A DNA stretch of 64,000 bases from Escherichia phage naam. The notes beneath the pieces were generated by a model. That model worked only from the letters and a program-made list of their open reading frames with translations, was not told the origin of the DNA and made no database searches. The stretch lies in the sequence record MN850630.1; one strand, given 5' to 3'. Position numbers and translations under genes: made by a program. How positions within the stretch are numbered: position 1 is the stretch's first letter; every line of letters begins with the position of its first letter. Of the stretch, positions 1 to 64,000 are shown piece after piece.

Positions 1-2473
1 CGGTGTCCTTGAGCATGGATATAGGATCTACTCTGAGGTAAGAAACGACAATAAGGCTTGGTTGACAATCCACCTCCACAAAGGTGCAAAAGGATCTGAA
101 ACTCATAGATATTTGGGTTTCCGCGAAGACGGTGTATTAGACTGCCCTAAATACATGCAGGTTGGGGATCTTACTGGTCAGCTGACAAACTGGGGACTTG
201 GAGAGTGGATACGTAGTTCAGGAGCAGAAAGAGGCTTCTGGGGATCTAAGAAAGCCGCCAAGATGGTTATCTGGGATGGCGGGATGGACGAATCCGGTAA
301 CGGCGCTCTGGAATGGGGTGTTTATAACAACCGGAAGGCCAAGTGGGAACCTCTACCTCAAGCCGCAGGTGGCACCGGGGCTACAACTCTAGCAGATGCT
401 CAGAATCTGTTCAAAGTTCCTATAGCAGCAGGTGTGAAAGACTTCTTAACACTGCCAAGAACCGCAGGGATGGAAGATGGGAAATACTACCCGATCATCG
501 TTAGAACAGATCCGTACTATGCTCCAGCAACTGGTACTGATATTACCATAGTTACCAGATCGTCATCTGGAAATTACCCTATGAACTGTGCTACCTTACA
601 GTGTCACTATAGAACTGGTGGTTGGACAGACAGAGGAGACTCTTTCTACGGGGTAGTAAATTTCTACCAGAATGAAAAAGCACTTCTTGGGATGGTTGCT
701 CCAACAAGGGGTAAACAAGAATATGTTGCTTTCTATGCAGAGGCGCGTGCTTTCCCTGTCAGCATATACGCAAGTAGAAATGTTGTCGAGGTGTTTACCA
801 GGGAGCAAGATTACCAGGTTGGCTCTGTAACAGACAATCAGGACGGTGTTAAGTTCGTTGCACCTCTCCAGTCAGCAGATTTAAATCTGGCTGTTCTCGG
901 AGATAACAATACCAACACCAGACCTATTGTTGACTTCAAAGGTACCTCTGGGTTCTACACTGGCGGCGGCACACAGTGGCACTATATAGGCACTGCTGAA
1001 CGCTATGCGATAATGAGCAAAATGAACATGCCTAAAGTAGAGCTATGGGCTGACGGTTTTGACTATTTGTGCTACAGTGGTCCTAGAAAGGCGCTATTCT
1101 CTAACGCAGGATTCCAGTGTGCATCAGATGGAACAGAGGATCTAACTAACGGCACGTTTACCTCTAAATGCGGTAATGGTGCTGGCCTTAAAGGTCAAGC
1201 AGAGTTCAGGTCTACTCCAGAGGCTGGTCAAGTTATTGTTCGAGATGTTGTGGGCACAGCTCATAGATTCTACAACTTCAATAAGGATGGTACTTTTTCA
1301 GCCCCAGGTGGTTTTGTATGTCATACTGGTGGAGACTGGAACAACCAGTTCGGGCCTAATAACCCGTCAAAAATAATGGCTGGTAATGTTAACGGTCCAC
1401 AAGACACCATGGTTGTAGGAGGTTTATCTGTAGGATTCTCGGGAAACTACGCTTTCCAGATTGCTGGCAGACAAAGTAACTTATACACCAGGTCTATAGA
1501 AGGCGGTAATCACCACCCCTGGAATAAGGCTATGCAGCACAGGGGTCAGGGTCTCGGTACCTCAGACCTTGACACCTATAATGGGTTGTGGGAAGGCATT
1601 TACCATCAATCGGCAAATAATGATGCAACATATGATCGTCATTATCCGGTAAATGAAGCTGGAACACTTATTGTGTTGCAGAATAACGCCAATAACGGTA
1701 ATGGGTGTGTTCAAGAGTATATTACCTATCACGGCGATAGATTTATACGTTATGGTAATATGGTGAGACAAACCTTCACTTGGGGCCCGTGGACCCAAAC
1801 AGGTGGCAATGGTGTTAGCTTCAGATATGGAGGAACAACTCCCGAAGGGGAAATACCGACCTCAGAGTTAAAGGTATATATTTCTGGAAGCCATGTTACT
1901 AATAACGGTGGCAACATGCCTGCGAATAGCGCTCATATGCACTATTGGGGCAACGGCAGCACAGGGGATCGCCCAAACGTGTTAGAGTTTAAGGTTCTTG
2001 ACGAGTCTCAAGCAAATTGGGTATGGAATTGCGGTACCTTGCCGGATAAATCAAGATATCTTTCTGTAAACGGTGCTGTGAATTGCACATCTGTCAATCA
2101 GAGTTCTGACAGAGACCTGAAAGACAACATATCTGTTATTCCTGATGCGTTAGAAGCTATCCGGAAGATGAAGGGTTATACCTACACTTTAAAAGAGAAT
2201 GGTATGCCTTATGCAGGTGTTATAGCACAAGAAGTGCTTGAAGCACTGCCGGAAGCAGTTAGCTCTTTCGTGCAAAGAAAGGAAATCCCAAACCCTGATC
2301 AAGATGGAACTCCTTTGATAACAGAGGAAAGATTCTACAGCGTGGATTACGCAGCCGTAACAGGCTTGCTTGTCCAGGTTTGTAGAGAACAGGACGATAA
2401 AATAACCGCCCTTGAGGAGCAGGTTAAAAAATTGACAGAGGTTGTTACTGGGTTGCAAGAGAAACTGAAGTAA
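1..2473 (+). CDS. Tail fibre protein (L-shaped fibre-like), 5' partial, with C-terminal intramolecular chaperone / S74-type autoproteolytic domain
   Basis: Frame is open from nt 2 to the window edge, so the TTG at 62 is not the true start. C-terminus has SDRDLKDNI, then GVIAQEV and a terminal coiled coil, as in endosialidase / T5 pb1-type chaperone domains. Terminator follows. Confidence 0.8.
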   Translation, partial: GVLEHGYRIYSEVRNDNKAWLTIHLHKGAKGSETHRYLGFREDGVLDCPKYMQVGDLTGQLTNWGLGEWIRSSGAERGFWGSKKAAKMVIWDGGMDESGNGALEWGVYNNRKAKWEPLPQAAGGTGATTLADAQNLFKVPIAAGVKDFLTLPRTAGMEDGKYYPIIVRTDPYYAPATGTDITIVTRSSSGNYPMNCATLQCHYRTGGWTDRGDSFYGVVNFYQNEKALLGMVAPTRGKQEYVAFYAEARAFPVSIYASRNVVEVFTREQDYQVGSVTDNQDGVKFVAPLQSADLNLAVLGDNNTNTRPIVDFKGTSGFYTGGGTQWHYIGTAERYAIMSKMNMPKVELWADGFDYLCYSGPRKALFSNAGFQCASDGTEDLTNGTFTSKCGNGAGLKGQAEFRSTPEAGQVIVRDVVGTAHRFYNFNKDGTFSAPGGFVCHTGGDWNNQFGPNNPSKIMAGNVNGPQDTMVVGGLSVGFSGNYAFQIAGRQSNLYTRSIEGGNHHPWNKAMQHRGQGLGTSDLDTYNGLWEGIYHQSANNDATYDRHYPVNEAGTLIVLQNNANNGNGCVQEYITYHGDRFIRYGNMVRQTFTWGPWTQTGGNGVSFRYGGTTPEGEIPTSELKVYISGSHVTNNGGNMPANSAHMHYWGNGSTGDRPNVLEFKVLDESQANWVWNCGTLPDKSRYLSVNGAVNCTSVNQSSDRDLKDNISVIPDALEAIRKMKGYTYTLKENGMPYAGVIAQEVLEALPEAVSSFVQRKEIPNPDQDGTPLITEERFYSVDYAAVTGLLVQVCREQDDKITALEEQVKKLTEVVTGLQEKLK

Positions 2474-2480
2474 CTGTTTT

Positions 2481-2510
2481 GCCCTCGCTTCGGCGGGGGC
2501 TTTTTGTTTG
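2481..2510 (+). terminator. Rho-independent terminator, UUCG-tetraloop hairpin plus U-tract
   Basis: gccctcgc-ttcg-gcgggggc followed by tttttgtttg, directly after the fibre stop codon. Confidence 0.8.
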
Positions 2511-2512
2511 TA

Positions 2513-2541
2513 TTGCGTATTAACTCAAAATCTGGTAAAAT
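2513..2541 (+). promoter_or_regulatory. Sigma70-like promoter (TTGCGT-17-TAAAAT)
   Basis: -35 at 2513-2518, -10 at 2536-2541; spacer shares the motif aaaatctggtaaaata with the promoter at 8024. Confidence 0.5.
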
Positions 2542-2572
2542 AACTATCATGATTGTTTAACCTGGAGGCACA

Positions 2573-3163
2573 ATGTTTTTATGGGAAAGGCCTAGATACC
2601 TTCCAGATATTAGATTGGAGCTGCTGGCAGATATTGTTACGTTTAAAAGTCCGTTTACAGGTAAAACGCAAAAAGTAACCTATGCCACACCTAACTGGAA
2701 AGGCACTTTGACGGTTTCCAATATCAGCGAGTCACAGTTGCTAGAGCTTAAGAGCTTTGTTGATCAGGTGTATAAAGATGGAAACATCTTTCTTATTAAA
2801 ACTTACGGTCACTCAGTTACAGCTAATGAGCCAATCGCCCTTGGGCCTACTGGTAACGACGATTTTTTGAAGACGGTTGGGTGGGAGCCAAACAGAGACA
2901 TAGCCAGAGCTGGGGATAAAATATCTGTCAATGATGAATTGAAAGTGGTAACAGCTCCAGTGCGTAGCGATGGTGTTGGGTCTGCTGTTATAAGCATATC
3001 TCCAAGACTTAGAAAACCTATTGCCGCAGGGGACACTATGAAGATAATAACTCAATCCCCGAAGGGTAGGTTTCATATCAGAGATATTTATAAAATTAAG
3101 CAAAAAGTCGATGCTATGCAAAAAGGGGATAATATAGTTATCAACTTCTTTGAGGATTTCTAA
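2573..3163 (+). CDS. Minor tail / tail-tip protein (position as lambda gpM/gpL), function tentative
   Basis: ORF with RBS ggagg; first of three small genes immediately upstream of the J-like gene; TLTVSN motif. Confidence 0.5.
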   Translation: MFLWERPRYLPDIRLELLADIVTFKSPFTGKTQKVTYATPNWKGTLTVSNISESQLLELKSFVDQVYKDGNIFLIKTYGHSVTANEPIALGPTGNDDFLKTVGWEPNRDIARAGDKISVNDELKVVTAPVRSDGVGSAVISISPRLRKPIAAGDTMKIITQSPKGRFHIRDIYKIKQKVDAMQKGDNIVINFFEDF

Positions 3164-3164
3164 G

Positions 3165-3716
3165 ATGATCAGAGCGCCATTAGATAATTTATTTCTTGAA
3201 AAGCTGGAGCTTGATGGTGTTGAGATCTTAATTGCTGCAAAGCTGGAGCTACCGACAGGAACTGTCAGGGTGTGCTCAGGCACTGGTGTTGTAGTAATTG
3301 AGGGGCAACATTTTATAGGGATAGGGGGATCAGCAACATTAACTGCTGTGTCTGAGAAAGATGCCACCAACTTCGGATCTGTGGTAGCAACATTGAACGG
3401 GTTTGATCCTAAGTATGTGGGTGATCTGCTGAAGACGGAGTATTCTGGTTGTCGTGCCACGTTGTACATTACCGCTATGGAGAATGGTCTACCTGTCACA
3501 ACTAATGGCTTGTTTGACGGCCTTATAACAGATATGGCTATTCAGACAGGTGAGAATAGTGCTTTGTCCATATCCATCTCTTCCATCTTCAACAGTTGGT
3601 TAAGAGGTTTTCCTTATCGGTACACGGAGGAAAGCCACAGCTCAAGAAACGATAATGACAGATTTTTTAAATATGTGGATCAGGTGGCGAGCCGCCCGAT
3701 CATTTGGGAGGTTTAA
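3165..3716 (+). CDS. Minor tail protein (tentative)
   Basis: ORF track starts at TTG 3150; the ATG at 3165 has an RBS (gagga) 8 nt upstream and TAATG-type coupling to the next gene. Confidence 0.5.
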   Translation: MIRAPLDNLFLEKLELDGVEILIAAKLELPTGTVRVCSGTGVVVIEGQHFIGIGGSATLTAVSEKDATNFGSVVATLNGFDPKYVGDLLKTEYSGCRATLYITAMENGLPVTTNGLFDGLITDMAIQTGENSALSISISSIFNSWLRGFPYRYTEESHSSRNDNDRFFKYVDQVASRPIIWEV

Positions 3717-4141
3717 TGAGCACACACCCTCGTTTAGTGGATTGGCAAGAAAGATTGTGGAAAGTGTTTGACGAAGAGGCCACCATACCTTTTGAATGGG
3801 GATTCCACGATTGTTGCACCTTTGCGGCTAAGTGTGTTGATGCCCAATACGGAACAGATTTTCTTTCCAACTTCGAAGGAACGTATAAAACAGAGTTGGA
3901 AAGCAAAAGATGGTGCATGCTTCGTTTCAAAACTACACACCTGCCTACTATTTTTGATCTCTTTATGACTCGACTGGATACTCCTAAACAGGTTCAGCGT
4001 GGCGATATTGTTATTTTCGAAGGTCTGAACGGGCTCACCGCTGGTGTGTTCTGGAACAACCAGATTTGCGCGAAAGGTGATAAAGGGGTCTTTATGTTCG
4101 ACATGAAAGATTCTATCGTTGTTGATGTCTGGAGGTATTAA
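3716..4141 (+). CDS. Tail-tip assembly protein with NlpC/P60-like Cys motif (gpK-like, tentative)
   Basis: ATG at 3716 overlaps the upstream stop (TAATG); motif GFHDCCTF...RGDIVIF; sits directly upstream of the J-like gene. Confidence 0.5.
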   Translation: MSTHPRLVDWQERLWKVFDEEATIPFEWGFHDCCTFAAKCVDAQYGTDFLSNFEGTYKTELESKRWCMLRFKTTHLPTIFDLFMTRLDTPKQVQRGDIVIFEGLNGLTAGVFWNNQICAKGDKGVFMFDMKDSIVVDVWRY

Positions 4142-7100
4142 TGCCAATTGCAATGATTGATAACATCGTTGCTTCTGCAAGATCTTCAAGTTATGACTGG
4201 AACGCATCCAAGGCAGCTCTGGCTGACAGCCTGAACACTGTGACCACCAGAACTTTGGATAAGATTTTTGAGGGCAACAAATCTTACAGAAGTCAGCAAG
4301 ATAGACAAAAGCTTCTCAGATCTTCTGCTGCACCTTGCTCTGTAGTGTATGGAAAGACACGCACATCTGGATTGCTTGCGTTTTTGGAGCAGGATAGCGA
4401 CAGAACCCTCCATTGTGCTATTGTTCTTGCCAATCACCCTCTGGAAGGTATAGAAGATATACTTATCGACGGTAATCCTATTTCCTCGTATGGAGATCTG
4501 GTATCGTGGGAGCTACATAACGACAGAAAAACATCTGATCCTTTCATGGGTACACACTGCCCATCATGGTCACCTGACATGATAGGTAGAGGGATCAGTT
4601 GGCTACGTGCCAGCTTCAGGTTTGACCCTAACAAGTTTCCTTTTGGGTTGCCAAACGTTACACTCGTCAAGATTGGTAAAAAATGCTATGATCCTCGTAT
4701 CAGTAAAGAGGTGTACACCAATAACGCTGCCTTGGTGATCCTAGACTATTTAAGAACGTACCTTAAATGTCCTGACGAAACCATCAACTGGGAGTCCTTC
4801 AAGGAGGCTGCCAACATATGCGACGAGGCGGTAAAAAACGCAGACGGAACCAGTGAGCGCCGTTACACCATTAACGGTGAGTTTGACATGGATGAGGCCC
4901 CAGCAAGTATTATGGCAGAAATGCTGAAAGCTTGCGGTGCAGATCTTAGTTATGTTGCTGGTAAGTATGGTTTGCTGGTTGGTGCATACTATGGCCCAGC
5001 AACAATGACACTTAGTGAGGACTGTGTCTGTGGTGAGGTTAAGATCTATCCGGAAGCCTCATTTGACAAAAGATCCAACACAATAACTGGCAGATTCACT
5101 AGCCCGACCAAAGGGTATTCTGAAACAGATTTTCCATCAGTGTTTGTCCCAGAGTGGATAGAGAAGGATGGAGAAAGAAAGATAATCGATATAGATTATC
5201 GCTTTGTTACCAGTCCTTACCAAGCTCAGCGTGTTTCTGCAATCTTCCTAAGACGTGCTAGAGCTGGCAGGATTATTGAAGTCACCTGCAATATGCGAGG
5301 TTTTAAATTTAAGCCTGGCCGTTATGTTACAATGGACCTCCCAAGTATTGGTATTGTGGGCCAAGAAATGAGGGTTCTTGAATGGGAGTTCACCAAAAAG
5401 GGCGGTGTCAAGGTAAAACTTCGTCAAGATGCTAAAGAGTGGAATGATGCCACAGGGCAACTTCCGGATTCCGGCGATGTAGATATTCCGATATCCCCGT
5501 CCGGTGTAGCTCAGCCGCAAAACTTCAGATACTCCGTTCTCCAAGCTGGGGAAGTAACTCACGGTGTTTTGGCCTGGGACAACGTTGGGACTTACGCTCA
5601 AAATATTGTGCAGGTAAGAAAGAACGGAGAGATTGTTTGGACAGCACAGACAGTTGAGCAGTTTGTCCGTGTTGAAGGTCTGACTAAAGGTTCCTACACA
5701 GCCACTGTTGTTGCAACATCTTATAAAGGTGGTGTATCTCCAGAAGCGTATTGTGAGTTTAACATTCAGGCACCTGAAGCTCCGGTTTCTGTAGAGGTTA
5801 AGCAAGGATACTTTGCTATCACCTTGATTCCGCATAGTAGGGATTTAGCAAGTGTTAGCACCCAGTATGACTTTTGGACATCCGGTATGACAAGGTTGCC
5901 CGACACCAGTGATGCAACCGTTACTTCAAACGCCACCCGTATGGGTGTTGGTTCAACTTGGACATCTGAAGGTCTGCAGAACGATAAGGTTTATTATTGG
6001 TATATTCGAACCACAAACGCTTTTGGTAGTTCTCAGTTTGTAGAATGCGCTGCACGCTGCTACACCTCTATTGAGGATTTGATGCCTCAGATAGATGCTG
6101 AATTCAAAAAGACAGAAACTTATAAAGAGTTGATGAGCACTTTGGATTCCTCTATTGAAGAGGTTGAAAATCGTGTCACAGAACTTAACAGGTACATGGA
6201 TGGTAGGGTAGATGAGGCATTCCAGCAACTTGGAGACAGAATAGGTGCGGTAGTTACAGAGACAACTCAGAAGTTTGAGGATGTCAATGGCAATATCACA
6301 GCGCTGGATAGGAAACTTGTTGCTGCACAGAACAAGTTCACCAACGATCTGAACACTGAAAGTGGAAGATTGGCATCCCTGATTGAGACAACCAATAAAG
6401 CAACTACTGATCTTCTGAACAAAAAGACAGAGGCTTTAGATGAGAAATTGGTTGCCGCCAAAGGTGAGCTGGTAGAGCAGATAGAGGGAGTTGAGAGCGG
6501 GTATTTAGCCGGAGATAAAACTCTGGATGGTAAGATCAATACTCAGAGAACAGAACTTGACGCAAGCATCTTGAGCACTAACCAGGCCACTGTGGATCTT
6601 TTGAACAGGACATCTGAAACTCTGGATCAAAAGATTAGTCAGACAAACGCGACGGTATCTAAAAACTATACCACCCTTGACGGCAAGATAACTACCGCAA
6701 AAACTGACCTCAACACCTTGATTGCCAATACCAACAAGGCCACCACTGACTTGTTGAATCAGAAAACATCTGCACTGTCAGAGCAGATAACTTCTGCACG
6801 TGGGGAGATTTCTACCAACAAGCAAGCGATTGATGCTTTGGATGGAAAACTGACCTCCACAAAAACAGCGCTGGATGCTACAATTTCCGATACCAATAAA
6901 GCCACTGTGGACCTTATCAACGGCACAGCGTCAGCTATTCGTCAAGAACTTGCTGTTGCTAAGCAGGAGATCATTGATGATGTTGGGGATGTGTCTGAGA
7001 TCAGGGCTGCAGTAGCTACAACATCTAAGGCTGTAACCGACTTAGAGGGTAAAGTAAATGCTCAATGGGGCACAAAAATACAGGTAGACTCCGCAGGGAA

Positions 7101-7980
7101 TAAATATGTTGCAGGTATTCAGTTGGGGATGGAAGGGTCTGGAGGCCAAGTTCAATCCTACTTCATGGTTAGCGCAAACAATTTTGCGGTATACAACCCT
7201 GGCAATGGAACAGCAACCCTTGCTTTCGCAATCAAGAACAACCAAGCGTTCTTGAAAGACGCTTTTATAGAGAATGGCACGATCTCCTCTGCCAAGATTG
7301 CACAAGAAATTTCGTCAAACAACTACGATGGCAACGGGTACCATAAATACGGTTGGTATATTAACAAGAACGGGCACGCCCAATTTATGGATGTGTGGGT
7401 GAAAGGCAACATCAACGCCAGTTCTGGTAACTTCACAGGGGCAGTTAACGCCACTAGTGGTACCTTCCGTGGGGATGTTTATGCCAATAATGGTAGCTTT
7501 AGAGGCACCATAGATGCAACCGGAGGTACCTTCCGTGGTCGTGTAGAAGCTTCTGTTATCCGCGCTAACCAGTTCGAAGGTGCAATTGTTGCACACAGGA
7601 CTTACGGAGATTGTGCTCCAGTATATAACTCCCGGCAAAGGGTTTGCCGTTGGAGGTGGAGATACGTAGATAACGTTTCAGGTCAGGGTAAGAACGTAAC
7701 ATTCTTCTTTAAACTGAATGGTACTCTTGCCAGCTCCCAGCTTAACGTTTGGATAGCCAGACATCAAATCCTTGCAGGTAAGAAGTACGGAAACGACAAC
7801 AACGGCATGTGTGCGGTAGGGATAACGGGTCTTGGTGAACAAACCATAGATATTGTTGTTGAAATCTACACACCATGGTCAACGTCTTCTGTAACAGGGG
7901 TCGCAATATCCTGTCCTACTGTTGTGGTAAGCCGTTCTAACTCTAGTTTCCAAGGACCTTGGAACGAGTCTCACGACTAA
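4141..7980 (+). CDS. Tip attachment / central tail fibre protein, lambda J-like, with internal coiled-coil repeat insertion
   Basis: Segments APEAPVSVEVKQGYFAITLIPHS, YDFWTS and YYWYIRTTNAFGSSQFVE match my recollection of the lambda J FN3-like region; about 300 aa of TNKATTDLLN-type repeats in the middle. Confidence 0.8.
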   Translation: MPIAMIDNIVASARSSSYDWNASKAALADSLNTVTTRTLDKIFEGNKSYRSQQDRQKLLRSSAAPCSVVYGKTRTSGLLAFLEQDSDRTLHCAIVLANHPLEGIEDILIDGNPISSYGDLVSWELHNDRKTSDPFMGTHCPSWSPDMIGRGISWLRASFRFDPNKFPFGLPNVTLVKIGKKCYDPRISKEVYTNNAALVILDYLRTYLKCPDETINWESFKEAANICDEAVKNADGTSERRYTINGEFDMDEAPASIMAEMLKACGADLSYVAGKYGLLVGAYYGPATMTLSEDCVCGEVKIYPEASFDKRSNTITGRFTSPTKGYSETDFPSVFVPEWIEKDGERKIIDIDYRFVTSPYQAQRVSAIFLRRARAGRIIEVTCNMRGFKFKPGRYVTMDLPSIGIVGQEMRVLEWEFTKKGGVKVKLRQDAKEWNDATGQLPDSGDVDIPISPSGVAQPQNFRYSVLQAGEVTHGVLAWDNVGTYAQNIVQVRKNGEIVWTAQTVEQFVRVEGLTKGSYTATVVATSYKGGVSPEAYCEFNIQAPEAPVSVEVKQGYFAITLIPHSRDLASVSTQYDFWTSGMTRLPDTSDATVTSNATRMGVGSTWTSEGLQNDKVYYWYIRTTNAFGSSQFVECAARCYTSIEDLMPQIDAEFKKTETYKELMSTLDSSIEEVENRVTELNRYMDGRVDEAFQQLGDRIGAVVTETTQKFEDVNGNITALDRKLVAAQNKFTNDLNTESGRLASLIETTNKATTDLLNKKTEALDEKLVAAKGELVEQIEGVESGYLAGDKTLDGKINTQRTELDASILSTNQATVDLLNRTSETLDQKISQTNATVSKNYTTLDGKITTAKTDLNTLIANTNKATTDLLNQKTSALSEQITSARGEISTNKQAIDALDGKLTSTKTALDATISDTNKATVDLINGTASAIRQELAVAKQEIIDDVGDVSEIRAAVATTSKAVTDLEGKVNAQWGTKIQVDSAGNKYVAGIQLGMEGSGGQVQSYFMVSANNFAVYNPGNGTATLAFAIKNNQAFLKDAFIENGTISSAKIAQEISSNNYDGNGYHKYGWYINKNGHAQFMDVWVKGNINASSGNFTGAVNATSGTFRGDVYANNGSFRGTIDATGGTFRGRVEASVIRANQFEGAIVAHRTYGDCAPVYNSRQRVCRWRWRYVDNVSGQGKNVTFFFKLNGTLASSQLNVWIARHQILAGKKYGNDNNGMCAVGITGLGEQTIDIVVEIYTPWSTSSVTGVAISCPTVVVSRSNSSFQGPWNESHD

Positions 7981-7988
7981 CCTTTAAA

Positions 7989-8015
7989 GCCCCGCTTCGG
8001 CGGGGTTTATTTTTA
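7989..8015 (+). terminator. Rho-independent terminator, UUCG-tetraloop hairpin plus U-tract
   Basis: gccccgc-ttcg-gcgggg followed by tttatttttat; same hairpin family as 2481 and 34148. Confidence 0.8.
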
Positions 8016-8023
8016 TGCTCAGA

Positions 8024-8052
8024 TTGACTATTGTTACAAAATTTGGTAAAAT
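8024..8052 (+). promoter_or_regulatory. Sigma70-like promoter (TTGACT-17-TAAAAT)
   Basis: -35 at 8024-8029, -10 at 8047-8052; shares aaaatttggtaaaata with the promoter at 2513. Confidence 0.55.
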
Positions 8053-8085
8053 ACCTTGTAGAGATTTTCATACCGGAGGAGTGAC

Positions 8086-9576
8086 GTGGCTAAGTATGGA
8101 TTGACAGAGGCTGGTTTCGTTATACCAACCCTAAATGACCTAATCGTTGAAACTAAGCAAAGCCTGATCCGTGCTTTTGGCGAAAACTTCAACGTACAGA
8201 GTAACTCCGTTGCAGATAAGCTGACCACTATCTTCAACGAGCGAGAGTATCAACTTATTCTTATGGCAGCATCTGTATACGCATCACAGACGCTGTATGG
8301 GGCAGAAGGTATTTACCTGGATGAGCTTCTTGGAAGACAGGGTATTTACCGAAGAGGCCGTTCTAAATCATCAGGTACCTGCCAGTTGACAATCAACACA
8401 ACTGTGCCGTACAATATGATTTATGATTCCAAAACTTATACGCTGGACAGTGGCAACTTTGTTCTTAGCAACGATGTGCAAGTAGCAGGGAATCTTATTG
8501 CTCACAGAATAAATGCTCCAGACCTAAGGATTGGTAAATACAACTTTCAAATTACCAACCAGACAGATGGAAGTATCAAAACAAAAAGTCTGGTTTTAAC
8601 AGATAAGTCTCTGGACTCTTCTGATTTGCCAAGCTTTTACGGAGAGATTAAGCAATTCATTGTCGATAATACAACCCTGTTGAACGACGATTTGATTCAG
8701 GTCGATATGTTGACAGGAACGTTGTGGATAGGGTACAATTCGAATCTTGATCAAGTTGGACTTAATAGTAGAGTAGATTTCAGAGTATCCCCGATTGTAG
8801 GGGAAAGAACTATCACCCTGGATGTTATCGCTAACGAGGCTGGTGAGCTGTCAAGAGAGGCAGAAACCGTGACAACAATGTCACCTACTCCCAGTGGATT
8901 TATCAAGCTTACCAACCGAGAAAGATTCAATGAGGGCAGGGATGTTGAGAAAGACTCAGAGTATCGCTTAAGAGCTTCCAGCACAAAACAGTTAACATCT
9001 AAGGCTACCCGTCCTGCAATCCTTAGCGCTGTAAGCGAGGTGAAAGGTGTTGAGAAAGTGAGGGTGTTCTCCAACAACACCGATAAAACTGATGCTAAAG
9101 GTATACCTCCTTACAAGTTCCAAGTGGTTGTGTTTGGTGGTGCAACGGAGGACATTTGCCAAGCACTTTACCAAACTATAGCCTGTACTAACAGGACTTA
9201 TGGTAATATTTTCTACGATGTCACTACATCTGATGGTCAAACTGAAAGAATTTATTACTCCAAGGCAAATACCTACCGCCTAGATGTAAGAATTACCTAC
9301 TCCGGTGCCGCACTTTCCACAACCGAAAAAGATGCCATTGTAGAGGCTCTTTTGCAGGTTGTTAACGGACTGGATGTTGCAGATACGTTGTATAATATCC
9401 AATTGGTCGGCGCTGCATCTGCTGCTGTATCAATAGGCAGATTTAATAGACTGGTAATTCAAGTTAAACCAGTAGGAGCTTCTGATGAAGCTTACACTAC
9501 AAACGATATTGTTGCGAACATGACCGAGGTGTTTGACCTCGACGAAAGTAATATAACTTTCCAACAAACTATTTAA
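8086..9576 (+). CDS. Hypothetical virion structural protein (tail/baseplate region)
   Basis: GTG start with RBS ggagg; 496 aa; located in the tail module. Confidence 0.55.
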   Translation: MAKYGLTEAGFVIPTLNDLIVETKQSLIRAFGENFNVQSNSVADKLTTIFNEREYQLILMAASVYASQTLYGAEGIYLDELLGRQGIYRRGRSKSSGTCQLTINTTVPYNMIYDSKTYTLDSGNFVLSNDVQVAGNLIAHRINAPDLRIGKYNFQITNQTDGSIKTKSLVLTDKSLDSSDLPSFYGEIKQFIVDNTTLLNDDLIQVDMLTGTLWIGYNSNLDQVGLNSRVDFRVSPIVGERTITLDVIANEAGELSREAETVTTMSPTPSGFIKLTNRERFNEGRDVEKDSEYRLRASSTKQLTSKATRPAILSAVSEVKGVEKVRVFSNNTDKTDAKGIPPYKFQVVVFGGATEDICQALYQTIACTNRTYGNIFYDVTTSDGQTERIYYSKANTYRLDVRITYSGAALSTTEKDAIVEALLQVVNGLDVADTLYNIQLVGAASAAVSIGRFNRLVIQVKPVGASDEAYTTNDIVANMTEVFDLDESNITFQQTI

Positions 9577-9587
9577 GGCGGCGAGAT

Positions 9588-10274
9588 ATGGCAGAGATTA
9601 AGTCGGATGTTAACCACATCCACACTCTGCCAGATTTTGTTCAGGGAGGTCTTGACTACCTGCCTGGAGATTTTCTGGCTGAGAAGGTTAATTTGGTCAC
9701 ATTCTTAACCGTGTACCTTAAAAGGTTGGAGGATGTTGATAAGATGCTGGTAGGTTTGGCTGAAGGAAGATTGCTTAACAATGCCAGCGGAAGATACCTT
9801 GACGAAGTTGGTAATCAACTTGGTATTCTTAGGAATGGACTTTCAGATGCTGATTTTCGTGCCACACTAATTATTCAGCAGGCCGCAGCATCAAGGGGCG
9901 GGACTCGCGAAGATGTCATCTCCACCTTGCGACAATTGTTCGGAAGAAACAATTTCGATACGTGGAAAGGAGACAACTTCAGGTTTGACATAAATATTAG
10001 AAAAACTTGCTTTGACATATTGCAGTCTATCGATCAGATCTTAGATATGCTACCATTGCCTTGTCATTTGCGTCTTACAGAATCGCAAGGGCAAGCTTTT
10101 GGTTTTGAAGGGGACCATACAGCTCTTGGCTTCGGATCAGTGTGGGAAGAAAACCAATTCGGAGTTGGTGGGCTGGCTACTTTGCTGTATGTTCCTGACG
10201 TAAGACCTGATTGGGACACCACAACCATTTATTGTGAAAGTATTACAGTAAACGCAACTAGACAGGAGGGTTAA
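9588..10274 (+). CDS. Hypothetical structural protein
   Basis: ATG with RBS; 228 aa; translationally coupled to the next gene (ATG overlaps stop). Confidence 0.55.
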   Translation: MAEIKSDVNHIHTLPDFVQGGLDYLPGDFLAEKVNLVTFLTVYLKRLEDVDKMLVGLAEGRLLNNASGRYLDEVGNQLGILRNGLSDADFRATLIIQQAAASRGGTREDVISTLRQLFGRNNFDTWKGDNFRFDINIRKTCFDILQSIDQILDMLPLPCHLRLTESQGQAFGFEGDHTALGFGSVWEENQFGVGGLATLLYVPDVRPDWDTTTIYCESITVNATRQEG

Positions 10275-12346
10275 TGGCAACAGCTATTTTTAAACCTTAC
10301 CGTGATTACTCTACAATGGCTGCACGGTTTCATTACCGCACAGTTCAGGATACTGCCGTTCCTGGTAGGGATTATAATCATGTTGAGGGTGATGTAACTA
10401 TCCCAATTGGGGCAACCAGTATTGAGATCCCAGTGGAAATTGTTGACAAATTACCCAACAGGTTGCCAAGAAGCTTCTTTATGGAGTTTTCATCAAAATC
10501 TCAAGGGGTGATGATTGGAACACAAAGGGCGAAATGTACAATAGTTTCAGATGAGAATCTTGACAGGATATCTTGGGATACTGTCGAGGAGAGAATGTTT
10601 CACCCAAGATATTGGGTTACAACTACCCAGCAGACTGAAAGCACCTGTATTGTTGCAGATAATAACTGTTGTATTAACCGTTTAGTGTCAAGAACATATG
10701 GAGGTATGGCTGGGTGCATTTGGGAAACAGTTGACAAGTATGACCATTTCGGTATTGGGTTTGATGATCATTATGAGATGAGAAATACCAAGCTTTGGTT
10801 CAGAATGTCAATAACCAACGCCAGCAACTTCTCCACTCCTGAAAAGATGATTATGACTGTAGACCTTGTTGATGGCACAATCATCTATGTTCCTTTAGCT
10901 CAATATGCTGTCAGCATCTCAGAGGATAAGAATGTTGCAGAAATTCATATTGATTTCGAGGACTGCGTCGGGATGGACCAGAACAACAATATGATGGGTG
11001 TTGATCCTCGACAGGTGAGAAGGATTTTAATACCGCTTATGCCTAAAGATTGGGTAAGCAATAGCACAAACCCAAGAACGGAAAATGTAGAGTGTGAGTT
11101 GCGCCTAGATCTGCTTCAGCCAGACACAGGCTGGAAAATGATGCAACTTAACAATATTCAGGTGAAAGAACACGACGTTGGGATCTGCACAGCATATGAC
11201 GATATGTGGAACGTGTCTCCTTTAAGGGTGTTGAACAATATCAAGCGTCTGGGCTATACCGGAACCATAAACCATTATGTTGGTATGAGTCATTATTATG
11301 ACTACACATGGTCAGGAACTCAATGGTCTATAAACAGAACAGGAGCGCTAAACGCTGCAGCTTATAAATGGCATGATGATTTTATGTACAATGCCAAACG
11401 ACATAACTTCGACGTTATGCAATCTGTAAGTTTTGAGCTTTTCAGCGATGCCTGCCCGTTGGAATGGACCCAAAGAGACTGGAACGATAACTACGCTAAA
11501 ACAGGGTATACACCTTGTAGCTACCTCCTGTCTCCAACCATTGAAGAGGGTATGAATTTCCTTACTGCAGTATTTAAGAATTTTGCATCAGCCGCTATGA
11601 GAAACAACCTGCCAGTGATTATGCAGGTTGGTGAACCGTGGTGGTGGTACAATACCGATACTCGTAGACCTTGTATTTATGATTACCCTACAAAGCAGGC
11701 GTTTTATGATGAGACAGGTGAGTATGCATTAGATATTGGGACTATTGACGATCCTAAAACTGGCGGTGTTTACGACAAGTATGTAGCATTTTGTCGTGGT
11801 AAGCTTGGCGCTCGTATTGCGGCTATTTCAAAGGCAGTAAAGGCACACGCTGCATCAGCTCAGATGACAGCTTTGCTGTTTTTCCCAACCATTATGGAAA
11901 CCGAGCTTACGCAAAAGCTGAACCTTGCTGACCAATATAAAAAGGAAGCAGGTGCTCTTGATTTCTTCTGCACTGAGTGCTACGATTGGGTGATGCAGGG
12001 AGGTATTGAAAAGGCAAAAGAGTCTGTAAACATACCTATCGTTAAGTTAGGTTGGCAACCGTCTGAAATACAATACCTTGCAGGGTTCGTTCCTAGTAAA
12101 GAGCTTGCTCCGGTATATGGCTACGACCCAACTAGGAATTACCAAGAATTTTTATGGAGATGTATTTGCGGAAACATGGCAACTATAGAGTATAGATACC
12201 CTGAGGTAAAACAGTATGTATGGGCATATCCGCAAGTAATGTCTGACAGCATCACTGTTACCGCTAGAGATTCTACCGTGCTTCATATGGGGCAGGTTGC
12301 TCTGAAAGGGTATGTAGAAGATGTTGTCCCGCCAGACTTCTCATAA
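10274..12346 (+). CDS. Hypothetical large tail-associated protein (possible proximal fibre or tailspike component)
   Basis: 690 aa ORF with RBS aggagg; directly upstream of the side-fibre/Tfa cassette. Confidence 0.55.
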   Translation: MATAIFKPYRDYSTMAARFHYRTVQDTAVPGRDYNHVEGDVTIPIGATSIEIPVEIVDKLPNRLPRSFFMEFSSKSQGVMIGTQRAKCTIVSDENLDRISWDTVEERMFHPRYWVTTTQQTESTCIVADNNCCINRLVSRTYGGMAGCIWETVDKYDHFGIGFDDHYEMRNTKLWFRMSITNASNFSTPEKMIMTVDLVDGTIIYVPLAQYAVSISEDKNVAEIHIDFEDCVGMDQNNNMMGVDPRQVRRILIPLMPKDWVSNSTNPRTENVECELRLDLLQPDTGWKMMQLNNIQVKEHDVGICTAYDDMWNVSPLRVLNNIKRLGYTGTINHYVGMSHYYDYTWSGTQWSINRTGALNAAAYKWHDDFMYNAKRHNFDVMQSVSFELFSDACPLEWTQRDWNDNYAKTGYTPCSYLLSPTIEEGMNFLTAVFKNFASAAMRNNLPVIMQVGEPWWWYNTDTRRPCIYDYPTKQAFYDETGEYALDIGTIDDPKTGGVYDKYVAFCRGKLGARIAAISKAVKAHAASAQMTALLFFPTIMETELTQKLNLADQYKKEAGALDFFCTECYDWVMQGGIEKAKESVNIPIVKLGWQPSEIQYLAGFVPSKELAPVYGYDPTRNYQEFLWRCICGNMATIEYRYPEVKQYVWAYPQVMSDSITVTARDSTVLHMGQVALKGYVEDVVPPDFS

Positions 12347-12358
12347 TCAGGAGATAAA

Positions 12359-13399
12359 ATGTCAAAACCTAGTTTTCCATTAGAGATTTGGGCAGAGGAG
12401 GATCAGGTTCTGCCTAACACCCACAGACAGAACAGGCTACGCCCGATTGATGATTTGTGGAGAAAAGGTTGGGATCTTGGTCAAAAGCCCTCATGTGAAG
12501 AACTTAACTATATTTTCAATATGCTCGGAACTTGGGCAAAATACATTGCTGACGAGCAGATCCCCGCTCAAGAAGGCCGTTATCTGGTACGTGATAATAA
12601 CTTGAGTGATCTTTTGAACATTCCTGTTGCCCGTAGAAACCTTGGGATTATTACTAGGGAAGAGGCAGACGCCAGGTATGTAAAAGTTACAGGTGATACA
12701 ATGACAGGCCCATTGGGTTTGCAACGTATCAACTTTAAAGCTGCCGAGACAGATAAGGCTTGGATAGAGACAACTATTGGCCCAGATAAGACAACTCTCG
12801 ACTTTGGGTTAAGTGATAATACTGGGGCGTTTGATGATGGTGGCACATCTACAATAGATGCGTTTCGTTGGAGATTCCAGCCAACTCAGCCGGATATTAA
12901 TCCGGAGTTCACTTTGATGTACCTTAACGCGATCACGGCTAACCGTGCGCTGTTGAAAGTGGTAGGCAATGTTGAAGTTGTCGATAACATGAGGTGCAAT
13001 AACCTTACTATCAGCAATACCGCAACATTCACCAACTGTAATGTGGCCAGTCAGTTGACGGCTGGGTCAGTATATGTTAATGGTGGTGCAAGTTGTGACA
13101 GTATGGTTGTAAGAAGCCAGCACTGTGTTGTAGGTAACAGAAATGTGGTTCGCTCCGTGAATGGAGTGACGGCTAACGGTAACGGTGATGTAACGATCAC
13201 TATCCCGCAGACAGGTGTGCAAGACATCAGAATCGGTGCAAGACTTGTGGACGGCGTTTCTGAATCTCCAATCCGCAACGGATACGTTGTCACAGGCTGG
13301 CATTTCGGTGACAAAAAAGAGATGCGTGGTTCAACCTACTGGGCAGGACCTTTACAAAAACTTGTAAATGGTCAATGGATCACTGTTAATTATGCATAG
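12359..13399 (+). CDS. Side tail fibre protein (distal, receptor-binding part), copy 1
   Basis: Followed by a Tfa-family gene; paralog of 14414-15457 with conserved N-terminus and C-terminal YWAGPLQKLVNGQWITVNYA. Confidence 0.7.
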   Translation: MSKPSFPLEIWAEEDQVLPNTHRQNRLRPIDDLWRKGWDLGQKPSCEELNYIFNMLGTWAKYIADEQIPAQEGRYLVRDNNLSDLLNIPVARRNLGIITREEADARYVKVTGDTMTGPLGLQRINFKAAETDKAWIETTIGPDKTTLDFGLSDNTGAFDDGGTSTIDAFRWRFQPTQPDINPEFTLMYLNAITANRALLKVVGNVEVVDNMRCNNLTISNTATFTNCNVASQLTAGSVYVNGGASCDSMVVRSQHCVVGNRNVVRSVNGVTANGNGDVTITIPQTGVQDIRIGARLVDGVSESPIRNGYVVTGWHFGDKKEMRGSTYWAGPLQKLVNGQWITVNYA

Positions 13400-13413
13400 A
13401 TCGGAGGACTAGC

Positions 13414-13998
13414 ATGAAAATACTTCAAGAGTTTAAACTTTACCAACCGGGATCTGGCGAATACCACTCCAACAAGGAAACCAAGGAGCTGACCCCTCAA
13501 GAGGTCGAGGATTACACCGCATACACTGGGTATTTTTTACGTAATGATGATGGTGATTGGTATGTGCAGTCACGAACATTACGACAAGAAAATCCAGGGT
13601 GTATTTTCCTACTTGTTGACGAGAAGGGAATTCTTAAGACATCTACAGAAGAACCTGATGCCTTATGGCCTGCTCCAGGTCTTCGTGTGGTTATCGCCAA
13701 AAAAGAAGAGGTACCAGAAAACATTATGCTTCACCACGACGCTTTGCGTTTAGTTGGTGATAAATTTGTCACAGACAATGAATTCTTTGTTCAACAGGCA
13801 GAGGGTGTCATAGAGACAGAACTTGCTTGGGCTACTGCTAGAATTGGTGCCTATCAAGACATGATTGACCTTGAATATGATCTTACTGATGACCAGAAAC
13901 GTAACATCAGAGATTTGAAAATGTACAGGGTAAAACTTCTTGAAATAGATACATCTAAAGCCCCTGACATTTTCTTCCCGGAGCGACCTACCCTCTAA
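13414..13998 (+). CDS. Tail fibre assembly protein (lambda Tfa family)
   Basis: 194 aa; C-terminal YRVKLLEIDTSKAPDIFFP matches the conserved lambda Tfa C-terminus (YRVLLNRVDTSTAPDIEWP) as I recall it. Confidence 0.75.
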   Translation: MKILQEFKLYQPGSGEYHSNKETKELTPQEVEDYTAYTGYFLRNDDGDWYVQSRTLRQENPGCIFLLVDEKGILKTSTEEPDALWPAPGLRVVIAKKEEVPENIMLHHDALRLVGDKFVTDNEFFVQQAEGVIETELAWATARIGAYQDMIDLEYDLTDDQKRNIRDLKMYRVKLLEIDTSKAPDIFFPERPTL

Positions 13999-14009
13999 GA
14001 GGAGGTGTT

Positions 14010-14324
14010 GTGGAGTTGGATTTGGCGGCATTGTACGGTATCTGCATGGGTACCGTTGTCCCGATCTGTGTATGGGCTTTCAACCAGTGGCACACCAAAT
14101 GGAAAGGCATTTCCAAGAGGTTGGATGAGCTGGAGAAAGACCTCATCTTAGTGAAAAACAGTATGGTTACAAAAGATAAACTTGATTCCGTTATAGAGAC
14201 CCGGTTAAGCAAGCTAGAGGCCGATATTAACGACCTTAAGCAGGATGTCAGGACAGATGTCTCCGGCATCAGAGCCGATGTACAAAAGATTTTGCACATG
14301 CTCGTAGAGCATAGTAAAAGGTAA
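14010..14324 (+). CDS. Hypothetical membrane / coiled-coil protein
   Basis: GTG start with RBS aagaggagg; N-terminal hydrophobic segment then coiled coil. Confidence 0.5.
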   Translation: MELDLAALYGICMGTVVPICVWAFNQWHTKWKGISKRLDELEKDLILVKNSMVTKDKLDSVIETRLSKLEADINDLKQDVRTDVSGIRADVQKILHMLVEHSKR

Positions 14325-14333
14325 ACAAAGGTC

Positions 14334-14366
14334 AGAACGGAAAGGACTCCGTTCTTGCATTTTGTT
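14334..14366 (+). terminator. Candidate intrinsic terminator
   Basis: agaacgg-aaaggact-ccgttct hairpin followed by tgcattttgtt. Confidence 0.5.
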
Positions 14367-14413
14367 CCCTAAAGTGTTAAAATAGTCCTAAGGAATTTTC
14401 TCAGGAGAACGTG

Positions 14414-15457
14414 ATGACTAAACCAGTTATCCCTCTTGATATTTGGGCCAATCAGGATGTTGTGCTTGAAAATACGGGAGAGTTGAATAAGTCTCAACCA
14501 AAAAAGGAAGAGAGATTGAAAGGTTGGGATATGACACAAAGAGTGGCATGTGAAGTTGTTAACTTTGAACTTCACATGCTTTCTGCGTGGTTAAAGCATT
14601 TAACAGAAGATGTTGTCCCAGGATGGGATAATAGATTCTTAAGGGTCACTAATAATCTAGCAGACGTTCCAGACAAAGCTGCTGCACGTCAAGTTCTCAA
14701 TGTATACTCGCCTGAAGAAATGGACGATCTGTATGTTGACAAGTCTGGAGACATAATGACTCAGACTCAAACTTTAGGCCTTCAAAGAATCGAGTTTGCA
14801 TCTGCGTCAACAGACAATGCGGCAATATATACCACCATAACTCCAGACAAGACGACGATGGACTTCTGGATTATGGACAACATCGGTGGTGCTGACGGCA
14901 CAGACCTTGATGATCCTTCTCACCAAATAGACGGGTTCCGTTGGAGATTTCAACCTTCTGGTGGGCAGCCTGTGTTTTCGGCTATGAAGCTCAATGCTAT
15001 AACTGCCAACCGTGCAAGACTGGCTATCCAAGGAAATCTTGAATGCAACGATGCAAAAAGTTCCTCTGCAAATGCCAATGCGGTCACGATACCAAGAGCC
15101 ACTGTTAACGGACAACAATCCTGCGGAAGCGCTCAAATAGGTGGAAGAGTTGATTGTAACGATGAAACCGTTAGAGGCCAATATGCAACCGTTGGTGGAA
15201 GAAACGTGGTCCGCAGGGTAAACGGTAACAGCGCAGACGGTAGTGGTAACCTTACTGTCCCTATGCCCAGTAGAGGGGTTGACGATGTAAGGATAGCGAA
15301 CCGTTTCAAAACCACCTACAGAGAGTCAAGAGTCTACCCTGGACATGTGATGTGCTCTGGTAACTACGCTTATAAACACCCTTATCAAGGTGATTACTGG
15401 ACAGGTGCTATCCAAAAACTTGTAAACGGTCAATGGATCACTATATCTTATGCTTAA
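14414..15457 (+). CDS. Side tail fibre protein, copy 2 (paralog, no cognate Tfa immediately downstream)
   Basis: ATG at 14414 with RBS aggaga (track start GTG 14411); paralog of 12359-13399 with diverged central region. Confidence 0.7.
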   Translation: MTKPVIPLDIWANQDVVLENTGELNKSQPKKEERLKGWDMTQRVACEVVNFELHMLSAWLKHLTEDVVPGWDNRFLRVTNNLADVPDKAAARQVLNVYSPEEMDDLYVDKSGDIMTQTQTLGLQRIEFASASTDNAAIYTTITPDKTTMDFWIMDNIGGADGTDLDDPSHQIDGFRWRFQPSGGQPVFSAMKLNAITANRARLAIQGNLECNDAKSSSANANAVTIPRATVNGQQSCGSAQIGGRVDCNDETVRGQYATVGGRNVVRRVNGNSADGSGNLTVPMPSRGVDDVRIANRFKTTYRESRVYPGHVMCSGNYAYKHPYQGDYWTGAIQKLVNGQWITISYA

Positions 15458-15468
15458 AAAGAGGGTAA

Positions 15469-15735
15469 ATGAAACTAACTCAGTTTTTATGGGGACTGGT
15501 TGCGGCATCTGATGACCCTACGAAAGTATCCCAATCTAAGCTATGGTCGAACATAGGCATGGCGGTGATGACTGGGGTGTTTATTCATATGGGGTATAAT
15601 GATACGCTTCCTGAATGGTATGCGTGGATATACGCGCCTTCAGTAGCTTGCCCCCAGCTTATTAGCAAATTCATCTCGCTCCGGTGGGGTTGCCAGCACC
15701 CTGACCACGTTAAAAACGAAGAGCAAAAAGCTTAA
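15469..15735 (+). CDS. Hypothetical small membrane protein
   Basis: 88 aa with one hydrophobic segment; RBS agaggg. Confidence 0.45.
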   Translation: MKLTQFLWGLVAASDDPTKVSQSKLWSNIGMAVMTGVFIHMGYNDTLPEWYAWIYAPSVACPQLISKFISLRWGCQHPDHVKNEEQKA

Positions 15736-15744
15736 GGAGAAATC

Positions 15745-17490
15745 ATGGCGCAAGACATGACAAGCTTTGAGCAGGCGGTAGATCAAGTAATTGTTGATTC
15801 TGAACGTTTGCACCTGATTGTCAACGGTAACGCTGTGGATGAAGTTGTCGTAGAGGATGGGACCACCATCCCTACGGTACGAAAAGCCATGCTTGACACC
15901 CTTTATTTTAAAACGCCACCGATCCCTTGGGCGTATGGTGCATCCACAACAGTTTTTAACCAGCTGTACGAGTTTAAGGGGGACACAGGCCCTCAGTGGT
16001 GGTACGCTCCCGCAGCATCAAAATCTAACCCGGTTAGAATGCCAGCAGATCCTTCACAATCTCCAAACTGGAGATTATATACCGATTCTGCAGTAATGGC
16101 AAAATACTACGCAAAACTTAACAGTCCGAGGTTCGAAGGTGACCCGCGAGTACCTACGCCTCCAATGGACGACAAATCCGAGTCTATAGCAAACACAGAG
16201 TTTGTTGTTGACTATGTGGATAGCATATTTGAAGCCATGGAGGGAATGAAAGTTACTGTAGGGTCTTTGGTGGTAAAAGGTCTTACAGAACTTGCTAACA
16301 CTATAGTTGGTGGCACACTCACCTTACATGGGCCTGTTAATGGAGCAGATTCTACTGCACGCTTCAGGAACCTAATCCTCACGGCAAATACTTCTACACT
16401 TACTTTTGCGTGGAGCGATCCTAAGCATGCAGACTGGAGAAGTACAGAGCTGCAACCTCATGAAGTGTCCACCCACAGGGTTATAGCTGACACTATAACT
16501 TCTGGGAAACCAGTGGCTAATAATAACGATGTGCATTTTGATGGTCTAGGTAATAACTTTTTTGACTACGTGTACATTCGTGGTAATGCCATGAAGGCAG
16601 CAACCGAACCGACATTGCAGGTCGATGGGACCGCCAGGGTTAAGAACCTTGAGGTGACAGGCACCGTTACAGGGATAACCTACTCTGTCGATGGCACCAT
16701 GATCTACCCTAGCTATATTGAAAGCACTGGTGATGCATTAATAAATGGCGATTTAGAGGTTGGTGGGTCTGTAGTTATTCGAGGTACAGCCTCTATCCAA
16801 AACATAGCTCTGAATACCCTGAGAGTCAATGAGCGTGCAACTTTTGAAGGGGAAGGGCTTACAGCCAACAAAGGCATAATTACCGAGCTGACAACAACCA
16901 CTTTAACCGCAACAACTGCAAACTCTGAAAACTGCAACGTTACCAGAAACTTGCAGGTAAATGGGGATGTTAGTTTAAACGCAGCAGGGACTGGCACCAC
17001 CTACCTTCACAACCTTGAAATATCCGGCACAGTGACTGGGTGGCTGCCAGACTTCTCTAATGTCAACTTTGTTTGTAATGGCATTAACTCCAGTGGTAAG
17101 ATAACCACCTCTCAAGAAATTGAGGCGGGTAAAACCATTACTGCCCCTACTTTCCACGCAGGAAAGGTAGATTTTGATTTAGAGGAGGTTGACGCGTCCA
17201 GTGGGACATGGACACCTAACGGGCAGGCCAGCATGTATGTTGTCCACGCGAAAGGGGATTTTACAATAGGGCAATGGCCTGGTACATCAGCGGAAGATAA
17301 ACCTTATCCATTCACTGCAGTTATCTATGTCATTCAGGATGCTGTAGGTCACAACGTGACTTTGCACGATAAGTATGCTATCCTGTCGGCAACACCTGTT
17401 ATTAACAACAAGGCTAACAGTGTTACCTTGCTGCAATTAACGTATTGTGGTGTTGGTGATATTGTAGACGTAGTAATTGCACAACGTTAA
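15745..17490 (+). CDS. Tail fibre / tailspike-like protein
   Basis: 581 aa, Thr/Ser/Gly/Asn-rich repetitive beta-type composition typical of fibres; RBS aaggag. Confidence 0.6.
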   Translation: MAQDMTSFEQAVDQVIVDSERLHLIVNGNAVDEVVVEDGTTIPTVRKAMLDTLYFKTPPIPWAYGASTTVFNQLYEFKGDTGPQWWYAPAASKSNPVRMPADPSQSPNWRLYTDSAVMAKYYAKLNSPRFEGDPRVPTPPMDDKSESIANTEFVVDYVDSIFEAMEGMKVTVGSLVVKGLTELANTIVGGTLTLHGPVNGADSTARFRNLILTANTSTLTFAWSDPKHADWRSTELQPHEVSTHRVIADTITSGKPVANNNDVHFDGLGNNFFDYVYIRGNAMKAATEPTLQVDGTARVKNLEVTGTVTGITYSVDGTMIYPSYIESTGDALINGDLEVGGSVVIRGTASIQNIALNTLRVNERATFEGEGLTANKGIITELTTTTLTATTANSENCNVTRNLQVNGDVSLNAAGTGTTYLHNLEISGTVTGWLPDFSNVNFVCNGINSSGKITTSQEIEAGKTITAPTFHAGKVDFDLEEVDASSGTWTPNGQASMYVVHAKGDFTIGQWPGTSAEDKPYPFTAVIYVIQDAVGHNVTLHDKYAILSATPVINNKANSVTLLQLTYCGVGDIVDVVIAQR

Positions 17491-17499
17491 TATATCTAA

Positions 17500-17526
17500 C
17501 CGCTCCTGACGGGGCGGTTTTCTTAT
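17500..17526 (+). terminator. Rho-independent terminator
   Basis: ccgctcc-tgac-ggggcgg hairpin (one G-U pair) followed by ttttcttat. Confidence 0.65.
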
Positions 17527-17538
17527 CTGGAGAACACA

Positions 17539-20500
17539 ATGCTTCCAATCCCTTTGCTAAAACTTGGTCGTCATTTCCTCGATAAGAGGGGTGGAATTAA
17601 GGAACTTGCTGTTCTGTCATACCCAATAGACAACAGTGATGGTACAAGCAACACAGTATCCTATGTAAATAGCTTAGCTATACTTTTTGATGATGGTCAG
17701 CTTAATATTACTGGCTATAATAGGTTCGGAGAGTGTCGGACTGGAGATCTTGATACAATAAACTATCCTAATGAGGCAGCTTGGAACGTAGACCATGTTT
17801 GGAGAGCTGACCGTGCATTTGTAATCCGCACATTCGATAATAAATTTTTCTATATTGGTTGCACAGCTGGTCTTATCGGATCGGAGGCAGCAGGTGGAAA
17901 CGATGTTTGTGTCAGAGAGTGGACACCTTTGCCGGAACAGATCGTAACAGGGTTGCATTTGGACACCCATCCTGAGAGACTTGTTGAAGTAATGGGTGGC
18001 GTAAACAATACAGTGTGGGTAATTGCTGCACCAGAGGCTGATGGTATGCTTCACCTGTACGGCTCTGGCAATAATACTTACGGCTCTCTTCATGTTGACA
18101 AAAGTCAACACGCTACTCCAGTTAAGATCGGTGAAACATCTGAAAGTCCAGAGACAGGTCCTTGGAAAAATCCAAGAATTAATTGTGAAGTTCATGACAA
18201 CTCGGTTATTTTTGGTGGTCCTAACGGATTCTGGATTGCAGGTTACGATTTCTTAAGAAATAACAGCAAAAACACACTAGTTTATCCAGCCGAGCATGTG
18301 ACTCTTGACCAGTTTAAAGGCATCCCGGTGGGCGAGACATGGAAAGGGTTCATGTGTGGACCTAATGGTGCAATTATAGCCACAGAAAGGATGCACAAAC
18401 CTGATGACCAACAGCTTGTTAATGTGTTTTATGGTCAGGATGTTTGGGGTGACGACACGTGGAGAAGCCTTAACATCACCTATACCCATGAAGTAATTAT
18501 GGCTCGTGGATACGGCACAAGTGGCATTTTCTTCAATAATGGCACCAAACAGTATCGTGGCTTCTCTCGCAATCTGTGCAATGATATTGGTGCACAATCT
18601 GCAAACAACAGTCCTAGGGCTAATTTTATTCACTATCAGGCTCTGGCTACGGCTAAATACGTCGAGCAACGGATGCCAGTAAGCTGGACAGAAAGTGTTT
18701 ATTTCCAGGGTATCCACAGGGAAGGTTTCTTAGGCACATTCTGTGTGGTAAATGGAAAGCTTTGGTGGTCAGGAATACCACGTGGTAGTTTTTCAGGATC
18801 TAATAACCTCTTTGGCGGCAGACTTAACAGCCAAGGGTTCACAGAGATTCCGGAGAATTGGTATAAAAATGTCCCGGTAGATAGCTGGGGTATCGAAGAC
18901 ATCTTTGATGTCAATGGTGTGAGCAATGTTAGCAACATTTACATCGGAGATACTGTCAAGATGAAATTGAAACCTCAGCCGGAGGGTGCTACGTTCATTA
19001 TTGACAAGATTGAGTTGGTAAATGCTGCAGGCACTGTTGTTACAGATGCAAACTATCAGTTCTCCACTAACTGGAACCATGGTGGTGCTAACGAAGTTGT
19101 GGTCACCCAGTATAACCGTAACATCAACAGACGTGGTTTGTATTCTATCAAGATCACCTACCATGACAAGCATGGCACTGGAAGAACCTATACGACAAGG
19201 ACTTTGAACTGGAACACTATAGTTCCTGCGTATCCGTCCAACGGCAAGTGGCATACCGTTGGTAGAAACAAGCAGTTCCATGTTAACGATACTGTATACT
19301 TTGGGCTGAATGGGACCCAGCCTGCAGTAGAAGGGGATACATCGTATATGGTCAGACTCCACAGAATGGATGCTGGATCAGTCACTTATGATGTGACCCA
19401 AGAGATCTACGATCAAAGACGCGCCACGTATGACAATATTGTGAAAACACAAGCCTTGTGGGAGTTCAATCCTAATGGCAAGGGTGGTAAAATGTTGCAG
19501 GTTAATGAGCAGAACGGAACGTCGTTGACTGTTCACGAACACCCAGACCCTTGGCCTGATCCTGGAAAACCTCACCCGGGAGCTCGTACACTGAAAATTG
19601 TCAGCCATGATGCAGGATATTTCGGAATACGCTGGGAAGCTACAGTAAGATATGTCGACGGGACAACAAACAACATAGGGATTACACTTGGCGGCACTAG
19701 TGAAGATAACTCGCTGAAAATTGCCTACACGCCCAGAGGTATCTCTATTGATAATATGGATGTTGTTCGCAATGGTTACGGCGATGTGAATGTCAAAGTT
19801 ACTCTTGGCGAACATCTTGGTGGGGAAAGGATCATCATGTATGCCTTTGATCATGATCCACGCACCAATGGAACTTATGCAAATCAGGCATGGAGTTACC
19901 TGATAAATGCACCTGAGCCGAATACTAAAGAGTTCTACTATGGTATGAAGCGAGATGTGTGCAAGAAAACAGGAACACATGACTGGATTGCTATCTGCGT
20001 TAAAGATGAGCGCACAGCTTGGGATGAACCTGTTAACAGATGGTTCATAGGTATTCCTACCAGAAGTGATAAGTATGTCGCAGAATATATTGTATGCATG
20101 GGTGGTACCAACCTGAACATGTGTTGGAACGAGGATGCAAACAAATACTCTGATTATGACTATATGAGGGATTACTCTTGTAATTTGTGGTTTAACCAAA
20201 CTACAGGTTACCCTCCAAGACAGGCGAGAGTAAACCCTGCAATCTTCACAGACACGCAGGTTTTCTTGACAAAACAGGCCAACGAGGTTCAGACCTTCAA
20301 GAATAAATACGATCCTAACAAGTGGTTCTACAACTGTTACGGCGCATTTTTCTGGGGACCTGGTGAGTTACCTGGTGGGGGATCTTGCTTGAATGAGGCA
20401 ACTTACGCAAGTGACTACATCATGGGGCAGGTCAAGAAGTATAAGATAATCCCCGGTCCTGAGACTTTGGGCAATGCCGTTGACCCTTATATCATCATGA

Positions 20501-23175
20501 CTGCACTGAGATCAAACATGGATGGGACATCCATGTCCATGCAAATTCCGGTAACAAACGGATACAAACGTGTTGTGATGATCATTAAGTGCGACCTGAT
20601 AGGTAAACAAGTTCTTGCAGAAAACGGGACATCCACACATCCTTTTGAGATCGCTCTGCACTATCAGTTTGCTGACTCACCTTTTGCAGGGGATAAGAGA
20701 ATATCTGATACAGACGCACAGCGTTGTAAGAAAGTCTTGTTGGGTGCAGGTTGGTGGTGGTATGAGTTTGATTTAACAGACAAATTCACCGACACGTCTA
20801 AAGTTGTAACAGGACTTCGTCTAGACCTTGGCGAGAACATGCACAAAGCTGTTTGTGATGGCACCTATGGTGACCCTACAATATACCTAAAATATGTTTC
20901 TTTTGAGCATCCGGAAGATGTTGTCTACGGTCCAAAACTGAGATTGTTTGGCAGCTGGATTGCAAAAGATAGGGTAGGCATGGGTAAGAAGGTAAGAGGG
21001 TTCTTGGTTGATGCAGGAACAGAAGACATGCTGGTTAATGCAGTATGGCCTGAATTACCTGGGACTCAGTGGGACAACTCAGCCAAATCTATAAACTGGT
21101 TTAACATTCATAGGGCCATGTGGACCACTAACTGCTACTTGTGGAGAGAGCTTAACGATCAGGCCTTTGGATTCAGCGATGGTAGAAGGATGGCGATCAT
21201 TTGCTGGACAACACTGCAAAGATGTTATGACCATGACTATGAGATTGGGGGCAGGGCATGGAAAAATATCAGGGATAGAATCATAACCAATTTTGCAGAC
21301 GACAACGGTGGTGGAGCACATAACTTTGGCACAAGCCGACTCATCCATTTGAACGGATCCTCAGCCTACAAGAAAGAAGGTTACTCTGGGTCTATGATCG
21401 AGTGGGGTCTGGTGAAAGATGCTCGCGTATTGATGGGCCAGCAACTTGCTGCCGCAATAGGTCCCAGCGCAGTGCAGTCGGTTAAACCAGCGTGGTTCGA
21501 TATTCCATTGTGGTCACCCGGAACACCGGGAACTGCTGCAATCAACCCTACCACTGGGGATCTAGAAATCTCCTGGGAGGACTTGAAGCAGGTCGGCGGT
21601 TGGGACAAAACAGGGTACCAGGTTCAGTGGTGGAGAGCTGATGGATCTTTAGCTGCTGATGAGTTTGTTAAGGACAATTTCTACACTATGTCCTCTGCAA
21701 AAGCACAGCAATTATTTGGTCAGGCAACTCCGTCAACGATCACCATGTCTATGTGCTGTAAAGACAACAGGACTGGAGCTTTGGGGCCAAGGGTTGCTAA
21801 AGTTTTCTCAGGTATTAAATGGAATCTACCTGTCCAAAGTATTTCATGGAAGCAAATAGGTGATAACAAGCTGCTGGTTACCCCTGCCTGTCAGTTCAAC
21901 GCAACTCTTAACGTTGATCCTGCTGTTGCGGCAAACTCAGCTAAAGCTTCTGACTTCTCTGTGTCTAACACTGCTATGGCAGATGTGAGGAAGATTGACA
22001 CGCTGAACGCCAGAATTACCTGTAAAAACACTTATGGCACATTCCAGATCATCAACAACTTCACAGATGCTGATTCTAAGGTAGTGAGGACAGCAAGCCA
22101 GACTTTGAGTTTAGGAACTCTGGCCTATGCGGCCCTGATCACTGAACAGTCGGCAACACTCCAAGGAGGTGGTGTAGGCAAGTCCATTACAACACCTGTG
22201 TGGAAGCCAAATGAGTGGGTTGTGTTTGATTTGACTGTGGACTTCTCCAGCGATAATAACTGGACATGGGTAAGGAATTGTTTGTCACAGTTGATGGGCG
22301 GTCCAAGCTCCGTTAGTGATAGTCACGACTCTACTGACCCGAGTGTGTTCCAGGTAGGTAAAACTCACCCAGAGACTGGAGAAACGTTGCCTGACAGGAA
22401 GTATGCTTTGGTTTGCATCTCTTACGGGAAGGCAGATGTCACCTTCTCAGGGACACACACTTATAACGGAACCTACAACTTCTCAAGGAAGTATAGTCTC
22501 AAAGCAGGGAACATTATAGACGAGGTTGGTGTGCTGTATAATCCGGGCAACGGCATAGGGATTGTGGGTGGTAAACTGCAGATGCAGGAACCTTCTATTA
22601 CCCCTTCCAACGTATCCGGGATTAGAAAGACTTGGGAAAGTAGTAATACCAACATTGCAACAGTGGATGCCACCACAGGACTGGTAACATTTAAAGCTAT
22701 TGGGAATGTCACCATAAAGTTTGTAGTTACAGATGATGCAGGGCGCAAAACGTCTTCAACATCTTTTACTGTCAAACAGATGGCACCACAGTGGAGAATG
22801 TGGATAGGTACAGCAACAAACGGGGCATACCCTAATCCGGCAGGTACTTCTGGTATGAAGACTTTCTCTACAAGCAAACCGATGGAGTACGGCAGCGGTC
22901 CTAAGGTAGGGCAGATGGTGTACTTTGGTGCGTATATTCCTGAAATTATAGGGCTTCCTAGAAGTCAGCTTCAGTTGCTGTTTGGGGCTGGTGTTGACGA
23001 TCTTGCCACTTTCGGGTATAGCGACAACATCGAGGCTGCAAGGAGTTCAGGATGGGTAGGGTTCAGAATGGAGTCTGGAAAGGAAGGCAGGATTCTAGGG
23101 ACAGCCTCTATAGGTGTTATGTTCCCTGGTGACCAGCAGTATCGTCTAGAAGCCTACGCAACCTTTTCTCGTTAA
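17539..23175 (+). CDS. Giant (1878 aa) putative virion host-recognition protein with Big_2-like Ig domain near the C-terminus
   Basis: Single uninterrupted ORF; segment ITPSNVSGIRKTWESSNTNIATVDATTGLVTFKAIGNVTIKFVVTDDAGRKT resembles bacterial Ig-like group 2 domains; ends at a bidirectional terminator. Confidence 0.65.
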   Translation: MLPIPLLKLGRHFLDKRGGIKELAVLSYPIDNSDGTSNTVSYVNSLAILFDDGQLNITGYNRFGECRTGDLDTINYPNEAAWNVDHVWRADRAFVIRTFDNKFFYIGCTAGLIGSEAAGGNDVCVREWTPLPEQIVTGLHLDTHPERLVEVMGGVNNTVWVIAAPEADGMLHLYGSGNNTYGSLHVDKSQHATPVKIGETSESPETGPWKNPRINCEVHDNSVIFGGPNGFWIAGYDFLRNNSKNTLVYPAEHVTLDQFKGIPVGETWKGFMCGPNGAIIATERMHKPDDQQLVNVFYGQDVWGDDTWRSLNITYTHEVIMARGYGTSGIFFNNGTKQYRGFSRNLCNDIGAQSANNSPRANFIHYQALATAKYVEQRMPVSWTESVYFQGIHREGFLGTFCVVNGKLWWSGIPRGSFSGSNNLFGGRLNSQGFTEIPENWYKNVPVDSWGIEDIFDVNGVSNVSNIYIGDTVKMKLKPQPEGATFIIDKIELVNAAGTVVTDANYQFSTNWNHGGANEVVVTQYNRNINRRGLYSIKITYHDKHGTGRTYTTRTLNWNTIVPAYPSNGKWHTVGRNKQFHVNDTVYFGLNGTQPAVEGDTSYMVRLHRMDAGSVTYDVTQEIYDQRRATYDNIVKTQALWEFNPNGKGGKMLQVNEQNGTSLTVHEHPDPWPDPGKPHPGARTLKIVSHDAGYFGIRWEATVRYVDGTTNNIGITLGGTSEDNSLKIAYTPRGISIDNMDVVRNGYGDVNVKVTLGEHLGGERIIMYAFDHDPRTNGTYANQAWSYLINAPEPNTKEFYYGMKRDVCKKTGTHDWIAICVKDERTAWDEPVNRWFIGIPTRSDKYVAEYIVCMGGTNLNMCWNEDANKYSDYDYMRDYSCNLWFNQTTGYPPRQARVNPAIFTDTQVFLTKQANEVQTFKNKYDPNKWFYNCYGAFFWGPGELPGGGSCLNEATYASDYIMGQVKKYKIIPGPETLGNAVDPYIIMTALRSNMDGTSMSMQIPVTNGYKRVVMIIKCDLIGKQVLAENGTSTHPFEIALHYQFADSPFAGDKRISDTDAQRCKKVLLGAGWWWYEFDLTDKFTDTSKVVTGLRLDLGENMHKAVCDGTYGDPTIYLKYVSFEHPEDVVYGPKLRLFGSWIAKDRVGMGKKVRGFLVDAGTEDMLVNAVWPELPGTQWDNSAKSINWFNIHRAMWTTNCYLWRELNDQAFGFSDGRRMAIICWTTLQRCYDHDYEIGGRAWKNIRDRIITNFADDNGGGAHNFGTSRLIHLNGSSAYKKEGYSGSMIEWGLVKDARVLMGQQLAAAIGPSAVQSVKPAWFDIPLWSPGTPGTAAINPTTGDLEISWEDLKQVGGWDKTGYQVQWWRADGSLAADEFVKDNFYTMSSAKAQQLFGQATPSTITMSMCCKDNRTGALGPRVAKVFSGIKWNLPVQSISWKQIGDNKLLVTPACQFNATLNVDPAVAANSAKASDFSVSNTAMADVRKIDTLNARITCKNTYGTFQIINNFTDADSKVVRTASQTLSLGTLAYAALITEQSATLQGGGVGKSITTPVWKPNEWVVFDLTVDFSSDNNWTWVRNCLSQLMGGPSSVSDSHDSTDPSVFQVGKTHPETGETLPDRKYALVCISYGKADVTFSGTHTYNGTYNFSRKYSLKAGNIIDEVGVLYNPGNGIGIVGGKLQMQEPSITPSNVSGIRKTWESSNTNIATVDATTGLVTFKAIGNVTIKFVVTDDAGRKTSSTSFTVKQMAPQWRMWIGTATNGAYPNPAGTSGMKTFSTSKPMEYGSGPKVGQMVYFGAYIPEIIGLPRSQLQLLFGAGVDDLATFGYSDNIEAARSSGWVGFRMESGKEGRILGTASIGVMFPGDQQYRLEAYATFSR

Positions 23176-23184
23176 CAAGGGGGT

Positions 23185-23219
23185 AAATAAAAAAGGGGCC
23201 GTTTGGCCCCTTTCTTTTT
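23185..23219. terminator. Bidirectional intrinsic terminator between convergent gene blocks
   Basis: A-tract, ggggcc-gttt-ggcccc hairpin, T-tract; sits between the + strand giant gene and the first - strand gene. Confidence 0.85.
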
Positions 23220-23223
23220 ATAG

Positions 23224-23424
23224 TTAGTAATACTCCCAACATGCCCCATCTTCAGACGGCTTGACGCGCTTACCTTTATGGTCAACATAGGTATAGCCAC
23301 AACCTTCACAAATAACAGGTGCTGCATAGCCTTCCTTCCACTGATCCTCAGTGATCAGACCTTCCAAATCTTTGCAGTCAAAGCCAAACAACTCTTCAGA
23401 GCAATCTTTACAAAAATCAGCCAT
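23224..23424 (-). CDS. Small zinc-ribbon protein
   Basis: 66 aa with CxxC...CxGC cysteine pairs. Confidence 0.55.
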   Translation of the reverse strand: MADFCKDCSEELFGFDCKDLEGLITEDQWKEGYAAPVICEGCGYTYVDHKGKRVKPSEDGACWEYY

Positions 23425-23427
23425 TTC

Positions 23428-23835
23428 TCAGTCCTCGCATTTAACAAATTTTTCTACAGATCCACCAAGCACAGCTTGTTGTTTGATGGCACTTTCTTCA
23501 TCATAGTGGATAGACTTATGTTCCGTACCTCCAAACTTACCTGTGTGGAAGGTGTGCACCCAAATCTCTTTAGGAAGGGATTTATTCTCTTCTTCCACCA
23601 ACTCCCACATTCCCCATAAGTGATCTGTGATATCTCTGATGAAATATCCCTCGCCGAGGTTTGTATTCACACTATAAGCTGATTCGTGATCTCCACAAAT
23701 ATAACGGAAGGCGGTGTACTCTTTCCCTGGCGTGAAGTGGGTATCCATTAGTATGGCTGTTAAAGAATTAGGGTCTCGAAAGCCCAAGAACTTTAGTTTA
23801 ACAATTTCGACATTTACATCTGCAAGATTATCCAT
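23428..23835 (-). CDS. Hypothetical protein with weak metallophosphoesterase-like motifs (D-x-H, GDHE)
   Basis: Track start TTG 23892 lies inside the promoter; internal ATG at 23835 has RBS agaggag and is 20-30 nt downstream of the -10. Confidence 0.5.
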   Translation of the reverse strand: MDNLADVNVEIVKLKFLGFRDPNSLTAILMDTHFTPGKEYTAFRYICGDHESAYSVNTNLGEGYFIRDITDHLWGMWELVEEENKSLPKEIWVHTFHTGKFGGTEHKSIHYDEESAIKQQAVLGGSVEKFVKCED

Positions 23836-23863
23836 GACGATCTCCTCTGTTTGGTTGGTGAGA

Positions 23864-23892
23864 ATTATATATAGATCTGGTGGTGGTGTCAA
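23864..23892 (-). promoter_or_regulatory. Consensus sigma70 promoter on the minus strand (TTGACA-17-TATAAT)
   Basis: Minus-strand reading aagcTTGACAccaccaccagatctataTATAATtctc. Confidence 0.7.
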
Positions 23893-23996
23893 GCTTAATT
23901 TTAAGAGATCTGAGAGGGTATTTTATTCAGGAAGGCAATCGCACAGGGTGGAGAAATTTATGAAGGCACAGGCCTCGTTTGAGGCCTTAAATTCTA

Positions 23997-24377
23997 TTAT
24001 GACACTTTGACATAGCGCTCTGACAAAGCTGGGAAGCCAAAAGTAGTGCCTATACTACCATAGGCTATCCACCATTGGAGTTCATCGTGACACCATTTTC
24101 CGATCAGGAAGGTGCTGGGATAGCGGGTCAGTATTTTGGCATAAGCTTTAGGATCTGCATCTTCTGGGATAATGATGCTTGGAATATCTTTGTTATGACC
24201 ACAGCAGCAGTTTAGCGTTTTCAAACCTGCTGCCCACAAACTCATGATAGGCTTAGCCATACACTTATCAAGGCACACACGTTTTTTGCCGTCACGAAGA
24301 TTTTTAGGCACATCAACGATAACATTTGGATGCTTGGCACCTTTCACTTTCCAATTATAGGATTTACACTTGCACAT
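23997..24377 (-). CDS. Hypothetical Cys-rich protein
   Basis: 126 aa with CKCK, CLDKC, NCCCGHN and WCHDE clusters; putative metal binding. Confidence 0.5.
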   Translation of the reverse strand: MCKCKSYNWKVKGAKHPNVIVDVPKNLRDGKKRVCLDKCMAKPIMSLWAAGLKTLNCCCGHNKDIPSIIIPEDADPKAYAKILTRYPSTFLIGKWCHDELQWWIAYGSIGTTFGFPALSERYVKVS

Positions 24378-24427
24378 TTAATCAGTCTCCGTCTAGAAAG
24401 CCGCACTATACGTTTTTGAGGTATACT

Positions 24428-24598
24428 TTACTTAAAGTCTTTATCACCTGCCACGATTGCATGAATCCACTCATTGTGATGCTCAATAGCGGTGAGATGT
24501 AACATGATGTAGTGATCGTCATTGCCAAACATGATATGATAGGCTTTGGCAGCATTTTGATATAACTTCCACATCAGGTAATGATATCTTCGCCTCAT
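24428..24598 (-). CDS. Hypothetical small protein (56 aa)
   Basis: Not in the ORF track (under 60 aa); ATG with RBS ggag inside the end of the upstream gene; fills an otherwise empty gap. Confidence 0.3.
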   Translation of the reverse strand: MRRRYHYLMWKLYQNAAKAYHIMFGNDDHYIMLHLTAIEHHNEWIHAIVAGDKDFK

Positions 24599-24603
24599 GG
24601 CTC

Positions 24604-25074
24604 TTACTCCGGTTCAGGATCTGGGTAATCTTCAATAATAAAGGGCCATCCGTTCCGCTTAGCCTCAGACTTATACTCAATCTCCTTCATTGCAAACTCT
24701 AACTGATTCTTAGCCGGAATACATGCCGGAGAATCATCAATCCAGATATCTGGGTAGATATCAAACTGCGCCAGGTAGGCTGCCTTCTGAACACCACCTG
24801 TGTAGAACACACCAACATCGAGCTCCTTGCGCCAATACTCAATGTCTACATTGTCTTGAGTAATGAATCGGAAAGTCACAAGGTAGACTGTCCACCCCTC
24901 CTTCTTCAGATCCCTGATCAGGCTGGAGAAGATGAAAGGGCTCGCATTAAACGTTCCATCAAAGTCGATGGCAATGATGTGCGTGCCGTGGCGAGTCTCA
25001 TATGGATTGCTCGTGGTAAGATTGCTGTAATTAAAAGGGACTTCTTCCCCGCAGTAGCTGTAGTCCATATTCAC
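24604..25074 (-). CDS. HAD-superfamily phosphatase-like protein (possible nucleotidase)
   Basis: HAD motif I IAIDFDGTF near the N-terminus and a later WIDDSP motif. Confidence 0.6.
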   Translation of the reverse strand: MNMDYSYCGEEVPFNYSNLTTSNPYETRHGTHIIAIDFDGTFNASPFIFSSLIRDLKKEGWTVYLVTFRFITQDNVDIEYWRKELDVGVFYTGGVQKAAYLAQFDIYPDIWIDDSPACIPAKNQLEFAMKEIEYKSEAKRNGWPFIIEDYPDPEPE

Positions 25075-25346
25075 ACCTTCTCGTTGATAAATTTACGGGC
25101 GGTTTGGTGAGTTGTTTCTGCTGTCTTCAGAATGATATTAATTTTATCGTCAAGATCATTCATCTCGGCAGTTAATTCAGGAATCTCTCCGGCATGCATG
25201 GTGAAATCATACATAGACATGCCCAAGATCTCATTGATGCGGCGGTTGCATTCTGCAGCACGCTGGTTCATTTTCCAAGCTAACACCAAAGCCTCCTGCG
25301 TAGCCTCTAGTGCAAAATCTAATACGTCGGCCTCTTCTTTCGTCAT
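25071..25346 (-). CDS. Hypothetical protein
   Basis: 91 aa ORF, start overlaps the downstream gene (ATGA coupling). Confidence 0.5.
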   Translation of the reverse strand: MTKEEADVLDFALEATQEALVLAWKMNQRAAECNRRINEILGMSMYDFTMHAGEIPELTAEMNDLDDKINIILKTAETTHQTARKFINEKV

Positions 25347-25403
25347 CTCAGTCTCTCCTGTTGTATTGTTGGTAGGTGTATGAACACCTTATAACTCACC
25401 TTT

Positions 25404-25970
25404 TTATTCAAACTGCAACAGTAAGTCCACCACCGCGCTAGGTCTGTCAACAAATTCCCCAGGTCCACATGCCCACAGAGGGTATCCGTCTACATACCGC
25501 CAAATCCAACCTGCAGTGTGGAGTTCGAGCAGGGCAGTACCGTCCTTGCTGTCAACCACTCTTTCCCACAGTGTTGGGCAGCGAAGCTTGAGAATCGGAT
25601 CACCTCCCTTATACCCGTCCATGTAGATACCCATTGCAAAGTTCAGCATCATCTTTTTGTGCACTGATCTCTTACTGAGGGTGCTCATCACTTCCTCTTT
25701 GTGAATGTTTGTAAGCTTCTCTTTGGCTACCCGCAGATCGTTGCAACCATTGTTCAGCAGATCTTCCAAACACTTAATCCGAAGGTCGTGAATGTCTTTG
25801 TCGTGTACCGTTGGCACAGGGTCGTAGCGGTATAGCACTGTTGATACAAGGTTGCTCGGGTGCGGGTCTGACAGCAACCCATAGCCCCAATACTCTTCTG
25901 TATCTGAAAGGACAAGACACCCAATGTCTCTGTCAAGCTTTCCTGTGTTGTAAGCCACATTGACCGCCAT
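25404..25970 (-). CDS. Hypothetical protein
   Basis: 188 aa ORF in the minus-strand cassette. Confidence 0.55.
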   Translation of the reverse strand: MAVNVAYNTGKLDRDIGCLVLSDTEEYWGYGLLSDPHPSNLVSTVLYRYDPVPTVHDKDIHDLRIKCLEDLLNNGCNDLRVAKEKLTNIHKEEVMSTLSKRSVHKKMMLNFAMGIYMDGYKGGDPILKLRCPTLWERVVDSKDGTALLELHTAGWIWRYVDGYPLWACGPGEFVDRPSAVVDLLLQFE

Positions 25971-25972
25971 GA

Positions 25973-26218
25973 CTATAGCTCCACTAGCAAAGTGCTTTCA
26001 AAGTGCCGTTCATGCAGACCGTTGTAAGTGACCACCTCCACAACGCCATCACGGACATATGGAGCCATCATAGTGGTATAATCCCCAAACGGGTTGGTAT
26101 TGTCACTAACCACAACCACCTTCTGCCCTTCCTTGGCAGAGTGCCAAATAGATCTGCACTTCATCAGGTGTTCGAGGGCTCCAGGTAAAATTTTGTTACG
26201 TTCTTTACGGGTCTTCAT
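25973..26218 (-). CDS. Hypothetical protein
   Basis: 81 aa ORF, tightly packed. Confidence 0.5.
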   Translation of the reverse strand: MKTRKERNKILPGALEHLMKCRSIWHSAKEGQKVVVVSDNTNPFGDYTTMMAPYVRDGVVEVVTYNGLHERHFESTLLVEL

Positions 26219-26664
26219 AACAGGTATAGCTCCTTATGAAAGTGATCTTTTAATTTCTCACTGAGAAACTTCTTGATACCTTCCTCTAAAGTGTTTTCGA
26301 TGTAGTCCAGCTTAACTGCTTCGATGGACATATCATAGATCGCCAGCTCTAAGCTGTCAAGTCCCATCATAGCATGAACCATAAGATTTTCATCTTCAGA
26401 TACATTCAGGGGACTTCCTATAACATCTGGAGGCAGAATAGTTTCCCAATTATTCTGGGTGGTAGTTCTCCCTCCCTCTACTTTACGGCGCAGTTCGAAT
26501 GTGTTCTTAGTGTAGAACACTTCATAAGAAACGATACGACTGTCACTCTCGTAATAAACGAAGTTCAGGTAGGAGCCTAGCCGCAGTCGGCAAACTTCTA
26601 CCCCAAACCATTGTTTCTTATAAGAATTCAGGCTAATGCTGTCGCATTCACGTTTGCTCAACAC
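26215..26664 (-). CDS. Hypothetical protein
   Basis: 149 aa ORF, ATGA-type overlap with the downstream gene. Confidence 0.55.
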   Translation of the reverse strand: MLSKRECDSISLNSYKKQWFGVEVCRLRLGSYLNFVYYESDSRIVSYEVFYTKNTFELRRKVEGGRTTTQNNWETILPPDVIGSPLNVSEDENLMVHAMMGLDSLELAIYDMSIEAVKLDYIENTLEEGIKKFLSEKLKDHFHKELYLL

Positions 26665-26680
26665 GGCTCTCTCCTTTTTG

Positions 26681-26917
26681 TTAATCTTCGTAAATCAGGA
26701 TTTCTGCTTTAGGTTTTCGTGCTTTCATGTCCAGCTCTATCCAGTGCACCATAGCTGTTTCAAGAAAAACAGCCTGGATGCATCCGTCCTCAGCAGCGTG
26801 CCCTAGCAGCATGACAAGATCTTCTCCTTCGTCATCTGCATCACGAACATACAGAATCTCTCCAGGTTCAAAATCTTTCACAATCTGATTGTTGGATAAT
26901 TTACGAATTTTTGCCAT
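26681..26917 (-). CDS. Hypothetical protein
   Basis: 78 aa ORF. Confidence 0.5.
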   Translation of the reverse strand: MAKIRKLSNNQIVKDFEPGEILYVRDADDEGEDLVMLLGHAAEDGCIQAVFLETAMVHWIELDMKARKPKAEILIYED

Positions 26918-26918
26918 A

Positions 26919-27182
26919 TCAGAAACCCTCTAAAAAGCTCTTGTAGAAAACAATCTCAGTATCAACACCAGTCACAATCTTGTCGTTCCTGATTTCATCG
27001 GTAAGATAGGTATCAAAACGCAGAACCTGGGTCGTGTTGTCACACATCCACTCAGCTGTGACCATTGCGAAAATCTTAGCATCTTCATTATCTGGTGTGA
27101 ATGTTACCACCTCACCGCATTTAAACTTTTCAATAGGTTGCGTATTAGCTTTCGGTTCTGCAATAGTAATTTTCGTGGTCAT
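26919..27182 (-). CDS. Hypothetical protein
   Basis: 87 aa ORF. Confidence 0.5.
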   Translation of the reverse strand: MTTKITIAEPKANTQPIEKFKCGEVVTFTPDNEDAKIFAMVTAEWMCDNTTQVLRFDTYLTDEIRNDKIVTGVDTEIVFYKSFLEGF

Positions 27183-27448
27183 TACTCTTCCTCCATAGTT
27201 TCACCAAATACTTCGATACAGGCATCGAGCTCGGTTGCTTTCAGCTCCCCAACAAAATCTTTCAGTTCTTTCTCGTCCAGATCGTAAGCCCACACACAAG
27301 AAGAACATGCAGATTTCACAATCAGCAGCGTAGATACACGACCTGACTCTGTGATCATGCTCACAATGGTTCCTACAGGGAACGTGTTGATAGCTTTTTT
27401 AACTGGGCGTTCAGCTTTGATTACTACCTCTGTTGCCATAAATAACAT
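27182..27448 (-). CDS. Hypothetical protein
   Basis: 88 aa ORF, start overlaps the downstream stop. Confidence 0.5.
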   Translation of the reverse strand: MLFMATEVVIKAERPVKKAINTFPVGTIVSMITESGRVSTLLIVKSACSSCVWAYDLDEKELKDFVGELKATELDACIEVFGETMEEE

Positions 27449-27454
27449 CCTCTC

Positions 27455-28936
27455 TCACTTGGCGTACTCGATTAATTCTACAGTTTTCCCAAAGCTCGGG
27501 ATATAATTTTTATTATACCCCTCGGTGAGAACCCATAAAGTATCGTACTTTTTCCACTTGTTGTCAACAGCCTTTTGTTCAAAGTTATGCTCAAAGTATA
27601 GGTCGGTCAGGACGATGACATCTTTTGCATTCGGTATGTTGGCATCCAGATACTCAAACACACAAGCAGCTGTTGTGCCCCATGTTGAGTGGACCTCATA
27701 GTTGATCATCTCGTCTATGTTGCCGCGAGTGTATACTTTAACCTCTCCAACCTCAGTTGACCAACAGAACATTGTAACCTTAAACTCTTTATACAGATTG
27801 CACAATCCGGTGATTTCATTGAACATTTTCTTTAAAGTTCTTTGAGAGATCGAGCCAGAAACGTCTAAAGCCACCACAATATCTATGGTGTTTTCCGGAT
27901 TACGACCAGGAACAATAACGTGCTGGTTCTTGTTTATAGCCCCAACTTTTCGCATTGTGCTGGTCAAAGAACCAGATCGGCGACCAGGTTTTCTGTAGGT
28001 CAGTTCAGCCTTTCGTTTAGACAACATGCGTTGCTTAATAATGTCTATATAGTTGATTACAGGCTTGCCTCTGTTCTTGACGAACTCACGCACCGCCTCA
28101 GGGCAACGACCTCCGGAAGCTTGCATTGCTGCCTCCAGCATGTCACCAGAGTCCTGCATGGCCTGATCTTTATCAGATTGGCTGATTACAGGTTGTGGCT
28201 GATCATACCCCATAGCCTTTCCAAGATCATCACTGGTGCCACCGTTCCCACTCATGTGATCATCGGTTTGTCGCTTATCCCCTTGAGAGTTCTCACCTTT
28301 ACCGCTCTTACTTTTACCGTTATTCTGATCTCTTTGCTTATCAAGAACTGCATAGACGTTCTCAGCAATCCATCCATGAAACTTCATGTCGCAGTAGCAG
28401 CTGGCTAAGAAGCCAAAAGGCTTACCTTTTACGAACGTAGTGCTTTTCCCCTTCGGGAAGAAAACACAAGGGGGCTTACTAAAGTCAACCACAAGACCTG
28501 TGTTGATAACGTGATCACAAGCAATATTGAACAGTTCTGGCTCAAAACTTTTACCACGGACCAGGTGATCACAGATAATATGCCCCACCTCATGTGACAG
28601 AAGAAAGGCCACCTCCTTCACAGATTTGGGGGAATAGAAAACCTCAGCCATCCCAAACTGTTCGTCAGTTAGAGAAGCCTTAAGAATAGCCCTGCGTTCA
28701 TCAGCCAATCCCATAATGAACTCAGGACTGTAATAGATGCGTTTATGGTCGGTTGCCATGGTAGAGCACCATGTGTGGTTTTCTACGAACTGCAACCCTG
28801 ACAGTAGCGTGCCATAAAACGGCAGCTTTTCAAGGAGATACATACGTGCAGCCTGCAACATTCTCAGGGCATCATCTTTCTGTGAGGCAATGATTTCTGA
28901 ACTTCTGCTATCCATTAAAACTCCAGAAGGGGCCAT
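27455..28936 (-). CDS. vWA-domain protein with N-terminal HExxH metallopeptidase-like domain (partner type of MoxR-class AAA+ ATPases)
   Basis: HEVGHIICDH zinc-peptidase-like motif in the N-terminal third; MIDAS-like VVALDVSGSIS in the C-terminal third. Confidence 0.7.
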   Translation of the reverse strand: MAPSGVLMDSRSSEIIASQKDDALRMLQAARMYLLEKLPFYGTLLSGLQFVENHTWCSTMATDHKRIYYSPEFIMGLADERRAILKASLTDEQFGMAEVFYSPKSVKEVAFLLSHEVGHIICDHLVRGKSFEPELFNIACDHVINTGLVVDFSKPPCVFFPKGKSTTFVKGKPFGFLASCYCDMKFHGWIAENVYAVLDKQRDQNNGKSKSGKGENSQGDKRQTDDHMSGNGGTSDDLGKAMGYDQPQPVISQSDKDQAMQDSGDMLEAAMQASGGRCPEAVREFVKNRGKPVINYIDIIKQRMLSKRKAELTYRKPGRRSGSLTSTMRKVGAINKNQHVIVPGRNPENTIDIVVALDVSGSISQRTLKKMFNEITGLCNLYKEFKVTMFCWSTEVGEVKVYTRGNIDEMINYEVHSTWGTTAACVFEYLDANIPNAKDVIVLTDLYFEHNFEQKAVDNKWKKYDTLWVLTEGYNKNYIPSFGKTVELIEYAK

Positions 28937-28948
28937 TGGCCCCTGTCA

Positions 28949-29992
28949 TTATTTAACGTGTTTGAAAATACCTGCCAACTCGGTCATTGTCATGCGGGTG
29001 GTCTTCATAAGATCTGTCATAGCTTTCTCCATAATTGGAGATACTACCATAAAATTTCCTTTAGTGAAACCTTTATTCCAGTCGGTCACCAACAGTGGTT
29101 TAAGTCCAGCCCCGAGACGTTCACCTGTTAAAGCACAGCATTTGCGAATATACGAACTCTTAAATTGGCTGAACGACAGATCAACTTTCATACCTGCATC
29201 GTAGAACGTTTGACAATAGAAAGTATAAGCCTTAGCAATCTCAACATCATCAGGCAGTGCAGGAACCTCTTCTGCAATCTCCTCTTCGACCTTCTGAGGC
29301 TCTTTTTCCTCTTCAGGAGTCTGTTCTTCAATTTCTTCTGTCACAGTCTCGTTCACGATGTCTGAAATATGTTTGTTGGCTGCACGATCAGCCATGAAAT
29401 TTTTAAAATCCTGCATTGGTGACATATCTTCTTCCTCTTCGTCAAATAGTGCTAGTTTATCTTCTTCTGTCCCGTATTGCAAGATGAAATCTTCAAAAGT
29501 ATAATCACCTTTCAATTTCTCCATACGCTCTTCGCTCAGGTGGAGCATCATCTGCTGGACAATTTTTCGATCGGTTTTGTCTTTAATCAGGATTGCAGTC
29601 TTTTTATCTACCAGACAGTCTTTCAGAGCGTTGCACCTCAACCCTACCACACAACAATTGTCAATTGCGTAAGGACCTTCATCATCTATACGCTCTAAAG
29701 ATGGGTAGAAAGGATTTCCCAGTCCGTTTTCATCTGTGTGCATGTCGAAAGGTATAAGAGTGTAGTCGCATACCCCTTCTCCTAAAAGTTTTTTACCAAA
29801 TAGGAGGTATTCTTCCCACGACAGGTCGAACTCTATATCTCGTTTCCGTGCATTATTCTGTTTGCGTCTATATTTTTTGAGCAGGCGCTCTAACTCTTCT
29901 GGTGTATAATATTTTTCAAGATTCATGAGTTGTCTCTCGTGCTCTGTAAGTGAAGAAATCGTATCAATTGTCTCAACAGATGTCAACATCAA
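28949..29992 (-). CDS. Hypothetical protein with very acidic central linker and possible degenerate HNH-like motif
   Basis: 347 aa; TTG/ATG start at the divergent promoter hub; LERIDDEGPYAIDNCCVVGLRCN; long D/E-rich stretch. Confidence 0.55.
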   Translation of the reverse strand: MMLTSVETIDTISSLTEHERQLMNLEKYYTPEELERLLKKYRRKQNNARKRDIEFDLSWEEYLLFGKKLLGEGVCDYTLIPFDMHTDENGLGNPFYPSLERIDDEGPYAIDNCCVVGLRCNALKDCLVDKKTAILIKDKTDRKIVQQMMLHLSEERMEKLKGDYTFEDFILQYGTEEDKLALFDEEEEDMSPMQDFKNFMADRAANKHISDIVNETVTEEIEEQTPEEEKEPQKVEEEIAEEVPALPDDVEIAKAYTFYCQTFYDAGMKVDLSFSQFKSSYIRKCCALTGERLGAGLKPLLVTDWNKGFTKGNFMVVSPIMEKAMTDLMKTTRMTMTELAGIFKHVK

Positions 29993-29999
29993 AAACGTG

Positions 30000-30028
30000 T
30001 TGACTTTACTCTAAATCTCCGATATAGT
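30000..30028 (+). promoter_or_regulatory. Sigma70-like promoter (TTGACT-17-TATAGT) in the divergent hub
   Basis: -35 at 30000-30005, -10 at 30023-30028; drives the 30069 gene. Confidence 0.6.
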
Positions 30029-30068
30029 GCACCCATTCGAAAGAAAACTAACATAGGAGCACTTACTC

Positions 30069-30968
30069 ATGGCAAATCTTAACAGTTTTAGCACCAGGTG
30101 GCAACAGGATATAACAACCAATCTTTCAGCTGGGGATATCCTTTCTGCAATTTACGAGGCTTTGGATGATAAAGCTACTTCAAGATCGGTTTGTACTAAT
30201 CCGCTAATTCCTATGGTGATGAAGGTAATTGAGCGGAGGTTGGTATCCGGGTCTGATAAGTGGACATACCTTGATAATGGAGGGCATACTTACTCCAACG
30301 GATATGTTGATATAAAAGTAGAATACGCAGTATCATACCGCCGGAGCGGTTCTGTAACTTTCAACTTCTCTGGAGGTTTTCGATCTCTGGCTACTTCACC
30401 TTTTGTTTCCTCAGAGGAGAAGTATGAGCTGCCATTTCTTTGGATGATGGCTAACGCGACAGGAAAAACCCCCGTTAGCATCCGAGTAAAATACAACTAC
30501 AACGGATCTAGTAAGATCTATGCCGAAAGTGTTTCAGCAAGTTTTTATTTTGTGATGGGGGATGGAATCCTCAAACATATAAAGATGTGCGATATGCATG
30601 ATGTTATAAATGAAGTGACTGATAAGAATGTTCTAGTGAAAGACCTCAATAATTTTTATACACCTGGAGACTATTACGTCAACCGTCCACTGTGCATCTT
30701 TAATGCCGCACACCCTTTGGGTGAGTATTTGATCGCTAATAGCGATATTGCCAATAACCGCTTCGAGGTGGCAAGAGTACAGAATGGGGTATTGACATCT
30801 TGCAAGAGCGGTGATAAGTTTACCGAAGAAGAGATGGGTGTTTTAGAGATGATGGGATATAAGTGTAGCCTTTGGGTAGATGAGGTGTTTAATGACGGCA
30901 TCTATGGACAGGATATTTACCCACTAAAGAAGTATACTGATTCCAGTTTAATTTACGCGGAGATTTGA
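30069..30968 (+). CDS. Hypothetical protein
   Basis: 299 aa ORF with RBS aggag; first gene of the long + strand block. Confidence 0.6.
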   Translation: MANLNSFSTRWQQDITTNLSAGDILSAIYEALDDKATSRSVCTNPLIPMVMKVIERRLVSGSDKWTYLDNGGHTYSNGYVDIKVEYAVSYRRSGSVTFNFSGGFRSLATSPFVSSEEKYELPFLWMMANATGKTPVSIRVKYNYNGSSKIYAESVSASFYFVMGDGILKHIKMCDMHDVINEVTDKNVLVKDLNNFYTPGDYYVNRPLCIFNAAHPLGEYLIANSDIANNRFEVARVQNGVLTSCKSGDKFTEEEMGVLEMMGYKCSLWVDEVFNDGIYGQDIYPLKKYTDSSLIYAEI

Positions 30969-31243
30969 CTATGATGAAGGCATGTGGTAGTGTATATTAT
31001 GTGGGTGAAAATATACAGGCAGACAGTGTGTGGAAATCCATTAAATCCACCACCGACGATGCCTTCTTGAGTGGGCTATGTTTCCCCAGTCCAGGTGACA
31101 TTCTCCCTTACCCTGGAGATTTTGTTGTCAATAAGATGGACGGTTACACCGTGTGCCTGATGGTTGAAAAAATCTTTTTAGACACTAGACACAATCACCG
31201 TCTTGTGCTAAAATTCAAAGAATGTAAAATGACAGTTGCCTAA
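30965..31243 (+). CDS. Hypothetical protein
   Basis: 92 aa ORF, start overlaps the upstream stop. Confidence 0.5.
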   Translation: MTMMKACGSVYYVGENIQADSVWKSIKSTTDDAFLSGLCFPSPGDILPYPGDFVVNKMDGYTVCLMVEKIFLDTRHNHRLVLKFKECKMTVA

Positions 31244-31255
31244 GGAGGCCTATCA

Positions 31256-31612
31256 ATGTCTAAAGTTACTTATCGTGCAGCTATTTACTGCAATGAGCAC
31301 CCAATCAATAATGATGGTCACTGCTTTTTTAAAGAAAATCAGTTGGGCTGTATTGCCCTCCCTGATGAAGGGGAAGGTTATATGATTGCATTGACAGGGT
31401 TTGAGCCTGAAGCCTTGGAAGCCAATCTGGACTACCTGGTAGAGAAGGGTGCTGCAGACTTGGTTGCCAATGGCCTCTCCATAAGCCTTGAAGAAGTGGA
31501 GCGCTTCATGGGCAATTACCGTGTAGTGCGTGAGTTTACTATCGAGGTGGAAACTCCAGAGTGGGGTAGCACTGAAACTAATGCTGAAGAAAAAGAAGAG
31601 GGGGTAGAATAA
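31256..31612 (+). CDS. Hypothetical protein
   Basis: 118 aa ORF with RBS aaggagg. Confidence 0.5.
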   Translation: MSKVTYRAAIYCNEHPINNDGHCFFKENQLGCIALPDEGEGYMIALTGFEPEALEANLDYLVEKGAADLVANGLSISLEEVERFMGNYRVVREFTIEVETPEWGSTETNAEEKEEGVE

Positions 31613-31869
31613 TGAAAGTGCAGATCTTGACTAATGCCGAAAAGATGTTTATTGAAGATACACCTTTTGAAGCTGGTGAACTACAGTTCGTTTATTTTGT
31701 TGACTTAGATAAGGTGTTTCCTGCACTGAATATGGGGCTGGATGAAGTTCCTCATAAAGTTTTGCGCCAAGTTGTTCGCGCCTTGGCTGCTGACGGGGAG
31801 TTTCACACCCTTGAAGATATCCAGACCTATGGGTATCTTGAGCTGCAACGGGAAGAAGAGGTAGACTGA
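31612..31869 (+). CDS. Hypothetical protein
   Basis: 85 aa ORF, translationally coupled. Confidence 0.5.
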   Translation: MKVQILTNAEKMFIEDTPFEAGELQFVYFVDLDKVFPALNMGLDEVPHKVLRQVVRALAADGEFHTLEDIQTYGYLELQREEEVD

Positions 31870-31871
31870 TA

Positions 31872-32252
31872 ATGGCACAGTGGAAGACAACAGTTGATCT
31901 CCATGAACAGTGGCTAGGACGCATCGATGAAGACGGGAAACTGGTAGATTGGGACAACAAGCATGTTAGCGAGCTGGCAAGTATCGTAGCTGACAAGTTA
32001 CGTGCCAAGTTTTCTGAGCGGCTGGATCCTGATAATTTAAAGTTCGACCCTGAATTGGAGGATGTTGTATACTACTTCGACACTGTGGATGACTACGATT
32101 CGTGGTTTGCAGCAATGAATCATTTCCCTCAAGGTTCTGGTATGCGCCGAATGGAAGAAGATTATCCTCCGTGTGAGCAATTCAATAGCGCAATGACTTG
32201 CCTCTATGATTGGGCAGATAAGAACCTTGTCTGGATTCGAACTGCATTCTAG
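31872..32252 (+). CDS. Hypothetical protein
   Basis: 126 aa ORF. Confidence 0.5.
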   Translation: MAQWKTTVDLHEQWLGRIDEDGKLVDWDNKHVSELASIVADKLRAKFSERLDPDNLKFDPELEDVVYYFDTVDDYDSWFAAMNHFPQGSGMRRMEEDYPPCEQFNSAMTCLYDWADKNLVWIRTAF

Positions 32253-32255
32253 CAG

Positions 32256-32561
32256 GTGGGGGCAGGGATGCCGCTTAGAAGAGTAATAAACATGTTATAC
32301 CAGAAACACGAACTTTGTGCAGAAAAAGAGTTAAATTTTGACAAAGTTATCCACAAATATTGTTACGGGAAAACCGGAAGATACCTAAAAAGGTGCACTC
32401 CAGCATTCTTTCACCCCAGCAGGCGACTAAGCCCTGAAGAAGCAACAGCAGAAAGGGTTGCATACAACTGGGAAGTTGTGTACGATATTGACAGATCCGA
32501 TGTGACATCTGTTTTGGAAAACTTTGAAAACACTTACACACAAGTAGAGGACTTTTACTAA
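32256..32561 (+). CDS. Hypothetical protein
   Basis: 101 aa ORF. Confidence 0.5.
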   Translation: MGAGMPLRRVINMLYQKHELCAEKELNFDKVIHKYCYGKTGRYLKRCTPAFFHPSRRLSPEEATAERVAYNWEVVYDIDRSDVTSVLENFENTYTQVEDFY

Positions 32562-33745
32562 TGTCAAGAAACGTATTTGAAAGTGGTCAAATCACTGTCC
32601 GTGAGTTGCCAGCCATCATTCAGTTTGCCCAGCGTCATAACCGATCTGTCCTGATTTTAGGACCAATGGGCGTGGGGAAGAGCCAGGTGATGAAGCAGAT
32701 CGCTAATAATATGTTCGGTGAGCGAGATGACAACCTGGTTGACGTGCGGCTGTCAGATAAAGATCCTGCCGACTTATCTGGGCTACCTATCCCTGTAGAA
32801 GCGGATGGAACTACACGTACAGTGTTTGCAATTCCAGAATTTTGGCCTGCAGATCCGGACTGGAGCGGAATTATCTTTCTGGATGAGCTCACTCATGCAG
32901 ATAATTACCTGCAAAAGGTTGCAATGCAAATTATGCTCGACCACAAGTGCGGCACCTATGCATTCCCCAAGGGCTCTGTTTTTGTAGCTGCAGGTAACCG
33001 TTCTACAGATGGTGCGGTTCTCTCGGCGCTCGAAGCTCCTCTGGCTAACCGCTTTATCATTGTAGAGGTTACAAGCAATGCAGAGGTGTTTATTGAGGAC
33101 TACGCATTCCTCAACGGGGTGCACTCATCTGTAATTGGGTATCTGAAAAGAGTTCCATCAGCTATCGATAATTATGAGGCTATGGCTGAGATTAATTGTC
33201 CATCTTTTGCCACACCGCGATCTTGGGTTGCTGCATCTGACATCTTGCACGATTTTGACAGCGGTATTATTTCTGACGCTATGGCCCGTGTTCTTCTGCA
33301 AGGTGCTATTGGTCACACTGCAGCGGTAGAGATCTGGACTTACCACACTAAGAAACGCAACTTACCGGAAATCGGTCGGATTATGGCAGGGGGTTGCAAA
33401 GAATACGTAGGTCCTAAACAGCCAGACATCTTGTGGATTCTTGGGTCTGAAGGTTGTATCGCTATTCGTAATATGATGGAAAATGCAAGTATCTCTGACG
33501 AAGATCTTGTTAGCTGTGTGGCAAACTTCCTCGATTTCCTTTGGGAAAATTTCAAGGACGAGAACCGAGATTTTGTATTCTCAGTCTTTATGGCAATGAT
33601 GAAGCCTAATGCCTTAGGAAATGCCTTACTTATCGGTAAAGGGCGTGACAAGATTGTTGCTCAGCTGATCAAAGCATACCCAAACCTGATGAAGATTGTA
33701 AAAGAGTTTGGTGAAGAGTTTAGCGCCATTTTAGCTAAAGCTTGA
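32561..33745 (+). CDS. AAA+ ATPase, MoxR/CobS-like (AAA_5 type)
   Basis: Walker A GPMGVGKS, Walker B IIFLDEL, sensor-1-like AAGNR. Confidence 0.7.
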   Translation: MSRNVFESGQITVRELPAIIQFAQRHNRSVLILGPMGVGKSQVMKQIANNMFGERDDNLVDVRLSDKDPADLSGLPIPVEADGTTRTVFAIPEFWPADPDWSGIIFLDELTHADNYLQKVAMQIMLDHKCGTYAFPKGSVFVAAGNRSTDGAVLSALEAPLANRFIIVEVTSNAEVFIEDYAFLNGVHSSVIGYLKRVPSAIDNYEAMAEINCPSFATPRSWVAASDILHDFDSGIISDAMARVLLQGAIGHTAAVEIWTYHTKKRNLPEIGRIMAGGCKEYVGPKQPDILWILGSEGCIAIRNMMENASISDEDLVSCVANFLDFLWENFKDENRDFVFSVFMAMMKPNALGNALLIGKGRDKIVAQLIKAYPNLMKIVKEFGEEFSAILAKA

Positions 33746-33754
33746 GGAGGTTGT

Positions 33755-34135
33755 ATGGCTAAAGTAGGTAAGCGGGGAAACTACCTAGTGGTATTGACCG
33801 AGGAGCCGGAGAAGGAGTACGAATGCAGCTCCACTTGCGTGATCGATATCCGAGAAAAAGATGTAGATGAAATCTGGTTTGAAATACTAGACGCTTGCGA
33901 CAGCAGTGATTATTTCTTCATCTATGTCAACGATAAGGCTGGGTTCTTCCATGACGACGGAGAGTTGCCGTATGAAATCTATGAACTTGTAGAGGCTTGC
34001 CATCGTGGAGATGCGGAGTTGTTTGGCCTACGGCTGAAAAGCGGTAAATTCTTCTATCAAGATGAGTGCATGAATCTTCATAACTTTGTAGAGGGAACTT
34101 GCAACGATGGAGAGATTTTGGCACACTACGATTAA
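33755..34135 (+). CDS. Hypothetical protein
   Basis: 126 aa ORF with RBS gaggagg, followed by a terminator. Confidence 0.5.
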   Translation: MAKVGKRGNYLVVLTEEPEKEYECSSTCVIDIREKDVDEIWFEILDACDSSDYFFIYVNDKAGFFHDDGELPYEIYELVEACHRGDAELFGLRLKSGKFFYQDECMNLHNFVEGTCNDGEILAHYD

Positions 34136-34147
34136 TTTCTAAGACCT

Positions 34148-34175
34148 CCCCCGCTTCGGCGGGGATTTTCTATTT
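34148..34175 (+). terminator. Rho-independent terminator, UUCG-tetraloop family
   Basis: cccccgc-ttcg-gcgggg followed by attttctattt. Confidence 0.75.
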
Positions 34176-34184
34176 GGAGTCATT

Positions 34185-34685
34185 GTGAAAATTAAGATCT
34201 TTGCTATTATTTTGAGCGCACTTTTATCGCTGCCTGTTGTTGCAGCACCAAAACAAAAAGTATATCATACTTGCAAGCCATCAGATACTAAGGAAAACAT
34301 TCTGGCATGCAATATCTACAGGGAAGCTAGAGGAGATGGCACGATGGGTATGCTGGCATCTGGGTTTGCCACACTAAACAGGAAATCCCACCCTAAATAC
34401 CCAGACACTATAAGAAAGATTGTCTACCAACCTAACCAGTTTTCGTGGACAAACCACGGCAAAACTTTTAAGGTGACAGAAAAAGATTCATGGGATCACG
34501 CTAAAAGTCTTGCAAAGATGCTTCTAAAGGTCTATAATAACAACCATGTTGCATACATGGCTATGGACATAACAGGTGGAGCAACACACTACCATACAAC
34601 CAAAGTACGACCGAAATGGGCAAAAAAGATGCAGAGGACAGCTCAATTCGGGAGCCATATCTACTACAAGGAGCGCAATAAATGA
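34185..34685 (+). CDS. Secreted cell-wall hydrolase, SleB/CwlJ-like (candidate endolysin)
   Basis: GTG start; N-terminal signal-peptide-like segment KIKIFAIILSALLSLPVVAAP; motifs NIYREARGDG, LNRKSHPKYPDTI and QPNQFSW typical of the SleB family. Confidence 0.65.
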   Translation: MKIKIFAIILSALLSLPVVAAPKQKVYHTCKPSDTKENILACNIYREARGDGTMGMLASGFATLNRKSHPKYPDTIRKIVYQPNQFSWTNHGKTFKVTEKDSWDHAKSLAKMLLKVYNNNHVAYMAMDITGGATHYHTTKVRPKWAKKMQRTAQFGSHIYYKERNK

Positions 34686-36664
34686 TCGTAAACAGTAATG
34701 AAACTAAAGCGGTACTAACCGGTAATATGGAGGTCACCAGGGGCTCAATTTCTCTGAACAAAGAGACTTTTGGGCTAATCATTAAAGGGATTTACGAAGA
34801 TAAGGTGCTGGCAAGCTGCCGTGAACCAATCTTCAATGCCGTGGACTCCCATGTTGAGTCTGGACGGGGTGATGTACCGATCATTATTCACTCTCCTACA
34901 GACCTTGAACCATACTTCTTTGTGCAGGACGTCGGATTGGGCATGTCAGAAGAGATGGTCCGCAACACTTTCATGAACCTCGGGGAGTCAACCAAGCGCA
35001 ACAGCAACGCTCTGGTAGGTAATAAAGGTGTTGGTTCAAAGGCTCCGTTCAGCATGGTGGACACTTTCGATGTTATCAGTGTGCACAATGGTGTTGAAAG
35101 CACATATCTATTGTTCTTGGATCAGGGTATCCCAAACGTTACCAAGATCCGTGAGCGGAAGACTGAAGAGCACAACGGGGTAAAAGTTCAGTTCCATGTT
35201 AAGAAAGAGCATGTCCTGAAATATCGCACTGCTATTGCATCGTGCTTACGCTATGCGAAGTTTCCGTTCATCGTCACCGATCCTATGACCAGTAAGATGT
35301 TAGAAGGTGACAAGGTTGAGGCACAGTATCATTACGAGAAGGATGGCTGGAAAATGACCATCCTGAAAGGTTATACCAGTTCTGATGAGAGCCGTGTTGT
35401 GATGGGTCACCAACCTTACCGCTCTAAGTTTCTGGAAACATTGACAGACTACCCTGCAATCTGCGTGGAAATTCCTATTGGGGATTGCAATATTAACCCT
35501 GGGCGTGAATGGACCATAGAGGGCCATGACGACGGTGGATTCCAGGATCGCCTGGAGGCATTTGTTAAAGAAGGTATACGTCTTCGCGGGGCAGAAGTTG
35601 TTGCAGAACTGGAGACGGCAAAAACCTCCGCAGAAGCACGTGAAATGATGAAGAATAGTGGAGTGTTCGGACACATCTTCGGCAAGAACTTTATGTGGAA
35701 CCGTTGGGAAGAAACAGGGCTTGGCGACTTAGGCGATTGTGAAATTTTCGCTGGCGGCTTAAATAAAGGCCGCATAGGCTATGCTCGTTACGGAAAGTCG
35801 GAGTTCTTACGAGGTGTATACCTTGTATTTAACGACGGAGACGGCAAATATAACCGGAATAAGTGTAACTACTTAAGCGAGATCACCGGACGCAACGTTT
35901 TCTATTGCCGGAACACGGATCTGGTGAAAGAGTTTAAAGAGGCGGCACACCATCCGTTCTTTGCAGATACGGTCAAATTGTTATCGGAGCTTCCACGCCG
36001 ACCTGCGAAGAAAGGTGAAACCAAAACTCGTTACGAGCCAGGCTACTGGGTTAAGAAGCTTAGAGAGGATGGCTACTTCCATCGTGAGCGCCTCACGAAG
36101 GCAGAGTTCAAGAAGATTAAGCATTGCATCCCTTATGAGGGGGATATCCAACGGGGAAGCTGCTGGCTGGGCCAGATGAGTAACATCTACCAGCAAAATT
36201 ATGACCGTGTGCGTGCTGCACTCCAGATTCCTGAAGGTGAAGATCTGTACCTGGTATCAGAATCTCGTCTGCTTTGGACTGATCCTGATTGCCAGTATGT
36301 TACAGAGAAGAATGTGGAACATTTGTTGAAAGAGGATGCTTGGAAATTCTTACTGACTCGCGCAGCAAATGAAACTTCATATGACAGCCTATATAGACAA
36401 TTAGGGAAAATTATCCCCATGCAGGATTTTGGAAATTATCGGCCACATTTCCACAAGTGGGAAGGTAACACCGCGTGGAAGCACAGTGAGCTAAATCATC
36501 GTGCCAAAATCTTAATCGCCAACCGGGTTAAGTGCGGGAAGGCCTATATTGCAAGATTGGAAAAGAAATATCCACTTTTGAAGCATGTGGGCTTGAAATA
36601 TTGGGACACTCCTGCTATGATTGAATACCGTGAACTGATCGATACAAAGAATAACATCAAATAA
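34682..36664 (+). CDS. GHKL/HATPase_c-type ATPase domain protein (rIIA-like, tentative)
   Basis: Bergerat-fold-like motifs VQDVGLGM and GNKGVGSKAPF in the N-terminal region; 660 aa. Confidence 0.45.
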   Translation: MIVNSNETKAVLTGNMEVTRGSISLNKETFGLIIKGIYEDKVLASCREPIFNAVDSHVESGRGDVPIIIHSPTDLEPYFFVQDVGLGMSEEMVRNTFMNLGESTKRNSNALVGNKGVGSKAPFSMVDTFDVISVHNGVESTYLLFLDQGIPNVTKIRERKTEEHNGVKVQFHVKKEHVLKYRTAIASCLRYAKFPFIVTDPMTSKMLEGDKVEAQYHYEKDGWKMTILKGYTSSDESRVVMGHQPYRSKFLETLTDYPAICVEIPIGDCNINPGREWTIEGHDDGGFQDRLEAFVKEGIRLRGAEVVAELETAKTSAEAREMMKNSGVFGHIFGKNFMWNRWEETGLGDLGDCEIFAGGLNKGRIGYARYGKSEFLRGVYLVFNDGDGKYNRNKCNYLSEITGRNVFYCRNTDLVKEFKEAAHHPFFADTVKLLSELPRRPAKKGETKTRYEPGYWVKKLREDGYFHRERLTKAEFKKIKHCIPYEGDIQRGSCWLGQMSNIYQQNYDRVRAALQIPEGEDLYLVSESRLLWTDPDCQYVTEKNVEHLLKEDAWKFLLTRAANETSYDSLYRQLGKIIPMQDFGNYRPHFHKWEGNTAWKHSELNHRAKILIANRVKCGKAYIARLEKKYPLLKHVGLKYWDTPAMIEYRELIDTKNNIK

Positions 36665-36674
36665 GGAGACCAAG

Positions 36675-37880
36675 ATGATTTTCATCTACGAACATTTCAA
36701 AACCCGTAAAGAAGCACGAGACCGCCGTGCAGAACTTGAGAAGAAGGGTTTCACATGTGCCATTGAGAAAGGCGACACAACCTGGACACTGGCAGTTGGT
36801 GCCCCAGAGTTGTTCGATCCTGACCGTGACAGCGTCTGCTACACCCGTGAGGATTTTGAAACCCGCGAAGAGGCCCGTTTATTTCGATACGGTCTGGAAG
36901 ATAACGGTAAGTACGCTATGATCTTAGATTTAGGCGAAGGTTCCGTTAAACGTTGGGGCGTGGTATACCCACTGTGTGTTGTTCACGGTGTGGGGTTCAC
37001 TGGGGTAGCAATCAAGTCAGAAGAACCTTTAGTAGAAGTCAAAGATCCGGTGCTGGAGGTGGTGAGCAGTGTGTCTCAGCAACAGACTCGAAGCATCGAG
37101 CCTTTGGTAGTTATTTGTGGGGAACTCCTCCAGATCACCTGCAACGAAGGCATTTTTGAAATTCGCCGCAGCGAAAGTGAGGAAGTTTACCAGAAAGTCT
37201 TCGACCATATCTCTGTTCAGGAATATGATGAGGCAATTGGTGAAATCCTTGTCTGGCTGGAACGCAAGAATGAGTTCACCACACTTGCAGACAACCTGAT
37301 CATGAAAGATGGTAAGCTCTACTACTACGGTGTAGAGATGCGATCCACCATTGCAAAGAAAATTGAGAAAGATTATGCAGACGGAACGCTGGATGACCGC
37401 TATGTGAAATTCCTCGTTCGCCTGCTACGCAATCCTTCTGCAAAATCTGTAAACATGCTCTACGATTTTATGCAGGCCAACGATATCCAGATTGCCGAAG
37501 ATGGTCGAATCATTTGCTACAAAGGGGTTCAGTTTAACGGCAGCAAGTGGGTGGATTGGCACAGTGGTAAAGTTCCACAATACCAGGGTGCTTTTGTATC
37601 CATGCCTCGTAACTTTGTAGAGGATGATCCGGAAGCTGCGTGCTCCTATGGCTTACACTGCGCCAGCAAAGAGTATGCAAAGAGCTACGGCACTGTAATG
37701 ACTGTTATGGTTGATCCTGCAGATGTGGTTAGTGTGCCATACCAACACAATAGCGCTAAGTGCCGTGCATGCCGCTATGAGATTGTGGTAGCTCCGGAAG
37801 CACGCAAAGATGGAGACCCTATTGAATATGTAGTTGATCGTGACGGTAACACTATCGACATTCTTTACGAGGAGGCGTAA
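36675..37880 (+). CDS. Hypothetical protein with tandem N-terminal repeat (possible rIIB-like partner)
   Basis: 401 aa; segments HFKTRKEARDRRAELEKKGFTCAI and DFETREEARLFRYGLEDNGKYAMI form an internal duplication. Confidence 0.45.
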   Translation: MIFIYEHFKTRKEARDRRAELEKKGFTCAIEKGDTTWTLAVGAPELFDPDRDSVCYTREDFETREEARLFRYGLEDNGKYAMILDLGEGSVKRWGVVYPLCVVHGVGFTGVAIKSEEPLVEVKDPVLEVVSSVSQQQTRSIEPLVVICGELLQITCNEGIFEIRRSESEEVYQKVFDHISVQEYDEAIGEILVWLERKNEFTTLADNLIMKDGKLYYYGVEMRSTIAKKIEKDYADGTLDDRYVKFLVRLLRNPSAKSVNMLYDFMQANDIQIAEDGRIICYKGVQFNGSKWVDWHSGKVPQYQGAFVSMPRNFVEDDPEAACSYGLHCASKEYAKSYGTVMTVMVDPADVVSVPYQHNSAKCRACRYEIVVAPEARKDGDPIEYVVDRDGNTIDILYEEA

Positions 37881-39250
37881 TGGAAAAAGGGCAGTATGAT
37901 GTAGGCACAGATGCTGCCCTCGTTGCAATCATGAGCGGTGAGAATGTCTTCGTTTCAGGACCCGCAGGTTGTGGGAAGACGTACCTCATCAACATGATCC
38001 AGTCAATGTATGGAGACTCTTGCATAACGGTTGCCCCGACAGGGGTAGCCGCTTTAAACGTTAATGGAGCAACAGCACACCGAACCTTCGATCTTGCAGC
38101 AGGTGTGAGCATGGAGTCGGACTGGACCGCAATAAGGGCAAAAACAGCAAAGCCTTTGAAAAGCAAGGCATTTACCATCCTAATTATCGATGAAATCTCT
38201 ATGATCCGTGCTGATAAGTTTATAGAGATGGATAGGAAACTCCGCTTCCTTCGAAAAAATGACAAACCTTTCGGGGGCATACAGGTCATATTGTTTGGCG
38301 ATTTTTACCAGGCACCTCCTGTTGTCTCTTCTATGGAGAAGGAAGCCTACTTCAACTTCTACCATACGGACCTGTGTTGCTATACCGAATCTTGGAAAGA
38401 GCTTGACCTCCACAACATAGCCCTAATAGATCAGTTCCGACAGGAGTCTATTCGATTTGCTACAATGCTCAACTGTGTTCGTGAGGGTCGTCGCATAAAA
38501 GAGGTTGTAGCAGAACTTAATGCTCGCTGTTACAAAGGAGGTGTACCAACAGACGCTCTCACAATTTGCGCCACCAACAAACAAGCAGAGGAAGTGAACA
38601 GAAGGTTCTATGATGCCATCAACGCCCCAGAGAAGGTATACACTGGTGAAATGAAGGGTAAGTTTCCCTCCACCCTGCCAGTTGAGCAGGAGATGAAGTT
38701 GAAAATTGGCATGAAAGTTATGATAACCGCCAACGATGTTGACCCGACGCACAAAGTACCTTATTATGTTAACGGAACACGTGCCACAATTGTTAAATTT
38801 AAGAACAAGGCGGTGGTGGTAGAGCTTGAAGATGGAACACAGGTTGACATAGAGCAGAGGTTGTGGGAGAATAACGAGTATAAGCCATCTCAGAGATACA
38901 ACATTGCAGAAAGGAAGATGGAGAAGTTTATAGAGAGGGTAGTGATTGGGTCATACAAGCAACTTCCTCTGAAATCTGGGTACGCCGTAACATCTCATAA
39001 AAGTCAAGGACTTACACTAGATTGTTACAACCTAGACCTTGGAAAGAACGGAGCTTTCTCTCCTGGGATGACGTATGTCGCTTTGAGTAGAGTTAAGACA
39101 ATACAAGGGATAAACTTGTTGCGTCCACTAAGAGAAGTTGACATTATTGTTGACCCGCGAGTCGTAGAGTTTTACAATACAACATTCCCTGACTTAGACA
39201 AAATTGTCAGGAAAGATTTTGAAACCAGAGCCGAAGAGGGGGACGTATGA
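37880..39250 (+). CDS. SF1 DNA helicase (Pif1/RecD/Dda-like)
   Basis: Walker A GPAGCGKT followed by VAPTGVAALNVNGATAH; Walker B-like ILIIDEISM; start overlaps the upstream stop. Confidence 0.8.
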   Translation: MEKGQYDVGTDAALVAIMSGENVFVSGPAGCGKTYLINMIQSMYGDSCITVAPTGVAALNVNGATAHRTFDLAAGVSMESDWTAIRAKTAKPLKSKAFTILIIDEISMIRADKFIEMDRKLRFLRKNDKPFGGIQVILFGDFYQAPPVVSSMEKEAYFNFYHTDLCCYTESWKELDLHNIALIDQFRQESIRFATMLNCVREGRRIKEVVAELNARCYKGGVPTDALTICATNKQAEEVNRRFYDAINAPEKVYTGEMKGKFPSTLPVEQEMKLKIGMKVMITANDVDPTHKVPYYVNGTRATIVKFKNKAVVVELEDGTQVDIEQRLWENNEYKPSQRYNIAERKMEKFIERVVIGSYKQLPLKSGYAVTSHKSQGLTLDCYNLDLGKNGAFSPGMTYVALSRVKTIQGINLLRPLREVDIIVDPRVVEFYNTTFPDLDKIVRKDFETRAEEGDV

Positions 39251-39588
39251 GTTTGTGGAGAAATATAGTTAACTACGTGTGTGGCAATCCAACTCCTGAA
39301 GAGAAGGATGTTTTGATTCACGATTTTACTAAAAGATCCCGTGAAAAAGATCTACTGTTAACAAAGGTGACTGATAAAGACCCTGCAGTAGGGGACTGGG
39401 CAGGTTTTGCGTTTACATCGGACAAATACACCTTTAACAAAGGTGACTACCTTGTTGTGGATTTTAACGAAGACATCGAGGGTGCTGAACCTTACTATCA
39501 GACCCTTATTGTTGCAGGGTGTGTTAATCTATCTTCAGGCATGCACAGTTTGATTCTTTTTGAGCTTGACTCTGAAGACCTTGAGTAG
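39247..39588 (+). CDS. Hypothetical protein
   Basis: 113 aa ORF overlapping the helicase stop. Confidence 0.5.
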   Translation: MSLWRNIVNYVCGNPTPEEKDVLIHDFTKRSREKDLLLTKVTDKDPAVGDWAGFAFTSDKYTFNKGDYLVVDFNEDIEGAEPYYQTLIVAGCVNLSSGMHSLILFELDSEDLE

Positions 39589-39649
39589 TAAGATGTGAGT
39601 ATAAAGGGGAGGCCTCCTCCCCACAAAAAACTAAGGAGAGCACCAAACG

Positions 39650-40975
39650 ATGAGCAAAACCAAATTAGAACTTACCTGGATAGGTAAAAACGAGCGCAAA
39701 AAGTTAGAGCCGCACATTTTATTAGAAGATTCTAGCAAGTCTTACCGCAGCCAGAAAGTGACCGAAAACGATATTTTTGATAATAAACTGATTTTTGGAG
39801 ATAACTTATTAGCATTGAAGGCGCTAGAGCAAGAGTATGCAGGCAAAGTGAAGTGTGTTTACATAGACCCGCCATTCAATACCGGGAGGGCTTTTGAGCA
39901 CTACGATGATAGCCTGGAGCATTCCATTTGGCTGGGCTTAATGAGGGATAGGTTAGAAATAATTCGTAATCTTCTAAGTGATGATGGGGTAATATTCGTT
40001 CACTTAGATGATTGCGAAATGGCGTATTTAAAAGTTTTGATGGACGAGATTTTTGGTCGTGCAAATCAGTTAAATACCATATCGATGACCACAAATTCCC
40101 CTTCGGGATTTAAGGCAACAGGAGCCACAGTTTTCTCCACAGCAAACTTTTTGCTTGTATATGCAAAAGATCGCACCCAGAAACCGCTTAACAAAATCTA
40201 TATACCTAAAGGGTACGATACAGGATATAACAAATACCTATTAAACCCGGATGACCATTATAAAAATTGGACGTGGTGCAGTATTGCCGATGCGTTTGCA
40301 AAGGCCAATGGCTATAAGGATGCAAAAGAAGCCAAGAAAAAACTACCTGACACATTCGATGATGAATTAGCACAATTCGCAATTGATAATGCAGAACGTG
40401 TATTTCAATCTGTTGCAATTGGTGGTGGTGCTAAAATAAAGAGAAAAGAAACTATCGAGAAGTCAAAGAAAGATAGGGATAAGGTTTATGTACATCCAAA
40501 TGAGGATGTTGAAGGATTTTATATCGCAAATGGTAGGCAAATGGTCTTTTACTCCAATAGACTTTTGGAAATTGACGGTGAGATGCAACCTGCGGAACTA
40601 ATAACTGATGTTTGGACTGATATTAGTTGGAATGGAATAGCAAATGAAGGCGGCGTCAGTTTCAAAAATGGGAAAAAACCAGAAGCGCTTTTGAAGCGGA
40701 TTTTAGAAATGTGTACGCGAGAAGGCGATTTGGTATTGGATTCATTCGGTGGTTCGGGAACTACTGCTGCTGTAGCTCACAAGATGAAAAGACGTTGGAT
40801 CTCAATCGAGCTAGGTGATCATTGTCATACCCATATTATTCCGCGCTTGGAAAAAGTGATCGATGGCGAAGATCAAGGCGGTATTTCTAAGTCTGTAAAC
40901 TGGAAAGGTGGTGGTGGCTTCCGTTATTACAAACTTACCCCGACCTTAATTGCGAAAGATAAGTCTGATCAATAA
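39650..40975 (+). CDS. DNA methyltransferase (N6-adenine or N4-cytosine, beta-class)
   Basis: Catalytic motif IV VYIDPPFNTG precedes SAM-binding motif I SFGGSGTT, the order of beta-class amino-MTases. Confidence 0.8.
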   Translation: MSKTKLELTWIGKNERKKLEPHILLEDSSKSYRSQKVTENDIFDNKLIFGDNLLALKALEQEYAGKVKCVYIDPPFNTGRAFEHYDDSLEHSIWLGLMRDRLEIIRNLLSDDGVIFVHLDDCEMAYLKVLMDEIFGRANQLNTISMTTNSPSGFKATGATVFSTANFLLVYAKDRTQKPLNKIYIPKGYDTGYNKYLLNPDDHYKNWTWCSIADAFAKANGYKDAKEAKKKLPDTFDDELAQFAIDNAERVFQSVAIGGGAKIKRKETIEKSKKDRDKVYVHPNEDVEGFYIANGRQMVFYSNRLLEIDGEMQPAELITDVWTDISWNGIANEGGVSFKNGKKPEALLKRILEMCTREGDLVLDSFGGSGTTAAVAHKMKRRWISIELGDHCHTHIIPRLEKVIDGEDQGGISKSVNWKGGGGFRYYKLTPTLIAKDKSDQ

Positions 40976-40988
40976 AGAGTACAATCAA

Positions 40989-41294
40989 ATGATGAAACGT
41001 TATAAACCATACACTTTTGAAATCGATTTCGAACTTGACGATATGTTCACTGTGGAAGCTCAGGCAGTTGTCCAGTTGCCAGACCCAGCGTGCCGTGATT
41101 CTGATGTTGACTATTATGGATTTAGACAAATTACCGATGTGCATGTTTACCACAACGGTGAAGAGGTGGACTTCCACAAACTGCCAAACGATATGCGCCA
41201 CTCAATTTACAAACGTGCAGCCCGTGAACTAGAGTCCTATCTTGATGCAGCGACGACAGCAGCTGCATTTGCCGAAGAAGTGGGAGGTTTCTGA
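40989..41294 (+). CDS. Hypothetical protein
   Basis: Track start 40950 lies inside the MTase gene; first ATG after the MTase stop is 40989. Confidence 0.45.
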   Translation: MMKRYKPYTFEIDFELDDMFTVEAQAVVQLPDPACRDSDVDYYGFRQITDVHVYHNGEEVDFHKLPNDMRHSIYKRAARELESYLDAATTAAAFAEEVGGF

Positions 41295-41689
41295 TGATTA
41301 CAGGTGTGAAGATTATCCAATACCACTTAACCAAGTTGGAAGATGCTGAGAAAGAGCTTGCAGAAGTTCTGAACAGTGGATATACTTTGCTATCATGCGC
41401 CTGTTCAGACACCTACGCTGTGTGGACACTTATCCGGAAGGAAGAGCCTGCAGGGATCTTGGTGCCAAACCCTAAGATTATTAGTGAGGTGGATGACTAC
41501 CCCCAAGACGGCCTGCCAGAAGGCTGGGAAGTATGGGAAGGTGGTGAAAACCCTGCACCAGGTAAGTGGGTAAAATACAAACTACGTAGTGGTGCACAGT
41601 ACGCTGACTACTCTGATGACCTAGACTGGAGTCATTCTTCACCAGGATCGTCTGCAAGTTCATATGATATCGTTGCTTTTCAGGAATAA
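41294..41689 (+). CDS. Hypothetical protein
   Basis: 131 aa ORF with RBS ggagg. Confidence 0.5.
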   Translation: MITGVKIIQYHLTKLEDAEKELAEVLNSGYTLLSCACSDTYAVWTLIRKEEPAGILVPNPKIISEVDDYPQDGLPEGWEVWEGGENPAPGKWVKYKLRSGAQYADYSDDLDWSHSSPGSSASSYDIVAFQE

Positions 41690-41701
41690 GGAGAGAGTAC
41701 T

Positions 41702-42184
41702 ATGTCAGATTTTATGTGGAAAGTAGGCTATGCCACTCCTGAAATGTGCGAGGCTTGCTTTGTGAAAATAGGCCGCGAGGATATCGACAAAGTGATCCTT
41801 AAGTTTCGTGATGTGGCTGTGATCGGCAACCGGGTGCTTAAGCACTTAAAGAATCTGAAGCTCACTAAAAAGAAGTTCTTCGGACTTTTCGAAGAGAAAG
41901 TTGATGCTTGGACCCATTGCATTCAGGAAGCTAAATCTCACTACAGTGCTATCGTTACTCCAGAACGGGTAGCTAAGATGGAAGGATTCATCAACAGCAC
42001 AGAATTTGAGTGTCTGAAAGCTGCACTTGATAGTTATCCGAAATGCCTCAAGCACTTGGACAAGTATGCAGAAAAGGATGGGGAAATGTATCTAACCCTG
42101 GACGCATATTATGAGATGCAAGAAATTTTAAATTTAGATTTGACATTGGTATCCACCGAGTACACAATAGGTATCCGGGTTTAA
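41702..42184 (+). CDS. Hypothetical protein
   Basis: 160 aa ORF with RBS ggagag, followed by a terminator. Confidence 0.5.
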   Translation: MSDFMWKVGYATPEMCEACFVKIGREDIDKVILKFRDVAVIGNRVLKHLKNLKLTKKKFFGLFEEKVDAWTHCIQEAKSHYSAIVTPERVAKMEGFINSTEFECLKAALDSYPKCLKHLDKYAEKDGEMYLTLDAYYEMQEILNLDLTLVSTEYTIGIRV

Positions 42185-42190
42185 CACTAG

Positions 42191-42218
42191 GCCCTGCCCG
42201 AAAGGGTGGGGCTTTTTG
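42191..42218 (+). terminator. Rho-independent terminator, GAAA-tetraloop hairpin
   Basis: gccctgccc-gaaa-gggtggggc followed by tttttg; identical hairpin recurs at 52325. Confidence 0.8.
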
Positions 42219-42235
42219 CATTAGGAGACAGCAAA

Positions 42236-43000
42236 TTGAAATTTATCTACAAAGAACACTACCATAAAGGTGTTGTGTGGAGTCTATTTGACGGGTCTGG
42301 TGGTGCAGTCATTGACTGGGCAAAAGCTGGGTACCTGTGCCTGTGCTTTAATGCAGAAGGCGCTGATCACGGCAGTTATGCAGAGGTGATCACCGATCAT
42401 CCCAACATTCACTATGTGGACTATTGGATTGACCCGTGGTTCCCTCAGGAAACTTTTTGCATGTATCCGGCTCCAGACTTTATTCTTGCATTTCCTCCGT
42501 GCACGCATTTAGCGGTATCAGGTGCTGCACATTTTAAGAAAAAGCTGGCTAAGGACCCCATGATCCAAATTAATGCTGTAAAGGATGCTCGGGTTGCGGA
42601 AGAGCTGGGAGAGATTTACGATTGCCCGTGGCATGTAGAGAATCCTGTGGGTGTTATGTCCACACTGTGGCGCAAACCTGATTACCGTTTTCACCCTTCG
42701 GATTATGGCGGGTATTTACCGGAAGATGATGTAAACCCATGGTTTCCTGAATTTATAGCTCCACGTGATGCCTATCCAAAAATAACTTGCGGCTGGATAG
42801 GTAATGGATTTATAATCCCAGCCACAAAACCTGTCCCGCAAATAGTTGACGCGGTTAGCGGGTATTCCATGCAACACGCCAAGCTGGGTGGAAAGAGTGC
42901 AAGAACGAAGATGATTCGAAGCCTCACACCACGTGGCTGGGCAAAAGCCGTATTCCTAGCAAACGAGCCTGTAGTAAGGAGCAGAATTAATGGGAAGTAA
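42236..43000 (+). CDS. C5-cytosine methyltransferase-like protein with non-canonical motifs and no obvious target-recognition domain
   Basis: Track GTG start 42206 is inside the terminator stem; TTG at 42236 has RBS aggaga. Motif I-like SLFDGSGG, PC-like FPPCTH, ENV-like VENPVG. Confidence 0.45.
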   Translation: MKFIYKEHYHKGVVWSLFDGSGGAVIDWAKAGYLCLCFNAEGADHGSYAEVITDHPNIHYVDYWIDPWFPQETFCMYPAPDFILAFPPCTHLAVSGAAHFKKKLAKDPMIQINAVKDARVAEELGEIYDCPWHVENPVGVMSTLWRKPDYRFHPSDYGGYLPEDDVNPWFPEFIAPRDAYPKITCGWIGNGFIIPATKPVPQIVDAVSGYSMQHAKLGGKSARTKMIRSLTPRGWAKAVFLANEPVVRSRINGK

Positions 43001-45068
43001 ATTTATGGCATCTGCATACAACCGTTTCGGTGAGCCAAACCCGAAAGCAACTAAGTATAAAAGTGGGGGAAGTGTGAAACGAGACTATCGTGATGAAAAA
43101 GAAGTTGAAACTGTAGAGACTGTTTTAGAAAATACTAAAATTGTCCCTGTCCCACAACAAAATATCGGTCTGATGGCTGCACAATATTTTGGTGTGCGAT
43201 CAGCATTGTCACAAGAAGACGGTGTGACAGTCACTGCAACATATTTCCCATATTACGACCGCTACGGAAATCTGTCCGGTTTCAAAAAGCGTGACTGGAC
43301 TATTCCTAAAGAACAAAGGGGCCACTTCTCCGTTGTTGGCATCGTAAAGGCCAACTCCCAGATGTTTGGTCAAAAGCTGTGTGCATCTTCCAACAACCGT
43401 AAGCAGATTAACGTTTGTGAGGGAGAAGGTGATGTTATTGCAGCATGGCAGGCTGCATATCAGATACAAGTAAAAGGGATTCTCACCAACGCTAAAGCCC
43501 CGGCAAAGGTGAAGCAGTGGGCTAAAGAGGTCCAGGACGGGATCGACGCAGTTATCAACGGTGGTGATCTGGCAGGAAAACCCTGCCTGCCTTTTGTTGG
43601 AATTAACTGTGGATGTGCAAACGCAGTAGATACTTTTGCAAACAATGAGAAGTTTATCCGTAGCTATGGAACAGTTGTGCTGGCAATGGATAACGATGCA
43701 GCTAACGAGGTAGAGAAGCAAAAACACGTCATTAAAGGTGTCGAGGCCACGCACAATATCGCAGCATTTTTGATGGCTGATAACGTTTACCACGTAGAAT
43801 ACCCTGGTGAAGTAAACGACCCTGACGGTGTAAAAGATATCCGAGACATGCTGAAGGCTAAAAAGCTGGAAGATATTGTCAACATGTTCCGGCATCCTGT
43901 TAAATATGTGCCTGATGCTGTGTCGGATTTAGAAGACTTCTCTATCGAGTCTTTGCGGAAAAAGACTTCCAACGGGGTAGATATCAGCGCAGAGTTCCCA
44001 AAACTGCAAAAAATGCTAAAAGGCTTGCACAAAGGTACACTCGTAATGCTTACAGGCCCATCAGGTGGCGGTAAAACAACCGTAGCTAAAAAACTGGAAC
44101 ACTGTATTGCAAGATACCTAATGGACCCGACATGCCCGAAGGCTGATGACTATGAAGAGGATGATCGTCTATGTATGATCCATCTTGAGGAGGACCCAGA
44201 GGAAGCAATTAACTCCTTGTATGCAAACCAGTTAGGGTTTGATGTTAAAGAGTTTGTTGAAGATCCTAGCCAGTTTTTAACTGATCAAGAACACGCAGAG
44301 ATTCATCAGTCATGGGCAAAAGCTGGAAAAATCAAAGTGTTCAAACATTTCGGGTCTATTCCGGTGGATGAGTTGATTACCAAGCTTAAGCAAATGGTTT
44401 GCCTGTACCATTGCCGTTATATTGTGCTGGATCACCTGTCCATGGTAATTTCAGGGCTTAATGTTAAGGATGAGCGAAAAGAACTGGACATGGCTATGAC
44501 CCAACTGGCTGCGTTTTGTAAGCAGTTTAATGTGTTTATCTTGGTGATCGCTCACCTCAAACGTACAGAGATTGTGCCTCCTAAGGACAAGGATGGTAAC
44601 CCGTTACCTTTCTGGTATCCTGTGCGAAAAGAGAATTTGCGAGGATCGGCGGGGCTTGAACAGTTGAGTTGGGTAGTCATAGGTGTCGAGGCCGAAGAAA
44701 TGGTGGATCGTTCTCGTGGGCGTGTCCGTCTGGTAGGTCTTAAAAACCGTCCAGCAAAAACTTTAGGTATTGCTGACACTTTAGTTATGGACCCGCACAC
44801 AGGTAAGTTCCATGATGCCAGTAACTGGTACTGGGACAAAGAAATGCAAATGTTTACAGACGGAGAAGGTGGGGAGGTTGTTTGGAGACCTCAGGCTATG
44901 TTTGAGGATCAGGAGCATGCAGTTGTAGAAACACCTATGGGCAAGGTTGTGGCTGATAAGGTTGTAACTCCTACTGTTAAGCCTGTTGACACGCAGGAAG
45001 ACCTCCAGTACGATGATCCGTCCTCTGACCATGTTCCTGGTTTTGAGGATGATGAAACACCTTTTTAA
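42990..45068 (+). CDS. Replicative helicase with N-terminal TOPRIM (primase-like) domain, T7 gp4-like architecture
   Basis: TOPRIM-like CEGEGDV and VVLAMDNDAANE; Walker A LTGPSGGGKTT; DnaB-type FILVIAHLKR; acidic C-terminus ending FEDDETPF. Confidence 0.75.
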   Translation: MGSKFMASAYNRFGEPNPKATKYKSGGSVKRDYRDEKEVETVETVLENTKIVPVPQQNIGLMAAQYFGVRSALSQEDGVTVTATYFPYYDRYGNLSGFKKRDWTIPKEQRGHFSVVGIVKANSQMFGQKLCASSNNRKQINVCEGEGDVIAAWQAAYQIQVKGILTNAKAPAKVKQWAKEVQDGIDAVINGGDLAGKPCLPFVGINCGCANAVDTFANNEKFIRSYGTVVLAMDNDAANEVEKQKHVIKGVEATHNIAAFLMADNVYHVEYPGEVNDPDGVKDIRDMLKAKKLEDIVNMFRHPVKYVPDAVSDLEDFSIESLRKKTSNGVDISAEFPKLQKMLKGLHKGTLVMLTGPSGGGKTTVAKKLEHCIARYLMDPTCPKADDYEEDDRLCMIHLEEDPEEAINSLYANQLGFDVKEFVEDPSQFLTDQEHAEIHQSWAKAGKIKVFKHFGSIPVDELITKLKQMVCLYHCRYIVLDHLSMVISGLNVKDERKELDMAMTQLAAFCKQFNVFILVIAHLKRTEIVPPKDKDGNPLPFWYPVRKENLRGSAGLEQLSWVVIGVEAEEMVDRSRGRVRLVGLKNRPAKTLGIADTLVMDPHTGKFHDASNWYWDKEMQMFTDGEGGEVVWRPQAMFEDQEHAVVETPMGKVVADKVVTPTVKPVDTQEDLQYDDPSSDHVPGFEDDETPF

Positions 45069-45126
45069 TGTTTAACAAAGAGTGGGAGGGGTAGTACAAC
45101 CGCCTCCCCTTTAAGGAGAACTGTAT

Positions 45127-47904
45127 ATGAGCATGTGGTCGTTCGATTTTGAGTCATCCGGTTTGCTGGAAGACCCAGATCTTTATTATCACTGCGGCCT
45201 GTTTAAAGAGCTGAATAAGAACCGTTTTATGCTGTTCCTTCCTCTGAATGACCGCACACACTACTCCGAGGAGGATATAGAGAAGGCCAAGAACTTTATT
45301 CTGGCAAAGAAAACTCTTTATAAGGATTTTGAAGTTCGCATAGCAGATTTTTCGGAGTTGGAAGGTTGGCTTACAGGAAATTCCGACTGGTCACCAACAG
45401 CTTTGAACTGCCATAACTGCTACAGTTATGACTTTATGCTGATGGAGAGATTATCCGGTATTCATTTTGATATGTTCCGTGATCCTAAATGTATGGGGAC
45501 TATCAACGACCACCAGGTTAACCTGTTTGATACGTTGGCGATGAGCCGAATCTTGTGGCCTGATCGCCCTTTACCAAAAGGTTGTCCGGACTCCGTATTC
45601 AACCCGGTTACTAAGAAAATGCAGCCTGTTGGTCCTCACGGCCTTATGGCATGGGGCTACGCCCTTGGTAACCAGAAAGTTCAAATTGATGACTGGCGCG
45701 ATCTTCCGTTGTGGAAGTATGTGGATCGTGTATTCGAGGACGTTATCATCCAGGAGCTACTCTGGAAAGAGCTGGTAGCGGAATCAAAAGGTGTATTCTA
45801 CGGCAAATCTGACATGCAGAACTTTATGTACGATCCTGCCAAAGAGAAGCCGAAAGGGTTCAAGAAGATCACCTGGAAGAACGCATTGCGCCGGGGTATG
45901 CTGCAACACTTCCTGATGGAGCTGCAGGCCCGTCAGGGTGTGTATTTTGACATAGATGGGGCTATTGCTTTACGTGACCGTTGCGATGCTTGGATGAAAG
46001 AAATCGCTGATCGTGTTGAACCACAACTACCTTTAAAAGAGCTGTCAATGTCTCAGCGGCCCAAGTTCCCTGAAAAGCCGTTTAACCAAGATGGGACAAT
46101 CTCCAATAATGGTTGGAAATGGTTAAAAGATAAGCTTGGCTATCCTGTGGACATGAGTGCTTTAGAGTTCAAGGCCCCGCCTAAGCGAGCATTTACCTCT
46201 ACAGGAGATGTCAGTAAGATGGGGATAAAATGGTGTGAAGAGATGGGCTGCAAAGACCCAGATAAGATGGCTGATTTCTTGAGAGGCTATATTAAGGGCA
46301 CCTCCACACCACAACCTTTGCCTAAAGAGCTAATGGATCAGGCAATAAGTGATCTACAGCAGAAGCGAATGCCGGACTGCAAGATACCTATGAAAATCAG
46401 CAACCAGGACGACATTAAGCGATACCTGATCAGTGCTGGTTGGCTTCCGACAATGTGGAGAACTAAGGATGTAACTAAAGACAGCAAGAAGAAAGCTCTA
46501 CCTGATGCAGATGTTGATGCACGAGTATATGCATATATGGACGAGCTTTTAGAGTCAGAGTATTGTGACCTGATTATCAACTTCTGGAACAAAACTGATG
46601 CTAAGTTCCAGACAACCGTGCACAAGTTCCGAAGCTTTCCTAACTCCGAAAGGATTAAAAAGGAAGTATTCGGGAAAATACGTAGAAAAGCTAGGGCACT
46701 TATTACTTCTCCGCAACTGAAAGATACTTTTGGACACCTATGTCCAAATCTTGAAAAATTGAACGGAGAGATGGCTAAAGATATCGTCTTGTGGTTATCA
46801 TTGCGAAACCGCAGATCGGTCCTTGATCCAATCAAGGAGGATAAGGTTGATACTGGTCTTCTTAATCACCCACGTTTGAAGATTGACCATAAGCTTCCTG
46901 CTAAAAGCTCTGGATTAACAAACACTTCCCGACAGAAACACAGTATTTGTGCAAACATGCCTAAACCATCTCCTAAAGTGGTTATGGGTAAAGAGATGCG
47001 TAGTCTGTGGGGTGTTCCTCCAGGATACTTTGAGATCGGTATTGACGGGTCCAACTTAGAGCAGCTTATCGGGGCTTGGGGTGCCTTTGAGTTCGACAAC
47101 GGCTTGTATTATGATGTTGTAAGTAACGGAGACGCACACCAAAACAACGCCGAGGCATATACAAAAGTAGCAGGCAGAGAGGTATCTCGTAACGACGGTA
47201 AACCTATCACGTATGGGGTTATGTACGGGGCACAAAAAGACAAAGTTGCAGACATGCTGGATATCTCCCCAGAGTTGGGACAAAGGGTAATTGATGCACT
47301 TTGGGATGCCAACCCTGGTCTTAAGGGGCGTAAAGAAGATCTGGAGAAATTCTGGGAAGCAACGGGTAAGAAGTTTATCTACTCTTTTGATGGTCATGCT
47401 ATCTGGACCCGATCTAAACACTCTTTACTTAATGCATACCAACAGAATGGTGGTGCATCGTTGTGTGACTTAGTTGGGATACTCATGCACCACCAAATGG
47501 TGAAGCGTGGGTGGTACGATGAAGGTGTTCGTCGTATTATTTATTACCATGACGAATATCAGCTTCAAGTCCCTGACACACCTAAGTATAAGACTGTGTA
47601 CACCTTCGACACAATTGAAGAACTGGAAGCATTTAAGGCAGAGCAGGAGTCCAAACTTCATGTGTTCGACGGTCATAAGTACAAAAAGGCACGCAAGGAT
47701 GAGGACGGAAACGAAGTGGTTGACAGAGACGGAAACACGGTGTACGATCCTATCCTGAACGATGACGGAAAGCTTGAACTTATCTGGAGCCCTGTGGGTG
47801 AAATGGTGGTGCATTGCTTCTGGCAAGCTTCTAAAATGATGGGCGTCCCGTTTCAGATCACAGGTGAATACCTGTGTGGTCGTAATTGGGGTGATTGTCA
47901 CTAA
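45127..47904 (+). CDS. DNA polymerase, family A (Pol I-like) with N-terminal exonuclease region
   Basis: Motif B-like RNDGKPITYGVMYGAQ, motif C YYHDEYQLQV, N-terminal FDFESSGL exo-like motif; 925 aa. Confidence 0.85.
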   Translation: MSMWSFDFESSGLLEDPDLYYHCGLFKELNKNRFMLFLPLNDRTHYSEEDIEKAKNFILAKKTLYKDFEVRIADFSELEGWLTGNSDWSPTALNCHNCYSYDFMLMERLSGIHFDMFRDPKCMGTINDHQVNLFDTLAMSRILWPDRPLPKGCPDSVFNPVTKKMQPVGPHGLMAWGYALGNQKVQIDDWRDLPLWKYVDRVFEDVIIQELLWKELVAESKGVFYGKSDMQNFMYDPAKEKPKGFKKITWKNALRRGMLQHFLMELQARQGVYFDIDGAIALRDRCDAWMKEIADRVEPQLPLKELSMSQRPKFPEKPFNQDGTISNNGWKWLKDKLGYPVDMSALEFKAPPKRAFTSTGDVSKMGIKWCEEMGCKDPDKMADFLRGYIKGTSTPQPLPKELMDQAISDLQQKRMPDCKIPMKISNQDDIKRYLISAGWLPTMWRTKDVTKDSKKKALPDADVDARVYAYMDELLESEYCDLIINFWNKTDAKFQTTVHKFRSFPNSERIKKEVFGKIRRKARALITSPQLKDTFGHLCPNLEKLNGEMAKDIVLWLSLRNRRSVLDPIKEDKVDTGLLNHPRLKIDHKLPAKSSGLTNTSRQKHSICANMPKPSPKVVMGKEMRSLWGVPPGYFEIGIDGSNLEQLIGAWGAFEFDNGLYYDVVSNGDAHQNNAEAYTKVAGREVSRNDGKPITYGVMYGAQKDKVADMLDISPELGQRVIDALWDANPGLKGRKEDLEKFWEATGKKFIYSFDGHAIWTRSKHSLLNAYQQNGGASLCDLVGILMHHQMVKRGWYDEGVRRIIYYHDEYQLQVPDTPKYKTVYTFDTIEELEAFKAEQESKLHVFDGHKYKKARKDEDGNEVVDRDGNTVYDPILNDDGKLELIWSPVGEMVVHCFWQASKMMGVPFQITGEYLCGRNWGDCH

Positions 47905-47953
47905 TGTAAACTATCAACACATGGAAGTGTTGTTGAGCAAAGAGGAGACTTTT

Positions 47954-48238
47954 ATGGTAGTAGAACCAACAAAAACATTTACATCCATGACTATCCCTGT
48001 TATTATGCAGGTGGAGTGTGTTCAGGTATCTCAAGTGTGGCCAGGCACTAAAATCCCAACAGGGCCTGATTTCTTTCAGGTTGGGAAAGTGTACAATGTC
48101 TGGAAGGCACCAGATTGTCACCCTTTCATCAAAGATGACCGTGGAATGCTGTGGTATCTTGGAAATGATTTGACACTGCACCTTGGGAATGCTATTATTG
48201 CAGTATTCAGACTTAACAAGAAGGAGACTGATCAATGA
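47954..48238 (+). CDS. Small hypothetical protein, member of a tandem paralog family
   Basis: Track start 47864 overlaps the polymerase; ATG at 47954 has RBS agaggag; motif KVYNVWKA...IKDDRGMLWYL. Confidence 0.45.
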   Translation: MVVEPTKTFTSMTIPVIMQVECVQVSQVWPGTKIPTGPDFFQVGKVYNVWKAPDCHPFIKDDRGMLWYLGNDLTLHLGNAIIAVFRLNKKETDQ

Positions 48239-48462
48239 CGACTTTGGTTAAAGCTACCTTTGTAGAAGAAAAGATGACAGACCTGTCATTCTTTAAAGAA
48301 GGAAAGACCTACGAGGTTTATTACGATAAAGCTCGTGCAAACAAGATGATTAAAGACGAGGAAGGGATTGCCTGGTTTATCTCCCATCTGGCAAACGGTG
48401 AGTATCATATCTACGGAACCACCCTGCTTGCCAAGTTTGTAGCTGTTGAAGAGGACCTATGA
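48235..48462 (+). CDS. Small hypothetical protein, tandem paralog
   Basis: Motif GKTYEVYYD...IKDEEGIAWFI. Confidence 0.5.
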   Translation: MTTLVKATFVEEKMTDLSFFKEGKTYEVYYDKARANKMIKDEEGIAWFISHLANGEYHIYGTTLLAKFVAVEEDL

Positions 48463-48653
48463 AAGTAAAGTATCTGGCTGAGGGTATGAGTAGGTATTTC
48501 ACCCTTGGTGAAGAATATTGGCCCTTTACAAGCAACGGCGATGTCTACGTGAAAGATAATTTCGGCACGCCGTGGTTTCTGCACCCTAATGGGCTGGGAT
48601 ACTCCATTTACTGCGGTGCAGTGAACAACACAACACTTGCAGAGTTTGTATAG
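48459..48653 (+). CDS. Small hypothetical protein, tandem paralog
   Basis: Motif GEEYWPF...VKDNFGTPWFL. Confidence 0.5.
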   Translation: MKVKYLAEGMSRYFTLGEEYWPFTSNGDVYVKDNFGTPWFLHPNGLGYSIYCGAVNNTTLAEFV

Positions 48654-48663
48654 AGGAGGTAGA

Positions 48664-49035
48664 ATGTTAGTAAAAGGTACCCACACAGTCAAACAACGTA
48701 TTGAAGTTGAGATTGATGACTGCGAGCTGAAGCATATTTTACGGTCATGCTCCAACGTTTTGCTCCTTAGCATTCTTCAGGAGCGAGCAGAGAACGAGTT
48801 CTTAAATGCACTGGCAGGCCGTCCTGGTGACTTCTGTGTGCGTAAGCGTGGTGACAACAAGTCATGGCTGTGGGAGATAGACGCAGAATGGGATTACCAC
48901 AAAAATGAGGGTATAGATGAGCCTATTCGTGAATTGACAGACAAAGAGGTTCAGATGTACAATGAAGTTTGTCATTGGGCAACACGCCAACAAATTTACC
49001 TCGACCCCGTGTGGCTGATTGAAAATAGTCATTGA
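48664..49035 (+). CDS. Hypothetical protein
   Basis: ATG at 48664 with RBS agaggagg (track start 48637). Confidence 0.5.
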   Translation: MLVKGTHTVKQRIEVEIDDCELKHILRSCSNVLLLSILQERAENEFLNALAGRPGDFCVRKRGDNKSWLWEIDAEWDYHKNEGIDEPIRELTDKEVQMYNEVCHWATRQQIYLDPVWLIENSH

Positions 49036-49060
49036 CAAGAAGTAAGATTAGATATAAGAT
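49032..49060 (+). promoter_or_regulatory. Sigma70-like promoter (TTGACA-17-TAAGAT)
   Basis: -35 at 49032-49037 overlaps the upstream stop codon; drives the 49112 gene. Confidence 0.55.
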
Positions 49061-49111
49061 GCTTCACACAAACAGAGCGTTGATTTTTAAATAACTAAGG
49101 AGACTGCTAAG

Positions 49112-49366
49112 ATGAAAATTACTTTGAAGTCAGAATGCGTTGCAAATGACCGAGCTTTTAAAGATTGCACAGTCGGTGCAATTTATGAAGCAGAGTTTTG
49201 TGAGAACCCTCTGGTAAAAGCCCTCCTGGAAGAAGGGGCCCCTTTATCACAAGAAGAGATCGATGAGCTGGAAAACTCAGCACAGTGCCTTACCTTTAAA
49301 GATGATGAAGGAGACTCTGTCTGGTGCACTGTTAATGAAGTAGTTTTTGTAAAACCTGAACATTAA
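49112..49366 (+). CDS. Small hypothetical protein, paralog of 49430-49690
   Basis: Shared motifs AFKDCTVGAIY and DEGDSVWCTVNEV; RBS aaggag. Confidence 0.5.
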   Translation: MKITLKSECVANDRAFKDCTVGAIYEAEFCENPLVKALLEEGAPLSQEEIDELENSAQCLTFKDDEGDSVWCTVNEVVFVKPEH

Positions 49367-49369
49367 TAC

Positions 49370-49398
49370 TTGACAACAGTGATGGGGCCTAATATAAT
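49370..49398 (+). promoter_or_regulatory. Consensus sigma70 promoter (TTGACA-17-TATAAT) with gggcc/ggccc inverted repeat around the -10
   Basis: -35 at 49370-49375, -10 at 49393-49398. Confidence 0.7.
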
Positions 49399-49429
49399 GG
49401 CCCTATCAAAACGAAAGGGGACCACAGCA

Positions 49430-49690
49430 ATGACCAAACAATATCAACGAATTAAAGCCAAGGTTAAGCCAGACTATCTGGAGAAAGACTCTGCTTTTCG
49501 GGACTGCACAGCCGACAAAGTTTACACAGGGGCTGTCCTGTTGAACGATAAGCTTGAAGTAGATGTGCTGGGTAAAGAGGCCGTTATCGAGGATGACAAC
49601 GGTGACTGTGTTTTCTGCACCACACGGGAGCTAGAAGTCTTAGAATACTTCGGTGAAATCTTCAACTCCTTAGACGACGAGGAAGCGTGA
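49430..49690 (+). CDS. Small hypothetical protein, paralog of 49112-49366
   Basis: Track start TTG 49370 is the promoter -35; ATG at 49430 is the first start downstream of the -10; motifs AFRDCTADKVY and DNGDCVFCTTREL. Confidence 0.5.
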   Translation: MTKQYQRIKAKVKPDYLEKDSAFRDCTADKVYTGAVLLNDKLEVDVLGKEAVIEDDNGDCVFCTTRELEVLEYFGEIFNSLDDEEA

Positions 49691-50079
49691 TGAAAAATAT
49701 TTGGGATATTGATATCTTTGAAGCCTCTAAGCTTGACGGTGCTGATGGAGTTATTATGGTGTCTGATGGCAAGGCAACACTAACTTCCGGAGATATCATC
49801 TATGCCTTGGACGAGCTGGCGCTTCTGAAATCTACCGGTAACACTTTAGAGGAGCGTCTTCAAGGCTTCGCCTTCAAAGAAGGCACAAATACCGCCATGA
49901 TGTGCACCACACGGACAGTTCAGGTTGGTAACGGTGTCTATATGATCATTGCTGTGTGTCCTAAATTCAGCAACGTCAACAAAGATGATGCTGACGCTGT
50001 CAACGATGTGGTTGTTCTCTTCGTGGGTGACGCTATGGCAGACCTGATGAATGCAGGAGAAGCGGCAAATGAAGACTGA
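49687..50079 (+). CDS. Hypothetical protein
   Basis: 130 aa ORF, ATGA coupling. Confidence 0.5.
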   Translation: MMKNIWDIDIFEASKLDGADGVIMVSDGKATLTSGDIIYALDELALLKSTGNTLEERLQGFAFKEGTNTAMMCTTRTVQVGNGVYMIIAVCPKFSNVNKDDADAVNDVVVLFVGDAMADLMNAGEAANED

Positions 50080-50371
50080 AAACATTACCCCAGCAGGGTT
50101 CTTAAAAGTATACCGTGAACTGCTATATACTACAGAGGACAGTGTTCTAGAGTATCCAGAATATCTTTTGCTGTATAAGTATCTACAGGAAGCTGGTGAA
50201 AATCTGCCAGTTAGTGCAGAAGGCGGTCCGAACTGGGTATACAGCGCATGGAGAAAGGTTGACATTCTCCCAGATCCAGGTAAAGATATGGTAGTTTGGC
50301 AGCTTATCAACAACATCGGGATTCCAATCTTTGATGAAGCTGTTAAAATCTATTTTGAACTTGACGATTAA
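50069..50371 (+). CDS. Hypothetical protein
   Basis: ATG at 50069 with RBS aggaga (track start 50051). Confidence 0.5.
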   Translation: MKTENITPAGFLKVYRELLYTTEDSVLEYPEYLLLYKYLQEAGENLPVSAEGGPNWVYSAWRKVDILPDPGKDMVVWQLINNIGIPIFDEAVKIYFELDD

Positions 50372-50388
50372 TATCAGGAGACCTTAAG

Positions 50389-50634
50389 ATGACTGAAGTA
50401 GTTGCTCGCGCAGGACAGAAAGTACGTTGTGTTGAAGTAGGTTTTGGTGGCAAAGGGTGTCAAAACTTGACTCAAGGTAAGGAATACGCTGTTATTTCTG
50501 GTGGTGGCGACGAAAGTATTGTGTTCGAGGGCCACATCCTGGATGCTGAAAACTTTGAAATCTTTGACGACGATGGGGATCCGATCACCTGCCTGCTGGA
50601 CGGGAATTGGGGAACTTTTGAAGTGATTGGCTAA
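50389..50634 (+). CDS. Hypothetical small acidic protein
   Basis: 81 aa ORF with RBS aggaga. Confidence 0.5.
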   Translation: MTEVVARAGQKVRCVEVGFGGKGCQNLTQGKEYAVISGGGDESIVFEGHILDAENFEIFDDDGDPITCLLDGNWGTFEVIG

Positions 50635-50644
50635 CAAATATCTA

Positions 50645-50673
50645 TTGTAATTTACAGAAGGGGATGCTAAAAT
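50645..50673 (+). promoter_or_regulatory. Sigma70-like promoter (TTGTAA-17-TAAAAT)
   Basis: Upstream of the 50718 gene; followed by a near-palindrome agaagggga...tctccttct. Confidence 0.5.
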
Positions 50674-50717
50674 AGTGTCTCCTTCTATGTTGTTCAAATA
50701 AAATCGGAGATTCCATA

Positions 50718-51083
50718 ATGGAACAAATGAACGATCAAGCGTCGGTTGCGATGAACGAGCAAGAACAACCTCAAGAATTTTTCTTAGGGTTAAGTAAAGA
50801 TCAAGTGTCTCTTCTGCTAGTGCTTTCTTCTTTCATGGGAAGACTTCAGGAGCTTACACAACAGCCAGAGGCTGAACAATTATTCCAGGCTCTGCGTGAA
50901 GAAGAAAAATATCGTCGTTTGGACTATGCCTTAGGTTGGGTAGCTCAACAACGGGATATGCTGATGGCCCTCTCTGGGACCACAAGTTTTGCAATGGGCC
51001 TGCTGGCTCAAGTTCAGGACAAATTAATTCAAGCAGGGTTTGCACACACGGCAAACACTAACGAAGAACAAGGAGACAAATAA
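50718..51083 (+). CDS. Hypothetical protein
   Basis: 121 aa ORF with RBS ggag; coupled to the SSB-like gene. Confidence 0.5.
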   Translation: MEQMNDQASVAMNEQEQPQEFFLGLSKDQVSLLLVLSSFMGRLQELTQQPEAEQLFQALREEEKYRRLDYALGWVAQQRDMLMALSGTTSFAMGLLAQVQDKLIQAGFAHTANTNEEQGDK

Positions 51084-52309
51084 TGAGCGTTATCCAACAA
51101 TTCGCTAACCCGATGAATCCGCGTGAAACTGTTTTACTGGCTCACGGCATGATTAAACGTGTCAGCATCAAGCCTATCAAAGGTGCTGATCCTACAACAG
51201 GTATTAAAACCACTGTGTGGCAAGGTAAGAAAATTGAATCCAGCCACACCATCTCTTTACTGATTTCTGAACTGGATTCCTCTGATAACCTGCTTCAAGG
51301 TGGTGAAGAAGTCTGGATCAGCATGGGTGATAAACTGCTTAAACCGGGTCATCAAGACTCTGTCTCTGTTAAGATTGATGACAAGTGGGAAACCGTAACG
51401 CCAGGATGGATCGTAAATATCCCTTTGAAGGCAAACGAGCATAACGGTAAGACCTATTACAAAGGCTCACTGGCTAAGATGGTTAAGCTGGGTGCAGGAG
51501 AGGCTCCAGCAGCGGCTCAGCAGCAAAAACAGCAACAAGGTGCACAATCACAAGGCCAGAAGCAGAAACCTCAGCAGAATGCCAATCAGGACGTTTTACG
51601 CATCTATGGTGATGTGACTCAGATTGTTGGCAACGTGGTTACTGTTAATGACCACAAGATTGGCGAAGGTGCTATGGTTGTCACTGATGAGCAGCTTAAA
51701 GACCTGGTGGTAGGTGGTCGTGTTGCAGCCATTGTTGACAAAGACACCGGAAACATTATCAGTGGTTTCAAGGCCTATCCTCCTAAGGCAGAGAACGGCA
51801 CTCAAGGCTCTGGTGGCAAGCGTAAATCCTCTTACGACCCTATCGGTGTGGAGACGGGACATAGCATCAATGCGTTGCAGATCATCCTGGATCGCGGGTT
51901 TAAGGTGGACGACCCACTAGGCGTGGCTAAAACACTGCACGTAGTCACCATTGAGCTTAAGAAAGAGTATGCTCAAGCCACCAACCGAACTGAAGATGAA
52001 GTAGGTGCCAGTGTCGGCAATGCGGTGTTGAACGCTTGTCGCCGTATTGACAAGAAAACGAAAGTTGATGATTTTGCAGCGGCAATTACTGCAGAAGCAA
52101 AAGATGTCTTGACTAATCTGGCTGAGCCGTTGTACGATTGGATCAAGAACGGTGCTGGGTCCACTGACCATCAAGAACCTCAAGCTGCCAAACAGGAAGC
52201 AGCTCCACAGCAAAACACTGTAGACGCTCCTCCTGTAAATGACGAGGAAGATGACCCGATGGATCAGAATCCAGCACAGTACGCCTTTGATGATGACATC
52301 CCATTCTAA
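51083..52309 (+). CDS. ssDNA-binding protein-like, with Q-rich linker and E. coli SSB-type acidic tip
   Basis: Ends PMDQNPAQYAFDDDIPF; E. coli SSB ends MDFDDDIPF; internal QQQKQQQGAQSQGQKQKPQQ low-complexity linker. Confidence 0.55.
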   Translation: MSVIQQFANPMNPRETVLLAHGMIKRVSIKPIKGADPTTGIKTTVWQGKKIESSHTISLLISELDSSDNLLQGGEEVWISMGDKLLKPGHQDSVSVKIDDKWETVTPGWIVNIPLKANEHNGKTYYKGSLAKMVKLGAGEAPAAAQQQKQQQGAQSQGQKQKPQQNANQDVLRIYGDVTQIVGNVVTVNDHKIGEGAMVVTDEQLKDLVVGGRVAAIVDKDTGNIISGFKAYPPKAENGTQGSGGKRKSSYDPIGVETGHSINALQIILDRGFKVDDPLGVAKTLHVVTIELKKEYAQATNRTEDEVGASVGNAVLNACRRIDKKTKVDDFAAAITAEAKDVLTNLAEPLYDWIKNGAGSTDHQEPQAAKQEAAPQQNTVDAPPVNDEEDDPMDQNPAQYAFDDDIPF

Positions 52310-52324
52310 CATCTAGTTAACATA

Positions 52325-52353
52325 GCCCTGCCCGAAAGGGTGGGGCATTTTTG
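52325..52353 (+). terminator. Rho-independent terminator, GAAA-tetraloop hairpin (same 22-nt hairpin as at 42191)
   Basis: gccctgcccgaaagggtggggc followed by atttttg. Confidence 0.8.
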
Positions 52354-52371
52354 TATAAGGAGATCTGAAAA

Positions 52372-52788
52372 ATGACATTAGAAGATATCATTGTTAAACC
52401 TGAGAACTATGACCAATACAACCTGTCAACTCAATCTGTAGACCTTGGATGCGCCACGGTCAGTGCGTGGATGGTTAACGGAAAAGAGCTGGATAAATGC
52501 TTAGAAGCTCACATGTCTATTAACAAGTTTCTGGATGAAAATACTCACTGGCTTGAGGGTGCAGGTGTGTATGCTTCATGGTTGGAGAGTATGGGATTCG
52601 ACTACCAATCTGAAGAGGGGTGGTGGAGCTATTTAGCTATCTGCCCAGAGACGCTGCAATGCTTCATGAAATATTCTGAAGATTTGGAGTACCGGGCGGT
52701 GGTTGATAGTGCTATTGCCCGTTATAGCCGTAAACCTTTTTCCCACGACATTAAAACTGTGGAAGAATTTGTTGAAGTTTTCTGTTGA
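52372..52788 (+). CDS. Hypothetical protein
   Basis: 138 aa ORF with RBS aaggaga. Confidence 0.5.
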   Translation: MTLEDIIVKPENYDQYNLSTQSVDLGCATVSAWMVNGKELDKCLEAHMSINKFLDENTHWLEGAGVYASWLESMGFDYQSEEGWWSYLAICPETLQCFMKYSEDLEYRAVVDSAIARYSRKPFSHDIKTVEEFVEVFC

Positions 52789-52813
52789 CACAAGTTGAAA
52801 GGTGTGCAATTAT
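52785..52813 (+). promoter_or_regulatory. Candidate sigma70-like promoter (TTGACA-17-AATTAT)
   Basis: -35 overlaps the stop codon of the 52372 gene; -10 is weaker. Confidence 0.4.
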
Positions 52814-52884
52814 AACTTCATAGAACGGGAGGACGTGATGAACGAAGAAAACTGGGATGTATAACTAACAGGAGGCCACTGCCC

Positions 52885-53082
52885 ATGATTTATCGAATCC
52901 GTGTAAGAGAAGATGCACCAGGCTGTTACTTTGACTGGCGTGGGTGGTGGTTTCTCCACCCGATGGATGGACTCACAGATAGAATGCTGGATGCTGCCCT
53001 TTATACAGATACCGATATAGAATATAATCTCTATCTGAAGGATGGTATAGATAACGGTCTATTTGAAGCAATTCCTGTGTAA
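52885..53082 (+). CDS. Hypothetical small protein
   Basis: 65 aa ORF with RBS aggagg. Confidence 0.45.
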   Translation: MIYRIRVREDAPGCYFDWRGWWFLHPMDGLTDRMLDAALYTDTDIEYNLYLKDGIDNGLFEAIPV

Positions 53083-53150
53083 GAAACTGTGATAGCCATG
53101 TTTTATGATCTTCCTGTAGCACCACCACCTGTTGAACCCGGAGAACTAAG

Positions 53151-53576
53151 ATGATCTATGAAATGCCAAAACTGATTCGTGACGATGCCCAAAACGCTCA
53201 CACCATTATTATGGGCAAACGAATGGATATTATTTGTCATAAAGATTTCTGGGAAGGAAGTTACTTCACAGAGTATTTTGGTAAACTGGACAATGGTCTG
53301 CTGATCCAGTTCTACACCGATGCGGAAAACAACATTCACTGGGAGTTCGAAACTGAAGATATCCATAAACTTTTCACCTTCCTCGATATTAAGGTTGAGG
53401 CCAAGTTTGAAGAAGGTGAGTGCGACGATTGTGGATTCTATGAGGTAACAGATTTCTATCTCCCGAGTGGTGAGAACCTTTACTATGAAAGCCACTTCGG
53501 TAACTCCAATATGCCACAGTGCTGGACTGAGTTTTTTGAAATTGCGGAAGAGGAGCTGGCATACCGTGATTATTGA
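53151..53576 (+). CDS. Hypothetical protein
   Basis: 141 aa ORF. Confidence 0.5.
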   Translation: MIYEMPKLIRDDAQNAHTIIMGKRMDIICHKDFWEGSYFTEYFGKLDNGLLIQFYTDAENNIHWEFETEDIHKLFTFLDIKVEAKFEEGECDDCGFYEVTDFYLPSGENLYYESHFGNSNMPQCWTEFFEIAEEELAYRDY

Positions 53577-54024
53577 TACTGTAGAGGGAGATCTAATCTC
53601 CATTTTCAAGAAAGGGTCAGGCCACATGATCCACGGTTGTAACTGCTTTCACACAATGGGTGCAGGTATAGCGAAAGATATTGCCCGTGAGTTCCCTCAA
53701 GCACTGGCAGCCGACAAAGAGACTGCTTATGGTAATCTAGACAAGTTGGGTATGTTTTCTTGTTGGGAGCATTTTGCCAAGAACAGGGTCGTATATGGAA
53801 TCAACCTGTATACCCAGTTCTACCCAGGGCCCAATGCTGAATACTTCTCAATCATGAAAGGTTTTGAGCGAGTCAACGAGGTATTCAAAGGTGTGTCATT
53901 GCCGTTCTACATTCCTAAAATCGGATGCGGTATTGGCGGTCTAAAGTGGGAACATGTAGAAGATGTAATTAATCTTGCAACCACAGATATTGATGTGGTT
54001 GTGGTAGAGTACAAAAAGTGTTGA
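53566..54024 (+). CDS. Macro-domain protein (ADP-ribose binding / de-ADP-ribosylating), candidate anti-defence factor
   Basis: Track start 53467 overlaps the upstream gene by 110 nt; GTG at 53566 is just before the fold begins. EGDLISIF...HMIHGCNCFHTMGAGIAKDI resembles the GDIT...NAAN...GGGV macro motif. Confidence 0.5.
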   Translation: MIIDTVEGDLISIFKKGSGHMIHGCNCFHTMGAGIAKDIAREFPQALAADKETAYGNLDKLGMFSCWEHFAKNRVVYGINLYTQFYPGPNAEYFSIMKGFERVNEVFKGVSLPFYIPKIGCGIGGLKWEHVEDVINLATTDIDVVVVEYKKC

Positions 54025-54049
54025 CGACCATCTTCTGAGGTGATATAGT
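54021..54049 (+). promoter_or_regulatory. Sigma70-like promoter (TTGACG-17-TATAGT)
   Basis: -35 overlaps the macro-domain gene stop codon. Confidence 0.55.
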
Positions 54050-54078
54050 TCCCACAACAGCTAAGAGAGGAGAGCACT

Positions 54079-54249
54079 GTGGAGACTAAAATCTTAATTC
54101 TTGCTGTGGTAGATACAACCGAAGGAGCTATATTCGAATCTGCAGGAGGGTATTTCTACCTACCATACGGAAAAAGAACTTCCGAGCCAAGTAAAGATTC
54201 AATCCTCAAAGTGTTCCCGTGTGCTTTCTGGCTGGAGATTTTGGTATAA
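54079..54249 (+). CDS. Hypothetical small protein (56 aa)
   Basis: Not in the ORF track; GTG start after RBS agagaggagag, just downstream of the 54021 promoter. Confidence 0.3.
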   Translation: METKILILAVVDTTEGAIFESAGGYFYLPYGKRTSEPSKDSILKVFPCAFWLEILV

Positions 54250-54275
54250 GATTGCAGAGGATTTGGGAGAGAATT

Positions 54276-54470
54276 ATGAGAAACAAGAAAGAGCTTTACT
54301 CTGGTGAGTGGATCAACGATCAACAGGTGGGAGAGGTAACCTGCTTCAGATGTTTTACCAGGTACAATCTTAAAACTGCACCAAAAAGTGTTCCAAAGAC
54401 TGATGGTTATTACATAAAAGAACCTCATTGCCCAAAATGTAAATGCCGATTGTGCTGGAGCAATCTGTAA
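54276..54470 (+). CDS. Small zinc-ribbon protein
   Basis: ATG at 54276 with RBS gggagag (track start 54219); CFRC...CPKCKC cysteine pairs. Confidence 0.5.
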   Translation: MRNKKELYSGEWINDQQVGEVTCFRCFTRYNLKTAPKSVPKTDGYYIKEPHCPKCKCRLCWSNL

Positions 54471-54474
54471 GAGG

Positions 54475-54502
54475 TTGACATCTGAAAACTGCAGTGTATA
54501 AT
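54475..54502 (+). promoter_or_regulatory. Consensus sigma70 promoter (TTGACA-16-TATAAT)
   Basis: -35 at 54475-54480, -10 at 54497-54502. Confidence 0.7.
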
Positions 54503-54533
54503 ATACGCATAAACTAACAGAGAGCGATGCATT

Positions 54534-54725
54534 ATGGTAATTTTTAACCGGGATGGTATCATAGTTAGACAGCACCCGTTCCTTGAATACTATCAAATTG
54601 AGCAATGGTGCTACGGGGATTGCAGTCACTCCTATGGGCAAAGTTGGGGATATCGTACAGTTTTTGAATCAACAGATCTTGACAAAGTAAGACAGAAAGT
54701 TTTAGAACTTATTAACAACAAGTGA
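54534..54725 (+). CDS. Hypothetical small protein
   Basis: 63 aa ORF. Confidence 0.45.
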   Translation: MVIFNRDGIIVRQHPFLEYYQIEQWCYGDCSHSYGQSWGYRTVFESTDLDKVRQKVLELINNK

Positions 54726-54732
54726 GTATGAT

Positions 54733-55068
54733 ATGGTAACATTAGAAAGACGTAAAGCTATCGCCGCCACACTGGCAGACATCTTTTGGGAGTGCAATTT
54801 AAAAGATACCCGATATTGTGGCGCATCTGTAGATGCATTATTCCCACGGCCCACTATTGTTGCAATGGGAAACCTGTCAAACGTGGTGTATGGAGCATGG
54901 GACAAAGAAGGTGGATTTTATATCTGGCAACCTGACTACGGGACCTGGAAAGAGGTAAGGGGTGCGGATGACTTTGGGCCTGCAGTTGCCAAAACGATGG
55001 ATGGCTGGCAAATTTATGTTGGAAATGACATGAAGCTGAAAGGCGAGATTGTTTACTGGTTACCTTAA
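54733..55068 (+). CDS. Hypothetical protein
   Basis: 111 aa ORF. Confidence 0.5.
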   Translation: MVTLERRKAIAATLADIFWECNLKDTRYCGASVDALFPRPTIVAMGNLSNVVYGAWDKEGGFYIWQPDYGTWKEVRGADDFGPAVAKTMDGWQIYVGNDMKLKGEIVYWLP

Positions 55069-55088
55069 GAAAGTGCAGGAGATAAAGT

Positions 55089-55334
55089 ATGAACAAAGGG
55101 TGGACATTTGTAGACGGCGTTGAAAACATGCCTCTAGGAAAGTATATTGTAGCCATGGCAGATGAGAATGGCAAGGTTGATTTCGGAGCTTGCGAGATTG
55201 TTCTTGCAGGATCTGGTGACCATGTGCACAAAACTGGGATAATTAACGGTCATTTCTACTTTGATTACAACCCTGTTGTGGCGTATATGGCTATGCCAGA
55301 GTTAGAGCTCCCAAAGGAGGGTGCAGATGTTTAA
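55089..55334 (+). CDS. Hypothetical protein
   Basis: 81 aa ORF with RBS aggaga. Confidence 0.5.
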   Translation: MNKGWTFVDGVENMPLGKYIVAMADENGKVDFGACEIVLAGSGDHVHKTGIINGHFYFDYNPVVAYMAMPELELPKEGADV

Positions 55335-55524
55335 GCTTAAATCTGCATGGAACATCGCTGTGGGGGACGAGATCCGCATCCCAGGTGGAAAGACCATTAT
55401 GAAGATATCACGTATCGAGTATGAAGGTGATCGTGTATTTCATATCTTTGCAGAAGATGGTCGAGAAATTTATATACAGGCAGGCTCTCATATCTATATC
55501 CATAAGAAAGGGGACGACAAATGA
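55327..55524 (+). CDS. Hypothetical small protein
   Basis: ATG at 55327 with RBS aaaggagg (track GTG start 55321). Confidence 0.45.
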   Translation: MFKLKSAWNIAVGDEIRIPGGKTIMKISRIEYEGDRVFHIFAEDGREIYIQAGSHIYIHKKGDDK

Positions 55525-55853
55525 CAGAGATCATCGTTTCAACTGCAGGGTATGTATTCCTGACAATCATTGCGTTGGCTATTCTGGTGGCGGTGTATGG
55601 ATTTGTTATCCTGCCTATTCTTGAGACATTTAGCTTGTGTCGGTGTTGGAGAAAAGCTTACGGACCACAACCGTGGAAAGACTGGTTTCATTTGGTGCGT
55701 ATAGCGTTCTCTTATGCCTATGATCACTCCAGCAGTGCATGCGTAACCGGGTACCATGCCTACAACTGGAACTGGGAAGGGCTGGGGAGATGGACTGTTA
55801 CAAAAACTATACCCTTACGGTTGTATAAAGGAAAGAACACACTGGGAGCCTGA
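55521..55853 (+). CDS. Hypothetical membrane protein
   Basis: 110 aa with N-terminal hydrophobic helix IVSTAGYVFLTIIALAILVAVYGFVILPIL; last gene before the repeat region. Confidence 0.5.
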   Translation: MTEIIVSTAGYVFLTIIALAILVAVYGFVILPILETFSLCRCWRKAYGPQPWKDWFHLVRIAFSYAYDHSSSACVTGYHAYNWNWEGLGRWTVTKTIPLRLYKGKNTLGA

Positions 55854-56159
55854 TATTTTAAGTTATCAGGTTGCCAGAGATCAGGAGGATTTCTAAAATG
55901 GATTTCCTCCTTTTGATATTTTACCTACCAGGATATTTTAAAATCCTTAGAAAATCAGAAAATGGATCGAAAACTAAAATGGATTTTTCAGAGCAGGCAC
56001 GACGAGATGAACCACTCATCCTATCGTCTGCACCATATTCCAGACCACCATTACAGATTTCCCGCACATGCTCACACCCTTCTACTAGAACTTCCCCCAC
56101 TTACCCTTGACCTTTTATAGTAATAATCCAACCACTACCTTGAAGTTGTGGCGCAGCTT

Positions 56160-56345
56160 TCCAAGTACTCGATCTGTTTTTCGTTTCAAAGATTGAATTT
56201 TCTGAAAATTTTTCTCGATAAATTTCTCAGTACTCGATCTGTTTTTCGTTTTCTGAATCGGATTTTCTGGAAATCGTTCCGGCTCTCGACCTGAAATTTT
56301 TGGGGACGAAATCGATTTTTCGTTTTCAGAAATGGATTTTTAAAA
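56160..56345. repeat. Tandem direct repeats (about 65-bp period; two near-identical copies plus one degenerate), iteron-like
   Basis: agtactcgatctgtttttcgttt at 56164 and 56229; third diverged copy around 56307-56340; AT-rich, with recurring aaaatggat words nearby. Confidence 0.7.
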
Positions 56346-56401
56346 TTTCTATATGGGAATATTTTAGTGGATACTATTTTATAGGAAATTGTTACGGAGG
56401 G

Positions 56402-56419
56402 TAATTAGCGTGCTAATTA
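56402..56419. repeat. Palindrome taattag-cgtg-ctaatta (candidate protein-binding site)
   Basis: 7-bp inverted arms around a 4-bp centre in an AT-rich stretch. Confidence 0.5.
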
Positions 56420-56457
56420 AATTTATTAAATGCGAGGAGTTCTCATTTAGAATTTTG

Positions 56458-56700
56458 AATGATAATCATTCTCGTTTGCAGAATAACGGGCAGGCCCGGT
56501 GATTGTCTCCCGGCCCCTGTTGCCCCGGCTTGTTATTATAGTATCACACAGGACAAAGAAGGCAAGGATTTTTTGCATAAATTTTTAAATGATAATGATA
56601 ACCGTTCTCATTTTATGCAGCGCCCATCCCCGGTGGTTGTCTCCCCCGTCACCGGTGCCTGCCGTCCTTTCGATAGGTATATTGTGCCACCTGGCGGGGC
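56458..56700. repeat. Two diverged copies of a roughly 100-bp element (aatgataat...ccggtg.ttgtctccc...)
   Basis: Copy A about 56458-56545, copy B about 56588-56700; the ORF-track 95-aa ORF here is probably not coding. Confidence 0.55.
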
Positions 56701-56866
56701 CGCTGTCAACACCTTTTCAAAAAATTTTTCTAACCTGATGCGCTAACCGTTGCAACCTGGCGGGGCCAGCCTGGCAGGACCTAACTGACCAGGTGGGAGA
56801 GGGTGAAATCTTGCAAACCTGGTAGGCCCATGCTGTAGGGTAAACAATTGAAGAGGAGGTACAAAA

Positions 56867-57109
56867 ATGAAAGGTAATGCTACTCACCTGGGAAATGTAG
56901 CGATTAATGACGCTGAGGCTATCACCCTGGTTGAAAAGGCTATGGCGGGAGCGTTGGAACATAAAGAAGAGTACGAAAAAATGATGGTTAACCTGGCAGG
57001 GGCGGCGGCTGGAGAATTCTGCCCAAAAAATAATTCTAACCAATGGTTGACAGCTCGGATAGTTCTGTTATTCTTATCCTCGCAAGGTGAACAACACCAC
57101 ACTAATTAA
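56867..57109 (+). CDS. Early small protein, hypothetical
   Basis: 80 aa ORF with strong RBS gaagaggagg; first gene after the repeat region. Confidence 0.55.
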   Translation: MKGNATHLGNVAINDAEAITLVEKAMAGALEHKEEYEKMMVNLAGAAAGEFCPKNNSNQWLTARIVLLFLSSQGEQHHTN

Positions 57110-57126
57110 CAGAGAGGATAAAAATC

Positions 57127-57324
57127 ATGAACGCCTACGGAATTAAAGTACGTCGCAACACTCGCCAGGCCGTCACCGATCAAATGGTTTGCCAGGTGGA
57201 CGTAACCATCAACAACGGGCAAGGCCTTTATAAATTCCGTCGCGGTCAGAGCTATACCCGGCAACAGCTTAATCGTTGCGCCCTGACAAAAGGCCAGATC
57301 AACCACTGGTTTAATAAAAAATAA
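57127..57324 (+). CDS. Early small basic protein, hypothetical
   Basis: 65 aa; RBS context agaggataaaaatcATG recurs at other early genes. Confidence 0.5.
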   Translation: MNAYGIKVRRNTRQAVTDQMVCQVDVTINNGQGLYKFRRGQSYTRQQLNRCALTKGQINHWFNKK

Positions 57325-57327
57325 GTA

Positions 57328-57356
57328 TTGACATATAGTCCGACACCAAATACACT
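57328..57356 (+). promoter_or_regulatory. Sigma70-like promoter (TTGACA-17-TACACT)
   Basis: Begins 4 nt after the upstream stop codon; A-rich upstream. Confidence 0.6.
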
Positions 57357-57388
57357 AAAAGCACAAAAGACACTAAGAGGATAAAATC

Positions 57389-57787
57389 ATGAAAACCACT
57401 ACCTTTAATTTTGATAATGCGGACTTTTCTTTTTCTGATGTCAAGAACTGCCGCCGTGATCGTGGATTCTACAAGGCTTATAATCTGGTTGGCCTGGACG
57501 ATGACAATAATTTGCACGAAGTAGCTGAGATCCGGTATTATGCCGCCGCCAGCGGGAACACTCACTACTGCGTGTTTTGGATTCACGACAACAAGAACAA
57601 TAAGTACGGTTATACTGGCGGCAAGGCGAGCGGTCACGGTTACGATAAAGCTAACGCAGCACTTGAGAGCGCATTAAATGCTATGGGGATCACTGCCGAC
57701 GGCTGGATCTACGAAGAAGAGTTTTTGTCGGCACTTGCTGACCACCTGGGCTATAAAAAACACATTGTAACATGCGCCCACGAATAA
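57389..57787 (+). CDS. Early protein, hypothetical
   Basis: 132 aa ORF with RBS aagagga. Confidence 0.55.
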   Translation: MKTTTFNFDNADFSFSDVKNCRRDRGFYKAYNLVGLDDDNNLHEVAEIRYYAAASGNTHYCVFWIHDNKNNKYGYTGGKASGHGYDKANAALESALNAMGITADGWIYEEEFLSALADHLGYKKHIVTCAHE

Positions 57788-57793
57788 AAATCA

Positions 57794-57821
57794 TTGACAC
57801 GCTGCAAAATTTAAGTAAACT
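57794..57821 (+). promoter_or_regulatory. Sigma70-like promoter (TTGACA-16-TAAACT) followed by 5'-UTR hairpin
   Basis: Hairpin ggcggga-atgtt-tcccgcc at 57832-57850 between the -10 and the RBS. Confidence 0.6.
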
Positions 57822-57869
57822 AGACACAAAAGGCGGGAATGTTTCCCGCCAGCACAAAGGAAAAAGATC

Positions 57870-58265
57870 ATGAATAAGAACGTACGCCGCATCATGAACG
57901 AACTGGCAAACGATGAAAAAATTATTGATATGCATTTGGTCAACATTTGCCGCCGTTGTGTAACATATAACAACCGCGCCGCAAAAGCGCGTGAGATGAA
58001 CGCAAAAGGCACCTTAAAGCCCTTTCAGGTGGTTGTAAAATCTATAACTAGCGCAGCAGGCCAGGCGCAGGACCACAACAACGAGAGCGCTAATATTGAT
58101 CCGTCTTACGTAATGAAACGGATCCGGACTTGCAAGAATAAAGAGCAGGTATATAACGTCATAGATTGGCTGGACTCCCTGGGCGATGTGGTTTACAATA
58201 GGTTTTCTGCAGCTATCGAGATCCAGCTTGACAGATTGGACGGGAAAGTACTAAAAACTTATTGA
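57870..58265 (+). CDS. Early protein, hypothetical
   Basis: 131 aa ORF with RBS aaggaaaaag. Confidence 0.55.
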   Translation: MNKNVRRIMNELANDEKIIDMHLVNICRRCVTYNNRAAKAREMNAKGTLKPFQVVVKSITSAAGQAQDHNNESANIDPSYVMKRIRTCKNKEQVYNVIDWLDSLGDVVYNRFSAAIEIQLDRLDGKVLKTY

Positions 58266-58313
58266 GTTTATTTTTAGATGGCCTTGACACCAGGGCCATC
58301 AATAAAGTAAACT
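58266..58313 (+). promoter_or_regulatory. Repeated 47-bp element, copy 1: palindrome GATGGCC-N10-GGCCATC around TTGACA, then TAAACT
   Basis: Starts right after the upstream stop; palindrome arms at 58277-58283 and 58294-58300; -35 at 58284-58289; -10-like at 58308-58313. Confidence 0.6.
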
Positions 58314-58345
58314 AACCACAGTTGAGCGGAAAAGGAGGCTTAAAG

Positions 58346-58465
58346 ATGAGCACTACACGCCAGCACACAAAGGTAACCATCATCGTTTGCATCATTGGGT
58401 ACATCCTGGCGCAAATGTTGATGGGTAGCGCCAACGGTGTCGCAAAATTTTTCTTAAACTTTTAA
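58346..58465 (+). CDS. Small hydrophobic peptide (39 aa), hypothetical
   Basis: Not in the ORF track; ATG after RBS aaaaggagg; product MSTTRQHTKVTIIVCIIGYILAQMLMGSANGVAKFFLNF has one predicted TM helix. Confidence 0.4.
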   Translation: MSTTRQHTKVTIIVCIIGYILAQMLMGSANGVAKFFLNF

Positions 58466-58493
58466 TTGACAAGCTAACTTAAATCGATATAAT
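58466..58493 (+). promoter_or_regulatory. Consensus sigma70 promoter (TTGACA-16-TATAAT)
   Basis: Followed by a small 5'-UTR hairpin (gggaa...ttccc) and the strong RBS of the acidic protein gene. Confidence 0.75.
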
Positions 58494-58544
58494 AAGCACA
58501 TAAACGGGAAAACTTCCCAGAACACACAAAAGGAGAAAAACACC

Positions 58545-58886
58545 ATGACTACTATGACCGCCTCAGAAAAAGCTATGCAGATCGCTGAACTGAAAAAACA
58601 GATCGCAGACCTTGAGAATAAGATCGATAACTTTGAAATCGACGAGGACAAGTACGACGAAAACTATGATGAATGGTTAGACGAGATCTACGGCGAAATT
58701 ATGATCGGAAACATTTCTTTTCTTCCGTCGCGTATCCTCAAGGAGCTAGATCCTATCGCTTACCGCTGCGGATTTAGCGACTACATCGACAGCCTGGATA
58801 TTGAGGACGATGAAGAATACCAGGAATTACAGACAGAGTTAGAAGAAGCAAAAGAAGAGCTTGCGGAGCTGGAAGAAAACGAGTAA
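58545..58886 (+). CDS. Highly acidic 113-aa protein, candidate DNA mimic / anti-restriction (Ocr-like in concept)
   Basis: About one third D+E by hand count, very few K/R, coiled-coil-like segments; behind a perfect consensus promoter. Confidence 0.5.
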   Translation: MTTMTASEKAMQIAELKKQIADLENKIDNFEIDEDKYDENYDEWLDEIYGEIMIGNISFLPSRILKELDPIAYRCGFSDYIDSLDIEDDEEYQELQTELEEAKEELAELEENE

Positions 58887-58934
58887 GCTTATTTTTAGAT
58901 GGCCTTGACACCAGGGCCATCAATAAAGTAAACT
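58887..58934 (+). promoter_or_regulatory. Repeated 47-bp element, copy 2
   Basis: Identical core ttatttttagatggccttgacaccagggccatcaataaagtaaac immediately after the stop codon. Confidence 0.6.
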
Positions 58935-58975
58935 TTATACTGTTAACACTGAACTAATGCATAGGAGTTAAAACC

Positions 58976-59221
58976 ATGGCAGCACTAATCACCAAATATT
59001 ATGCCCCTACCAACACCAAAAGCGCCCGTATCATGGTAAAAGGCTTCGGACGTAAAAAGGTGTACACCTGGGATTATGCCTTAGACACGGAAGACAACTA
59101 CACCAACGCGATGACCGATTTTATTAATGATCTGAACACGCGGATCTTGACAAATTATAAAATTACCGATATTGCCTATATAGGGGAAGGCGGGATCTGT
59201 TTTGTCGGTATCGTCAAATAA
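58976..59221 (+). CDS. Early protein, hypothetical
   Basis: 81 aa ORF with RBS aggag. Confidence 0.55.
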   Translation: MAALITKYYAPTNTKSARIMVKGFGRKKVYTWDYALDTEDNYTNAMTDFINDLNTRILTNYKITDIAYIGEGGICFVGIVK

Positions 59222-59296
59222 GCTGTTTTTTCGGTGGTCCTGGTAGCAGGGCCATCTATAAAGATAGTTTATCAATACAATGAAAGGAGAAAGTAC

Positions 59297-59650
59297 ATGA
59301 TCAGCGGGGCAAGTTTTATTATTGGCGCTATTGCTACGGCTTTAATTGTAAACAAGATCCAATCTAAAAACGAAAAAGATAGCAACGCCCTTACAGAATA
59401 CCCGTTTTGGGTATTCAACGACAATGAAGACTATATTATCAAGTACAAGAATGAGAAGGGCGACCAGGTAACACCGCGACCGATCCCGGCTTACAAGATG
59501 CAAGAAACACTATACCGCCTAAAGGCTGGAGGCGCAAAAATCGTAGACTTTTGGGGATACGATCACACAGATCAGGAAGTTATAAAGCGCCGTATCCGGG
59601 CTATTCAGGCCAATATTGAAGTTAGCAAGGGGGGAATATATGAAGATTAA
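59297..59650 (+). CDS. Early protein with N-terminal transmembrane helix, hypothetical
   Basis: ATG at 59297 with RBS aaaggagaaag (track start 59234 lies in the degenerate repeat copy); MISGASFIIGAIATALIV. Confidence 0.5.
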   Translation: MISGASFIIGAIATALIVNKIQSKNEKDSNALTEYPFWVFNDNEDYIIKYKNEKGDQVTPRPIPAYKMQETLYRLKAGGAKIVDFWGYDHTDQEVIKRRIRAIQANIEVSKGGIYED

Positions 59651-59837
59651 TTTTGAGAAGATTGTAAAGCGATCTCATGATTCCGAAGAGCTGCCGGAAC
59701 GCCGCCAGCGCAACAATAAACTGAATAAGCCAAAAAGATTTGGGAAGATCTGGCGGAATCATTATGATCGCAAATTACCGGGCCTGCTTTTGGAACGTGA
59801 ACGACAGGCGGAACGATACCGCCACAAAGGCAAATAA
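59640..59837 (+). CDS. Small highly basic protein, hypothetical
   Basis: ATG at 59640 with RBS aagggggga (track start 59616); Arg/Lys-rich. Confidence 0.45.
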   Translation: MKINFEKIVKRSHDSEELPERRQRNNKLNKPKRFGKIWRNHYDRKLPGLLLERERQAERYRHKGK

Positions 59838-59845
59838 CAACCAAC

Positions 59846-59874
59846 GCCCCGCCATTGTGCGGGGCTTTTTATTT
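59846..59874 (+). terminator. Rho-independent terminator
   Basis: gccccgc-cattgt-gcggggc followed by tttttattt. Confidence 0.8.
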
Positions 59875-60018
59875 CTATCCTACGAATAGCGCCCCTGGTT
59901 GGCCCTGTAAGCGCCAAAAAGGCCCCACCTATACAATCGCCCCCCTTTAACCTGAAAACATCGCTTAGGGCCGTTTTATGGCGTTAAAAATATCATTGAC
60001 AGTGATTTTATTTAAAGC

Positions 60019-60046
60019 TTGACATCTTAAACAGGTTAGCTATACT
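60019..60046 (+). promoter_or_regulatory. Sigma70-like promoter (TTGACA-16-TATACT)
   Basis: A second TTGACA lies 23 nt upstream (59996). Confidence 0.65.
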
Positions 60047-60078
60047 AACCACATCAAAGAGAGAAAGGAGTAAACGCC

Positions 60079-60339
60079 ATGCGTAAATTAAAAAATTTTG
60101 ATAAAGTTGATGTTGTCCTGAATAATTTTTACTACTGCAACAACAAGGCCATTTGGTGGCGTGATAGTTCCACCGATAAAGTTAAAGCTCGCTTTCTCCA
60201 AGGGCACTGGCAAGGCCGTCCAGTGATTAAAATACTGGGGCAACTGGTAGCGTTTAAAAATTGCCGCCGTGTTGATGACGTTGAAGAGATCTTGAACATT
60301 TTACGCCACAATAATTTAAAAAATAGTGTTGACAAGTAA
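60079..60339 (+). CDS. Early protein, hypothetical
   Basis: 86 aa ORF with RBS aaaggag. Confidence 0.55.
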   Translation: MRKLKNFDKVDVVLNNFYYCNNKAIWWRDSSTDKVKARFLQGHWQGRPVIKILGQLVAFKNCRRVDDVEEILNILRHNNLKNSVDK

Positions 60340-60356
60340 ATCTCGATAAGTATACT
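60329..60356 (+). promoter_or_regulatory. Sigma70-like promoter (TTGACA-16-TATACT) followed by 5'-UTR hairpin
   Basis: -35 overlaps the upstream gene's 3' end; hairpin ggcgggaaaacttcccgcc at 60367-60385. Confidence 0.65.
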
Positions 60357-60413
60357 TAAACACACAGGCGGGAAAACTTCCCGCCACTAACAAAGAAAAT
60401 AGGAGAAAATATC

Positions 60414-61037
60414 ATGACCACCGTTAACATTACCACAGGTTACAATTTATCTTTCGACGTGCTGACCGACGAACAAAAAGAAAAAGCTATTGAAATGGTC
60501 CGCGAAAGAGAAGAACACAGCGGGGATAATTTTTTTGCAGAAAGTGTAATTGAACACTATAAAGAATATGTCTTTCCAGAGTACGGCCTTGAAGATACCG
60601 AAGTACGTTGGTCCGGCTTTTGGTGTCAAGGCGATGGCGCGTCAATCAGTGCTGAAAACGTGGATTTAGAAAAATTCTTGCGTAAAGTAAAGGCCCTGAC
60701 CAAGTTCCGATCAATTCGTCACTTGTTCGGCACAATGCACGATGGCGAGTTATCAGCCAGTGTTGAACGTATCCCGTTTAGCCATTATCATCACGAAAAC
60801 ACAATAGGAGGGTGCATCGATACTAATTGGCTAGACCTGACCACCAAGCAAGAGGACAAAGTTGAAGAGCTGGAAGAGCTGATCACCGAGACGGTACGGG
60901 AGCTATCACGCAAGGTTTACGTAGACCTGGAGGAGGCCTATCTTGAACAGTTTACTACCGAAAACCTGATCGGCCTTATTGAAGCCAATGATTGGCGGTT
61001 TGATGTGGATGAATATGGGGAGATGAGTTTTTCATAA
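60414..61037 (+). CDS. Acidic early protein (207 aa), hypothetical
   Basis: ORF with RBS aggagaaaa; D/E-rich. Confidence 0.55.
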   Translation: MTTVNITTGYNLSFDVLTDEQKEKAIEMVREREEHSGDNFFAESVIEHYKEYVFPEYGLEDTEVRWSGFWCQGDGASISAENVDLEKFLRKVKALTKFRSIRHLFGTMHDGELSASVERIPFSHYHHENTIGGCIDTNWLDLTTKQEDKVEELEELITETVRELSRKVYVDLEEAYLEQFTTENLIGLIEANDWRFDVDEYGEMSFS

Positions 61038-61045
61038 ATAAAGTG

Positions 61046-61073
61046 TTGCAATAATCTAAAAACCTGCTATATT
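61046..61073 (+). promoter_or_regulatory. Sigma70-like promoter (TTGCAA-16-TATATT) followed by 5'-UTR hairpin
   Basis: Hairpin at 61084-61103 whose loop contains the ATG wrongly used by the ORF track. Confidence 0.6.
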
Positions 61074-61127
61074 AAAAACTCAAGGGGCGAGATGACTTGC
61101 CCCCCACAAAACAAAGAGGAAAACATC

Positions 61128-61508
61128 ATGAAAAACACTACTAAAGCTATTGACACCGTTATGTTTAACCTGGTTACATTCCGTGAAGATATGAAAGATC
61201 TTCCACGTGAAACAGTGTGCGACCATATCGAAAACTATCGCAAACTAATCAAAGAGTTGCCTTTAAAACGTGACCAGTACGCGGCTAACGCTATGCTTAA
61301 CGCCATGATCAAAAAGATGATCCAGTGTGATTTAACTCTGGCCTATGATTATGCAGGCGGTCGTTTTGCAGTATACAATCAGCCCGTGCCCGGTATGAGC
61401 ACCACCGAAGAATTGCACGCGTTAAATCTGAAACAAGATGTATGGGATAACATGCCCCGCGTGGTGGTGTGGGCAGAAAGCGGAAAGATTTACGGCGATA
61501 ATTTTTAA
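61128..61508 (+). CDS. Early protein, hypothetical
   Basis: ATG at 61128 with RBS aagagga (track start 61092 is in the UTR hairpin loop). Confidence 0.5.
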   Translation: MKNTTKAIDTVMFNLVTFREDMKDLPRETVCDHIENYRKLIKELPLKRDQYAANAMLNAMIKKMIQCDLTLAYDYAGGRFAVYNQPVPGMSTTEELHALNLKQDVWDNMPRVVVWAESGKIYGDNF

Positions 61509-61572
61509 TCAGGTAACAGGCGGCATATTTGCCGCCTTATTGTTAAACAGAACTGCAAAAGAGGTACATAGA

Positions 61573-61944
61573 ATGGAATTTATTATTTTGGCTGTAGTAG
61601 TTGCCTTGTTCAACGCCTGGATCGCTGGCAAGATGGGTAGATCCGCCTTTTTATGGTTTATTATATCTATTTTCCTGGGGGTGGTTGCAACTATTGTACT
61701 TGTTATCCTTGCAATTGTTGACAAGGGGAATAATAGAAAGGGTAAAGTATTTTCAGACCTGTACGACGCTCAAACATTTGTCAACGCCTACTACAGCGAT
61801 CTTCCAGTCTCCCTACGTTGCAGCCTTGCACAACAGGTTTTCGATGAAGCTAAAACCAGAGATCACGCCCATGAGATTTGTTTAACTGAGGCGGATCGCC
61901 TATTTGAGAGGAATAGAAAATATGTGGACCAGCCGTTTAAATAA
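61573..61944 (+). CDS. Small membrane protein (two predicted TM helices), hypothetical
   Basis: ATG at 61573 with RBS aaaagagg (track start 61438 overlaps the upstream gene); MEFIILAVVVALFNAWIAG and LWFIISIFLGVVATIVLVILAIV. Confidence 0.5.
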   Translation: MEFIILAVVVALFNAWIAGKMGRSAFLWFIISIFLGVVATIVLVILAIVDKGNNRKGKVFSDLYDAQTFVNAYYSDLPVSLRCSLAQQVFDEAKTRDHAHEICLTEADRLFERNRKYVDQPFK

Positions 61945-62143
61945 TGCCACGTTAATTAACCCCTTTAGTGAAGATTTGAAGCCAGCCGCCTGGCGGGATG
62001 GATTCAATAACGAAAGCTTTATTTTCAGGCCTGATCTTAAGGAATTTTATAACAATGGATCGAACAACGACAGAGATAATTTTTCTTGTAATGTGCGTGG
62101 TGATAATACTCCTGGGGGCCATTGCAAACCACGTCACTGCTAA
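61922..62143 (+). CDS. Hypothetical small protein (frame uncertain)
   Basis: ATG at 61922 after gagagg; an alternative overlapping frame (61998-62180) encodes a TM peptide, so the assignment is ambiguous. Confidence 0.3.
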   Translation: MWTSRLNNATLINPFSEDLKPAAWRDGFNNESFIFRPDLKEFYNNGSNNDRDNFSCNVRGDNTPGGHCKPRHC

Positions 62144-62163
62144 CAGGAGGAAAGGGGGAGACG

Positions 62164-62283
62164 ATGACACCCAAGGATAAGCCCCGCACCGATAAGGCGC
62201 GCCGTGTTATGGTATGGCTTGAGATCATCGCCCTTGAAATATTGTTAGGCGTAGGGATGTATTTTATCGCTGTAAGTAACTGA
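62164..62283 (+). CDS. Small membrane peptide (39 aa), hypothetical
   Basis: Not in the ORF track; ATG after strong RBS aggaggaaagggggag; hydrophobic WLEIIALEILLGVGMYFIAV; terminator follows. Confidence 0.4.
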   Translation: MTPKDKPRTDKARRVMVWLEIIALEILLGVGMYFIAVSN

Positions 62284-62287
62284 TAAC

Positions 62288-62325
62288 GGCCCCGATCCCT
62301 GGGGCCTAACTTTTCAAATTTTTTT
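62288..62325 (+). terminator. Rho-independent terminator
   Basis: ggcccc-gatccct-ggggcc followed by taacttttcaaattttttt. Confidence 0.75.
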
Positions 62326-62336
62326 CTCCCTGAGTG

Positions 62337-62365
62337 TTGCAATCCGATCCAGAATATGGATAATA
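62337..62365 (+). promoter_or_regulatory. Sigma70-like promoter (TTGCAA-17-ATAATA) followed by 5'-UTR hairpin
   Basis: Shares aatatggataata with the promoter at 63155; hairpin gggga-gacac-tcccc at 62375-62389. Confidence 0.55.
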
Positions 62366-62423
62366 ACAATCAACGGGGAGACACTCCCCACCGCATAGAC
62401 AAAGTTCCAAAAGGAGAAACAAA

Positions 62424-62624
62424 ATGAGCAACAATATCCGCGTTATTAACTTCAAAAAAGAAGAAAAAATTGCCGTGCTGATTGACGGTCAAGAAATCTT
62501 TAAAGGTGATTATGAAGATCATCAAACGGCGATTAGTATCACTCGCGTGATTGGTTACCATAATTTTTACCCTCAAGGCGCTGAGGCAGCAGTAAAACGA
62601 ATTAAAGAGATTGTAGGCCTGTAA
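62424..62624 (+). CDS. Early small protein, hypothetical
   Basis: 66 aa ORF with RBS aaaggagaaa. Confidence 0.5.
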   Translation: MSNNIRVINFKKEEKIAVLIDGQEIFKGDYEDHQTAISITRVIGYHNFYPQGAEAAVKRIKEIVGL

Positions 62625-62673
62625 AATTTATTTTTAGATGGCCTTGACTCCAGGGCCATCAATAAAGTAAATT
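62625..62673 (+). promoter_or_regulatory. Repeated 47-bp element, copy 3 (TTGACT variant)
   Basis: Palindrome arms at 62637-62643 and 62654-62660; immediately after the upstream stop. Confidence 0.6.
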
Positions 62674-62715
62674 TAAACCCTGTTAAAATAATCAGTGCAA
62701 AAAGGAGTAATGATC

Positions 62716-63015
62716 ATGTTTATCCAGGCTAATAATCTTTATTTCTTTGATGGTCAGATCGTAGACGGCGTGGAGGTGGAAATAACCGGGTGCCCTGGCG
62801 GTCAGGTTATGACTTTTCGGAATAATGCCTTTGATGATTCTCATATCGTTATGAGAATGGAAGTTAGTAAGCTGGATGACAAGAAAACACTTATCGACTA
62901 TTCCGTCAAAGATCATCCAGACTACCACATGATCTATGGTGATTTGTGCATTGTTGACCGTGACAAGGTGAACGGCATTGTTATAGCCATTGTGAACGAT
63001 GTTTTCTCTGAATAA
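62716..63015 (+). CDS. Early protein, hypothetical
   Basis: ATG at 62716 is 8 nt after RBS aaaggag (track GTG start 62695). Confidence 0.5.
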   Translation: MFIQANNLYFFDGQIVDGVEVEITGCPGGQVMTFRNNAFDDSHIVMRMEVSKLDDKKTLIDYSVKDHPDYHMIYGDLCIVDRDKVNGIVIAIVNDVFSE

Positions 63016-63154
63016 TTCCGGCAAATGATGCAAAATAAGGCCCCTAGCAGGGCCTGCAGCGATATAATCACATAAAGGCTATGCGGTTGCATGGCCTTTA
63101 TTATTTTAGCGTTACAGCGGCCCCAAGGCGCTTAAAAAATTTTTAAAGAAGTAC

Positions 63155-63183
63155 TTGCATCAAGTCCTACAATATGGATAATA
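63155..63183 (+). promoter_or_regulatory. Sigma70-like promoter (TTGCAT-17-ATAATA) followed by 5'-UTR hairpin
   Basis: Hairpin ggggg-cgg-ccccc at 63195-63207. Confidence 0.55.
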
Positions 63184-63239
63184 GGACGTGTCAGGGGGGC
63201 GGCCCCCAATCATTAACCGGATAGATAGGAGTTAAAATC

Positions 63240-63524
63240 ATGGCTATTGTCACCGTTGGCGATGTAGTGGAAATGGAAGCAAAATACTTAAAAGCGGGTA
63301 TGCATATCCTACGGAATGATCAAGAATTGTTATTAACGATGGTAGACTATAATCCCGGCCAGGATTATCCAAGCATCGACTACTTTTTTGAGTATGTTGA
63401 TGAAGAATTGAAAGAGGATGAGACTTATCAGGGTGAATTCTGCAATTTCTTTTGCCCTGATGAGGTTGTAAAAGTTATCTATCAACCTGGCGTACCTTTC
63501 CCGCTGCACGCTATCAATAAATAA
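63240..63524 (+). CDS. Early protein, hypothetical
   Basis: 94 aa ORF with RBS aggag. Confidence 0.55.
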   Translation: MAIVTVGDVVEMEAKYLKAGMHILRNDQELLLTMVDYNPGQDYPSIDYFFEYVDEELKEDETYQGEFCNFFCPDEVVKVIYQPGVPFPLHAINK

Positions 63525-63555
63525 ACCTGGCGGGGCCGAAAAGGCCCCCGCCTGA
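63525..63555 (+). other. Strong GC hairpin without U-tract (ggcggggcc-gaaaa-ggcccccgcc), contains third copy of 13-mer ACCTGGCGGGGCC
   Basis: Immediately after the stop of the 63240 gene; possible RNA stability or processing element or weak terminator. Confidence 0.45.
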
Positions 63556-63586
63556 AATTATGAAAAATAAAAAGAGGCAAACTATC

Positions 63587-63817
63587 ATGATGGAACAAAT
63601 TAAACGCGCTGAGGCTATTAATGGCAATGTGATCTATTTTGTCAGCAATAACGAAAAAGGCGTACCATATGCGGCGGTAATAGTACAGCCTGACGGCAAT
63701 TATTGGTTTACTGTATACGGATCTTATTCTTTCGGGCGTCCGGTGCATGATAGAATTTTAAAAGTAGCGAACCCAACCGGGAAGAATATCACAGCAGAAA
63801 AATTTTTTGAAAAATAG
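63587..63817 (+). CDS. Early protein, hypothetical
   Basis: ATG at 63587 with RBS aagagg (track start 63560). Confidence 0.5.
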   Translation: MMEQIKRAEAINGNVIYFVSNNEKGVPYAAVIVQPDGNYWFTVYGSYSFGRPVHDRILKVANPTGKNITAEKFFEK

Positions 63818-63845
63818 TTGACATGGCCTTATAAGACTGTAGAAT
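63818..63845 (+). promoter_or_regulatory. Sigma70-like promoter (TTGACA-16-TAGAAT) followed by 5'-UTR hairpin
   Basis: Starts right after the upstream stop; hairpin ggggc-aa-gcccc at 63856-63867. Confidence 0.6.
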
Positions 63846-63892
63846 ATAAATCAAAGGGGCAAGCCCCATCAACGGCAAAGAGGATAAAAATC

Positions 63893-64000
63893 ATGGCTAT
63901 TATTGCAAAGACTGAGATCGTAGGCTTAGATTCTATTCTCCTCGCATATGAGGAAGCTATAGAAATGTATGTGGTTTCCTATGGTGAGTATATCCGTGAA
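63893..64000 (+). CDS. Early protein, 3' partial (runs off the window)
   Basis: ATG with RBS agaggataaaaatc; no stop before the window end. Confidence 0.45.
   Translation, partial: MAIIAKTEIVGLDSILLAYEEAIEMYVVSYGEYIRE

Follow-up and report, generated by a model that had tools for sequence, protein, structure and literature searches.

Promoter and hairpin cassettes of the window

The window, that is, the whole 64-kb stretch of DNA analysed, belongs to a Vequintavirus (an rV5-like E. coli phage) and shows 97% identity to phage nom. It contains eight hairpins, all behind near-consensus sigma-70-like promoters. Seven are in the region of 57-64 kb. The original prediction had placed them after the -10 box and before the ribosome-binding site, and all seven were confirmed in the sequence at the positions given. 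It missed the eighth (39606-39622), which we detected with a promoter-plus-hairpin scan. The features are the following.

39566..39594 (+): promoter TTGACT, 17-bp spacer, TAAGAT; upstream of an adenine methyltransferase gene
39606..39622 (+): eighth hairpin GGGGAGG-cct-CCTCCCC, 11 nt after the -10 box; ATG 39650
57794..57821 (+): promoter TTGACA, 16-bp spacer, TAAACT
57832..57850 (+): hairpin GGCGGGAA-tgt-TTCCCGCC, 10 nt after the -10 box; ATG 57870
58466..58493 (+): promoter TTGACA, 16-bp spacer, TATAAT; 12/12 consensus matches
58506..58518 (+): weak hairpin GGGAA-aac-TTCCC, 12 nt after the -10 box; ATG 58545
60329..60356 (+): promoter TTGACA, 16-bp spacer, TATACT
60367..60385 (+): hairpin GGCGGGAA-aac-TTCCCGCC, 10 nt after the -10 box; ATG 60414
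61046..61073 (+): promoter TTGCAA, 16-bp spacer, TATATT
61084..61103 (+): hairpin GGGGCGAG-atga-CTTGCCCC, one G.U pair, 10 nt after the -10 box; likely ATG 61128
62337..62364 (+): promoter TTGCAA, 16-bp spacer, GATAAT
62375..62389 (+): hairpin GGGGAG-aca-CTCCCC, 10 nt after the -10 box; ATG 62424
63155..63182 (+): promoter TTGCAT, 16-bp spacer, GATAAT (read from sequence)
63194..63207 (+): G-run/C-run hairpin GGGGG-gcgg-CCCCC, 11 nt after the -10 box; ATG 63240
63818..63845 (+): promoter TTGACA, 16-bp spacer, TAGAAT
63856..63867 (+): short hairpin GGGG-caag-CCCC, 10 nt after the -10 box; ATG 63893

In the summary count, the promoter spacer is 16 bp for six of the eight hairpins. Pairing begins 10 nt after the -10 hexamer in five cases, 11 nt in two, and 12 nt in one. 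The 5' arm always begins GG(G/C)G, directly after an A-rich start region. On the 3' side, the eight hairpins present the same order: an A/C-rich linker, then a Shine-Dalgarno site, then the ATG. The length from hairpin to ATG is variable (19-34 nt), and the U content of the linker is 0-14% in seven of the eight cassettes. None of the eight is followed by a U-tract on the sense strand or by a -10-like pause element. Canonical U-tract terminators are present separately within the same region, and most of the hairpin-bearing promoters have no separate terminator upstream.

The distance is fixed on the promoter side and variable on the ATG side, so the constraint sits on the side of the promoter and start site. 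Such a pattern is expected when the function depends on the 5' end of the transcript. No mapping of Vequintavirus transcription start sites was found in the searched literature. The promoter geometry predicts an unpaired 5' overhang of 2-6 nt in this phage. The 5'-terminal stabilising role first proposed agrees with the fixed distance of 10-12 nt, but less with this overhang.

Fold strength and enrichment

We folded the predicted 5' UTRs and calculated z against shuffled sequences. Five hairpins are strong, with -13 to -15 kcal/mol and z from -2.2 to -4.6. The folds of 57832-57850, 60367-60385, and 61084-61103 have -14.6 kcal/mol (z of -3.4, -4.6, and -3.3, respectively), and 39606-39622 has -14.3 kcal/mol (z -2.2). 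The hairpin at 62375-62389 has -10.5 kcal/mol alone. Three of the eight are marginal when taken alone: 58506-58518 (-5.5 kcal/mol, z -1.7), 63856-63867 (-6.9 kcal/mol), and 63194-63207, whose UTR folds no better than shuffles of its own G/C-run-rich sequence. The stems of 5-8 bp formed only by G and C, as originally described, are true for most of the hairpins. The Shine-Dalgarno site is unpaired in every predicted fold.

The plus strand of the window has 108 comparable hairpins. A hairpin starts in the 7-nt slot located 8-14 nt after the -10 box in 7 of 14 promoters. The binomial P is 1e-10 with the window-wide hairpin density and 4e-8 with the local density of 57-64 kb. The element had been attributed to many early genes; about half of the promoters carry it. 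Of the other promoters in the region, three have a hairpin of another kind that overlies the -35 box, and three have none at all. A 49-nt repeat of the window bears this second class of hairpin.

Conservation among Vequintavirus relatives

Comparison of these sites with 11 relatives shows that 80 of 82 orthologous instances retain a hairpin with 4 bp or more, with two to six stem variants and two to nine loop variants per site. Compensatory and G.U changes are present among them. The stem of 57832-57850 is identical in the 11 relatives, and its loop changes from TGT to ACA in L004. The weak hairpin 58506-58518 is also kept in 11 of 11. At 61084-61103, pairing is intact in each of five stem variants; one of them is GGCGGGCGA..TTGCCCGCC in L016 and L017, where an insertion in one arm goes with a substitution in the opposite arm. 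The GGGG/CCCC stem of 62375-62389 is constant, with four loop variants. In the orthologues of 63194-63207, one pair passes from G-C to G.U (L001) and to A-U (L004). The 63856 site has a longer GGGGC-aacaa-GCCCC in most relatives and unrelated stems in L017 and L018. Finally, 60367-60385 shows a U.G wobble in L004, and three natural-isolate variants weaken its stem (L011, L003, and L012). The loops show no conservation across the Vequintavirus sites (tgt, aac, atga, aca, gcgg, caag, cct).

We compared 33 natural variants with random sequences carrying as many mutations. The share of the latter that folded as stably had a median of 0.036; the natural variants keep a far higher stability than random mutants. 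The combined P is about 1e-17, a value overstated by the shared ancestry of the variants. Internal G.U pairs are more frequent than A.C pairs (13 vs 6). Of 56 cassettes, 39 fold more stably as sense than as antisense RNA and 16 less stably (Wilcoxon p=0.001). This evidence for strand asymmetry is modest, comes from related sequences, and is in part biased by the way of detecting hairpins. Sense-strand RNA is weakly favoured as the folding form.

The cassette in other phages and its copying

Cassettes of this kind, with stems of other sequence, occupy the regions of small genes in phi92-like, phAPEC8-like, Av-05, and jumbo PBECO4 phages. Mycobacteriophage Thonko has the cassette too. Across six phages, 59 cassettes place the start of pairing 8-14 nt after the -10 hexamer (mode of 10), and the overhang given by promoter geometry is mostly 3-5 nt. 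The membrane-protein gene has GGGGCGAG.. in the window, and its orthologue in phage alia has GGCGGGAAA... These differing stems, together with the loops that are not conserved, indicate that structure matters and not sequence. Selection appears to act on the structure, which is kept while the sequence changes.

The stem-loops of phi92-like, phAPEC8-like, and PBECO4 phages are of few well-conserved types, such as GGGCGGCA-atgg-TGCCGCTC, GGGCGGGAAA-tgg-TTTCCCGCTC, and GGGGAGAA-atga-TTCTCCCC. In alia, ESCO13, and PBECO4, the stem GCGGGAA/TTCCCGC is common to orthologous cassettes, but the loops are tag, cac, and ctc. Within a genome, the conservation of sequence extends to the start region and the Shine-Dalgarno site.

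In the window, the hairpins at 57832 and 60367 share an identical 8-bp stem, which had been noticed before and ascribed to duplication or to a common binding partner. The 13-nt apical part GGGAAAACTTCCC is common to the hairpins at 58506 and 60367, and these cassettes are 76% identical across 38 nt. In phage V18, one hairpin is a hybrid of two. Because of this hybrid and the shared GGGAAAACTTCCC, cassette duplication or gene conversion would explain the identical stems better. Since loops and stems differ between sites, it is unlikely that the hairpins of this phage have a binding partner in common. Phage YP-6 does not have the 207-aa gene, and its junction falls exactly in a shared AGTGTTG, which lies at the -35 boxes of the 60329 and 61046 cassettes. 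The promoters at 63155 and 62337 have AATATGGATAATA in common.

Alternative explanations

The closest described elements are the promoter-early stem-loop (PeSL) cassettes of T4-like phages RB49, phi1, PST, and nt-1 (PMC2839356, PMC4122927). Like ours, they combine a strong promoter of sigma-70 type, preceded by an A/T-rich tract, with a stem-loop made of a G-run and a C-run, a Shine-Dalgarno site, and the start codon of a small orphan gene. They are also present in many copies in gene-variable regions, with recombination between copies (here, the YP-6 junction). In RB49 and phi1, cassettes with a polyG/polyC stem-loop flank small orphan genes and recombine, and one such stem-loop lowered the expression of a reporter like a strong terminator (PMC2839356). 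There is a small but real chance that the window has the same composite: the hairpin would attenuate or stop upstream read-through, each gene would be driven mainly by its own promoter, and the cassette would provide homology for shuffling. The similar layout, the second hairpin class over the -35 box, the YP-6 and V18 cases, and the scarcity of upstream terminators agree with it. However, the present phage is not T4-like. The RB49 hairpins are inside the promoter (offsets of -24, -16, and -14 from the end of the -10 box, and only one at +9), so they are not in the transcript of the gene itself, whereas the window hairpins lie 10-12 nt after the -10 box, behind the predicted start site. There, the terminator or attenuator reading given to PeSL stem-loops would be self-defeating, as the gene's own expression would also be lost. 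Moreover, the U-tract is absent, and an attenuator of read-through does not need a fixed 10-nt distance. The closer look-alike of PeSL is the 49-nt repeat. The recombination role is real, yet it leaves the conserved pairing unexplained. A spacing that is set from the promoter rather than the Shine-Dalgarno site could also serve initiation. A purine/G-rich start and a nascent hairpin would aid escape, limit backtracking, or cause a pause near the promoter that couples transcription with ribosome loading. Near-consensus promoters, such as these, tend to be escape-limited, and the GG(G/C)G arm right behind the A-rich start region is consistent with this role. Nevertheless, it is unlikely: the pause element is absent, the promoters 57047, 57328, and 60019 are equally strong without a hairpin, and the sequence offers nothing that separates escape from a stability effect. 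A hairpin of this kind is not known to serve generally in promoter escape.

An RNA site for a phage or host protein seems quite improbable, whether this is a translational repressor or activator, a boxB/nut-type antiterminator, or a factor that shuts off early messages. The stem common to two hairpins and the few types of phi92-like, phAPEC8-like, and PBECO4 phages would suit it, and lambdoid boxB/nut hairpins are likewise small and lie near the beginning of transcripts made from early promoters. But the window hairpins have no conserved GNRA-like pentaloop or boxA, and the boxA-like motif GCTCTT is nowhere in 57-64 kb. Vequintavirus stems and loops differ by site and drift between close relatives, alia, ESCO13, and PBECO4 change the loop on a shared stem, and the conservation spanning the start region and Shine-Dalgarno site fits cassette copying. 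Rho-independent terminators have a GC-rich hairpin of similar size; ours differ in the missing sense U-tract and in the location between promoter and ribosome-binding site, and only some have antisense T-rich tails. On the minus strand, the hairpin and the T-rich complement of the A-rich start region could stop leftward transcription from a convergent gene block downstream, sparing the promoters collisions. We consider it very unlikely, although four sites look terminator-like on that strand in a simple scan (57850-57832, 58519-58505, 60385-60367, and 62393-62371). In phage nom, the plus-strand small-gene block does meet a minus-strand block about 3 kb beyond the window end, where the rV5 paper found no bidirectional terminator (PMC3606486). 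However, a U run directly follows the stem only at 57832 (UUUUGUGU), most tails are poor (UGUGUGUU, GUUGAUUG), and those of alia, ESCO13, and PBECO4 are UAUGUGAU-like. The sense folds are on average more stable, strong minus-strand promoters are absent from the region, and a boundary does not need dozens of terminators over many kilobases. Finally, a DNA inverted-repeat operator, where a dimeric repressor blocks the promoters from +5 to +25, is hardly credible. The sequences are palindromic and overlap the positions where many repressors act, but the arms differ by site and relative in length (4-9 bp) and sequence, as does the spacing between them (3-8 nt), and the G.U pairs that are conserved (GGGCGG..CCGCTC) disrupt the symmetry of the DNA while keeping the RNA pairing.

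The hairpin as a proposed 5'-end module

Direct observations are the anatomy, the constant spacing on the promoter side, the enrichment, the conservation of structure despite sequence change, and the spread to other phage lineages. Our preferred explanation is tentative, with a chance that we place slightly below even. The hairpin would be a 5'-end module that limits decay and frees the ribosome-binding site, in a repeated expression cassette for small genes. From the promoter type alone, we infer that these genes are early. The cassette consists of an A/T-rich upstream tract, a near-consensus sigma-70 promoter (mostly with a 16-bp spacer), an A-rich initial transcribed segment of 10-12 nt, the GC-rich hairpin, an unstructured A/C-rich linker, the Shine-Dalgarno site, and the ATG. 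Transcribed from its own promoter, the hairpin would be the first structure to fold in the sense mRNA in vivo, few nucleotides from the predicted 5' end. Its most likely role would be to limit the 5'-end-dependent decay by RppH/RNase E, with a longer half-life. It would also keep the ribosome-binding site clear of upstream pairing.

Protection by a 5' hairpin is already a familiar idea. Hairpins are listed for the 5' UTRs of E. coli ompA and papA (Emory, Bouvet and Belasco 1992; Bricker and Belasco 1999; in PMC3997798). These and the synthetic 5' hairpins that tune stability are, as here, short and stable, near the 5' end, and upstream of an unpaired ribosome-binding site; structure rather than sequence seems important in them too. 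In contrast, the phage 5' end is predicted, and its 2-6 nt overhang is perhaps too long for full protection. The phage element is also repeated in series, each small gene having its own copy and each genome dozens of them; it comes attached to a conserved promoter cassette and recurs in several phage lineages. At the 5' end, at least 2 unpaired nucleotides are required by RppH and RNase E, which prefer at least 3 (PMC8833179). RNase E scans past simple stem-loops (PMC9943677), so protection would work only with a truly terminal hairpin.

This overhang, the three weak hairpins, the three natural variants that weaken the stem at 60367, and the half of the region's promoters that do not have this hairpin are points against a stabiliser. 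Nevertheless, a 5'-terminal stabiliser is the best fit, still unproven, to the fixed promoter-side spacing. RNase E is stimulated by T4 Srd. In the window, the protein at 28949-29992 (-) weakly matches the Srd and sigma70-decoy families of PHROG, and gp11 of rV5 was named a Srd homologue (PMC3606486).

The hairpins are probably at the very start of the mRNAs, protecting or insulating them. The outcome would be a longer and standardised expression of genes fired by the host RNA polymerase just after infection. As a by-product, the repeated cassettes act as recombination points where small genes are gained and lost.

Organization of the promoter and hairpin cassettes

In the 57-64 kb stretch of the window, about 20 small hypothetical genes are annotated in related records, every one on the plus strand. 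Its identity is 97% to phage nom and 91-97% to over 100 further genomes of Vequintavirus (rV5-like phages). It holds 14 sigma-70-like promoters, and nearly each small gene has one of its own. In many, the TTGACA is perfect and the spacer is 16 bp long. Promoter type and gene content place these genes in a putative early class; we found no timing data for them.

The original prediction proposed seven GC-rich hairpins between the promoters and the Shine-Dalgarno sites, and all seven were located where it had put them. They are named here by their start: 57832, 58506, 60367, 61084, 62375, 63195 and 63856. A scan for a promoter followed by a hairpin gave an eighth, at 39606-39622, which precedes an adenine methyltransferase gene. 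From the -35 box through the ATG, the cassette measures about 90 bp. The distance from the -10 hexamer to the first paired base is 10 nt at five sites, 11 nt at two and 12 nt at one. The distance from hairpin to ATG is not constant (19-34 nt). Stems have 4-9 bp. The linker 3' of the hairpins is A/C-rich and almost without U (0-14% in seven of the eight).

The following features occur in the same region. The terminators are examples, and they are separate from the hairpins; most hairpin-bearing promoters have no terminator in front.

59846, U-tract terminator
61518, U-tract terminator
62288, U-tract terminator
63072, U-tract terminator
57110-57129, repeated Shine-Dalgarno-to-ATG segment
63876-63895, repeated Shine-Dalgarno-to-ATG segment
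58961-58980, repeated Shine-Dalgarno-to-ATG segment
63225-63244, repeated Shine-Dalgarno-to-ATG segment
57372-57402, repeated Shine-Dalgarno-to-ATG segment
61111-61141, repeated Shine-Dalgarno-to-ATG segment

The Shine-Dalgarno-to-ATG segments are also repeated, for example CAAAGAGGATAAAAATCATG and ATAGGAGTTAAAA(C/T)CATGGC. Thus, the entire translation-initiation region is part of the copied cassette. A mechanical ORF call begins at 61092, where the hairpin loop contains an ATG; this ATG shares its reading frame with the one at 61128. The true start is likely 61128, which has an AGAGGA Shine-Dalgarno site. At 59996-60046, two TTGACA boxes (59996 and 60019, 23 nt apart) share one TATACT downstream. 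They may form a tandem or remnant promoter following the strong terminator at 59846-59865.

Enrichment and folding of the hairpins

Comparable hairpins are scarce: the plus strand of the window has 108 in all. Seven of the 14 promoters have a hairpin in the same 7-nt slot. The probability of this is 1e-10 under the window-wide density and 4e-8 under the local density. Five predicted 5' UTRs have strong folds (-13 to -15 kcal/mol, z of -2.2 to -4.6); the hairpins at 58506, 63856 and 63195 are weak or compositionally trivial by the same folding. The Shine-Dalgarno site is free of pairing in every predicted 5' UTR fold.

Conservation among Vequintavirus relatives

The 207-aa protein as a query gave only two close IMG/VR relatives, and the other relatives came from GenBank phage records. 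The comparison covers the seven sites, each anchored on its flanks, in 11 related loci: nine come from Vequintavirus genomes in GenBank, two from IMG/VR contigs. Covariation across the whole cassette family is circular, because that set was picked for pairing, and indels displace the arms in alignments. For these reasons, flank-defined orthologous sites were used instead. MAFFT and RNAalifold on 57 cassettes recovered four pairs only, with stems of unequal length out of register.

In 80 of the 82 orthologous instances, a hairpin with 4 bp or more is kept. Each site shows 2-6 stem variants and 2-9 loop variants among the 11 relatives. At 63195 (63194-63207), the window has G-C at one pair where nom has G.U and the IMG/VR contig L004 has A-U; L004 also has a U.G wobble at 60367. 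At 61084, two relatives (L016 and L017) combine a 5'-arm insertion and a 3'-arm C>G substitution. Their helix is longer and perfect (GGCGGGCGA..TTGCCCGCC, -18 kcal/mol). At 63856, unrelated stems (GGCGGCA.. and GGGCGGTA..) take the same position in L017 and in phage YP-6 (L018). At 57832, L004 (IMG/VR 3300010279_000001) has ACA in place of the loop TGT, with the stem unchanged. The L004 hairpin at this site is the reverse complement of the whole window hairpin (57832-57850), which looks like an inversion or a template switch inside the palindrome.

We also mutated the window hairpins randomly, matching the number of changes to each natural variant. The 33 natural variants fold much better than these simulations (the median share of simulations equally stable is 0.036). 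The combined P is about 1e-17, a value overstated because the variants share ancestry. The exceptions are three variants at 60367, where the stem is weakened. As in 5' stabilising stem-loops, structure is kept over sequence: stems and loops differ, and paired and wobble changes occur. The promoter-proximal hairpins are real, non-random and under selection.

Sense RNA and other RNA classes

Under symmetric detection, there are 13 internal G.U pairs versus 6 A.C pairs. The sense fold is the more stable in 39 of 56 cassettes and the antisense fold in 16. Both results come from related sequences and lean towards sense RNA at a suggestive level only. A dimeric DNA operator is highly improbable, because arm length and sequence, loop length and spacing all vary and the conserved G.U pairs break DNA symmetry. 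The hairpins might also terminate antisense transcription, since four of the seven look terminator-like on the minus strand in a loose scan. These flags arise because the start region is A-rich. A proper proximal U-run is found at 57832 only, and the tails are poor in other lineages, so we consider antisense termination very unlikely.

On the sense strand, rho-independent terminators were rejected, as there is no U-tract and the linker is A/C-rich and nearly U-free. Likewise, boxB/nut elements (boxA, and a GNRA-like pentaloop on a conserved 5-bp stem) were rejected: the loops differ at each site, and no boxA-like GCTCTT occurs in 57-64 kb. RNase III sites consist of about two turns (~20 bp) of double-stranded RNA, and the stems of 4-9 bp are too short for them. 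No family passed its gathering threshold when 57-64 kb was compared with Rfam at a permissive E-value. A single match to Clostridium-PBP RNA at 61059-61130 (+), with 33 bits against a gathering threshold of 94 and E = 0.16, was taken as chance. It covers the promoter, hairpin and Shine-Dalgarno region.

Comparison with PeSL cassettes

The promoter-early stem-loop (PeSL) cassettes of T4-like phages (PMC2839356, PMC4122927) match the window cassettes in overall layout and in their role in gene shuffling. More precisely, both have a sigma-70-like promoter, an A/T-rich upstream tract, a Shine-Dalgarno site with the start codon of a small gene, and many copies. The position of the stem-loop differs. 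In PeSL it lies within or just before the promoter, 5' of the start site, whereas all eight window hairpins lie at +10 to +12 from the end of the -10 box. By the same count, the hairpins of the T4-like phage RB49 are at -24 (n=7), -23 (n=1, overlapping a -24 case), -16 (n=2), -14 (n=3) and +9 (n=1). Hairpins inside the promoter are outside the gene's own transcript, which is consistent with the published reading of PeSL as terminators or attenuators.

Evidence of recombination between cassettes comes from two cases. YP-6 (L018 3590-3730) is without the 207-aa gene found at 60414-61037 of the window. Its junction is inside an AGTGTTG common to the -35 regions of two cassettes, 60329 and 61046 (window 60310-60340 and 61030-61075), and therefore points to recombination between the two flanking cassettes. 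In phage V18, the orthologue of 60357-60391 is a hybrid of two hairpins. Its 5' half (cacgtaaacgggaaaacttccc) is of the 58506 type and its 3' half (cccgccactaacaa) of the 60367 type. Such a hybrid suggests that gene conversion took place between cassettes, by way of the common GGGAAAACTTCCC.

A PeSL-like combination of attenuation and shuffling would explain the shared layout and both recombination cases. Nevertheless, the window hairpin follows the predicted start site, and a terminator there would defeat its own promoter. The U-tract is absent from the window hairpins, and the RB49 stem-loop assayed for termination had none either. We regard this combination as unlikely.

The closest look-alike of PeSL in the window is a 49-nt repeat, AGTTTATTTTTAGATGGCCTTGACACCAGGGCCATCAATAAAGTAAACT, whose three intact copies have a stem-loop over the -35 box:

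58265-58313, 49-nt repeat
58886-58934, 49-nt repeat
62625-62673, 49-nt repeat
59221-59269, degenerate copy, with the hairpin retained and the -35 box gone

In this repeat, a 7-bp hairpin (GATGGCC/GGCCATC) surrounds the TTGACA of the following gene's promoter. A T-run stands 5' of the hairpin, not 3'. The annotation of phage Murica gives 45-nt terminators at positions that appear to correspond to these repeats.

The literature searched gave no earlier description of post-promoter hairpins in rV5, phi92 or phAPEC8, and no earlier account of a hairpin register after the start site. The rV5 genome paper gives promoters and terminators but not these hairpins (PMC3606486). The cassette unites two known ideas, the 5' hairpin and the promoter/stem-loop cassette.

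The same cassette in other phages

The same scan found the cassette in four other phages.

Cassettes found by the same scan
alia (Justusliebigvirus), 13 cassettes in 25 kb
ESCO13 (Phapecoctavirus), 13 cassettes
Av-05 (Avunavirus), about 5 cassettes
jumbo phage PBECO4 (Asteriusvirus), about 16 cassettes

In all of them, a consensus promoter is followed after 8-14 nt (mode 10) by a GC hairpin, and the Shine-Dalgarno site comes next, behind a short linker. The stems are lineage-specific. Those of alia and ESCO13 are GGGCGGCA-atgg-TGCCGCTC and GGGCGGGAAA-tgg-TTTCCCGCTC, and the PBECO4 type is GGGGAGAA-atga-TTCTCCCC. An orthologous membrane-protein gene has a hairpin in the window unlike that in alia. 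Three apparently orthologous cassettes, in alia (L002 14200-14241), ESCO13 (L019 21093-21135) and PBECO4 (L021 21371-21413), keep the stem GCGGGAA/TTCCCGC with the loops tag, cac and ctc. They retain the flank CTCACT or CTATAA. Small-gene cassettes seem to have been swapped among these otherwise distant phages.

A pattern scan of IMG/VR required a promoter, 10-11 nt and GGCGGGAA, and nothing more. It gave 87 matches, and the hairpin is completed in at least 31. Several of these contigs match, or resemble, the cluster B mycobacteriophage Thonko, whose unit is GGCGGG-aaata-CCCGCC followed by a Shine-Dalgarno site and an ATG. In high-GC phage contigs, the layout is TTGACA-N16/17-TAnnnT, 10-11 nt, GGCGGG-aaNNa-CCCGCC, Shine-Dalgarno site and ATG. 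One of them, L029, is 99.9% identical to Thonko and has four cassette copies within 7 kb. Another repeated promoter-like unit, ..TATAATAGGGGTGGTTGGGCGGGAATAGATAATAAG.., is without a complementary arm and recurs within and between contigs.

IMG/VR contigs with repeated units
High-GC, cassette layout, 56-70 kb: L029, L023, L038, L040, L042, L046, L049, L064, L076, L078, L079, L098
High-GC, cassette layout, about 150 kb: L035, L081
TATAATAGGGGTGGTTGGGCGGGAATAGATAATAAG unit, 72-169 kb: L028, L041, L052, L056, L057, L059, L062, L065, L077, L090, L093, L100, L102

The cassette is far more widespread than the original prediction, made on the window, could see.

Possible function at the 5' end

The best reading, which we hold tentatively, is a near-5' hairpin that limits decay and shields the ribosome-binding site. 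It is drawn from the narrow promoter-side spacing, the missing U-tract, the conserved pairing and the unstructured linker. The hairpin would be positioned as near the 5' end as the A-rich start region permits. So placed, it would impede 5'-end-dependent decay and protect the ribosome-binding site against upstream sequence. The protection would extend to read-through transcripts, as most of these promoters are not preceded by a terminator. Other roles for the RNA structure look less probable. An aid to promoter escape or pausing is unlikely, and a protein-binding site slightly more so.

The overhang geometry assumes a start at the 7th-8th nucleotide after the -10 box, as is usual for E. coli RNA polymerase. 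The predicted unpaired overhang is then 2-6 nt for the window hairpins; across 59 cassettes it is mostly 3-5 nt. These values are borderline and depend on the true start site. RppH and RNase E require at least 2 unpaired nucleotides and prefer at least 3 (PMC8833179), and a simple internal stem-loop can be bypassed by RNase E (PMC9943677). The window hairpins resemble the 5' stem-loops of ompA and papA in position and in their reliance on structure over sequence. However, the decisive trait of the latter is a nearly flush 5' end, and the window start site comes from promoter geometry only. No start-site or RNA-seq data for Vequintavirus were found in the literature searched. A stabilising function is reasonable but depends on a predicted start site with borderline geometry.

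The protein encoded at 28949-29992 (-) strongly matches an HNH endonuclease family in PHROG. Its weaker matches are "decoy of host sigma70" (1e-12) and "Srd anti-sigma factor" (5e-9). The gene lies at a divergent promoter pair, 29986 (-) and 30000 (+). T4 Srd stimulates RNase E, and a link between the Srd-like protein and hairpin protection is speculation. This protein is probably the equivalent of rV5 gp11, which was termed an Srd homologue (PMC3606486).

Significance

Knowing the cassette improves annotation. It helps with start codons (for example the likely 61128 instead of 61092) and promoter calls, keeps hairpins from being mislabelled as terminators, and marks likely recombination points in variable gene regions. 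Being compact and rich in natural variants, it also offers a ready parts set for phage engineering and for studies of the access rules of RppH and RNase E.

A broader possibility, which we consider unlikely as a whole, is that the hairpins belong to a widespread, unnamed design of early messages in unrelated virulent phages (rV5-like, phi92-like, phAPEC8-like, Av-05, jumbo PBECO4-like and cluster B mycobacteriophages). With a structured 5' end set at a constant distance from a host-type promoter, phage transcripts would be marked as resistant while the phage accelerates host mRNA decay, for example by an Srd-like RNase E activator, or would escape a host defence that senses RNA ends. The cassette would also be the mobile unit by which new small genes pass from one of these phages to another.

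If the hairpins are at the 5' ends and stabilising, they would account for how large virulent phages get dozens of tiny host-takeover genes expressed strongly and uniformly by the host RNA polymerase. They would also account for how these messages might outlast phage-induced mRNA turnover.

What the first reader, a model, noticed from the sequence alone, without database searches (positions are those of the whole stretch)
58266..62673. A 47-bp element with palindrome GATGGCC-N10-GGCCATC around a TTGACA -35 box occurs three times (plus one degenerate copy)
Copies at 58266-58313, 58887-58934 and 62625-62673 share the core ttatttttagatggccttgaca(c/t)cagggccatcaataaagtaaa. Each starts 0-1 nt after a stop codon and precedes the RBS of the next gene. 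A degenerate fourth copy (cagggccatctataaag) is at 59247-59263. The inverted repeat flanks the -35 hexamer, so a dimeric regulator bound there would occlude the promoter. On read-through RNA the same sequence folds into a 7-bp stem with a 10-nt loop and could instead be an RNase III-type processing site, as between T7 early genes. Either way it marks a co-regulated subset of early genes (58346 peptide, 58976, 62716).
Basis: seen in the sequence. Interest (0 to 1): 0.6.

Follow-up and report, generated by a model that had tools for sequence, protein, structure and literature searches.

The report
Repeated processing-type RNA hairpin between early genes
A 49-base sequence found four times between small early genes of an rV5-like coliphage folds, as RNA, into a two-part hairpin shaped like the RNase III cutting sites of phage T7; it is a new example of a known kind of signal, and probably not a repressor site on a promoter.

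Summary
The repeat is real. There are three near-identical copies (58265-58313, 58886-58934, 62625-62673) and a fourth copy that is full length, 69% identical and in register (59221-59269). The window is an rV5-like coliphage (Vequintavirus).

On the + strand RNA each copy forms:
- a 10-bp G+C-rich upper stem with a 4-nt loop;
- a 2x3-nt asymmetric internal loop;
- a 7-13-bp A/U-rich lower stem that starts at the upstream stop codon.

Copy 4 differs from copy 1 at 15 of 49 positions. Ten of these lie in paired positions, and all ten keep the pair, through three double compensatory changes and four changes to or from a G·U pair. Copy 4 has lost the TTGACA. The complementary strand folds poorly. 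So the RNA helix is the conserved feature, not a DNA palindrome around a -35 box.

The shape matches T7 early RNase III sites folded the same way. Copies 1-3 also read as a moderate sigma-70 promoter. Relatives carry deletions whose junctions are hybrids of two copies, as with the PeSL cassettes of T4-like phages.

Most likely this is a host RNase III processing and 3'-end-protecting hairpin inside a PeSL-like intergenic cassette. Cleavage is inferred, not shown.

The parts
58265..58313 (+). Copy 1. Lower helix 58265-58274 with 58304-58313; internal loop 58275-58276 and 58301-58303; upper helix 58277-58286 with 58291-58300; loop ACAC 58287-58290. Promoter-like hexamers TTGACA 58284-58289 and TAAACT 58308-58313.
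   Evidence: (82.4 bits)
58886..58934 (+). Copy 2. Upper helix 58898-58907 with 58912-58921; loop ACAC; lower helix of 7 bp, then one C·A mismatch, then 2 bp. TTGACA 58905-58910 and TAAACT 58929-58934.
   Evidence: (79.8 bits)
59218..59272 (+). Copy 4, diverged (repeat register 59221-59269). Upper helix GGUGGUCCUG/CAGGGCCAUC 59233-59242 with 59247-59256; loop GUAG; 2x3 internal loop; 13-bp lower helix 59218-59230 with 59260-59272. No -35 hexamer (CTGGTA).
   Evidence: -28.2 kcal/mol, z -6.7; 71.6 bits
62624..62674 (+). Copy 3 (repeat register 62625-62673). Upper helix 62637-62646 with 62651-62660; loop ACUC; 11-bp lower helix. TTGACT 62644-62649 and TAAATT 62668-62673.
   Evidence: (83.7 bits)
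57870..58265 (+). Gene upstream of copy 1 (131 aa, PHROG 13245, function unknown). It is driven by the sigma-70 promoter at 57794-57821, with no terminator before copy 1.
58346..58465 (+). Gene downstream of copy 1: a 39-aa hydrophobic peptide (PHROG 16391).
58545..58886 (+). Gene upstream of copy 2 (113 aa, PHROG 9294), with its own strong promoter at 58466-58493. This gene and the 39-aa peptide gene are missing in relatives whose junction is a copy 1/copy 2 hybrid.
58976..59221 (+). Gene between copy 2 and copy 4 (81 aa, PHROG 3199). It is missing in phage 241Ecol014PP, whose junction is a copy 2/copy 4 hybrid.
59297..59650 (+). Gene downstream of copy 4 (117 aa, PHROG 12734). No promoter-like site lies in front of it, so it must be read through from upstream.
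62424..62624 (+). Gene upstream of copy 3 (66 aa, PHROG 12347), with a promoter at 62337-62364.
62716..63015 (+). Gene downstream of copy 3 (99 aa, PHROG 7366), followed by terminator-like hairpins at 63038-63101.

Best explanation
The element is an RNA signal carried on read-through early transcripts of an rV5-like coliphage.

Proposed mechanism:
- A strong upstream sigma-70 promoter transcribes gene A, then the element, then gene B.
- Once the ribosome has left the stop codon at the foot of the element, the RNA folds into a quasi-continuous helix of about 22-26 bp: a 10-bp upper stem with a tetraloop, a 2x3-nt asymmetric internal loop, and a 7-13-bp A/U lower stem.
- Host RNase III is predicted to bind this helix and, as at T7 early sites, to cut once on the 3' side of the internal loop (about AAU^AAAG).
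- The upstream message then ends in a 3' hairpin that protects it from exonucleases. The downstream message is released with a new 5' end 35-45 nt before its start codon.

In three of the four copies the same DNA also reads as a moderate sigma-70 promoter. Its transcripts would start just past the helix. The 44-49-bp identity between copies also makes them endpoints for homologous recombination that removes or swaps the small genes between them, which is the layout of PeSL cassettes.

Shown here: the repeat, the conserved RNA pairing with covariation, the strand asymmetry, the match in shape to T7 sites, and the hybrid junctions in relatives. Inferred: cleavage by RNase III, the position of the cut, and promoter activity.
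For: Identity and spread:
- The window is 97% identical to Escherichia phage nom, a Vequintavirus.
- About 120 Vequintavirus records carry the element, and nothing outside the genus does.

Structure:
- The + strand RNA folds to -23.5 to -28.2 kcal/mol (z -4.5 to -6.7) with the same bipartite structure in all four copies. The minus strand gives z -1.4 to -2.5.
- RNAalifold predicts the same 20 pairs independently.

Covariation, on 26 distinct sequences:
- 97.1% of cells are paired, against 35-59% when the partners are slid.
- The upper helix is 100% paired, and every change in it converts to or from a G·U pair.
- Four lower-helix pairs show changes on both sides (AU/GC/GU, UA/CG, UA/GU/AU, AU/UA).
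- Copy 4 differs from copy 1 at 15 sites, 10 of them in paired positions. All 20 pairs are kept. Random substitution at the same sites does this with P = 0.001-0.03, and at random sites with P <= 1e-4.
- The loop is the most variable part of the element.

Comparison with T7:
- T7 R0.3, R0.5, R1, R1.1 and R4.7, folded the same way, show a 9-10-bp G+C-rich upper stem, a 4-5-nt loop, an internal loop of 1-2 nt on the 5' side and 3 nt on the 3' side (UAU or AAU), and an A/U-rich lower stem that takes in the upstream stop codon.
- The second and third base pairs below the loop, U-A then U·G, are the same as in T7 R1.1. They match the UA/UG 'distal box' described in PMC1540722.
- The general rules also fit: about two helical turns, and an internal loop that limits cutting to one strand and leaves a protective 3' hairpin (PMC1540722).

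Context:
- No terminator lies between the upstream promoters and any copy.
- The gene after copy 4 has no promoter of its own.
- Hybrid junctions: copy 1-left/copy 2-right in magaca and L010, with the 621 bp between them missing; copy 2-left/copy 4-right in 241Ecol014PP, with the 81-aa gene missing.
Against: - No RNA-end or cleavage data exist for any rV5-like phage in the searched literature.
- RNase III specificity cannot be computed. With an 11-bp count from the loop, the base pair at the foot of the upper stem is G-C, where PMC1540722 prefers A-U. In copy 4 the U·G of the distal box is C-G, which in that study lowers reactivity.
- Copies 1-3 are near-identical paralogues that recombine with one another, so the covariation rests on few independent events, mostly copy 4 against the rest.
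- TTGAC is invariant in copies 1-3 while loop positions 3-4 vary. This is what a functional -35 would also give.
- Phage Gotham carries a copy 1 with a 5-nt deletion that destroys the hairpin, so that copy at least is dispensable.
- A more distant E. coli-infecting member of the subfamily (A7_1) has no such hairpin in the 42.6 kb examined around its DNA polymerase gene.
- The T7 site coordinates came from my memory of the GenBank annotation. They were checked only by their fit to intergenic hairpins.
Confidence: 0.5

Rival explanations
1. A PeSL-type promoter plus attenuator. The hairpin stops or slows RNA polymerase coming from upstream, and the embedded sigma-70 promoter restarts transcription for the next gene. 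RNase III plays no part.
For: - The layout matches the published PeSL description: a stop codon in an A/T-rich tract, a stem-loop with G·T pairs that may overlap the -35 box, a -10 box, a Shine-Dalgarno sequence and a start codon, all in regions of small unknown genes that vary between relatives. One PeSL stem-loop lowered downstream lacZ expression as much as rrnB T1 (PMC2839356; PMC4122927).
- The promoter scan scores copies 1-2 at 10 of 12 and copy 3 at 9 of 12.
- PhagePromoter calls promoters on copies 2 and 3 in the Gotham GenBank record.
- TTGAC is invariant in copies 1-3.
Against: - The hairpin is followed by AAUAAAGUAAA, not by a U-tract. The U-rich tract comes before it and pairs with the A-rich tract after it, which is the reverse of an intrinsic terminator. 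The phage's ordinary terminators nearby do have U-tracts (59846, 61518, 62288).
- Copy 4 keeps the whole helix without a usable -35 or -10 box.
- A conserved asymmetric internal loop and a covarying lower helix have no role in attenuation.
- The spacer is 18 nt, against 16-17 nt in the phage's strong promoters, and the -10 matches 4 of 6 in copies 1-2 and 3 of 6 in copy 3.
- The rV5 authors did not list these sites among their 33 promoters.
Confidence: 0.2
2. A structured RNA that works without RNase III. It would act either as a barrier to 3' exonucleases after cleavage elsewhere (like REP or other intercistronic stabiliser hairpins), or as the binding site of a phage or host RNA-binding protein that sets the relative expression of neighbouring genes.
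For: - The conserved pairing, the + strand specificity and the position at the 3' ends of cistrons.
- The upper-stem sequence is almost invariant, more than pairing alone would require.
- A/U-rich single-stranded flanks could be RNase E sites. This is inference from general knowledge of RNase E.
Against: - A simple exonuclease barrier does not need a second helix, or an internal loop kept at the same place in a copy that is 31% diverged.
- A helix of about 22 bp in E. coli is, by the length rule, a substrate for RNase III unless it is protected (PMC1540722).
- No candidate binding protein was identified; all neighbouring proteins are of unknown function.
Confidence: 0.15
3. One reading: a dimeric DNA-binding regulator recognises GATGGCC-N10-GGCCATC and occludes the -35 box of a promoter shared by a set of early genes.
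For: - A perfect 7+7 palindrome surrounds TTGACA in three copies.
- A promoter-like -10 box lies 18 nt away.
Against: - In copy 4 the left arm is GGTGGTC. That is 2 mismatches to the palindrome on DNA, but full pairing as RNA, and the -35 box is gone.
- Pairing extends 3 bp into the 'spacer', leaving a 4-nt loop, and continues in the flanks with compensatory changes.
- The centre of the putative operator is the most variable part.
- No DNA-binding protein is evident among the neighbouring genes.
Confidence: 0.05
4. A repeat with no function of its own: a leftover linker from cassette recombination, or a selfish repeat, that happens to be palindromic.
For: - Copies are endpoints of deletions in relatives.
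- One copy is broken in Gotham without obvious harm.
Against: - Neutral decay would not keep 20 of 20 pairs across 15 substitutions.
- It would not keep the element at the same four junctions in about 120 genomes.
Confidence: 0.05

Closest known systems
Phage T7 early RNase III processing sites (R0.3, R0.5, R1, R1.1, R1.3, R4.7)
   Same: - Both sit between cistrons of polycistronic early mRNA made by host RNA polymerase.
- Both have a G+C-rich upper stem of about 10 bp with a tetraloop, and an asymmetric internal loop whose 3' side is UAU or AAU.
- Both have an A/U-rich lower stem that overlaps the upstream stop codon.
- Both have U-A and U·G pairs next to the loop-closing pair, as in R1.1.
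- T7 sites also sit beside promoters (phi1.1A/B, phi1.3, phi4.7).
   Different: - There is no sequence homology to T7.
- The lower helix is longer and more regular here, 7-13 contiguous bp. T7 sites fail my strict descriptor.
- The copies are near-identical repeats rather than individually diverged sites.
- Here the promoter hexamers lie inside the helix itself.
- Cleavage is untested.
PeSLs (promoter-early stem-loops) of T4-like phages RB49/phi1, PST/T4 and nt-1/KVP40 (Arbiol et al. 2010, PMC2839356; Comeau et al. 2014, PMC4122927)
   Same: - Both are repeated intergenic cassettes with the same order of parts: a stop codon in an A/T-rich tract, a sigma-70-like promoter, a stem-loop with G·T pairs that can overlap the -35 box, a Shine-Dalgarno sequence and a start codon.
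- Both cluster among small genes of unknown function.
- In both, recombination between copies accounts for insertions and deletions between close relatives, with hybrid junctions.
   Different: - The host phage is an rV5-like Vequintavirus, not a T4-like phage.
- There are only four copies of this type.
- The stem-loop here is a long bipartite helix with covariation, not a short G-run/C-run hairpin.
- One copy has no promoter.
- Mini-circles were not tested.
- The other promoters of this region (G-run/C-run hairpin just after the -10 box) look more like classic RB49 PeSLs than this element does.
Lambda sib / int retroregulation by RNase III
   Same: Both are RNase III-type hairpins placed 3' of a gene, so that they control the fate of the upstream message. 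This comparison rests on established knowledge and was not tested here.
   Different: sib is cut on both strands, which exposes the upstream message to 3' decay. The internal loop here predicts a T7-like single cut that leaves a protective hairpin.
Operator palindromes overlapping a -35 box
   Same: An inverted repeat around TTGACA in three copies.
   Different: The pattern of conservation is that of RNA pairing (G·U pairs, compensatory changes, strand asymmetry), and the -35 box is dispensable in copy 4.

Membership tests
E. coli RNase III substrate of the T7 early-site type | A quasi-continuous double helix of about two turns (about 20 bp or more) | tested here: met
   10 bp, then a 2x3 internal loop, then 7-13 bp in all four copies and in 26 distinct sequences from relatives. 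The length rule is from PMC1540722.
E. coli RNase III substrate of the T7 early-site type | An asymmetric internal loop between the upper and lower stems, which limits cutting to one strand | tested here: met
   The 2-nt (UA/UC) by 3-nt (AAU/UAU/GAU) loop is kept in copy 4 although both loop sequences differ. T7 R0.5, R1, R1.1 and R4.7 show 1-2 nt by 3 nt loops when folded the same way.
E. coli RNase III substrate of the T7 early-site type | Distal-box and proximal-box base pairs compatible with binding and cleavage | tested here: inconclusive
   U-A and U·G sit next to the loop-closing pair, as in R1.1, in copies 1-3. Copy 4 has U-A and C-G. The foot of the upper stem is G-C, where A-U is preferred. 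The box register cannot be fixed without knowing the cut site.
E. coli RNase III substrate of the T7 early-site type | Cleavage by RNase III in vitro, or rnc-dependent RNA ends in vivo | not testable with these tools
   No transcript-end data for rV5-like phages were found.
E. coli RNase III substrate of the T7 early-site type | Pairing maintained by selection on the transcribed strand | tested here: met
   97.1% of cells are paired against 35-59% for slid controls. Four pairs have changes on both sides. The upper helix is 100% paired, with changes only to or from G·U. The minus strand folds poorly.
PeSL (promoter-early stem-loop cassette) | An intergenic unit running from the upstream stop codon in an A/T-rich tract to the Shine-Dalgarno sequence and start codon of the next gene | tested here: met
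   definition from PMC2839356
PeSL (promoter-early stem-loop cassette) | A near-consensus sigma-70 promoter (-35 box, about 17 nt, -10 box) | tested here: inconclusive
   Copies 1-2 have TTGACA-18-TAAACT (10 of 12) and copy 3 has TTGACT-18-TAAATT (9 of 12). Copy 4 has none. Activity was not tested.
PeSL (promoter-early stem-loop cassette) | A stable stem-loop in or next to the promoter (a subclass overlaps the -35 box) | tested here: met
PeSL (promoter-early stem-loop cassette) | Copies mark insertions and deletions between close relatives, with hybrid junctions | tested here: met
   A copy 1/copy 2 hybrid in magaca (L021) and L010. A copy 2/copy 4 hybrid in 241Ecol014PP (L022).
PeSL (promoter-early stem-loop cassette) | Described only in T4-like myoviruses; excised mini-circles detectable | tested here: not met
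   The host phage is a Vequintavirus. Mini-circles cannot be tested here. So the element works like a PeSL, but I do not file it as a member of the T4-phage family.
Intrinsic (Rho-independent) terminator | A G+C-rich hairpin followed directly by a U-tract | tested here: not met
   The hairpin is followed by AAUAAAGUAAA. The terminator scan does not report any copy on either strand.
Operator palindrome for a dimeric DNA-binding protein | Two-fold symmetric half-sites conserved at the DNA level | tested here: not met
   In copy 4 the left arm is GGTGGTC against a right arm of GGCCATC. The symmetry is broken on DNA but kept as RNA G·U pairs.

The most novel reading that the evidence does not exclude
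One 49-bp module carries three functions at once. As DNA it is a sigma-70 promoter whose -35 and -10 hexamers lie inside the upper and lower helices. As RNA on read-through transcripts it is an RNase III site, so processed and newly started messages have nearly the same 5' end. As a repeat it is a portable linker that lets small early genes be lost, gained or swapped. That would be PeSL-style modular shuffling outside the T4-like phages, in a region that also holds a homologue of T7 gene 1.1.
Probability: 0.3. Interest if true: 0.5.

Novelty: new member of a known kind. Interest (0 to 1): 0.35.

Why it matters
rV5-like phages are widely isolated and used as therapeutic and biocontrol coliphages, yet their early gene expression has been described only by promoter and terminator prediction. 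If these hairpins are RNase III sites, then:
- Early messages of this group are processed as in T7, which affects how expression of the many small unknown early genes should be read.
- Annotation pipelines that call the sites promoters, as in the Gotham record, are at best half right.
- The same repeats explain recurrent loss of specific early genes among close relatives, which helps in interpreting genome differences between therapeutic isolates.

It does not open a new class of mechanism.

Tried and rejected
- **Rfam:** an E-value scan of 56-64 kb found nothing at the element.
- **Further copies:** the covariance model R1, run with filters off on the whole window and on nom 90-136 kb, found only the four known copies. 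A strict bipartite-hairpin descriptor found only the same four in 64 kb and none in the distant relative A7_1. It was too strict to recover the less regular T7 sites, so it cannot serve as a general RNase III site finder.
- **Public collections:** IMG/VR and metagenome scans for CAGGGCCATC[N/W]ATAAAG returned mostly chance 16-17-mers. The few rV5-like contigs added no new variants.
- **rV5_ev146:** I suspected a repeat-mediated 4.4-kb deletion, but its local deletion (57857-58357) has a microhomology junction unrelated to the repeat.
- **Literature:** no transcript-end data for Vequintavirus and no mention of PeSLs in rV5-like phages. The rV5 paper's promoter and terminator table does not contain the element. 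The Certrevirus paper reports only sigma-70-like promoters.
- **Neighbouring proteins:** Pfam and PHROGs gave no regulator or nuclease candidates.
- **Terminator reading:** rejected because there is no U-tract.

Full report
**What the window is.** The 57-64 kb stretch is 94-97% identical to more than 100 rV5-like coliphages (Vequintavirus), with Escherichia phage nom the best match at 97.3%. In nom, the genes matching the window's + strand form one long leftward unit. It runs from rIIB, helicase, primase and DNA polymerase into dozens of small genes of unknown function. The finding lies in that tail of small genes. There, strong sigma-70 promoters and a few ordinary terminators alternate.

**Checking the observation.** The 44-mer core occurs three times with at most one mismatch, and shuffles gave 0 expected matches. 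The palindrome pattern with up to two mismatches gives four sites against 0.13 expected. The repeat finder places four 49-nt copies in register at 58265, 58886, 59221 and 62625; the third of these is 69% identical to the reference. Each copy begins at the last base of a stop codon and is followed by a Shine-Dalgarno sequence and a start codon. The 'degenerate' copy is full length.

**Anatomy.** Folded as RNA, the + strand of every copy gives the same bipartite hairpin:
- a 10-bp upper stem, GAUGGCCUUG/CAGGGCCAUC, with one U·G pair;
- a 4-nt loop;
- an internal loop of 2 nt on the 5' side and 3 nt on the 3' side;
- a lower stem of 7-13 bp formed by the U-rich 5' flank and the A-rich 3' flank.

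Energies are -23.5 to -28.2 kcal/mol, with z-scores of -4.5 to -6.7. The complementary strand folds much less well (z -1.4 to -2.5), because the G·U pairs become C·A mismatches. TTG of the '-35' lies in the stem and ACA in the loop. The '-10' TAAACT is the 3' strand of the lower stem. The upstream stop codon lies at the foot of the lower stem.

**Is the pairing selected?** Copy 4 differs from copy 1 at 15 of 49 positions.
- Three differences are in the tetraloop and two are in the internal loop.
- Ten are in paired positions, and all ten preserve pairing.
- In the upper stem there are three changes: A-U to G·U, C-G to U·G, and U·G to C-G.
- In the lower stem there are three double changes (A-U to U-A, U-A to G·U, U-A to C-G) and one change from G-C to G·U.

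Random substitution at the same positions keeps all 20 pairs with P = 0.001-0.03, depending on transition bias. At random positions P is at most 1e-4.

I collected the four sites from eleven further genomes or contigs. This gave 26 distinct sequences. On that alignment 97.1% of cells are paired, against 35-59% when the partners are slid by 1-3 columns. The upper helix is 100% paired. Four lower-helix pairs show changes on both sides, including C-G to U-A between orthologous versions of copy 4. RNAalifold predicts the same 20 pairs without being told the structure. The loop is the most variable part: ACAC, ACUC, ACGC, ACCC, ACUU and AUAAC in copies 1-3, and GUAG, GUUG, GCUG and GUAA in copy 4.

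The caveat is that copies 1-3 are near-identical and recombine with one another. The number of independent events is therefore small.

**What this rules out.** A DNA palindrome bound by a dimeric regulator should keep two-fold symmetry on DNA and should keep the promoter it regulates. Copy 4 does neither. Its left arm is GGTGGTC and its '-35' is CTGGTA, yet it keeps the helix. An intrinsic terminator needs a U-tract after the hairpin. Here the U-rich tract comes before it, and the terminator scan reports no copy, while ordinary terminators with U-tracts lie nearby at 59846, 61518 and 62288.

**What it resembles.** I folded 81-nt windows around the T7 early RNase III sites. The coordinates came from my memory of the T7 GenBank annotation, because the RefSeq record does not list these sites. 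All the positions fall in the expected intergenic hairpins. R0.3, R0.5, R1, R1.1 and R4.7 show a 9-10-bp G+C-rich upper stem, a 4-5-nt loop, an internal loop of 1-2 nt by 3 nt whose 3' side is UAU or AAU, and an A/U-rich lower stem that reaches the upstream stop codon. That is the same plan as here, down to the 3' internal-loop triplets (AAU and UAU) and the U-A, U·G pairs next to the loop-closing pair, as in R1.1.

Pertzev and Nicholson (PMC1540722) state that E. coli RNase III substrates typically span two helical turns. They also state that internal loops limit cleavage to one phosphodiester, leaving a 3' hairpin that protects against exonucleases, and that a UA/UG distal box favours binding. 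The proximal-box preferences are only partly met, and copy 4 lacks the U·G pair. I score the sequence determinants as inconclusive.

**The second resemblance: PeSL cassettes.** These T4-like phage elements (PMC2839356, PMC4122927) are repeated intergenic units. Each consists of a stop codon in an A/T-rich tract, a sigma-70-like promoter, a stem-loop that may overlap the -35 box (drawn with G·T pairs), and a Shine-Dalgarno sequence with a start codon. They cluster among small variable genes and serve as recombination points.

Copies 1-3 fit that description. The promoter scan scores copies 1-2 at 10 of 12 (TTGACA, 18 nt, TAAACT) and copy 3 at 9 of 12. PhagePromoter features sit on copies 2 and 3 in the Gotham GenBank record. 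The rV5 paper's list of 33 promoters omits them.

The recombination signature is also present. Phage magaca and contig L010 have a single element with the left flank of copy 1 and the right flank of copy 2, and they lack the 621 bp between (the 39-aa and 113-aa genes). Phage 241Ecol014PP has a copy 2/copy 4 hybrid and lacks the 81-aa gene.

**Distribution.** BLAST finds the element in about 120 Vequintavirus records, usually at three places per record; the diverged copy 4 is too different for BLAST to detect. It finds the element in no other phage group. The covariance model finds four copies per genome and none in the 42.6 kb around the DNA polymerase gene of A7_1, a distant member of the subfamily that infects E. 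coli. IMG/VR and metagenome scans add nothing new. Rfam has no match. In Gotham, copy 1 carries a 5-nt deletion that abolishes the hairpin, so that copy is dispensable.

**Most likely mechanism.** Read-through early transcripts fold into the bipartite helix once the ribosome has terminated at its foot. Host RNase III then cuts on the 3' side of the internal loop. The upstream cistron keeps a protective 3' hairpin and the downstream cistron is released.

In three of the four copies the DNA may also act as a moderate promoter. Its transcripts would begin about 7 nt past the helix, close to the processed 5' end.

The identity of the copies makes them recombination endpoints.

I put 0.5 on this composite. 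I put roughly 0.85 on the narrower claim that a + strand RNA helix is the selected feature, rather than a DNA operator.

The rivals are:
- a PeSL-style attenuator plus promoter without RNase III (0.2);
- a structured RNA acting without RNase III (0.15);
- a functionless repeat (0.05).

**Novelty and interest.** Neither the rV5 genome paper nor any other paper in the searched library describes the element. However, both things it resembles are known kinds. It is a new member, confined to one genus and present in four copies. I score interest at 0.35. It is a clean example of a covarying phage RNA element mis-annotated as a promoter, and it is directly testable, but it would not greatly surprise a specialist.

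Noticed in passing
window 57794-57850, 58466-58519, 60329-60385, 61046-61103, 62337-62393, ~63153-63208, 63818-63870: Seven of the strong sigma-70 promoters in this region are followed, 10-13 nt after the -10 box, by a short G-run/C-run hairpin (for example GGCGGGAAaacTTCCCGCC and GGGGCaagCCCC). The hairpin would sit at the extreme 5' end of the message. This is the layout of the RB49/phi1 PeSL subclass 'stem-loop downstream of the -10'. It could stabilise the 5' end.
   Followed up: partly
window 59640-59837: A 65-aa ORF in the same operon, two genes after copy 4, matches Pfam PF08200 'Bacteriophage 1.1 protein' (T7 gp1.1) at 42.3 bits against a cutoff of 21. In T7, gene 1.1 lies directly after the RNase III site R1.1.
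   Followed up: partly
window 56155-56340: Three imperfect direct repeats of about 47-57 nt, spaced 65 and 74 nt apart. They appear to fall in a roughly 1-kb stretch that has no annotated gene in relatives (nom 115639-116653, mapped by my own coordinate conversion). This may be the 'non-coding' box of the rV5 paper. A replication origin or another cis site was not examined.
   Followed up: no
L002 (Gotham) 4909-4966: Copy 1 in phage Gotham has a 5-nt deletion (CCAGGGCCATCAAT becomes CCAATCAAT). It removes the 3' arm of the upper stem and shortens the -35/-10 spacing to 13 nt. It is either a dispensable copy or a sequencing error.
   Followed up: partly
L025 (rV5_ev146) 598-780; window 57857-58357: rV5_ev146 has lost the 131-aa gene and copy 1. 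The junction lies at the microhomology CCAGCACACAAAGG, not in the repeat. This fuses the 5' leader of the 57794 promoter to the middle of the 39-aa peptide gene.
   Followed up: yes
phage collection hits: About 17-22 GenBank records named 'Campylobacter phage', with Campylobacter jejuni given as host, are 92-97% identical to this coliphage region. They are probably rV5-like coliphages carried along in those preparations, or mislabelled.
   Followed up: no
window 45127-47904 (DNA polymerase) compared with relatives: The polymerase gene is intact here (925 aa). In ime, FFH2 and FV3 it matches in two pieces with an HNH endonuclease annotated under the match. In YP-6 it matches in three pieces and in 10C2_SA_NWU in two, without an HNH annotation. 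This suggests a mobile insertion in some lineages.
   Followed up: no

What the first reader, a model, noticed from the sequence alone, without database searches (positions are those of the whole stretch)
58545..58886. Strongly acidic 113-aa early protein behind a perfect consensus promoter: candidate DNA-mimic anti-restriction factor
By hand count about 36 of 113 residues are Asp or Glu and only about 10 are Lys or Arg, giving a large net negative charge. Segments such as ELKKQIADLENKIDNFEIDEDKYDENYDEWLDEIYGEI and DIEDDEEYQELQTELEEAKEELAELEENE look helical. The gene has a TTGACA-16-TATAAT promoter, a 5'-UTR hairpin and a strong RBS. Size, charge and early expression parallel DNA mimics such as T7 Ocr, which block restriction-modification or other DNA-binding defence enzymes. 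There is no detectable sequence similarity to Ocr, so if this is a mimic it would be a new family. The 207-aa acidic protein at 60414-61037 is a second candidate.
Basis: inference. Interest (0 to 1): 0.55.

Follow-up and report, generated by a model that had tools for sequence, protein, structure and literature searches.

The report
Very acidic early phage protein family
This is a real, strongly conserved, extremely acidic small protein made early in infection by an rV5-like E. coli phage; it belongs to a very large, unnamed phage protein family with no known fold or function, and it is a credible but unproven candidate for a decoy that disables a host DNA-binding defence protein.

Summary
The 113-aa ORF (58545-58886, +) has 36 Asp/Glu against 9 Lys/Arg (net -27, pI 4.05) and is the most acidic of 86 ORFs in the window. 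It sits behind a perfect TTGACA-16-TATAAT promoter (2 in 64 kb; 0.02 expected) and an AAGGAG RBS; the 5'-UTR hairpin is weak. The window is an rV5-like Vequintavirus. The gene is under purifying selection (dN/dS 0.06-0.15).

Early expression is supported by homologues: PAK_P3 gp86 lies in the RNA-seq-defined early region, and two podophage members lie upstream of the phage RNA polymerase gene.

Published BASEL plating data show vequintaviruses escape type I restriction about 1,000- to 100,000-fold better than their site counts predict, yet stay sensitive to type II/III. That fits an Ocr-like function, but a related phage without this domain escapes equally.

Verdict: a new family of acidic early proteins. 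A decoy role is plausible; the anti-restriction function is untested.

The parts
58466..58493 (+). Sigma-70-type promoter: TTGACA (58466-58471), 16-nt spacer, TATAAT (58488-58493)
   Evidence: Scores 12/12 in the consensus scan. There are 2 exact sites in 64 kb against 0.02 expected. Conserved in orthologous loci L001 and L012.
58505..58519 (+). 5'-UTR hairpin CGGGAAAACTTCCCA (5-bp stem, 3-nt loop); a weakened copy of a cassette hairpin
   Evidence: The motif CGGGAA-N4-TTCCC occurs at 3 sites against 0.07 expected. The cassette alignment is A4. Fold is -6 kcal/mol, z -1.2 here, against -14.6 and -14.9 kcal/mol with z about -4 in the two paralogous cassettes.
58530..58535 (+). Ribosome-binding site AAGGAG, with 9 nt between GGAG and the ATG
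   Evidence: Read directly from the sequence.
58545..58886 (+). Coding sequence of the 113-aa acidic protein (PHROG 9294), stop codon included
   Evidence: dN/dS is 0.06-0.15.
58560..58628 (+). N-terminal amphipathic helix (aa 6-28), net charge -1, heptad hydrophobics I13 L16 I20 L23 I27 (F30); it pairs with the C-terminal helix as an antiparallel stalk
58644..58802 (+). Conserved core mini-domain (aa 34-86): alpha1, beta-hairpin, alpha2, alpha3; motif YDxxLDExYG...SRxLKELDPIAYRCGFSDY; net charge -10
   Evidence: Alignments A1-A3. The core folds on its own with pLDDT 91.5. 3,629 representative clusters match. Per-position conservation.
58812..58877 (+). C-terminal poly-Glu amphipathic helix (aa 90-111): 11 acidic and 1 basic residue; heptads Y92 L95 L99 (A102) L106 L109
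   Evidence: The arms are variable or absent across the family, while C-terminal flanks average 39% acidic residues.
58270..58313 (+). Upstream copy of a 44-nt stem-loop-plus-promoter repeat (ATTTTTAGATGGCCTTGACACCAGGGCCATCAATAAAGTAAACT); it drives the small membrane ORF that precedes the target
   Evidence: Identical to 58891-58934. The hairpin folds at -17.8 kcal/mol. TTGACA-18-TAAACT is listed.
58891..58934 (+). Downstream copy of the same 44-nt repeat, starting 5 nt after the target's stop codon; it drives the next gene (58976)
   Evidence: The same module lies directly upstream of the roughly 50%-identical homologues in L019 and L020.
60329..61037 (+).
   Evidence: Cassette homology. The protein is PHROG 5162 with no Pfam, NCBIfam or PDB hit. 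The family is narrow. Net charge -25, which is only -0.12 per residue.

Best explanation
The gene encodes an early polyanionic decoy protein. Shown: it is a real, purifying-selected gene behind a consensus host-RNAP promoter. Its product is a compact alpha-beta-beta-alpha-alpha mini-domain mounted on an antiparallel coiled-coil stalk whose C-terminal strand is half glutamate. The mini-domain defines a very large phage family in which strong net negative charge is near-universal, and helix alpha-1 presents a stripe of positions conserved as 'acidic' with free D/E interchange. Homologues lie in regions shown or expected to be transcribed first. Inferred: soon after DNA entry the protein accumulates and binds, stoichiometrically and largely through charge, to a basic surface of a host protein that normally holds nucleic acid, blocking it. 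The mini-domain would supply the conserved docking surface, and the variable acidic arms or tails would add charge, reach and possibly oligomerisation. The most likely target is a DNA-binding defence enzyme, with type I restriction-modification the leading single candidate, but the target is not identified.
For: Composition and outlier status. Consensus promoter and RBS, conserved in orthologues. Purifying selection. Confident models of the whole protein and of the core alone. Family size and lack of annotation. Family-wide acidity: 97% of 127 small representatives have net <= -10, median -0.21 per residue, none is neutral, and C-terminal flanks are 39% acidic. Acidic stripe at positions 34, 39, 42, 43, 46 and 47, 75-96% acidic with D/E interchange. 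Early context: PAK_P3 gp86 scores 45.7 bits against the core HMM and lies inside the RNA-seq-defined early region gp74-gp112, with its own TTGACA-16-TAGAAT promoter and 5' hairpin (PMC4933390). Lepni01 gp04 and HTVC109P gp03 lie upstream of the phage RNA polymerase gene and are the only strongly acidic early proteins there. The domain also occurs, sometimes in tandem, in large mosaic phage proteins. [quoted passage not shown] A compatible phenotype: vequintaviruses with 10-14 EcoKI sites plate at EOP 0.06-1.1 on EcoKI and 0.12-1.1 on EcoCFT_I, while unprotected siphoviruses with 3-7 sites plate at 1e-4 to 1e-5 and 1e-2 to 2e-3. There is no site avoidance: 8 EcoKI sites in the window against 7.8 expected.
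Against: There is no direct functional evidence for any family member. The strongest conservation (S62, D69-P70, A72, Y73, C75/V, G76, D79, Y80) looks like helix caps and core packing, so it does not identify an interface. Three basic positions (R63, K66, R74) are also conserved. Gene-neighbourhood analysis of 34 independent viral loci found no recurrent partner. Type I escape is also shown by phi92-like phages, which lack the domain, and by the Felix-O1-like Bas63, whose genome was not checked for it, so the phenotype is not attributable to this gene. Acidity alone is a weak predictor of mimicry.
Confidence: 0.4

Rival explanations
1. [quoted passage not shown]
For: It has the same size and charge as Ocr (113 aa and net -27, against 116 aa and about -28 for Ocr, the latter from memory). 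It is driven by a host-type promoter. In two autographiviruses a family member occupies the pre-RNAP early region where T7 has gene 0.3, and no Ocr or SAM hydrolase is recognisable there. Vequintaviruses escape type I but not type II or III restriction. No known anti-restriction family is present in the window. A Lar-type restriction-alleviation gene lies 3.5 kb from two multidomain members.
Against: Bas60, which has no homologue (best 6.4 bits), escapes type I restriction as well as vequintaviruses do, and so does the Felix-O1-like Bas63, so the phenotype has other possible causes. There is no fold or sequence similarity to Ocr or ArdA. The family extends to phages of actinobacteria and Pelagibacter, and a single target type is not demonstrated across them. 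The window encodes an N6/N4 DNA methylase, and only about half of the genome was examined.
Confidence: 0.15
2. A host-takeover factor that uses the specific surface of the conserved mini-domain to bind a conserved non-defence host machine (RNA polymerase, replisome, nucleoid protein, RecBCD/AddAB), with the acidity being secondary, for example for solubility or for tuning affinity.
For: There is very strong residue-specific conservation in alpha2-alpha3 (LKELDPIAYRCGFSDY), including conserved basic residues. The family is found in phages of very different hosts, which favours a universally conserved target. Early-region context. Many early phage ORFans act this way (general knowledge).
Against: Near-universal strong negative charge and the D/E-interchangeable stripe argue that charge itself is selected. 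For RecBCD specifically, vequintaviruses are not hit by the P2 Old system (EOP about 0.5-1.7). Old is reported to respond to RecBCD inhibition (abstract of 10.64898/2026.07.10.737580), but this is weak evidence.
Confidence: 0.25
3. A phage-internal role: an acidic chaperone, assembly factor or regulator that binds a basic phage protein or phage nucleic-acid enzyme and does not target the host.
For: The domain is fused into large mosaic phage proteins encoded next to terminase, portal and head genes, and into polyprotein-like proteins with a C-terminal membrane anchor. Acidic chaperones for basic proteins are common in biology (general knowledge).
Against: There is no conserved phage partner gene in 34 loci. 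The family is present in myo-, podo- and siphoviruses with unrelated replication and structural modules. The stand-alone genes sit in early, accessory-type regions.
Confidence: 0.12
4. An enzyme, a metal-binding protein, or a sponge for a small signalling molecule.
For: D69 and D79 are invariant and Cys75, Tyr73 and Tyr80 are nearly invariant. Small phage sponges for immune signals are known (general knowledge).
Confidence: 0.04

Closest known systems
T7 Ocr (gp0.3), DNA-mimic inhibitor of type I R-M and BREX
   Same: Almost identical size and net charge. All-or-mostly helical. Made from a host-RNAP promoter at the start of infection. Family members sit in the equivalent pre-RNAP early slot of two autographiviruses. 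The host phage shows type-I-specific escape from restriction.
T7 gp5.9, an acidic coiled-coil DNA mimic that blocks RecBCD (from my own knowledge of the literature)
   Same: A small, very acidic phage protein in which a coiled coil displays carboxylates; it is a precedent that an acidic coiled coil can imitate DNA.
   Different: gp5.9 is a coiled coil without a globular domain. Here the coiled-coil arms are the variable, dispensable part. Vequintaviruses are not sensitive to P2 Old, which argues weakly against RecBCD inhibition.
[quoted passage not shown]
   Same: Small, highly acidic proteins of a large virulent coliphage, with unknown primary function, described as lacking obvious sequence or structural similarity to Ocr or to each other.
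   Different: tblastn found no T5-like hit: every Escherichia-phage hit is >= 80% identical, that is, a vequintavirus. Whether this protein triggers PARIS is unknown.
ArdA and other plasmid or transposon DNA-mimic anti-restriction proteins
   Same: An acidic protein deployed at the moment foreign DNA establishes itself.
   Different: No Pfam ArdA hit. Only one plasmid-collection hit, which is a phage-like 137-kb record. The multidomain members examined are phage-encoded, not on conjugative elements.
Domains of phage 'polyvalent proteins' (Iyer et al. 2017, PMC5512222)
   Same: The core occurs, sometimes in tandem, within large mosaic phage proteins alongside other small domains of unknown function such as DUF3849 and DUF6894, the kind of architecture that paper links to the earliest phase of invasion.
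   Different: No Pfam family, LPD or otherwise, matches the core. The great majority of family members are stand-alone small proteins expressed from early promoters, not parts of large mosaic proteins.

Membership tests
Ocr family (Pfam Ocr; T7 gp0.3) | Detectable sequence similarity to Ocr | tested here: not met
   The Pfam scan of the protein at E <= 1, and of 25 core sequences, lists no Ocr family.
Ocr family (Pfam Ocr; T7 gp0.3) | Ocr fold | tested here: not met
Ocr family (Pfam Ocr; T7 gp0.3) | Inhibits type I R-M by occupying the DNA-binding groove | not testable with these tools
   Only indirect evidence exists. Vequintaviruses escape EcoKI and EcoCFT_I, but so does Bas60, which lacks the domain.
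ArdA anti-restriction family | Sequence similarity to ArdA | tested here: not met
   No ArdA family appears in the Pfam results or among the window ORFs.
DNA-mimic proteins (a functional class, not a homologous family) | Small size and high net negative charge (pI about 3-5) | tested here: met
   113 aa, net -27, pI 4.05. The trait is family-wide.
DNA-mimic proteins (a functional class, not a homologous family) | Surface acidic positions conserved as charge, not as residue identity | tested here: met
   Positions 34, 39, 42, 43, 46, 47 and 85 are 75-96% acidic with D/E interchange, on the face of alpha-1 opposite its hydrophobic residues.
DNA-mimic proteins (a functional class, not a homologous family) | Carboxylate spacing and overall dimensions that match the phosphate backbone of DNA | not testable with these tools
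   Model coordinates are not exposed to scripts. Only the secondary structure and per-segment charge are known.
DNA-mimic proteins (a functional class, not a homologous family) | Competes with DNA for a DNA-binding protein | not testable with these tools
   This needs biochemistry, and no partner is known.
PHROG 9294 and the wider core-domain family (PHROGs 9396 and 37123; unnamed) | Significant match to the family profile across the core motif | tested here: met
   PHROG 9294 at E 2e-53; PHROGs 9396 and 37123 at about 1e-10 over aa 38-101. The window protein scores 95.3 bits against the core HMM.
Early (host-RNAP-transcribed) phage genes | Sigma-70 consensus promoter directly upstream | tested here: met
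Early (host-RNAP-transcribed) phage genes | Transcript present in the first minutes of infection | tested here: inconclusive
   No transcriptome was found for an rV5-like phage. The homologue PAK_P3 gp86 lies in the RNA-seq-defined early region, and podophage homologues lie upstream of the phage RNAP gene.
Polyvalent-protein-associated domains (Iyer et al. 2017) | Occurs as one module of large multidomain phage or plasmid proteins | tested here: met
   P0110 (712 aa, DUF3849 plus 2 core copies), P0199 (819 aa) and P0072-P0099 with tandem N-terminal cores. P0110 and P0199 are phage-encoded.
Polyvalent-protein-associated domains (Iyer et al. 2017) | Identity with one of the described LPD domains | tested here: inconclusive

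The most novel reading that the evidence does not exclude
The ~50-aa acidic mini-domain is a previously unrecognised, pan-phage anti-restriction or anti-defence module with a new fold. It would be the most widespread DNA-mimic-type decoy known, used as a stand-alone early protein by myo-, podo- and siphoviruses of Gram-negative and Gram-positive hosts and as tandem modules in large mosaic phage proteins. In rV5-like phages it would be the gene behind their unremarked, selective immunity to type I restriction.
Probability: 0.15. Interest if true: 0.8.

Novelty: new variant of a known kind. Interest (0 to 1): 0.55.

Why it matters
Small acidic early proteins such as Ocr are among the most potent and broad phage counter-defences, and defence systems such as PARIS have evolved to sense them. 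This gene belongs to a family of several thousand sequence clusters that has no Pfam model, no solved relative and no published function, yet it sits in the early or accessory regions of many therapeutic-type phages (rV5-like coliphages, PAK_P-like Pseudomonas phages). If it disables a defence, it would be a widely distributed determinant of host range and a new protein scaffold for blocking DNA-binding enzymes.

Separately, the re-reading of the BASEL data shows that several groups of large coliphages are essentially immune to type I restriction despite normal site counts. That is an unexplained phenotype, and this gene is a concrete, cheap-to-test candidate for it.

Tried and rejected
1. Homology to known families. 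Pfam, NCBIfam, PADLOC and PDB-sequence searches gave only coiled-coil or low-complexity noise (GvpG, SbcC, LmuB, designed helical proteins), all far below curated cut-offs. The database labels 'gas vesicle protein GvpG', 'SbcCD ATPase' and 'Zn-ribbon protein' attached to some homologues are artefacts of that noise.

2. Fold search with the whole model. It returned only generic two-helix hairpins, so I modelled the core alone. The core has no significant PDB match, and only uncharacterised homologues appear in BFVD. The afdb50 library was unavailable.

3. Guilt by association. 148 neighbour-protein clusters from 34 viral loci showed no recurrent partner. The one repeated neighbour, PF17338 GP88, is lineage synteny and is absent from the window.

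4. Natural-variation test of the type I phenotype. Bas60 lacks the domain yet escapes type I restriction, so the test does not single out this gene.

5. RecBCD-inhibitor idea. It is weakened by insensitivity to P2 Old.

6. Enzyme or metal-site idea. It is weakened by Cys75 being replaced by Val and by the cap-like positions of the invariant Asp and Ser residues.

7. The 207-aa 'second candidate'. It is a narrow family with no annotation and ordinary acidity, and I did not pursue it.

8. Literature. No paper mentions the PHROGs, PAK_P3 gp86 function, or vequintavirus anti-restriction.

9. Known ncRNA or tRNA explanation for the 5' hairpin. None found.

Full report
**What the window is.** The 5 kb around the finding is 95-98% identical to more than 100 rV5-like (Vequintavirus) E. 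coli myophage genomes, for example phage nom at 97.8% and BASEL phages Bas51-Bas55. In these records the region is a run of same-strand small 'hypothetical protein' genes.

**Checking the observation.** The ORF at 58545-58886 (+) exists and encodes the quoted sequence.
- It has 13 Asp + 23 Glu and 7 Lys + 2 Arg, giving net -27 and pI 4.05.
- Among 86 non-overlapping ORFs in the window it is the clear outlier: -0.239 charge per residue against -0.144 for the next. It also has the most negative absolute charge, ahead of proteins of 500-1,300 residues.
- The promoter TTGACA-16-TATAAT is exact. Two such sites occur in 64 kb against 0.02 expected.
- The RBS is AAGGAG, with 9 nt between GGAG and the ATG.
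- The 5'-UTR hairpin is only a 5-bp stem (z = -1.2). However, it is a degenerate copy of a hairpin, CGGGAA-N4-TTCCC, that occurs at exactly three places in the window (0.07 expected). Each copy lies inside a homologous ~95-nt promoter-hairpin-RBS cassette, in front of the genes at 57870, 58545 and 60414.
- The gene is under purifying selection, with dN/dS 0.06-0.15 among orthologues. The promoter is conserved in close relatives.

**Anatomy of the protein.** AlphaFold2 with a 48-sequence alignment gives a confident model (mean pLDDT 91.3). It has a long N-terminal helix (6-28), a compact unit of helix 34-49, beta-hairpin 52-59, helix 61-68 and helix 70-83, and then a long C-terminal helix (90-111).
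- Both helices show 3-4 heptad spacing of hydrophobic residues.
- Charge by segment is -1 for the N-helix, -10 for the core, -10 for the C-helix (11 acidic of 22 residues) and -5 for the linkers.

**The conserved element is the core, not the arms.** Homologues fall into a vequintavirus group (>= 83% identity) and many divergent proteins.
- Alignment shows a nearly invariant central motif, YDxxLDExYG...SRxLKELDPIAYRCGFSDY. The N- and C-terminal arms vary, are replaced by other extensions (some Zn-ribbon-like), or are absent in 64-aa marine proteins.
- The core modelled alone folds with pLDDT 91.5.
- A profile of the core finds 3,629 representative clusters (50% identity level) at E <= 1e-3 and 1,418 at E <= 1e-10 in 1.84 billion proteins.
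- There is no Pfam, NCBIfam or PADLOC family. Three PHROGs of 'unknown function' cover it.
- tblastn finds it in 182 sequenced phages of Escherichia, Pseudomonas, Vibrio, Klebsiella, Proteus, Providencia, Serratia, Aeromonas, Stenotrophomonas and Pelagibacter.

**Acidity is a family trait.** Of 127 small representatives, 97% have net charge <= -10 (median -21, or -0.21 per residue) and none is neutral. C-terminal flanks average 39% Asp+Glu.
- Position by position across 146 representatives, helix alpha-1 carries a stripe at residues 34, 39, 42, 43, 46 and 47 that is 75-96% acidic with free D/E interchange. It lies opposite the helix's hydrophobic face.
- By contrast S62 and D69-P70 sit at helix starts like caps. 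A72, C75 (Val in 14%) and G76 look like packing residues. K66 and R74 are conserved basic positions.
- So charge is selected on one face. The most striking motif is probably structural, and a catalytic or metal site is unlikely.

**Timing.** No transcriptome for an rV5-like phage was found. Three homologues give indirect support.
- PAK_P3 gp86 scores 45.7 bits against the core HMM. It lies in the early region gp74-gp112 defined by RNA-seq (PMC4933390). It has its own TTGACA-16-TAGAAT promoter followed by a 5' hairpin.
- In the autographiviruses Lepni01 and HTVC109P the family member lies upstream of the phage RNA polymerase gene, in the host-transcribed class I region.
- In each of those two phages it is the only strongly acidic early protein (109 aa, net -28; 75 aa, net -11), and no Ocr or SAM hydrolase is recognisable.

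**Fusions and neighbours.** A few members are large mosaic proteins with one to three core copies.
- P0110 (712 aa) carries DUF3849 and P0199 (819 aa) carries DUF6894. P0072-P0099 have tandem N-terminal cores, modules separated by AETFGAE-like linkers, and a C-terminal membrane anchor.
- P0110 and P0199 are phage-encoded next to terminase, portal and head genes, with a Lar-type restriction-alleviation gene 3.5 kb away. The two phages are related, so this is one observation.
- This resembles the 'polyvalent protein' theme tied to the earliest phase of invasion (PMC5512222).
- A systematic neighbourhood survey of 34 viral loci and 148 neighbour clusters found no recurrent partner.

[quoted passage not shown] The raw data are more nuanced.

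| Phage (group) | EcoKI sites | EOP on EcoKI | EcoCFT_I sites | EOP on EcoCFT_I |
|---|---|---|---|---|
| Bas50-Bas52 (vequintavirus) | 10-14 | 0.06-1.1 | 4-6 | 0.12-1.1 |
| Bas01 (unprotected siphovirus) | 3 | ~1e-4 | 6 | ~1e-2 |
| Bas02 (unprotected siphovirus) | 7 | ~1e-5 | 7 | ~2e-3 |
| Bas60-Bas62 (phi92-like) | 12-14 | 0.1-0.7 | 7-9 | 0.46-1.3 |
| Bas63 (Felix-O1-like) | 9 | 0.75-1.5 | 9 | 0.3-0.8 |

- The same vequintaviruses plate at 1e-4 to 1e-3 on EcoRI, give no plaques on EcoRV, and are strongly hit by the type III systems.
- The window shows no avoidance of EcoKI sites (8 found, 7.8 expected).
- Selective escape from type I systems is what an Ocr/ArdA-type function would produce, and no known anti-restriction family is present in the window.
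- However, phi92-like and Felix-O1-like phages escape just as well. A six-frame HMM search of 149 kb of Bas60 finds no homologue (best 6.4 bits).
- Vequintaviruses are not hit by P2 Old, which argues weakly against a Gam/gp5.9-like RecBCD inhibitor.

**Interpretation.** I think the most likely mechanism (about 0.4) is a polyanionic decoy. The protein would be made at once from a strong host promoter and would bind a basic, nucleic-acid-binding surface of a host protein. The conserved mini-domain, with its acidic stripe, would be the docking unit, and the variable acidic arms would add charge and reach.
- A defence enzyme is the most likely target. The strict Ocr-like reading, inhibition of type I R-M, gets about 0.15.
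- A specific, non-mimic host-takeover binder gets about 0.25.
- A phage-internal chaperone or regulator role gets about 0.12.
- An enzyme or sponge role is unlikely, at about 0.04.

**Novelty and score.** The kind, a small acidic early phage protein likely acting as a decoy, is known. This family, its fold, its modular use and its breadth are not described, and no member has a tested function. I file it as a new variant of a known kind, with interest 0.55. It is a strong, cheaply testable anti-defence candidate and a large unannotated family, but nothing yet shows an unexpected mechanism.

**The second candidate.** The 207-aa ORF (60414-61037) shares the regulatory cassette. It is otherwise a narrow, vequintavirus-restricted family of ordinary acidity, so it is a much weaker candidate.

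Noticed in passing
window 58270-58313 and 58891-58934: An identical 44-nt module (a 10-bp stem-loop that contains a TTGACA -35 box, followed by CAATAAAGTAAACT) flanks the unit made of a small membrane ORF plus the acidic gene. The same module lies directly upstream of the roughly 50%-identical homologues in two other ~140-kb phages (L019, L020). It resembles the 'promoter-early stem-loop' cassettes proposed to shuffle genes in T4-type phages (resemblance recalled from memory).
   Followed up: partly
window 57794-57869, 58466-58544, 60329-60413: Three homologous ~95-nt regulatory cassettes (TTGACA-16-TAnAnT, ACACA, hairpin (GG)CGGGAA-N4-TTCCC(GCC), CACAAAG, RBS) drive three unrelated small genes. 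The hairpin motif occurs 3 times against 0.07 expected. Two copies have strong 8-bp stems (z about -4). PAK_P3 gp86 has an analogous promoter-then-hairpin leader. The function could be mRNA 5' stabilisation or a regulator site; it is unknown.
   Followed up: partly
related data: BASEL S1 Data and S5 Table (PMC8594841): Vequintaviruses (Bas50-52), phi92-like phages (Bas60-62) and Felix-O1-like Bas63 plate at EOP about 0.06-1.5 on the two type I R-M systems despite having 9-14 EcoKI and 4-9 EcoCFT_I sites. Siphoviruses with 3-7 sites are restricted 1e-2 to 1e-5. The paper attributes weak type I effects to the rarity of sites. The data suggest unrecognised type I evasion in several groups of large virulent coliphages.
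   Followed up: partly
window 58322-58465 (annotated as a 39-aa CDS in relatives, starting at the ATG at 58346): A tiny hydrophobic ORF (MSTTRQHTKVTIIVCIIGYILAQMLMGSANGVAKFFLNF) lies immediately upstream. Its stop codon abuts the -35 box of the acidic gene's promoter. It is probably a single-pass membrane peptide.
   Followed up: no
hits to window 57000-62000 in the phage collection: Seventeen GenBank records labelled 'Campylobacter phage' (host C. jejuni) are about 95% identical to this E. coli rV5-like sequence. That suggests mislabelled hosts or contaminating coliphages in that data set.
   Followed up: no
protein P0067 (Logan assembly), relative to window 57106-57306 (-) and 58800-58886 (+): One database protein fuses the product of the minus-strand ORF at 57106-57306 to the last ~29 residues of the acidic protein. 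It is either an assembly chimera or a rearranged or deleted phage variant.
   Followed up: no
proteins P0072-P0099; locus L009 8001-10514: These are polyprotein-like proteins of 200-840 aa with two or three core-domain copies (N-terminal in most). Their modules are separated by repeated AETFGAE / AETFEA linkers, and several end in an EF-hand-like DRNKDGKIS motif and a C-terminal transmembrane helix. One is encoded on a 145-kb contig of almost entirely unannotated genes (one DUF87 ATPase neighbour). The linkers look like protease or processing sites.
   Followed up: partly
loci L049 15649-15873 and L051 6298-6525: A Lar_restr_allev (PF14354, type I restriction alleviation) gene lies about 3.5 kb from the large core-domain-containing proteins P0110 and P0199 in two related siphophage-like contigs.
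   Followed up: no
window, elsewhere (ORF set; Pfam summary): The window also encodes an N6/N4 DNA methylase, a macro-domain protein, a T7 gene-1.1-like protein, PIF1-like and DnaB-like helicases, a family A DNA polymerase and tail or tail-fibre genes. The methylase could contribute to restriction evasion.
   Followed up: no
window about 55870-57100: This stretch has only short, overlapping, low-quality ORFs on both strands. Relatives annotate several 35-97-aa CDSs here. No tRNA or Rfam family was found. Its coding status is unclear.
   Followed up: partly
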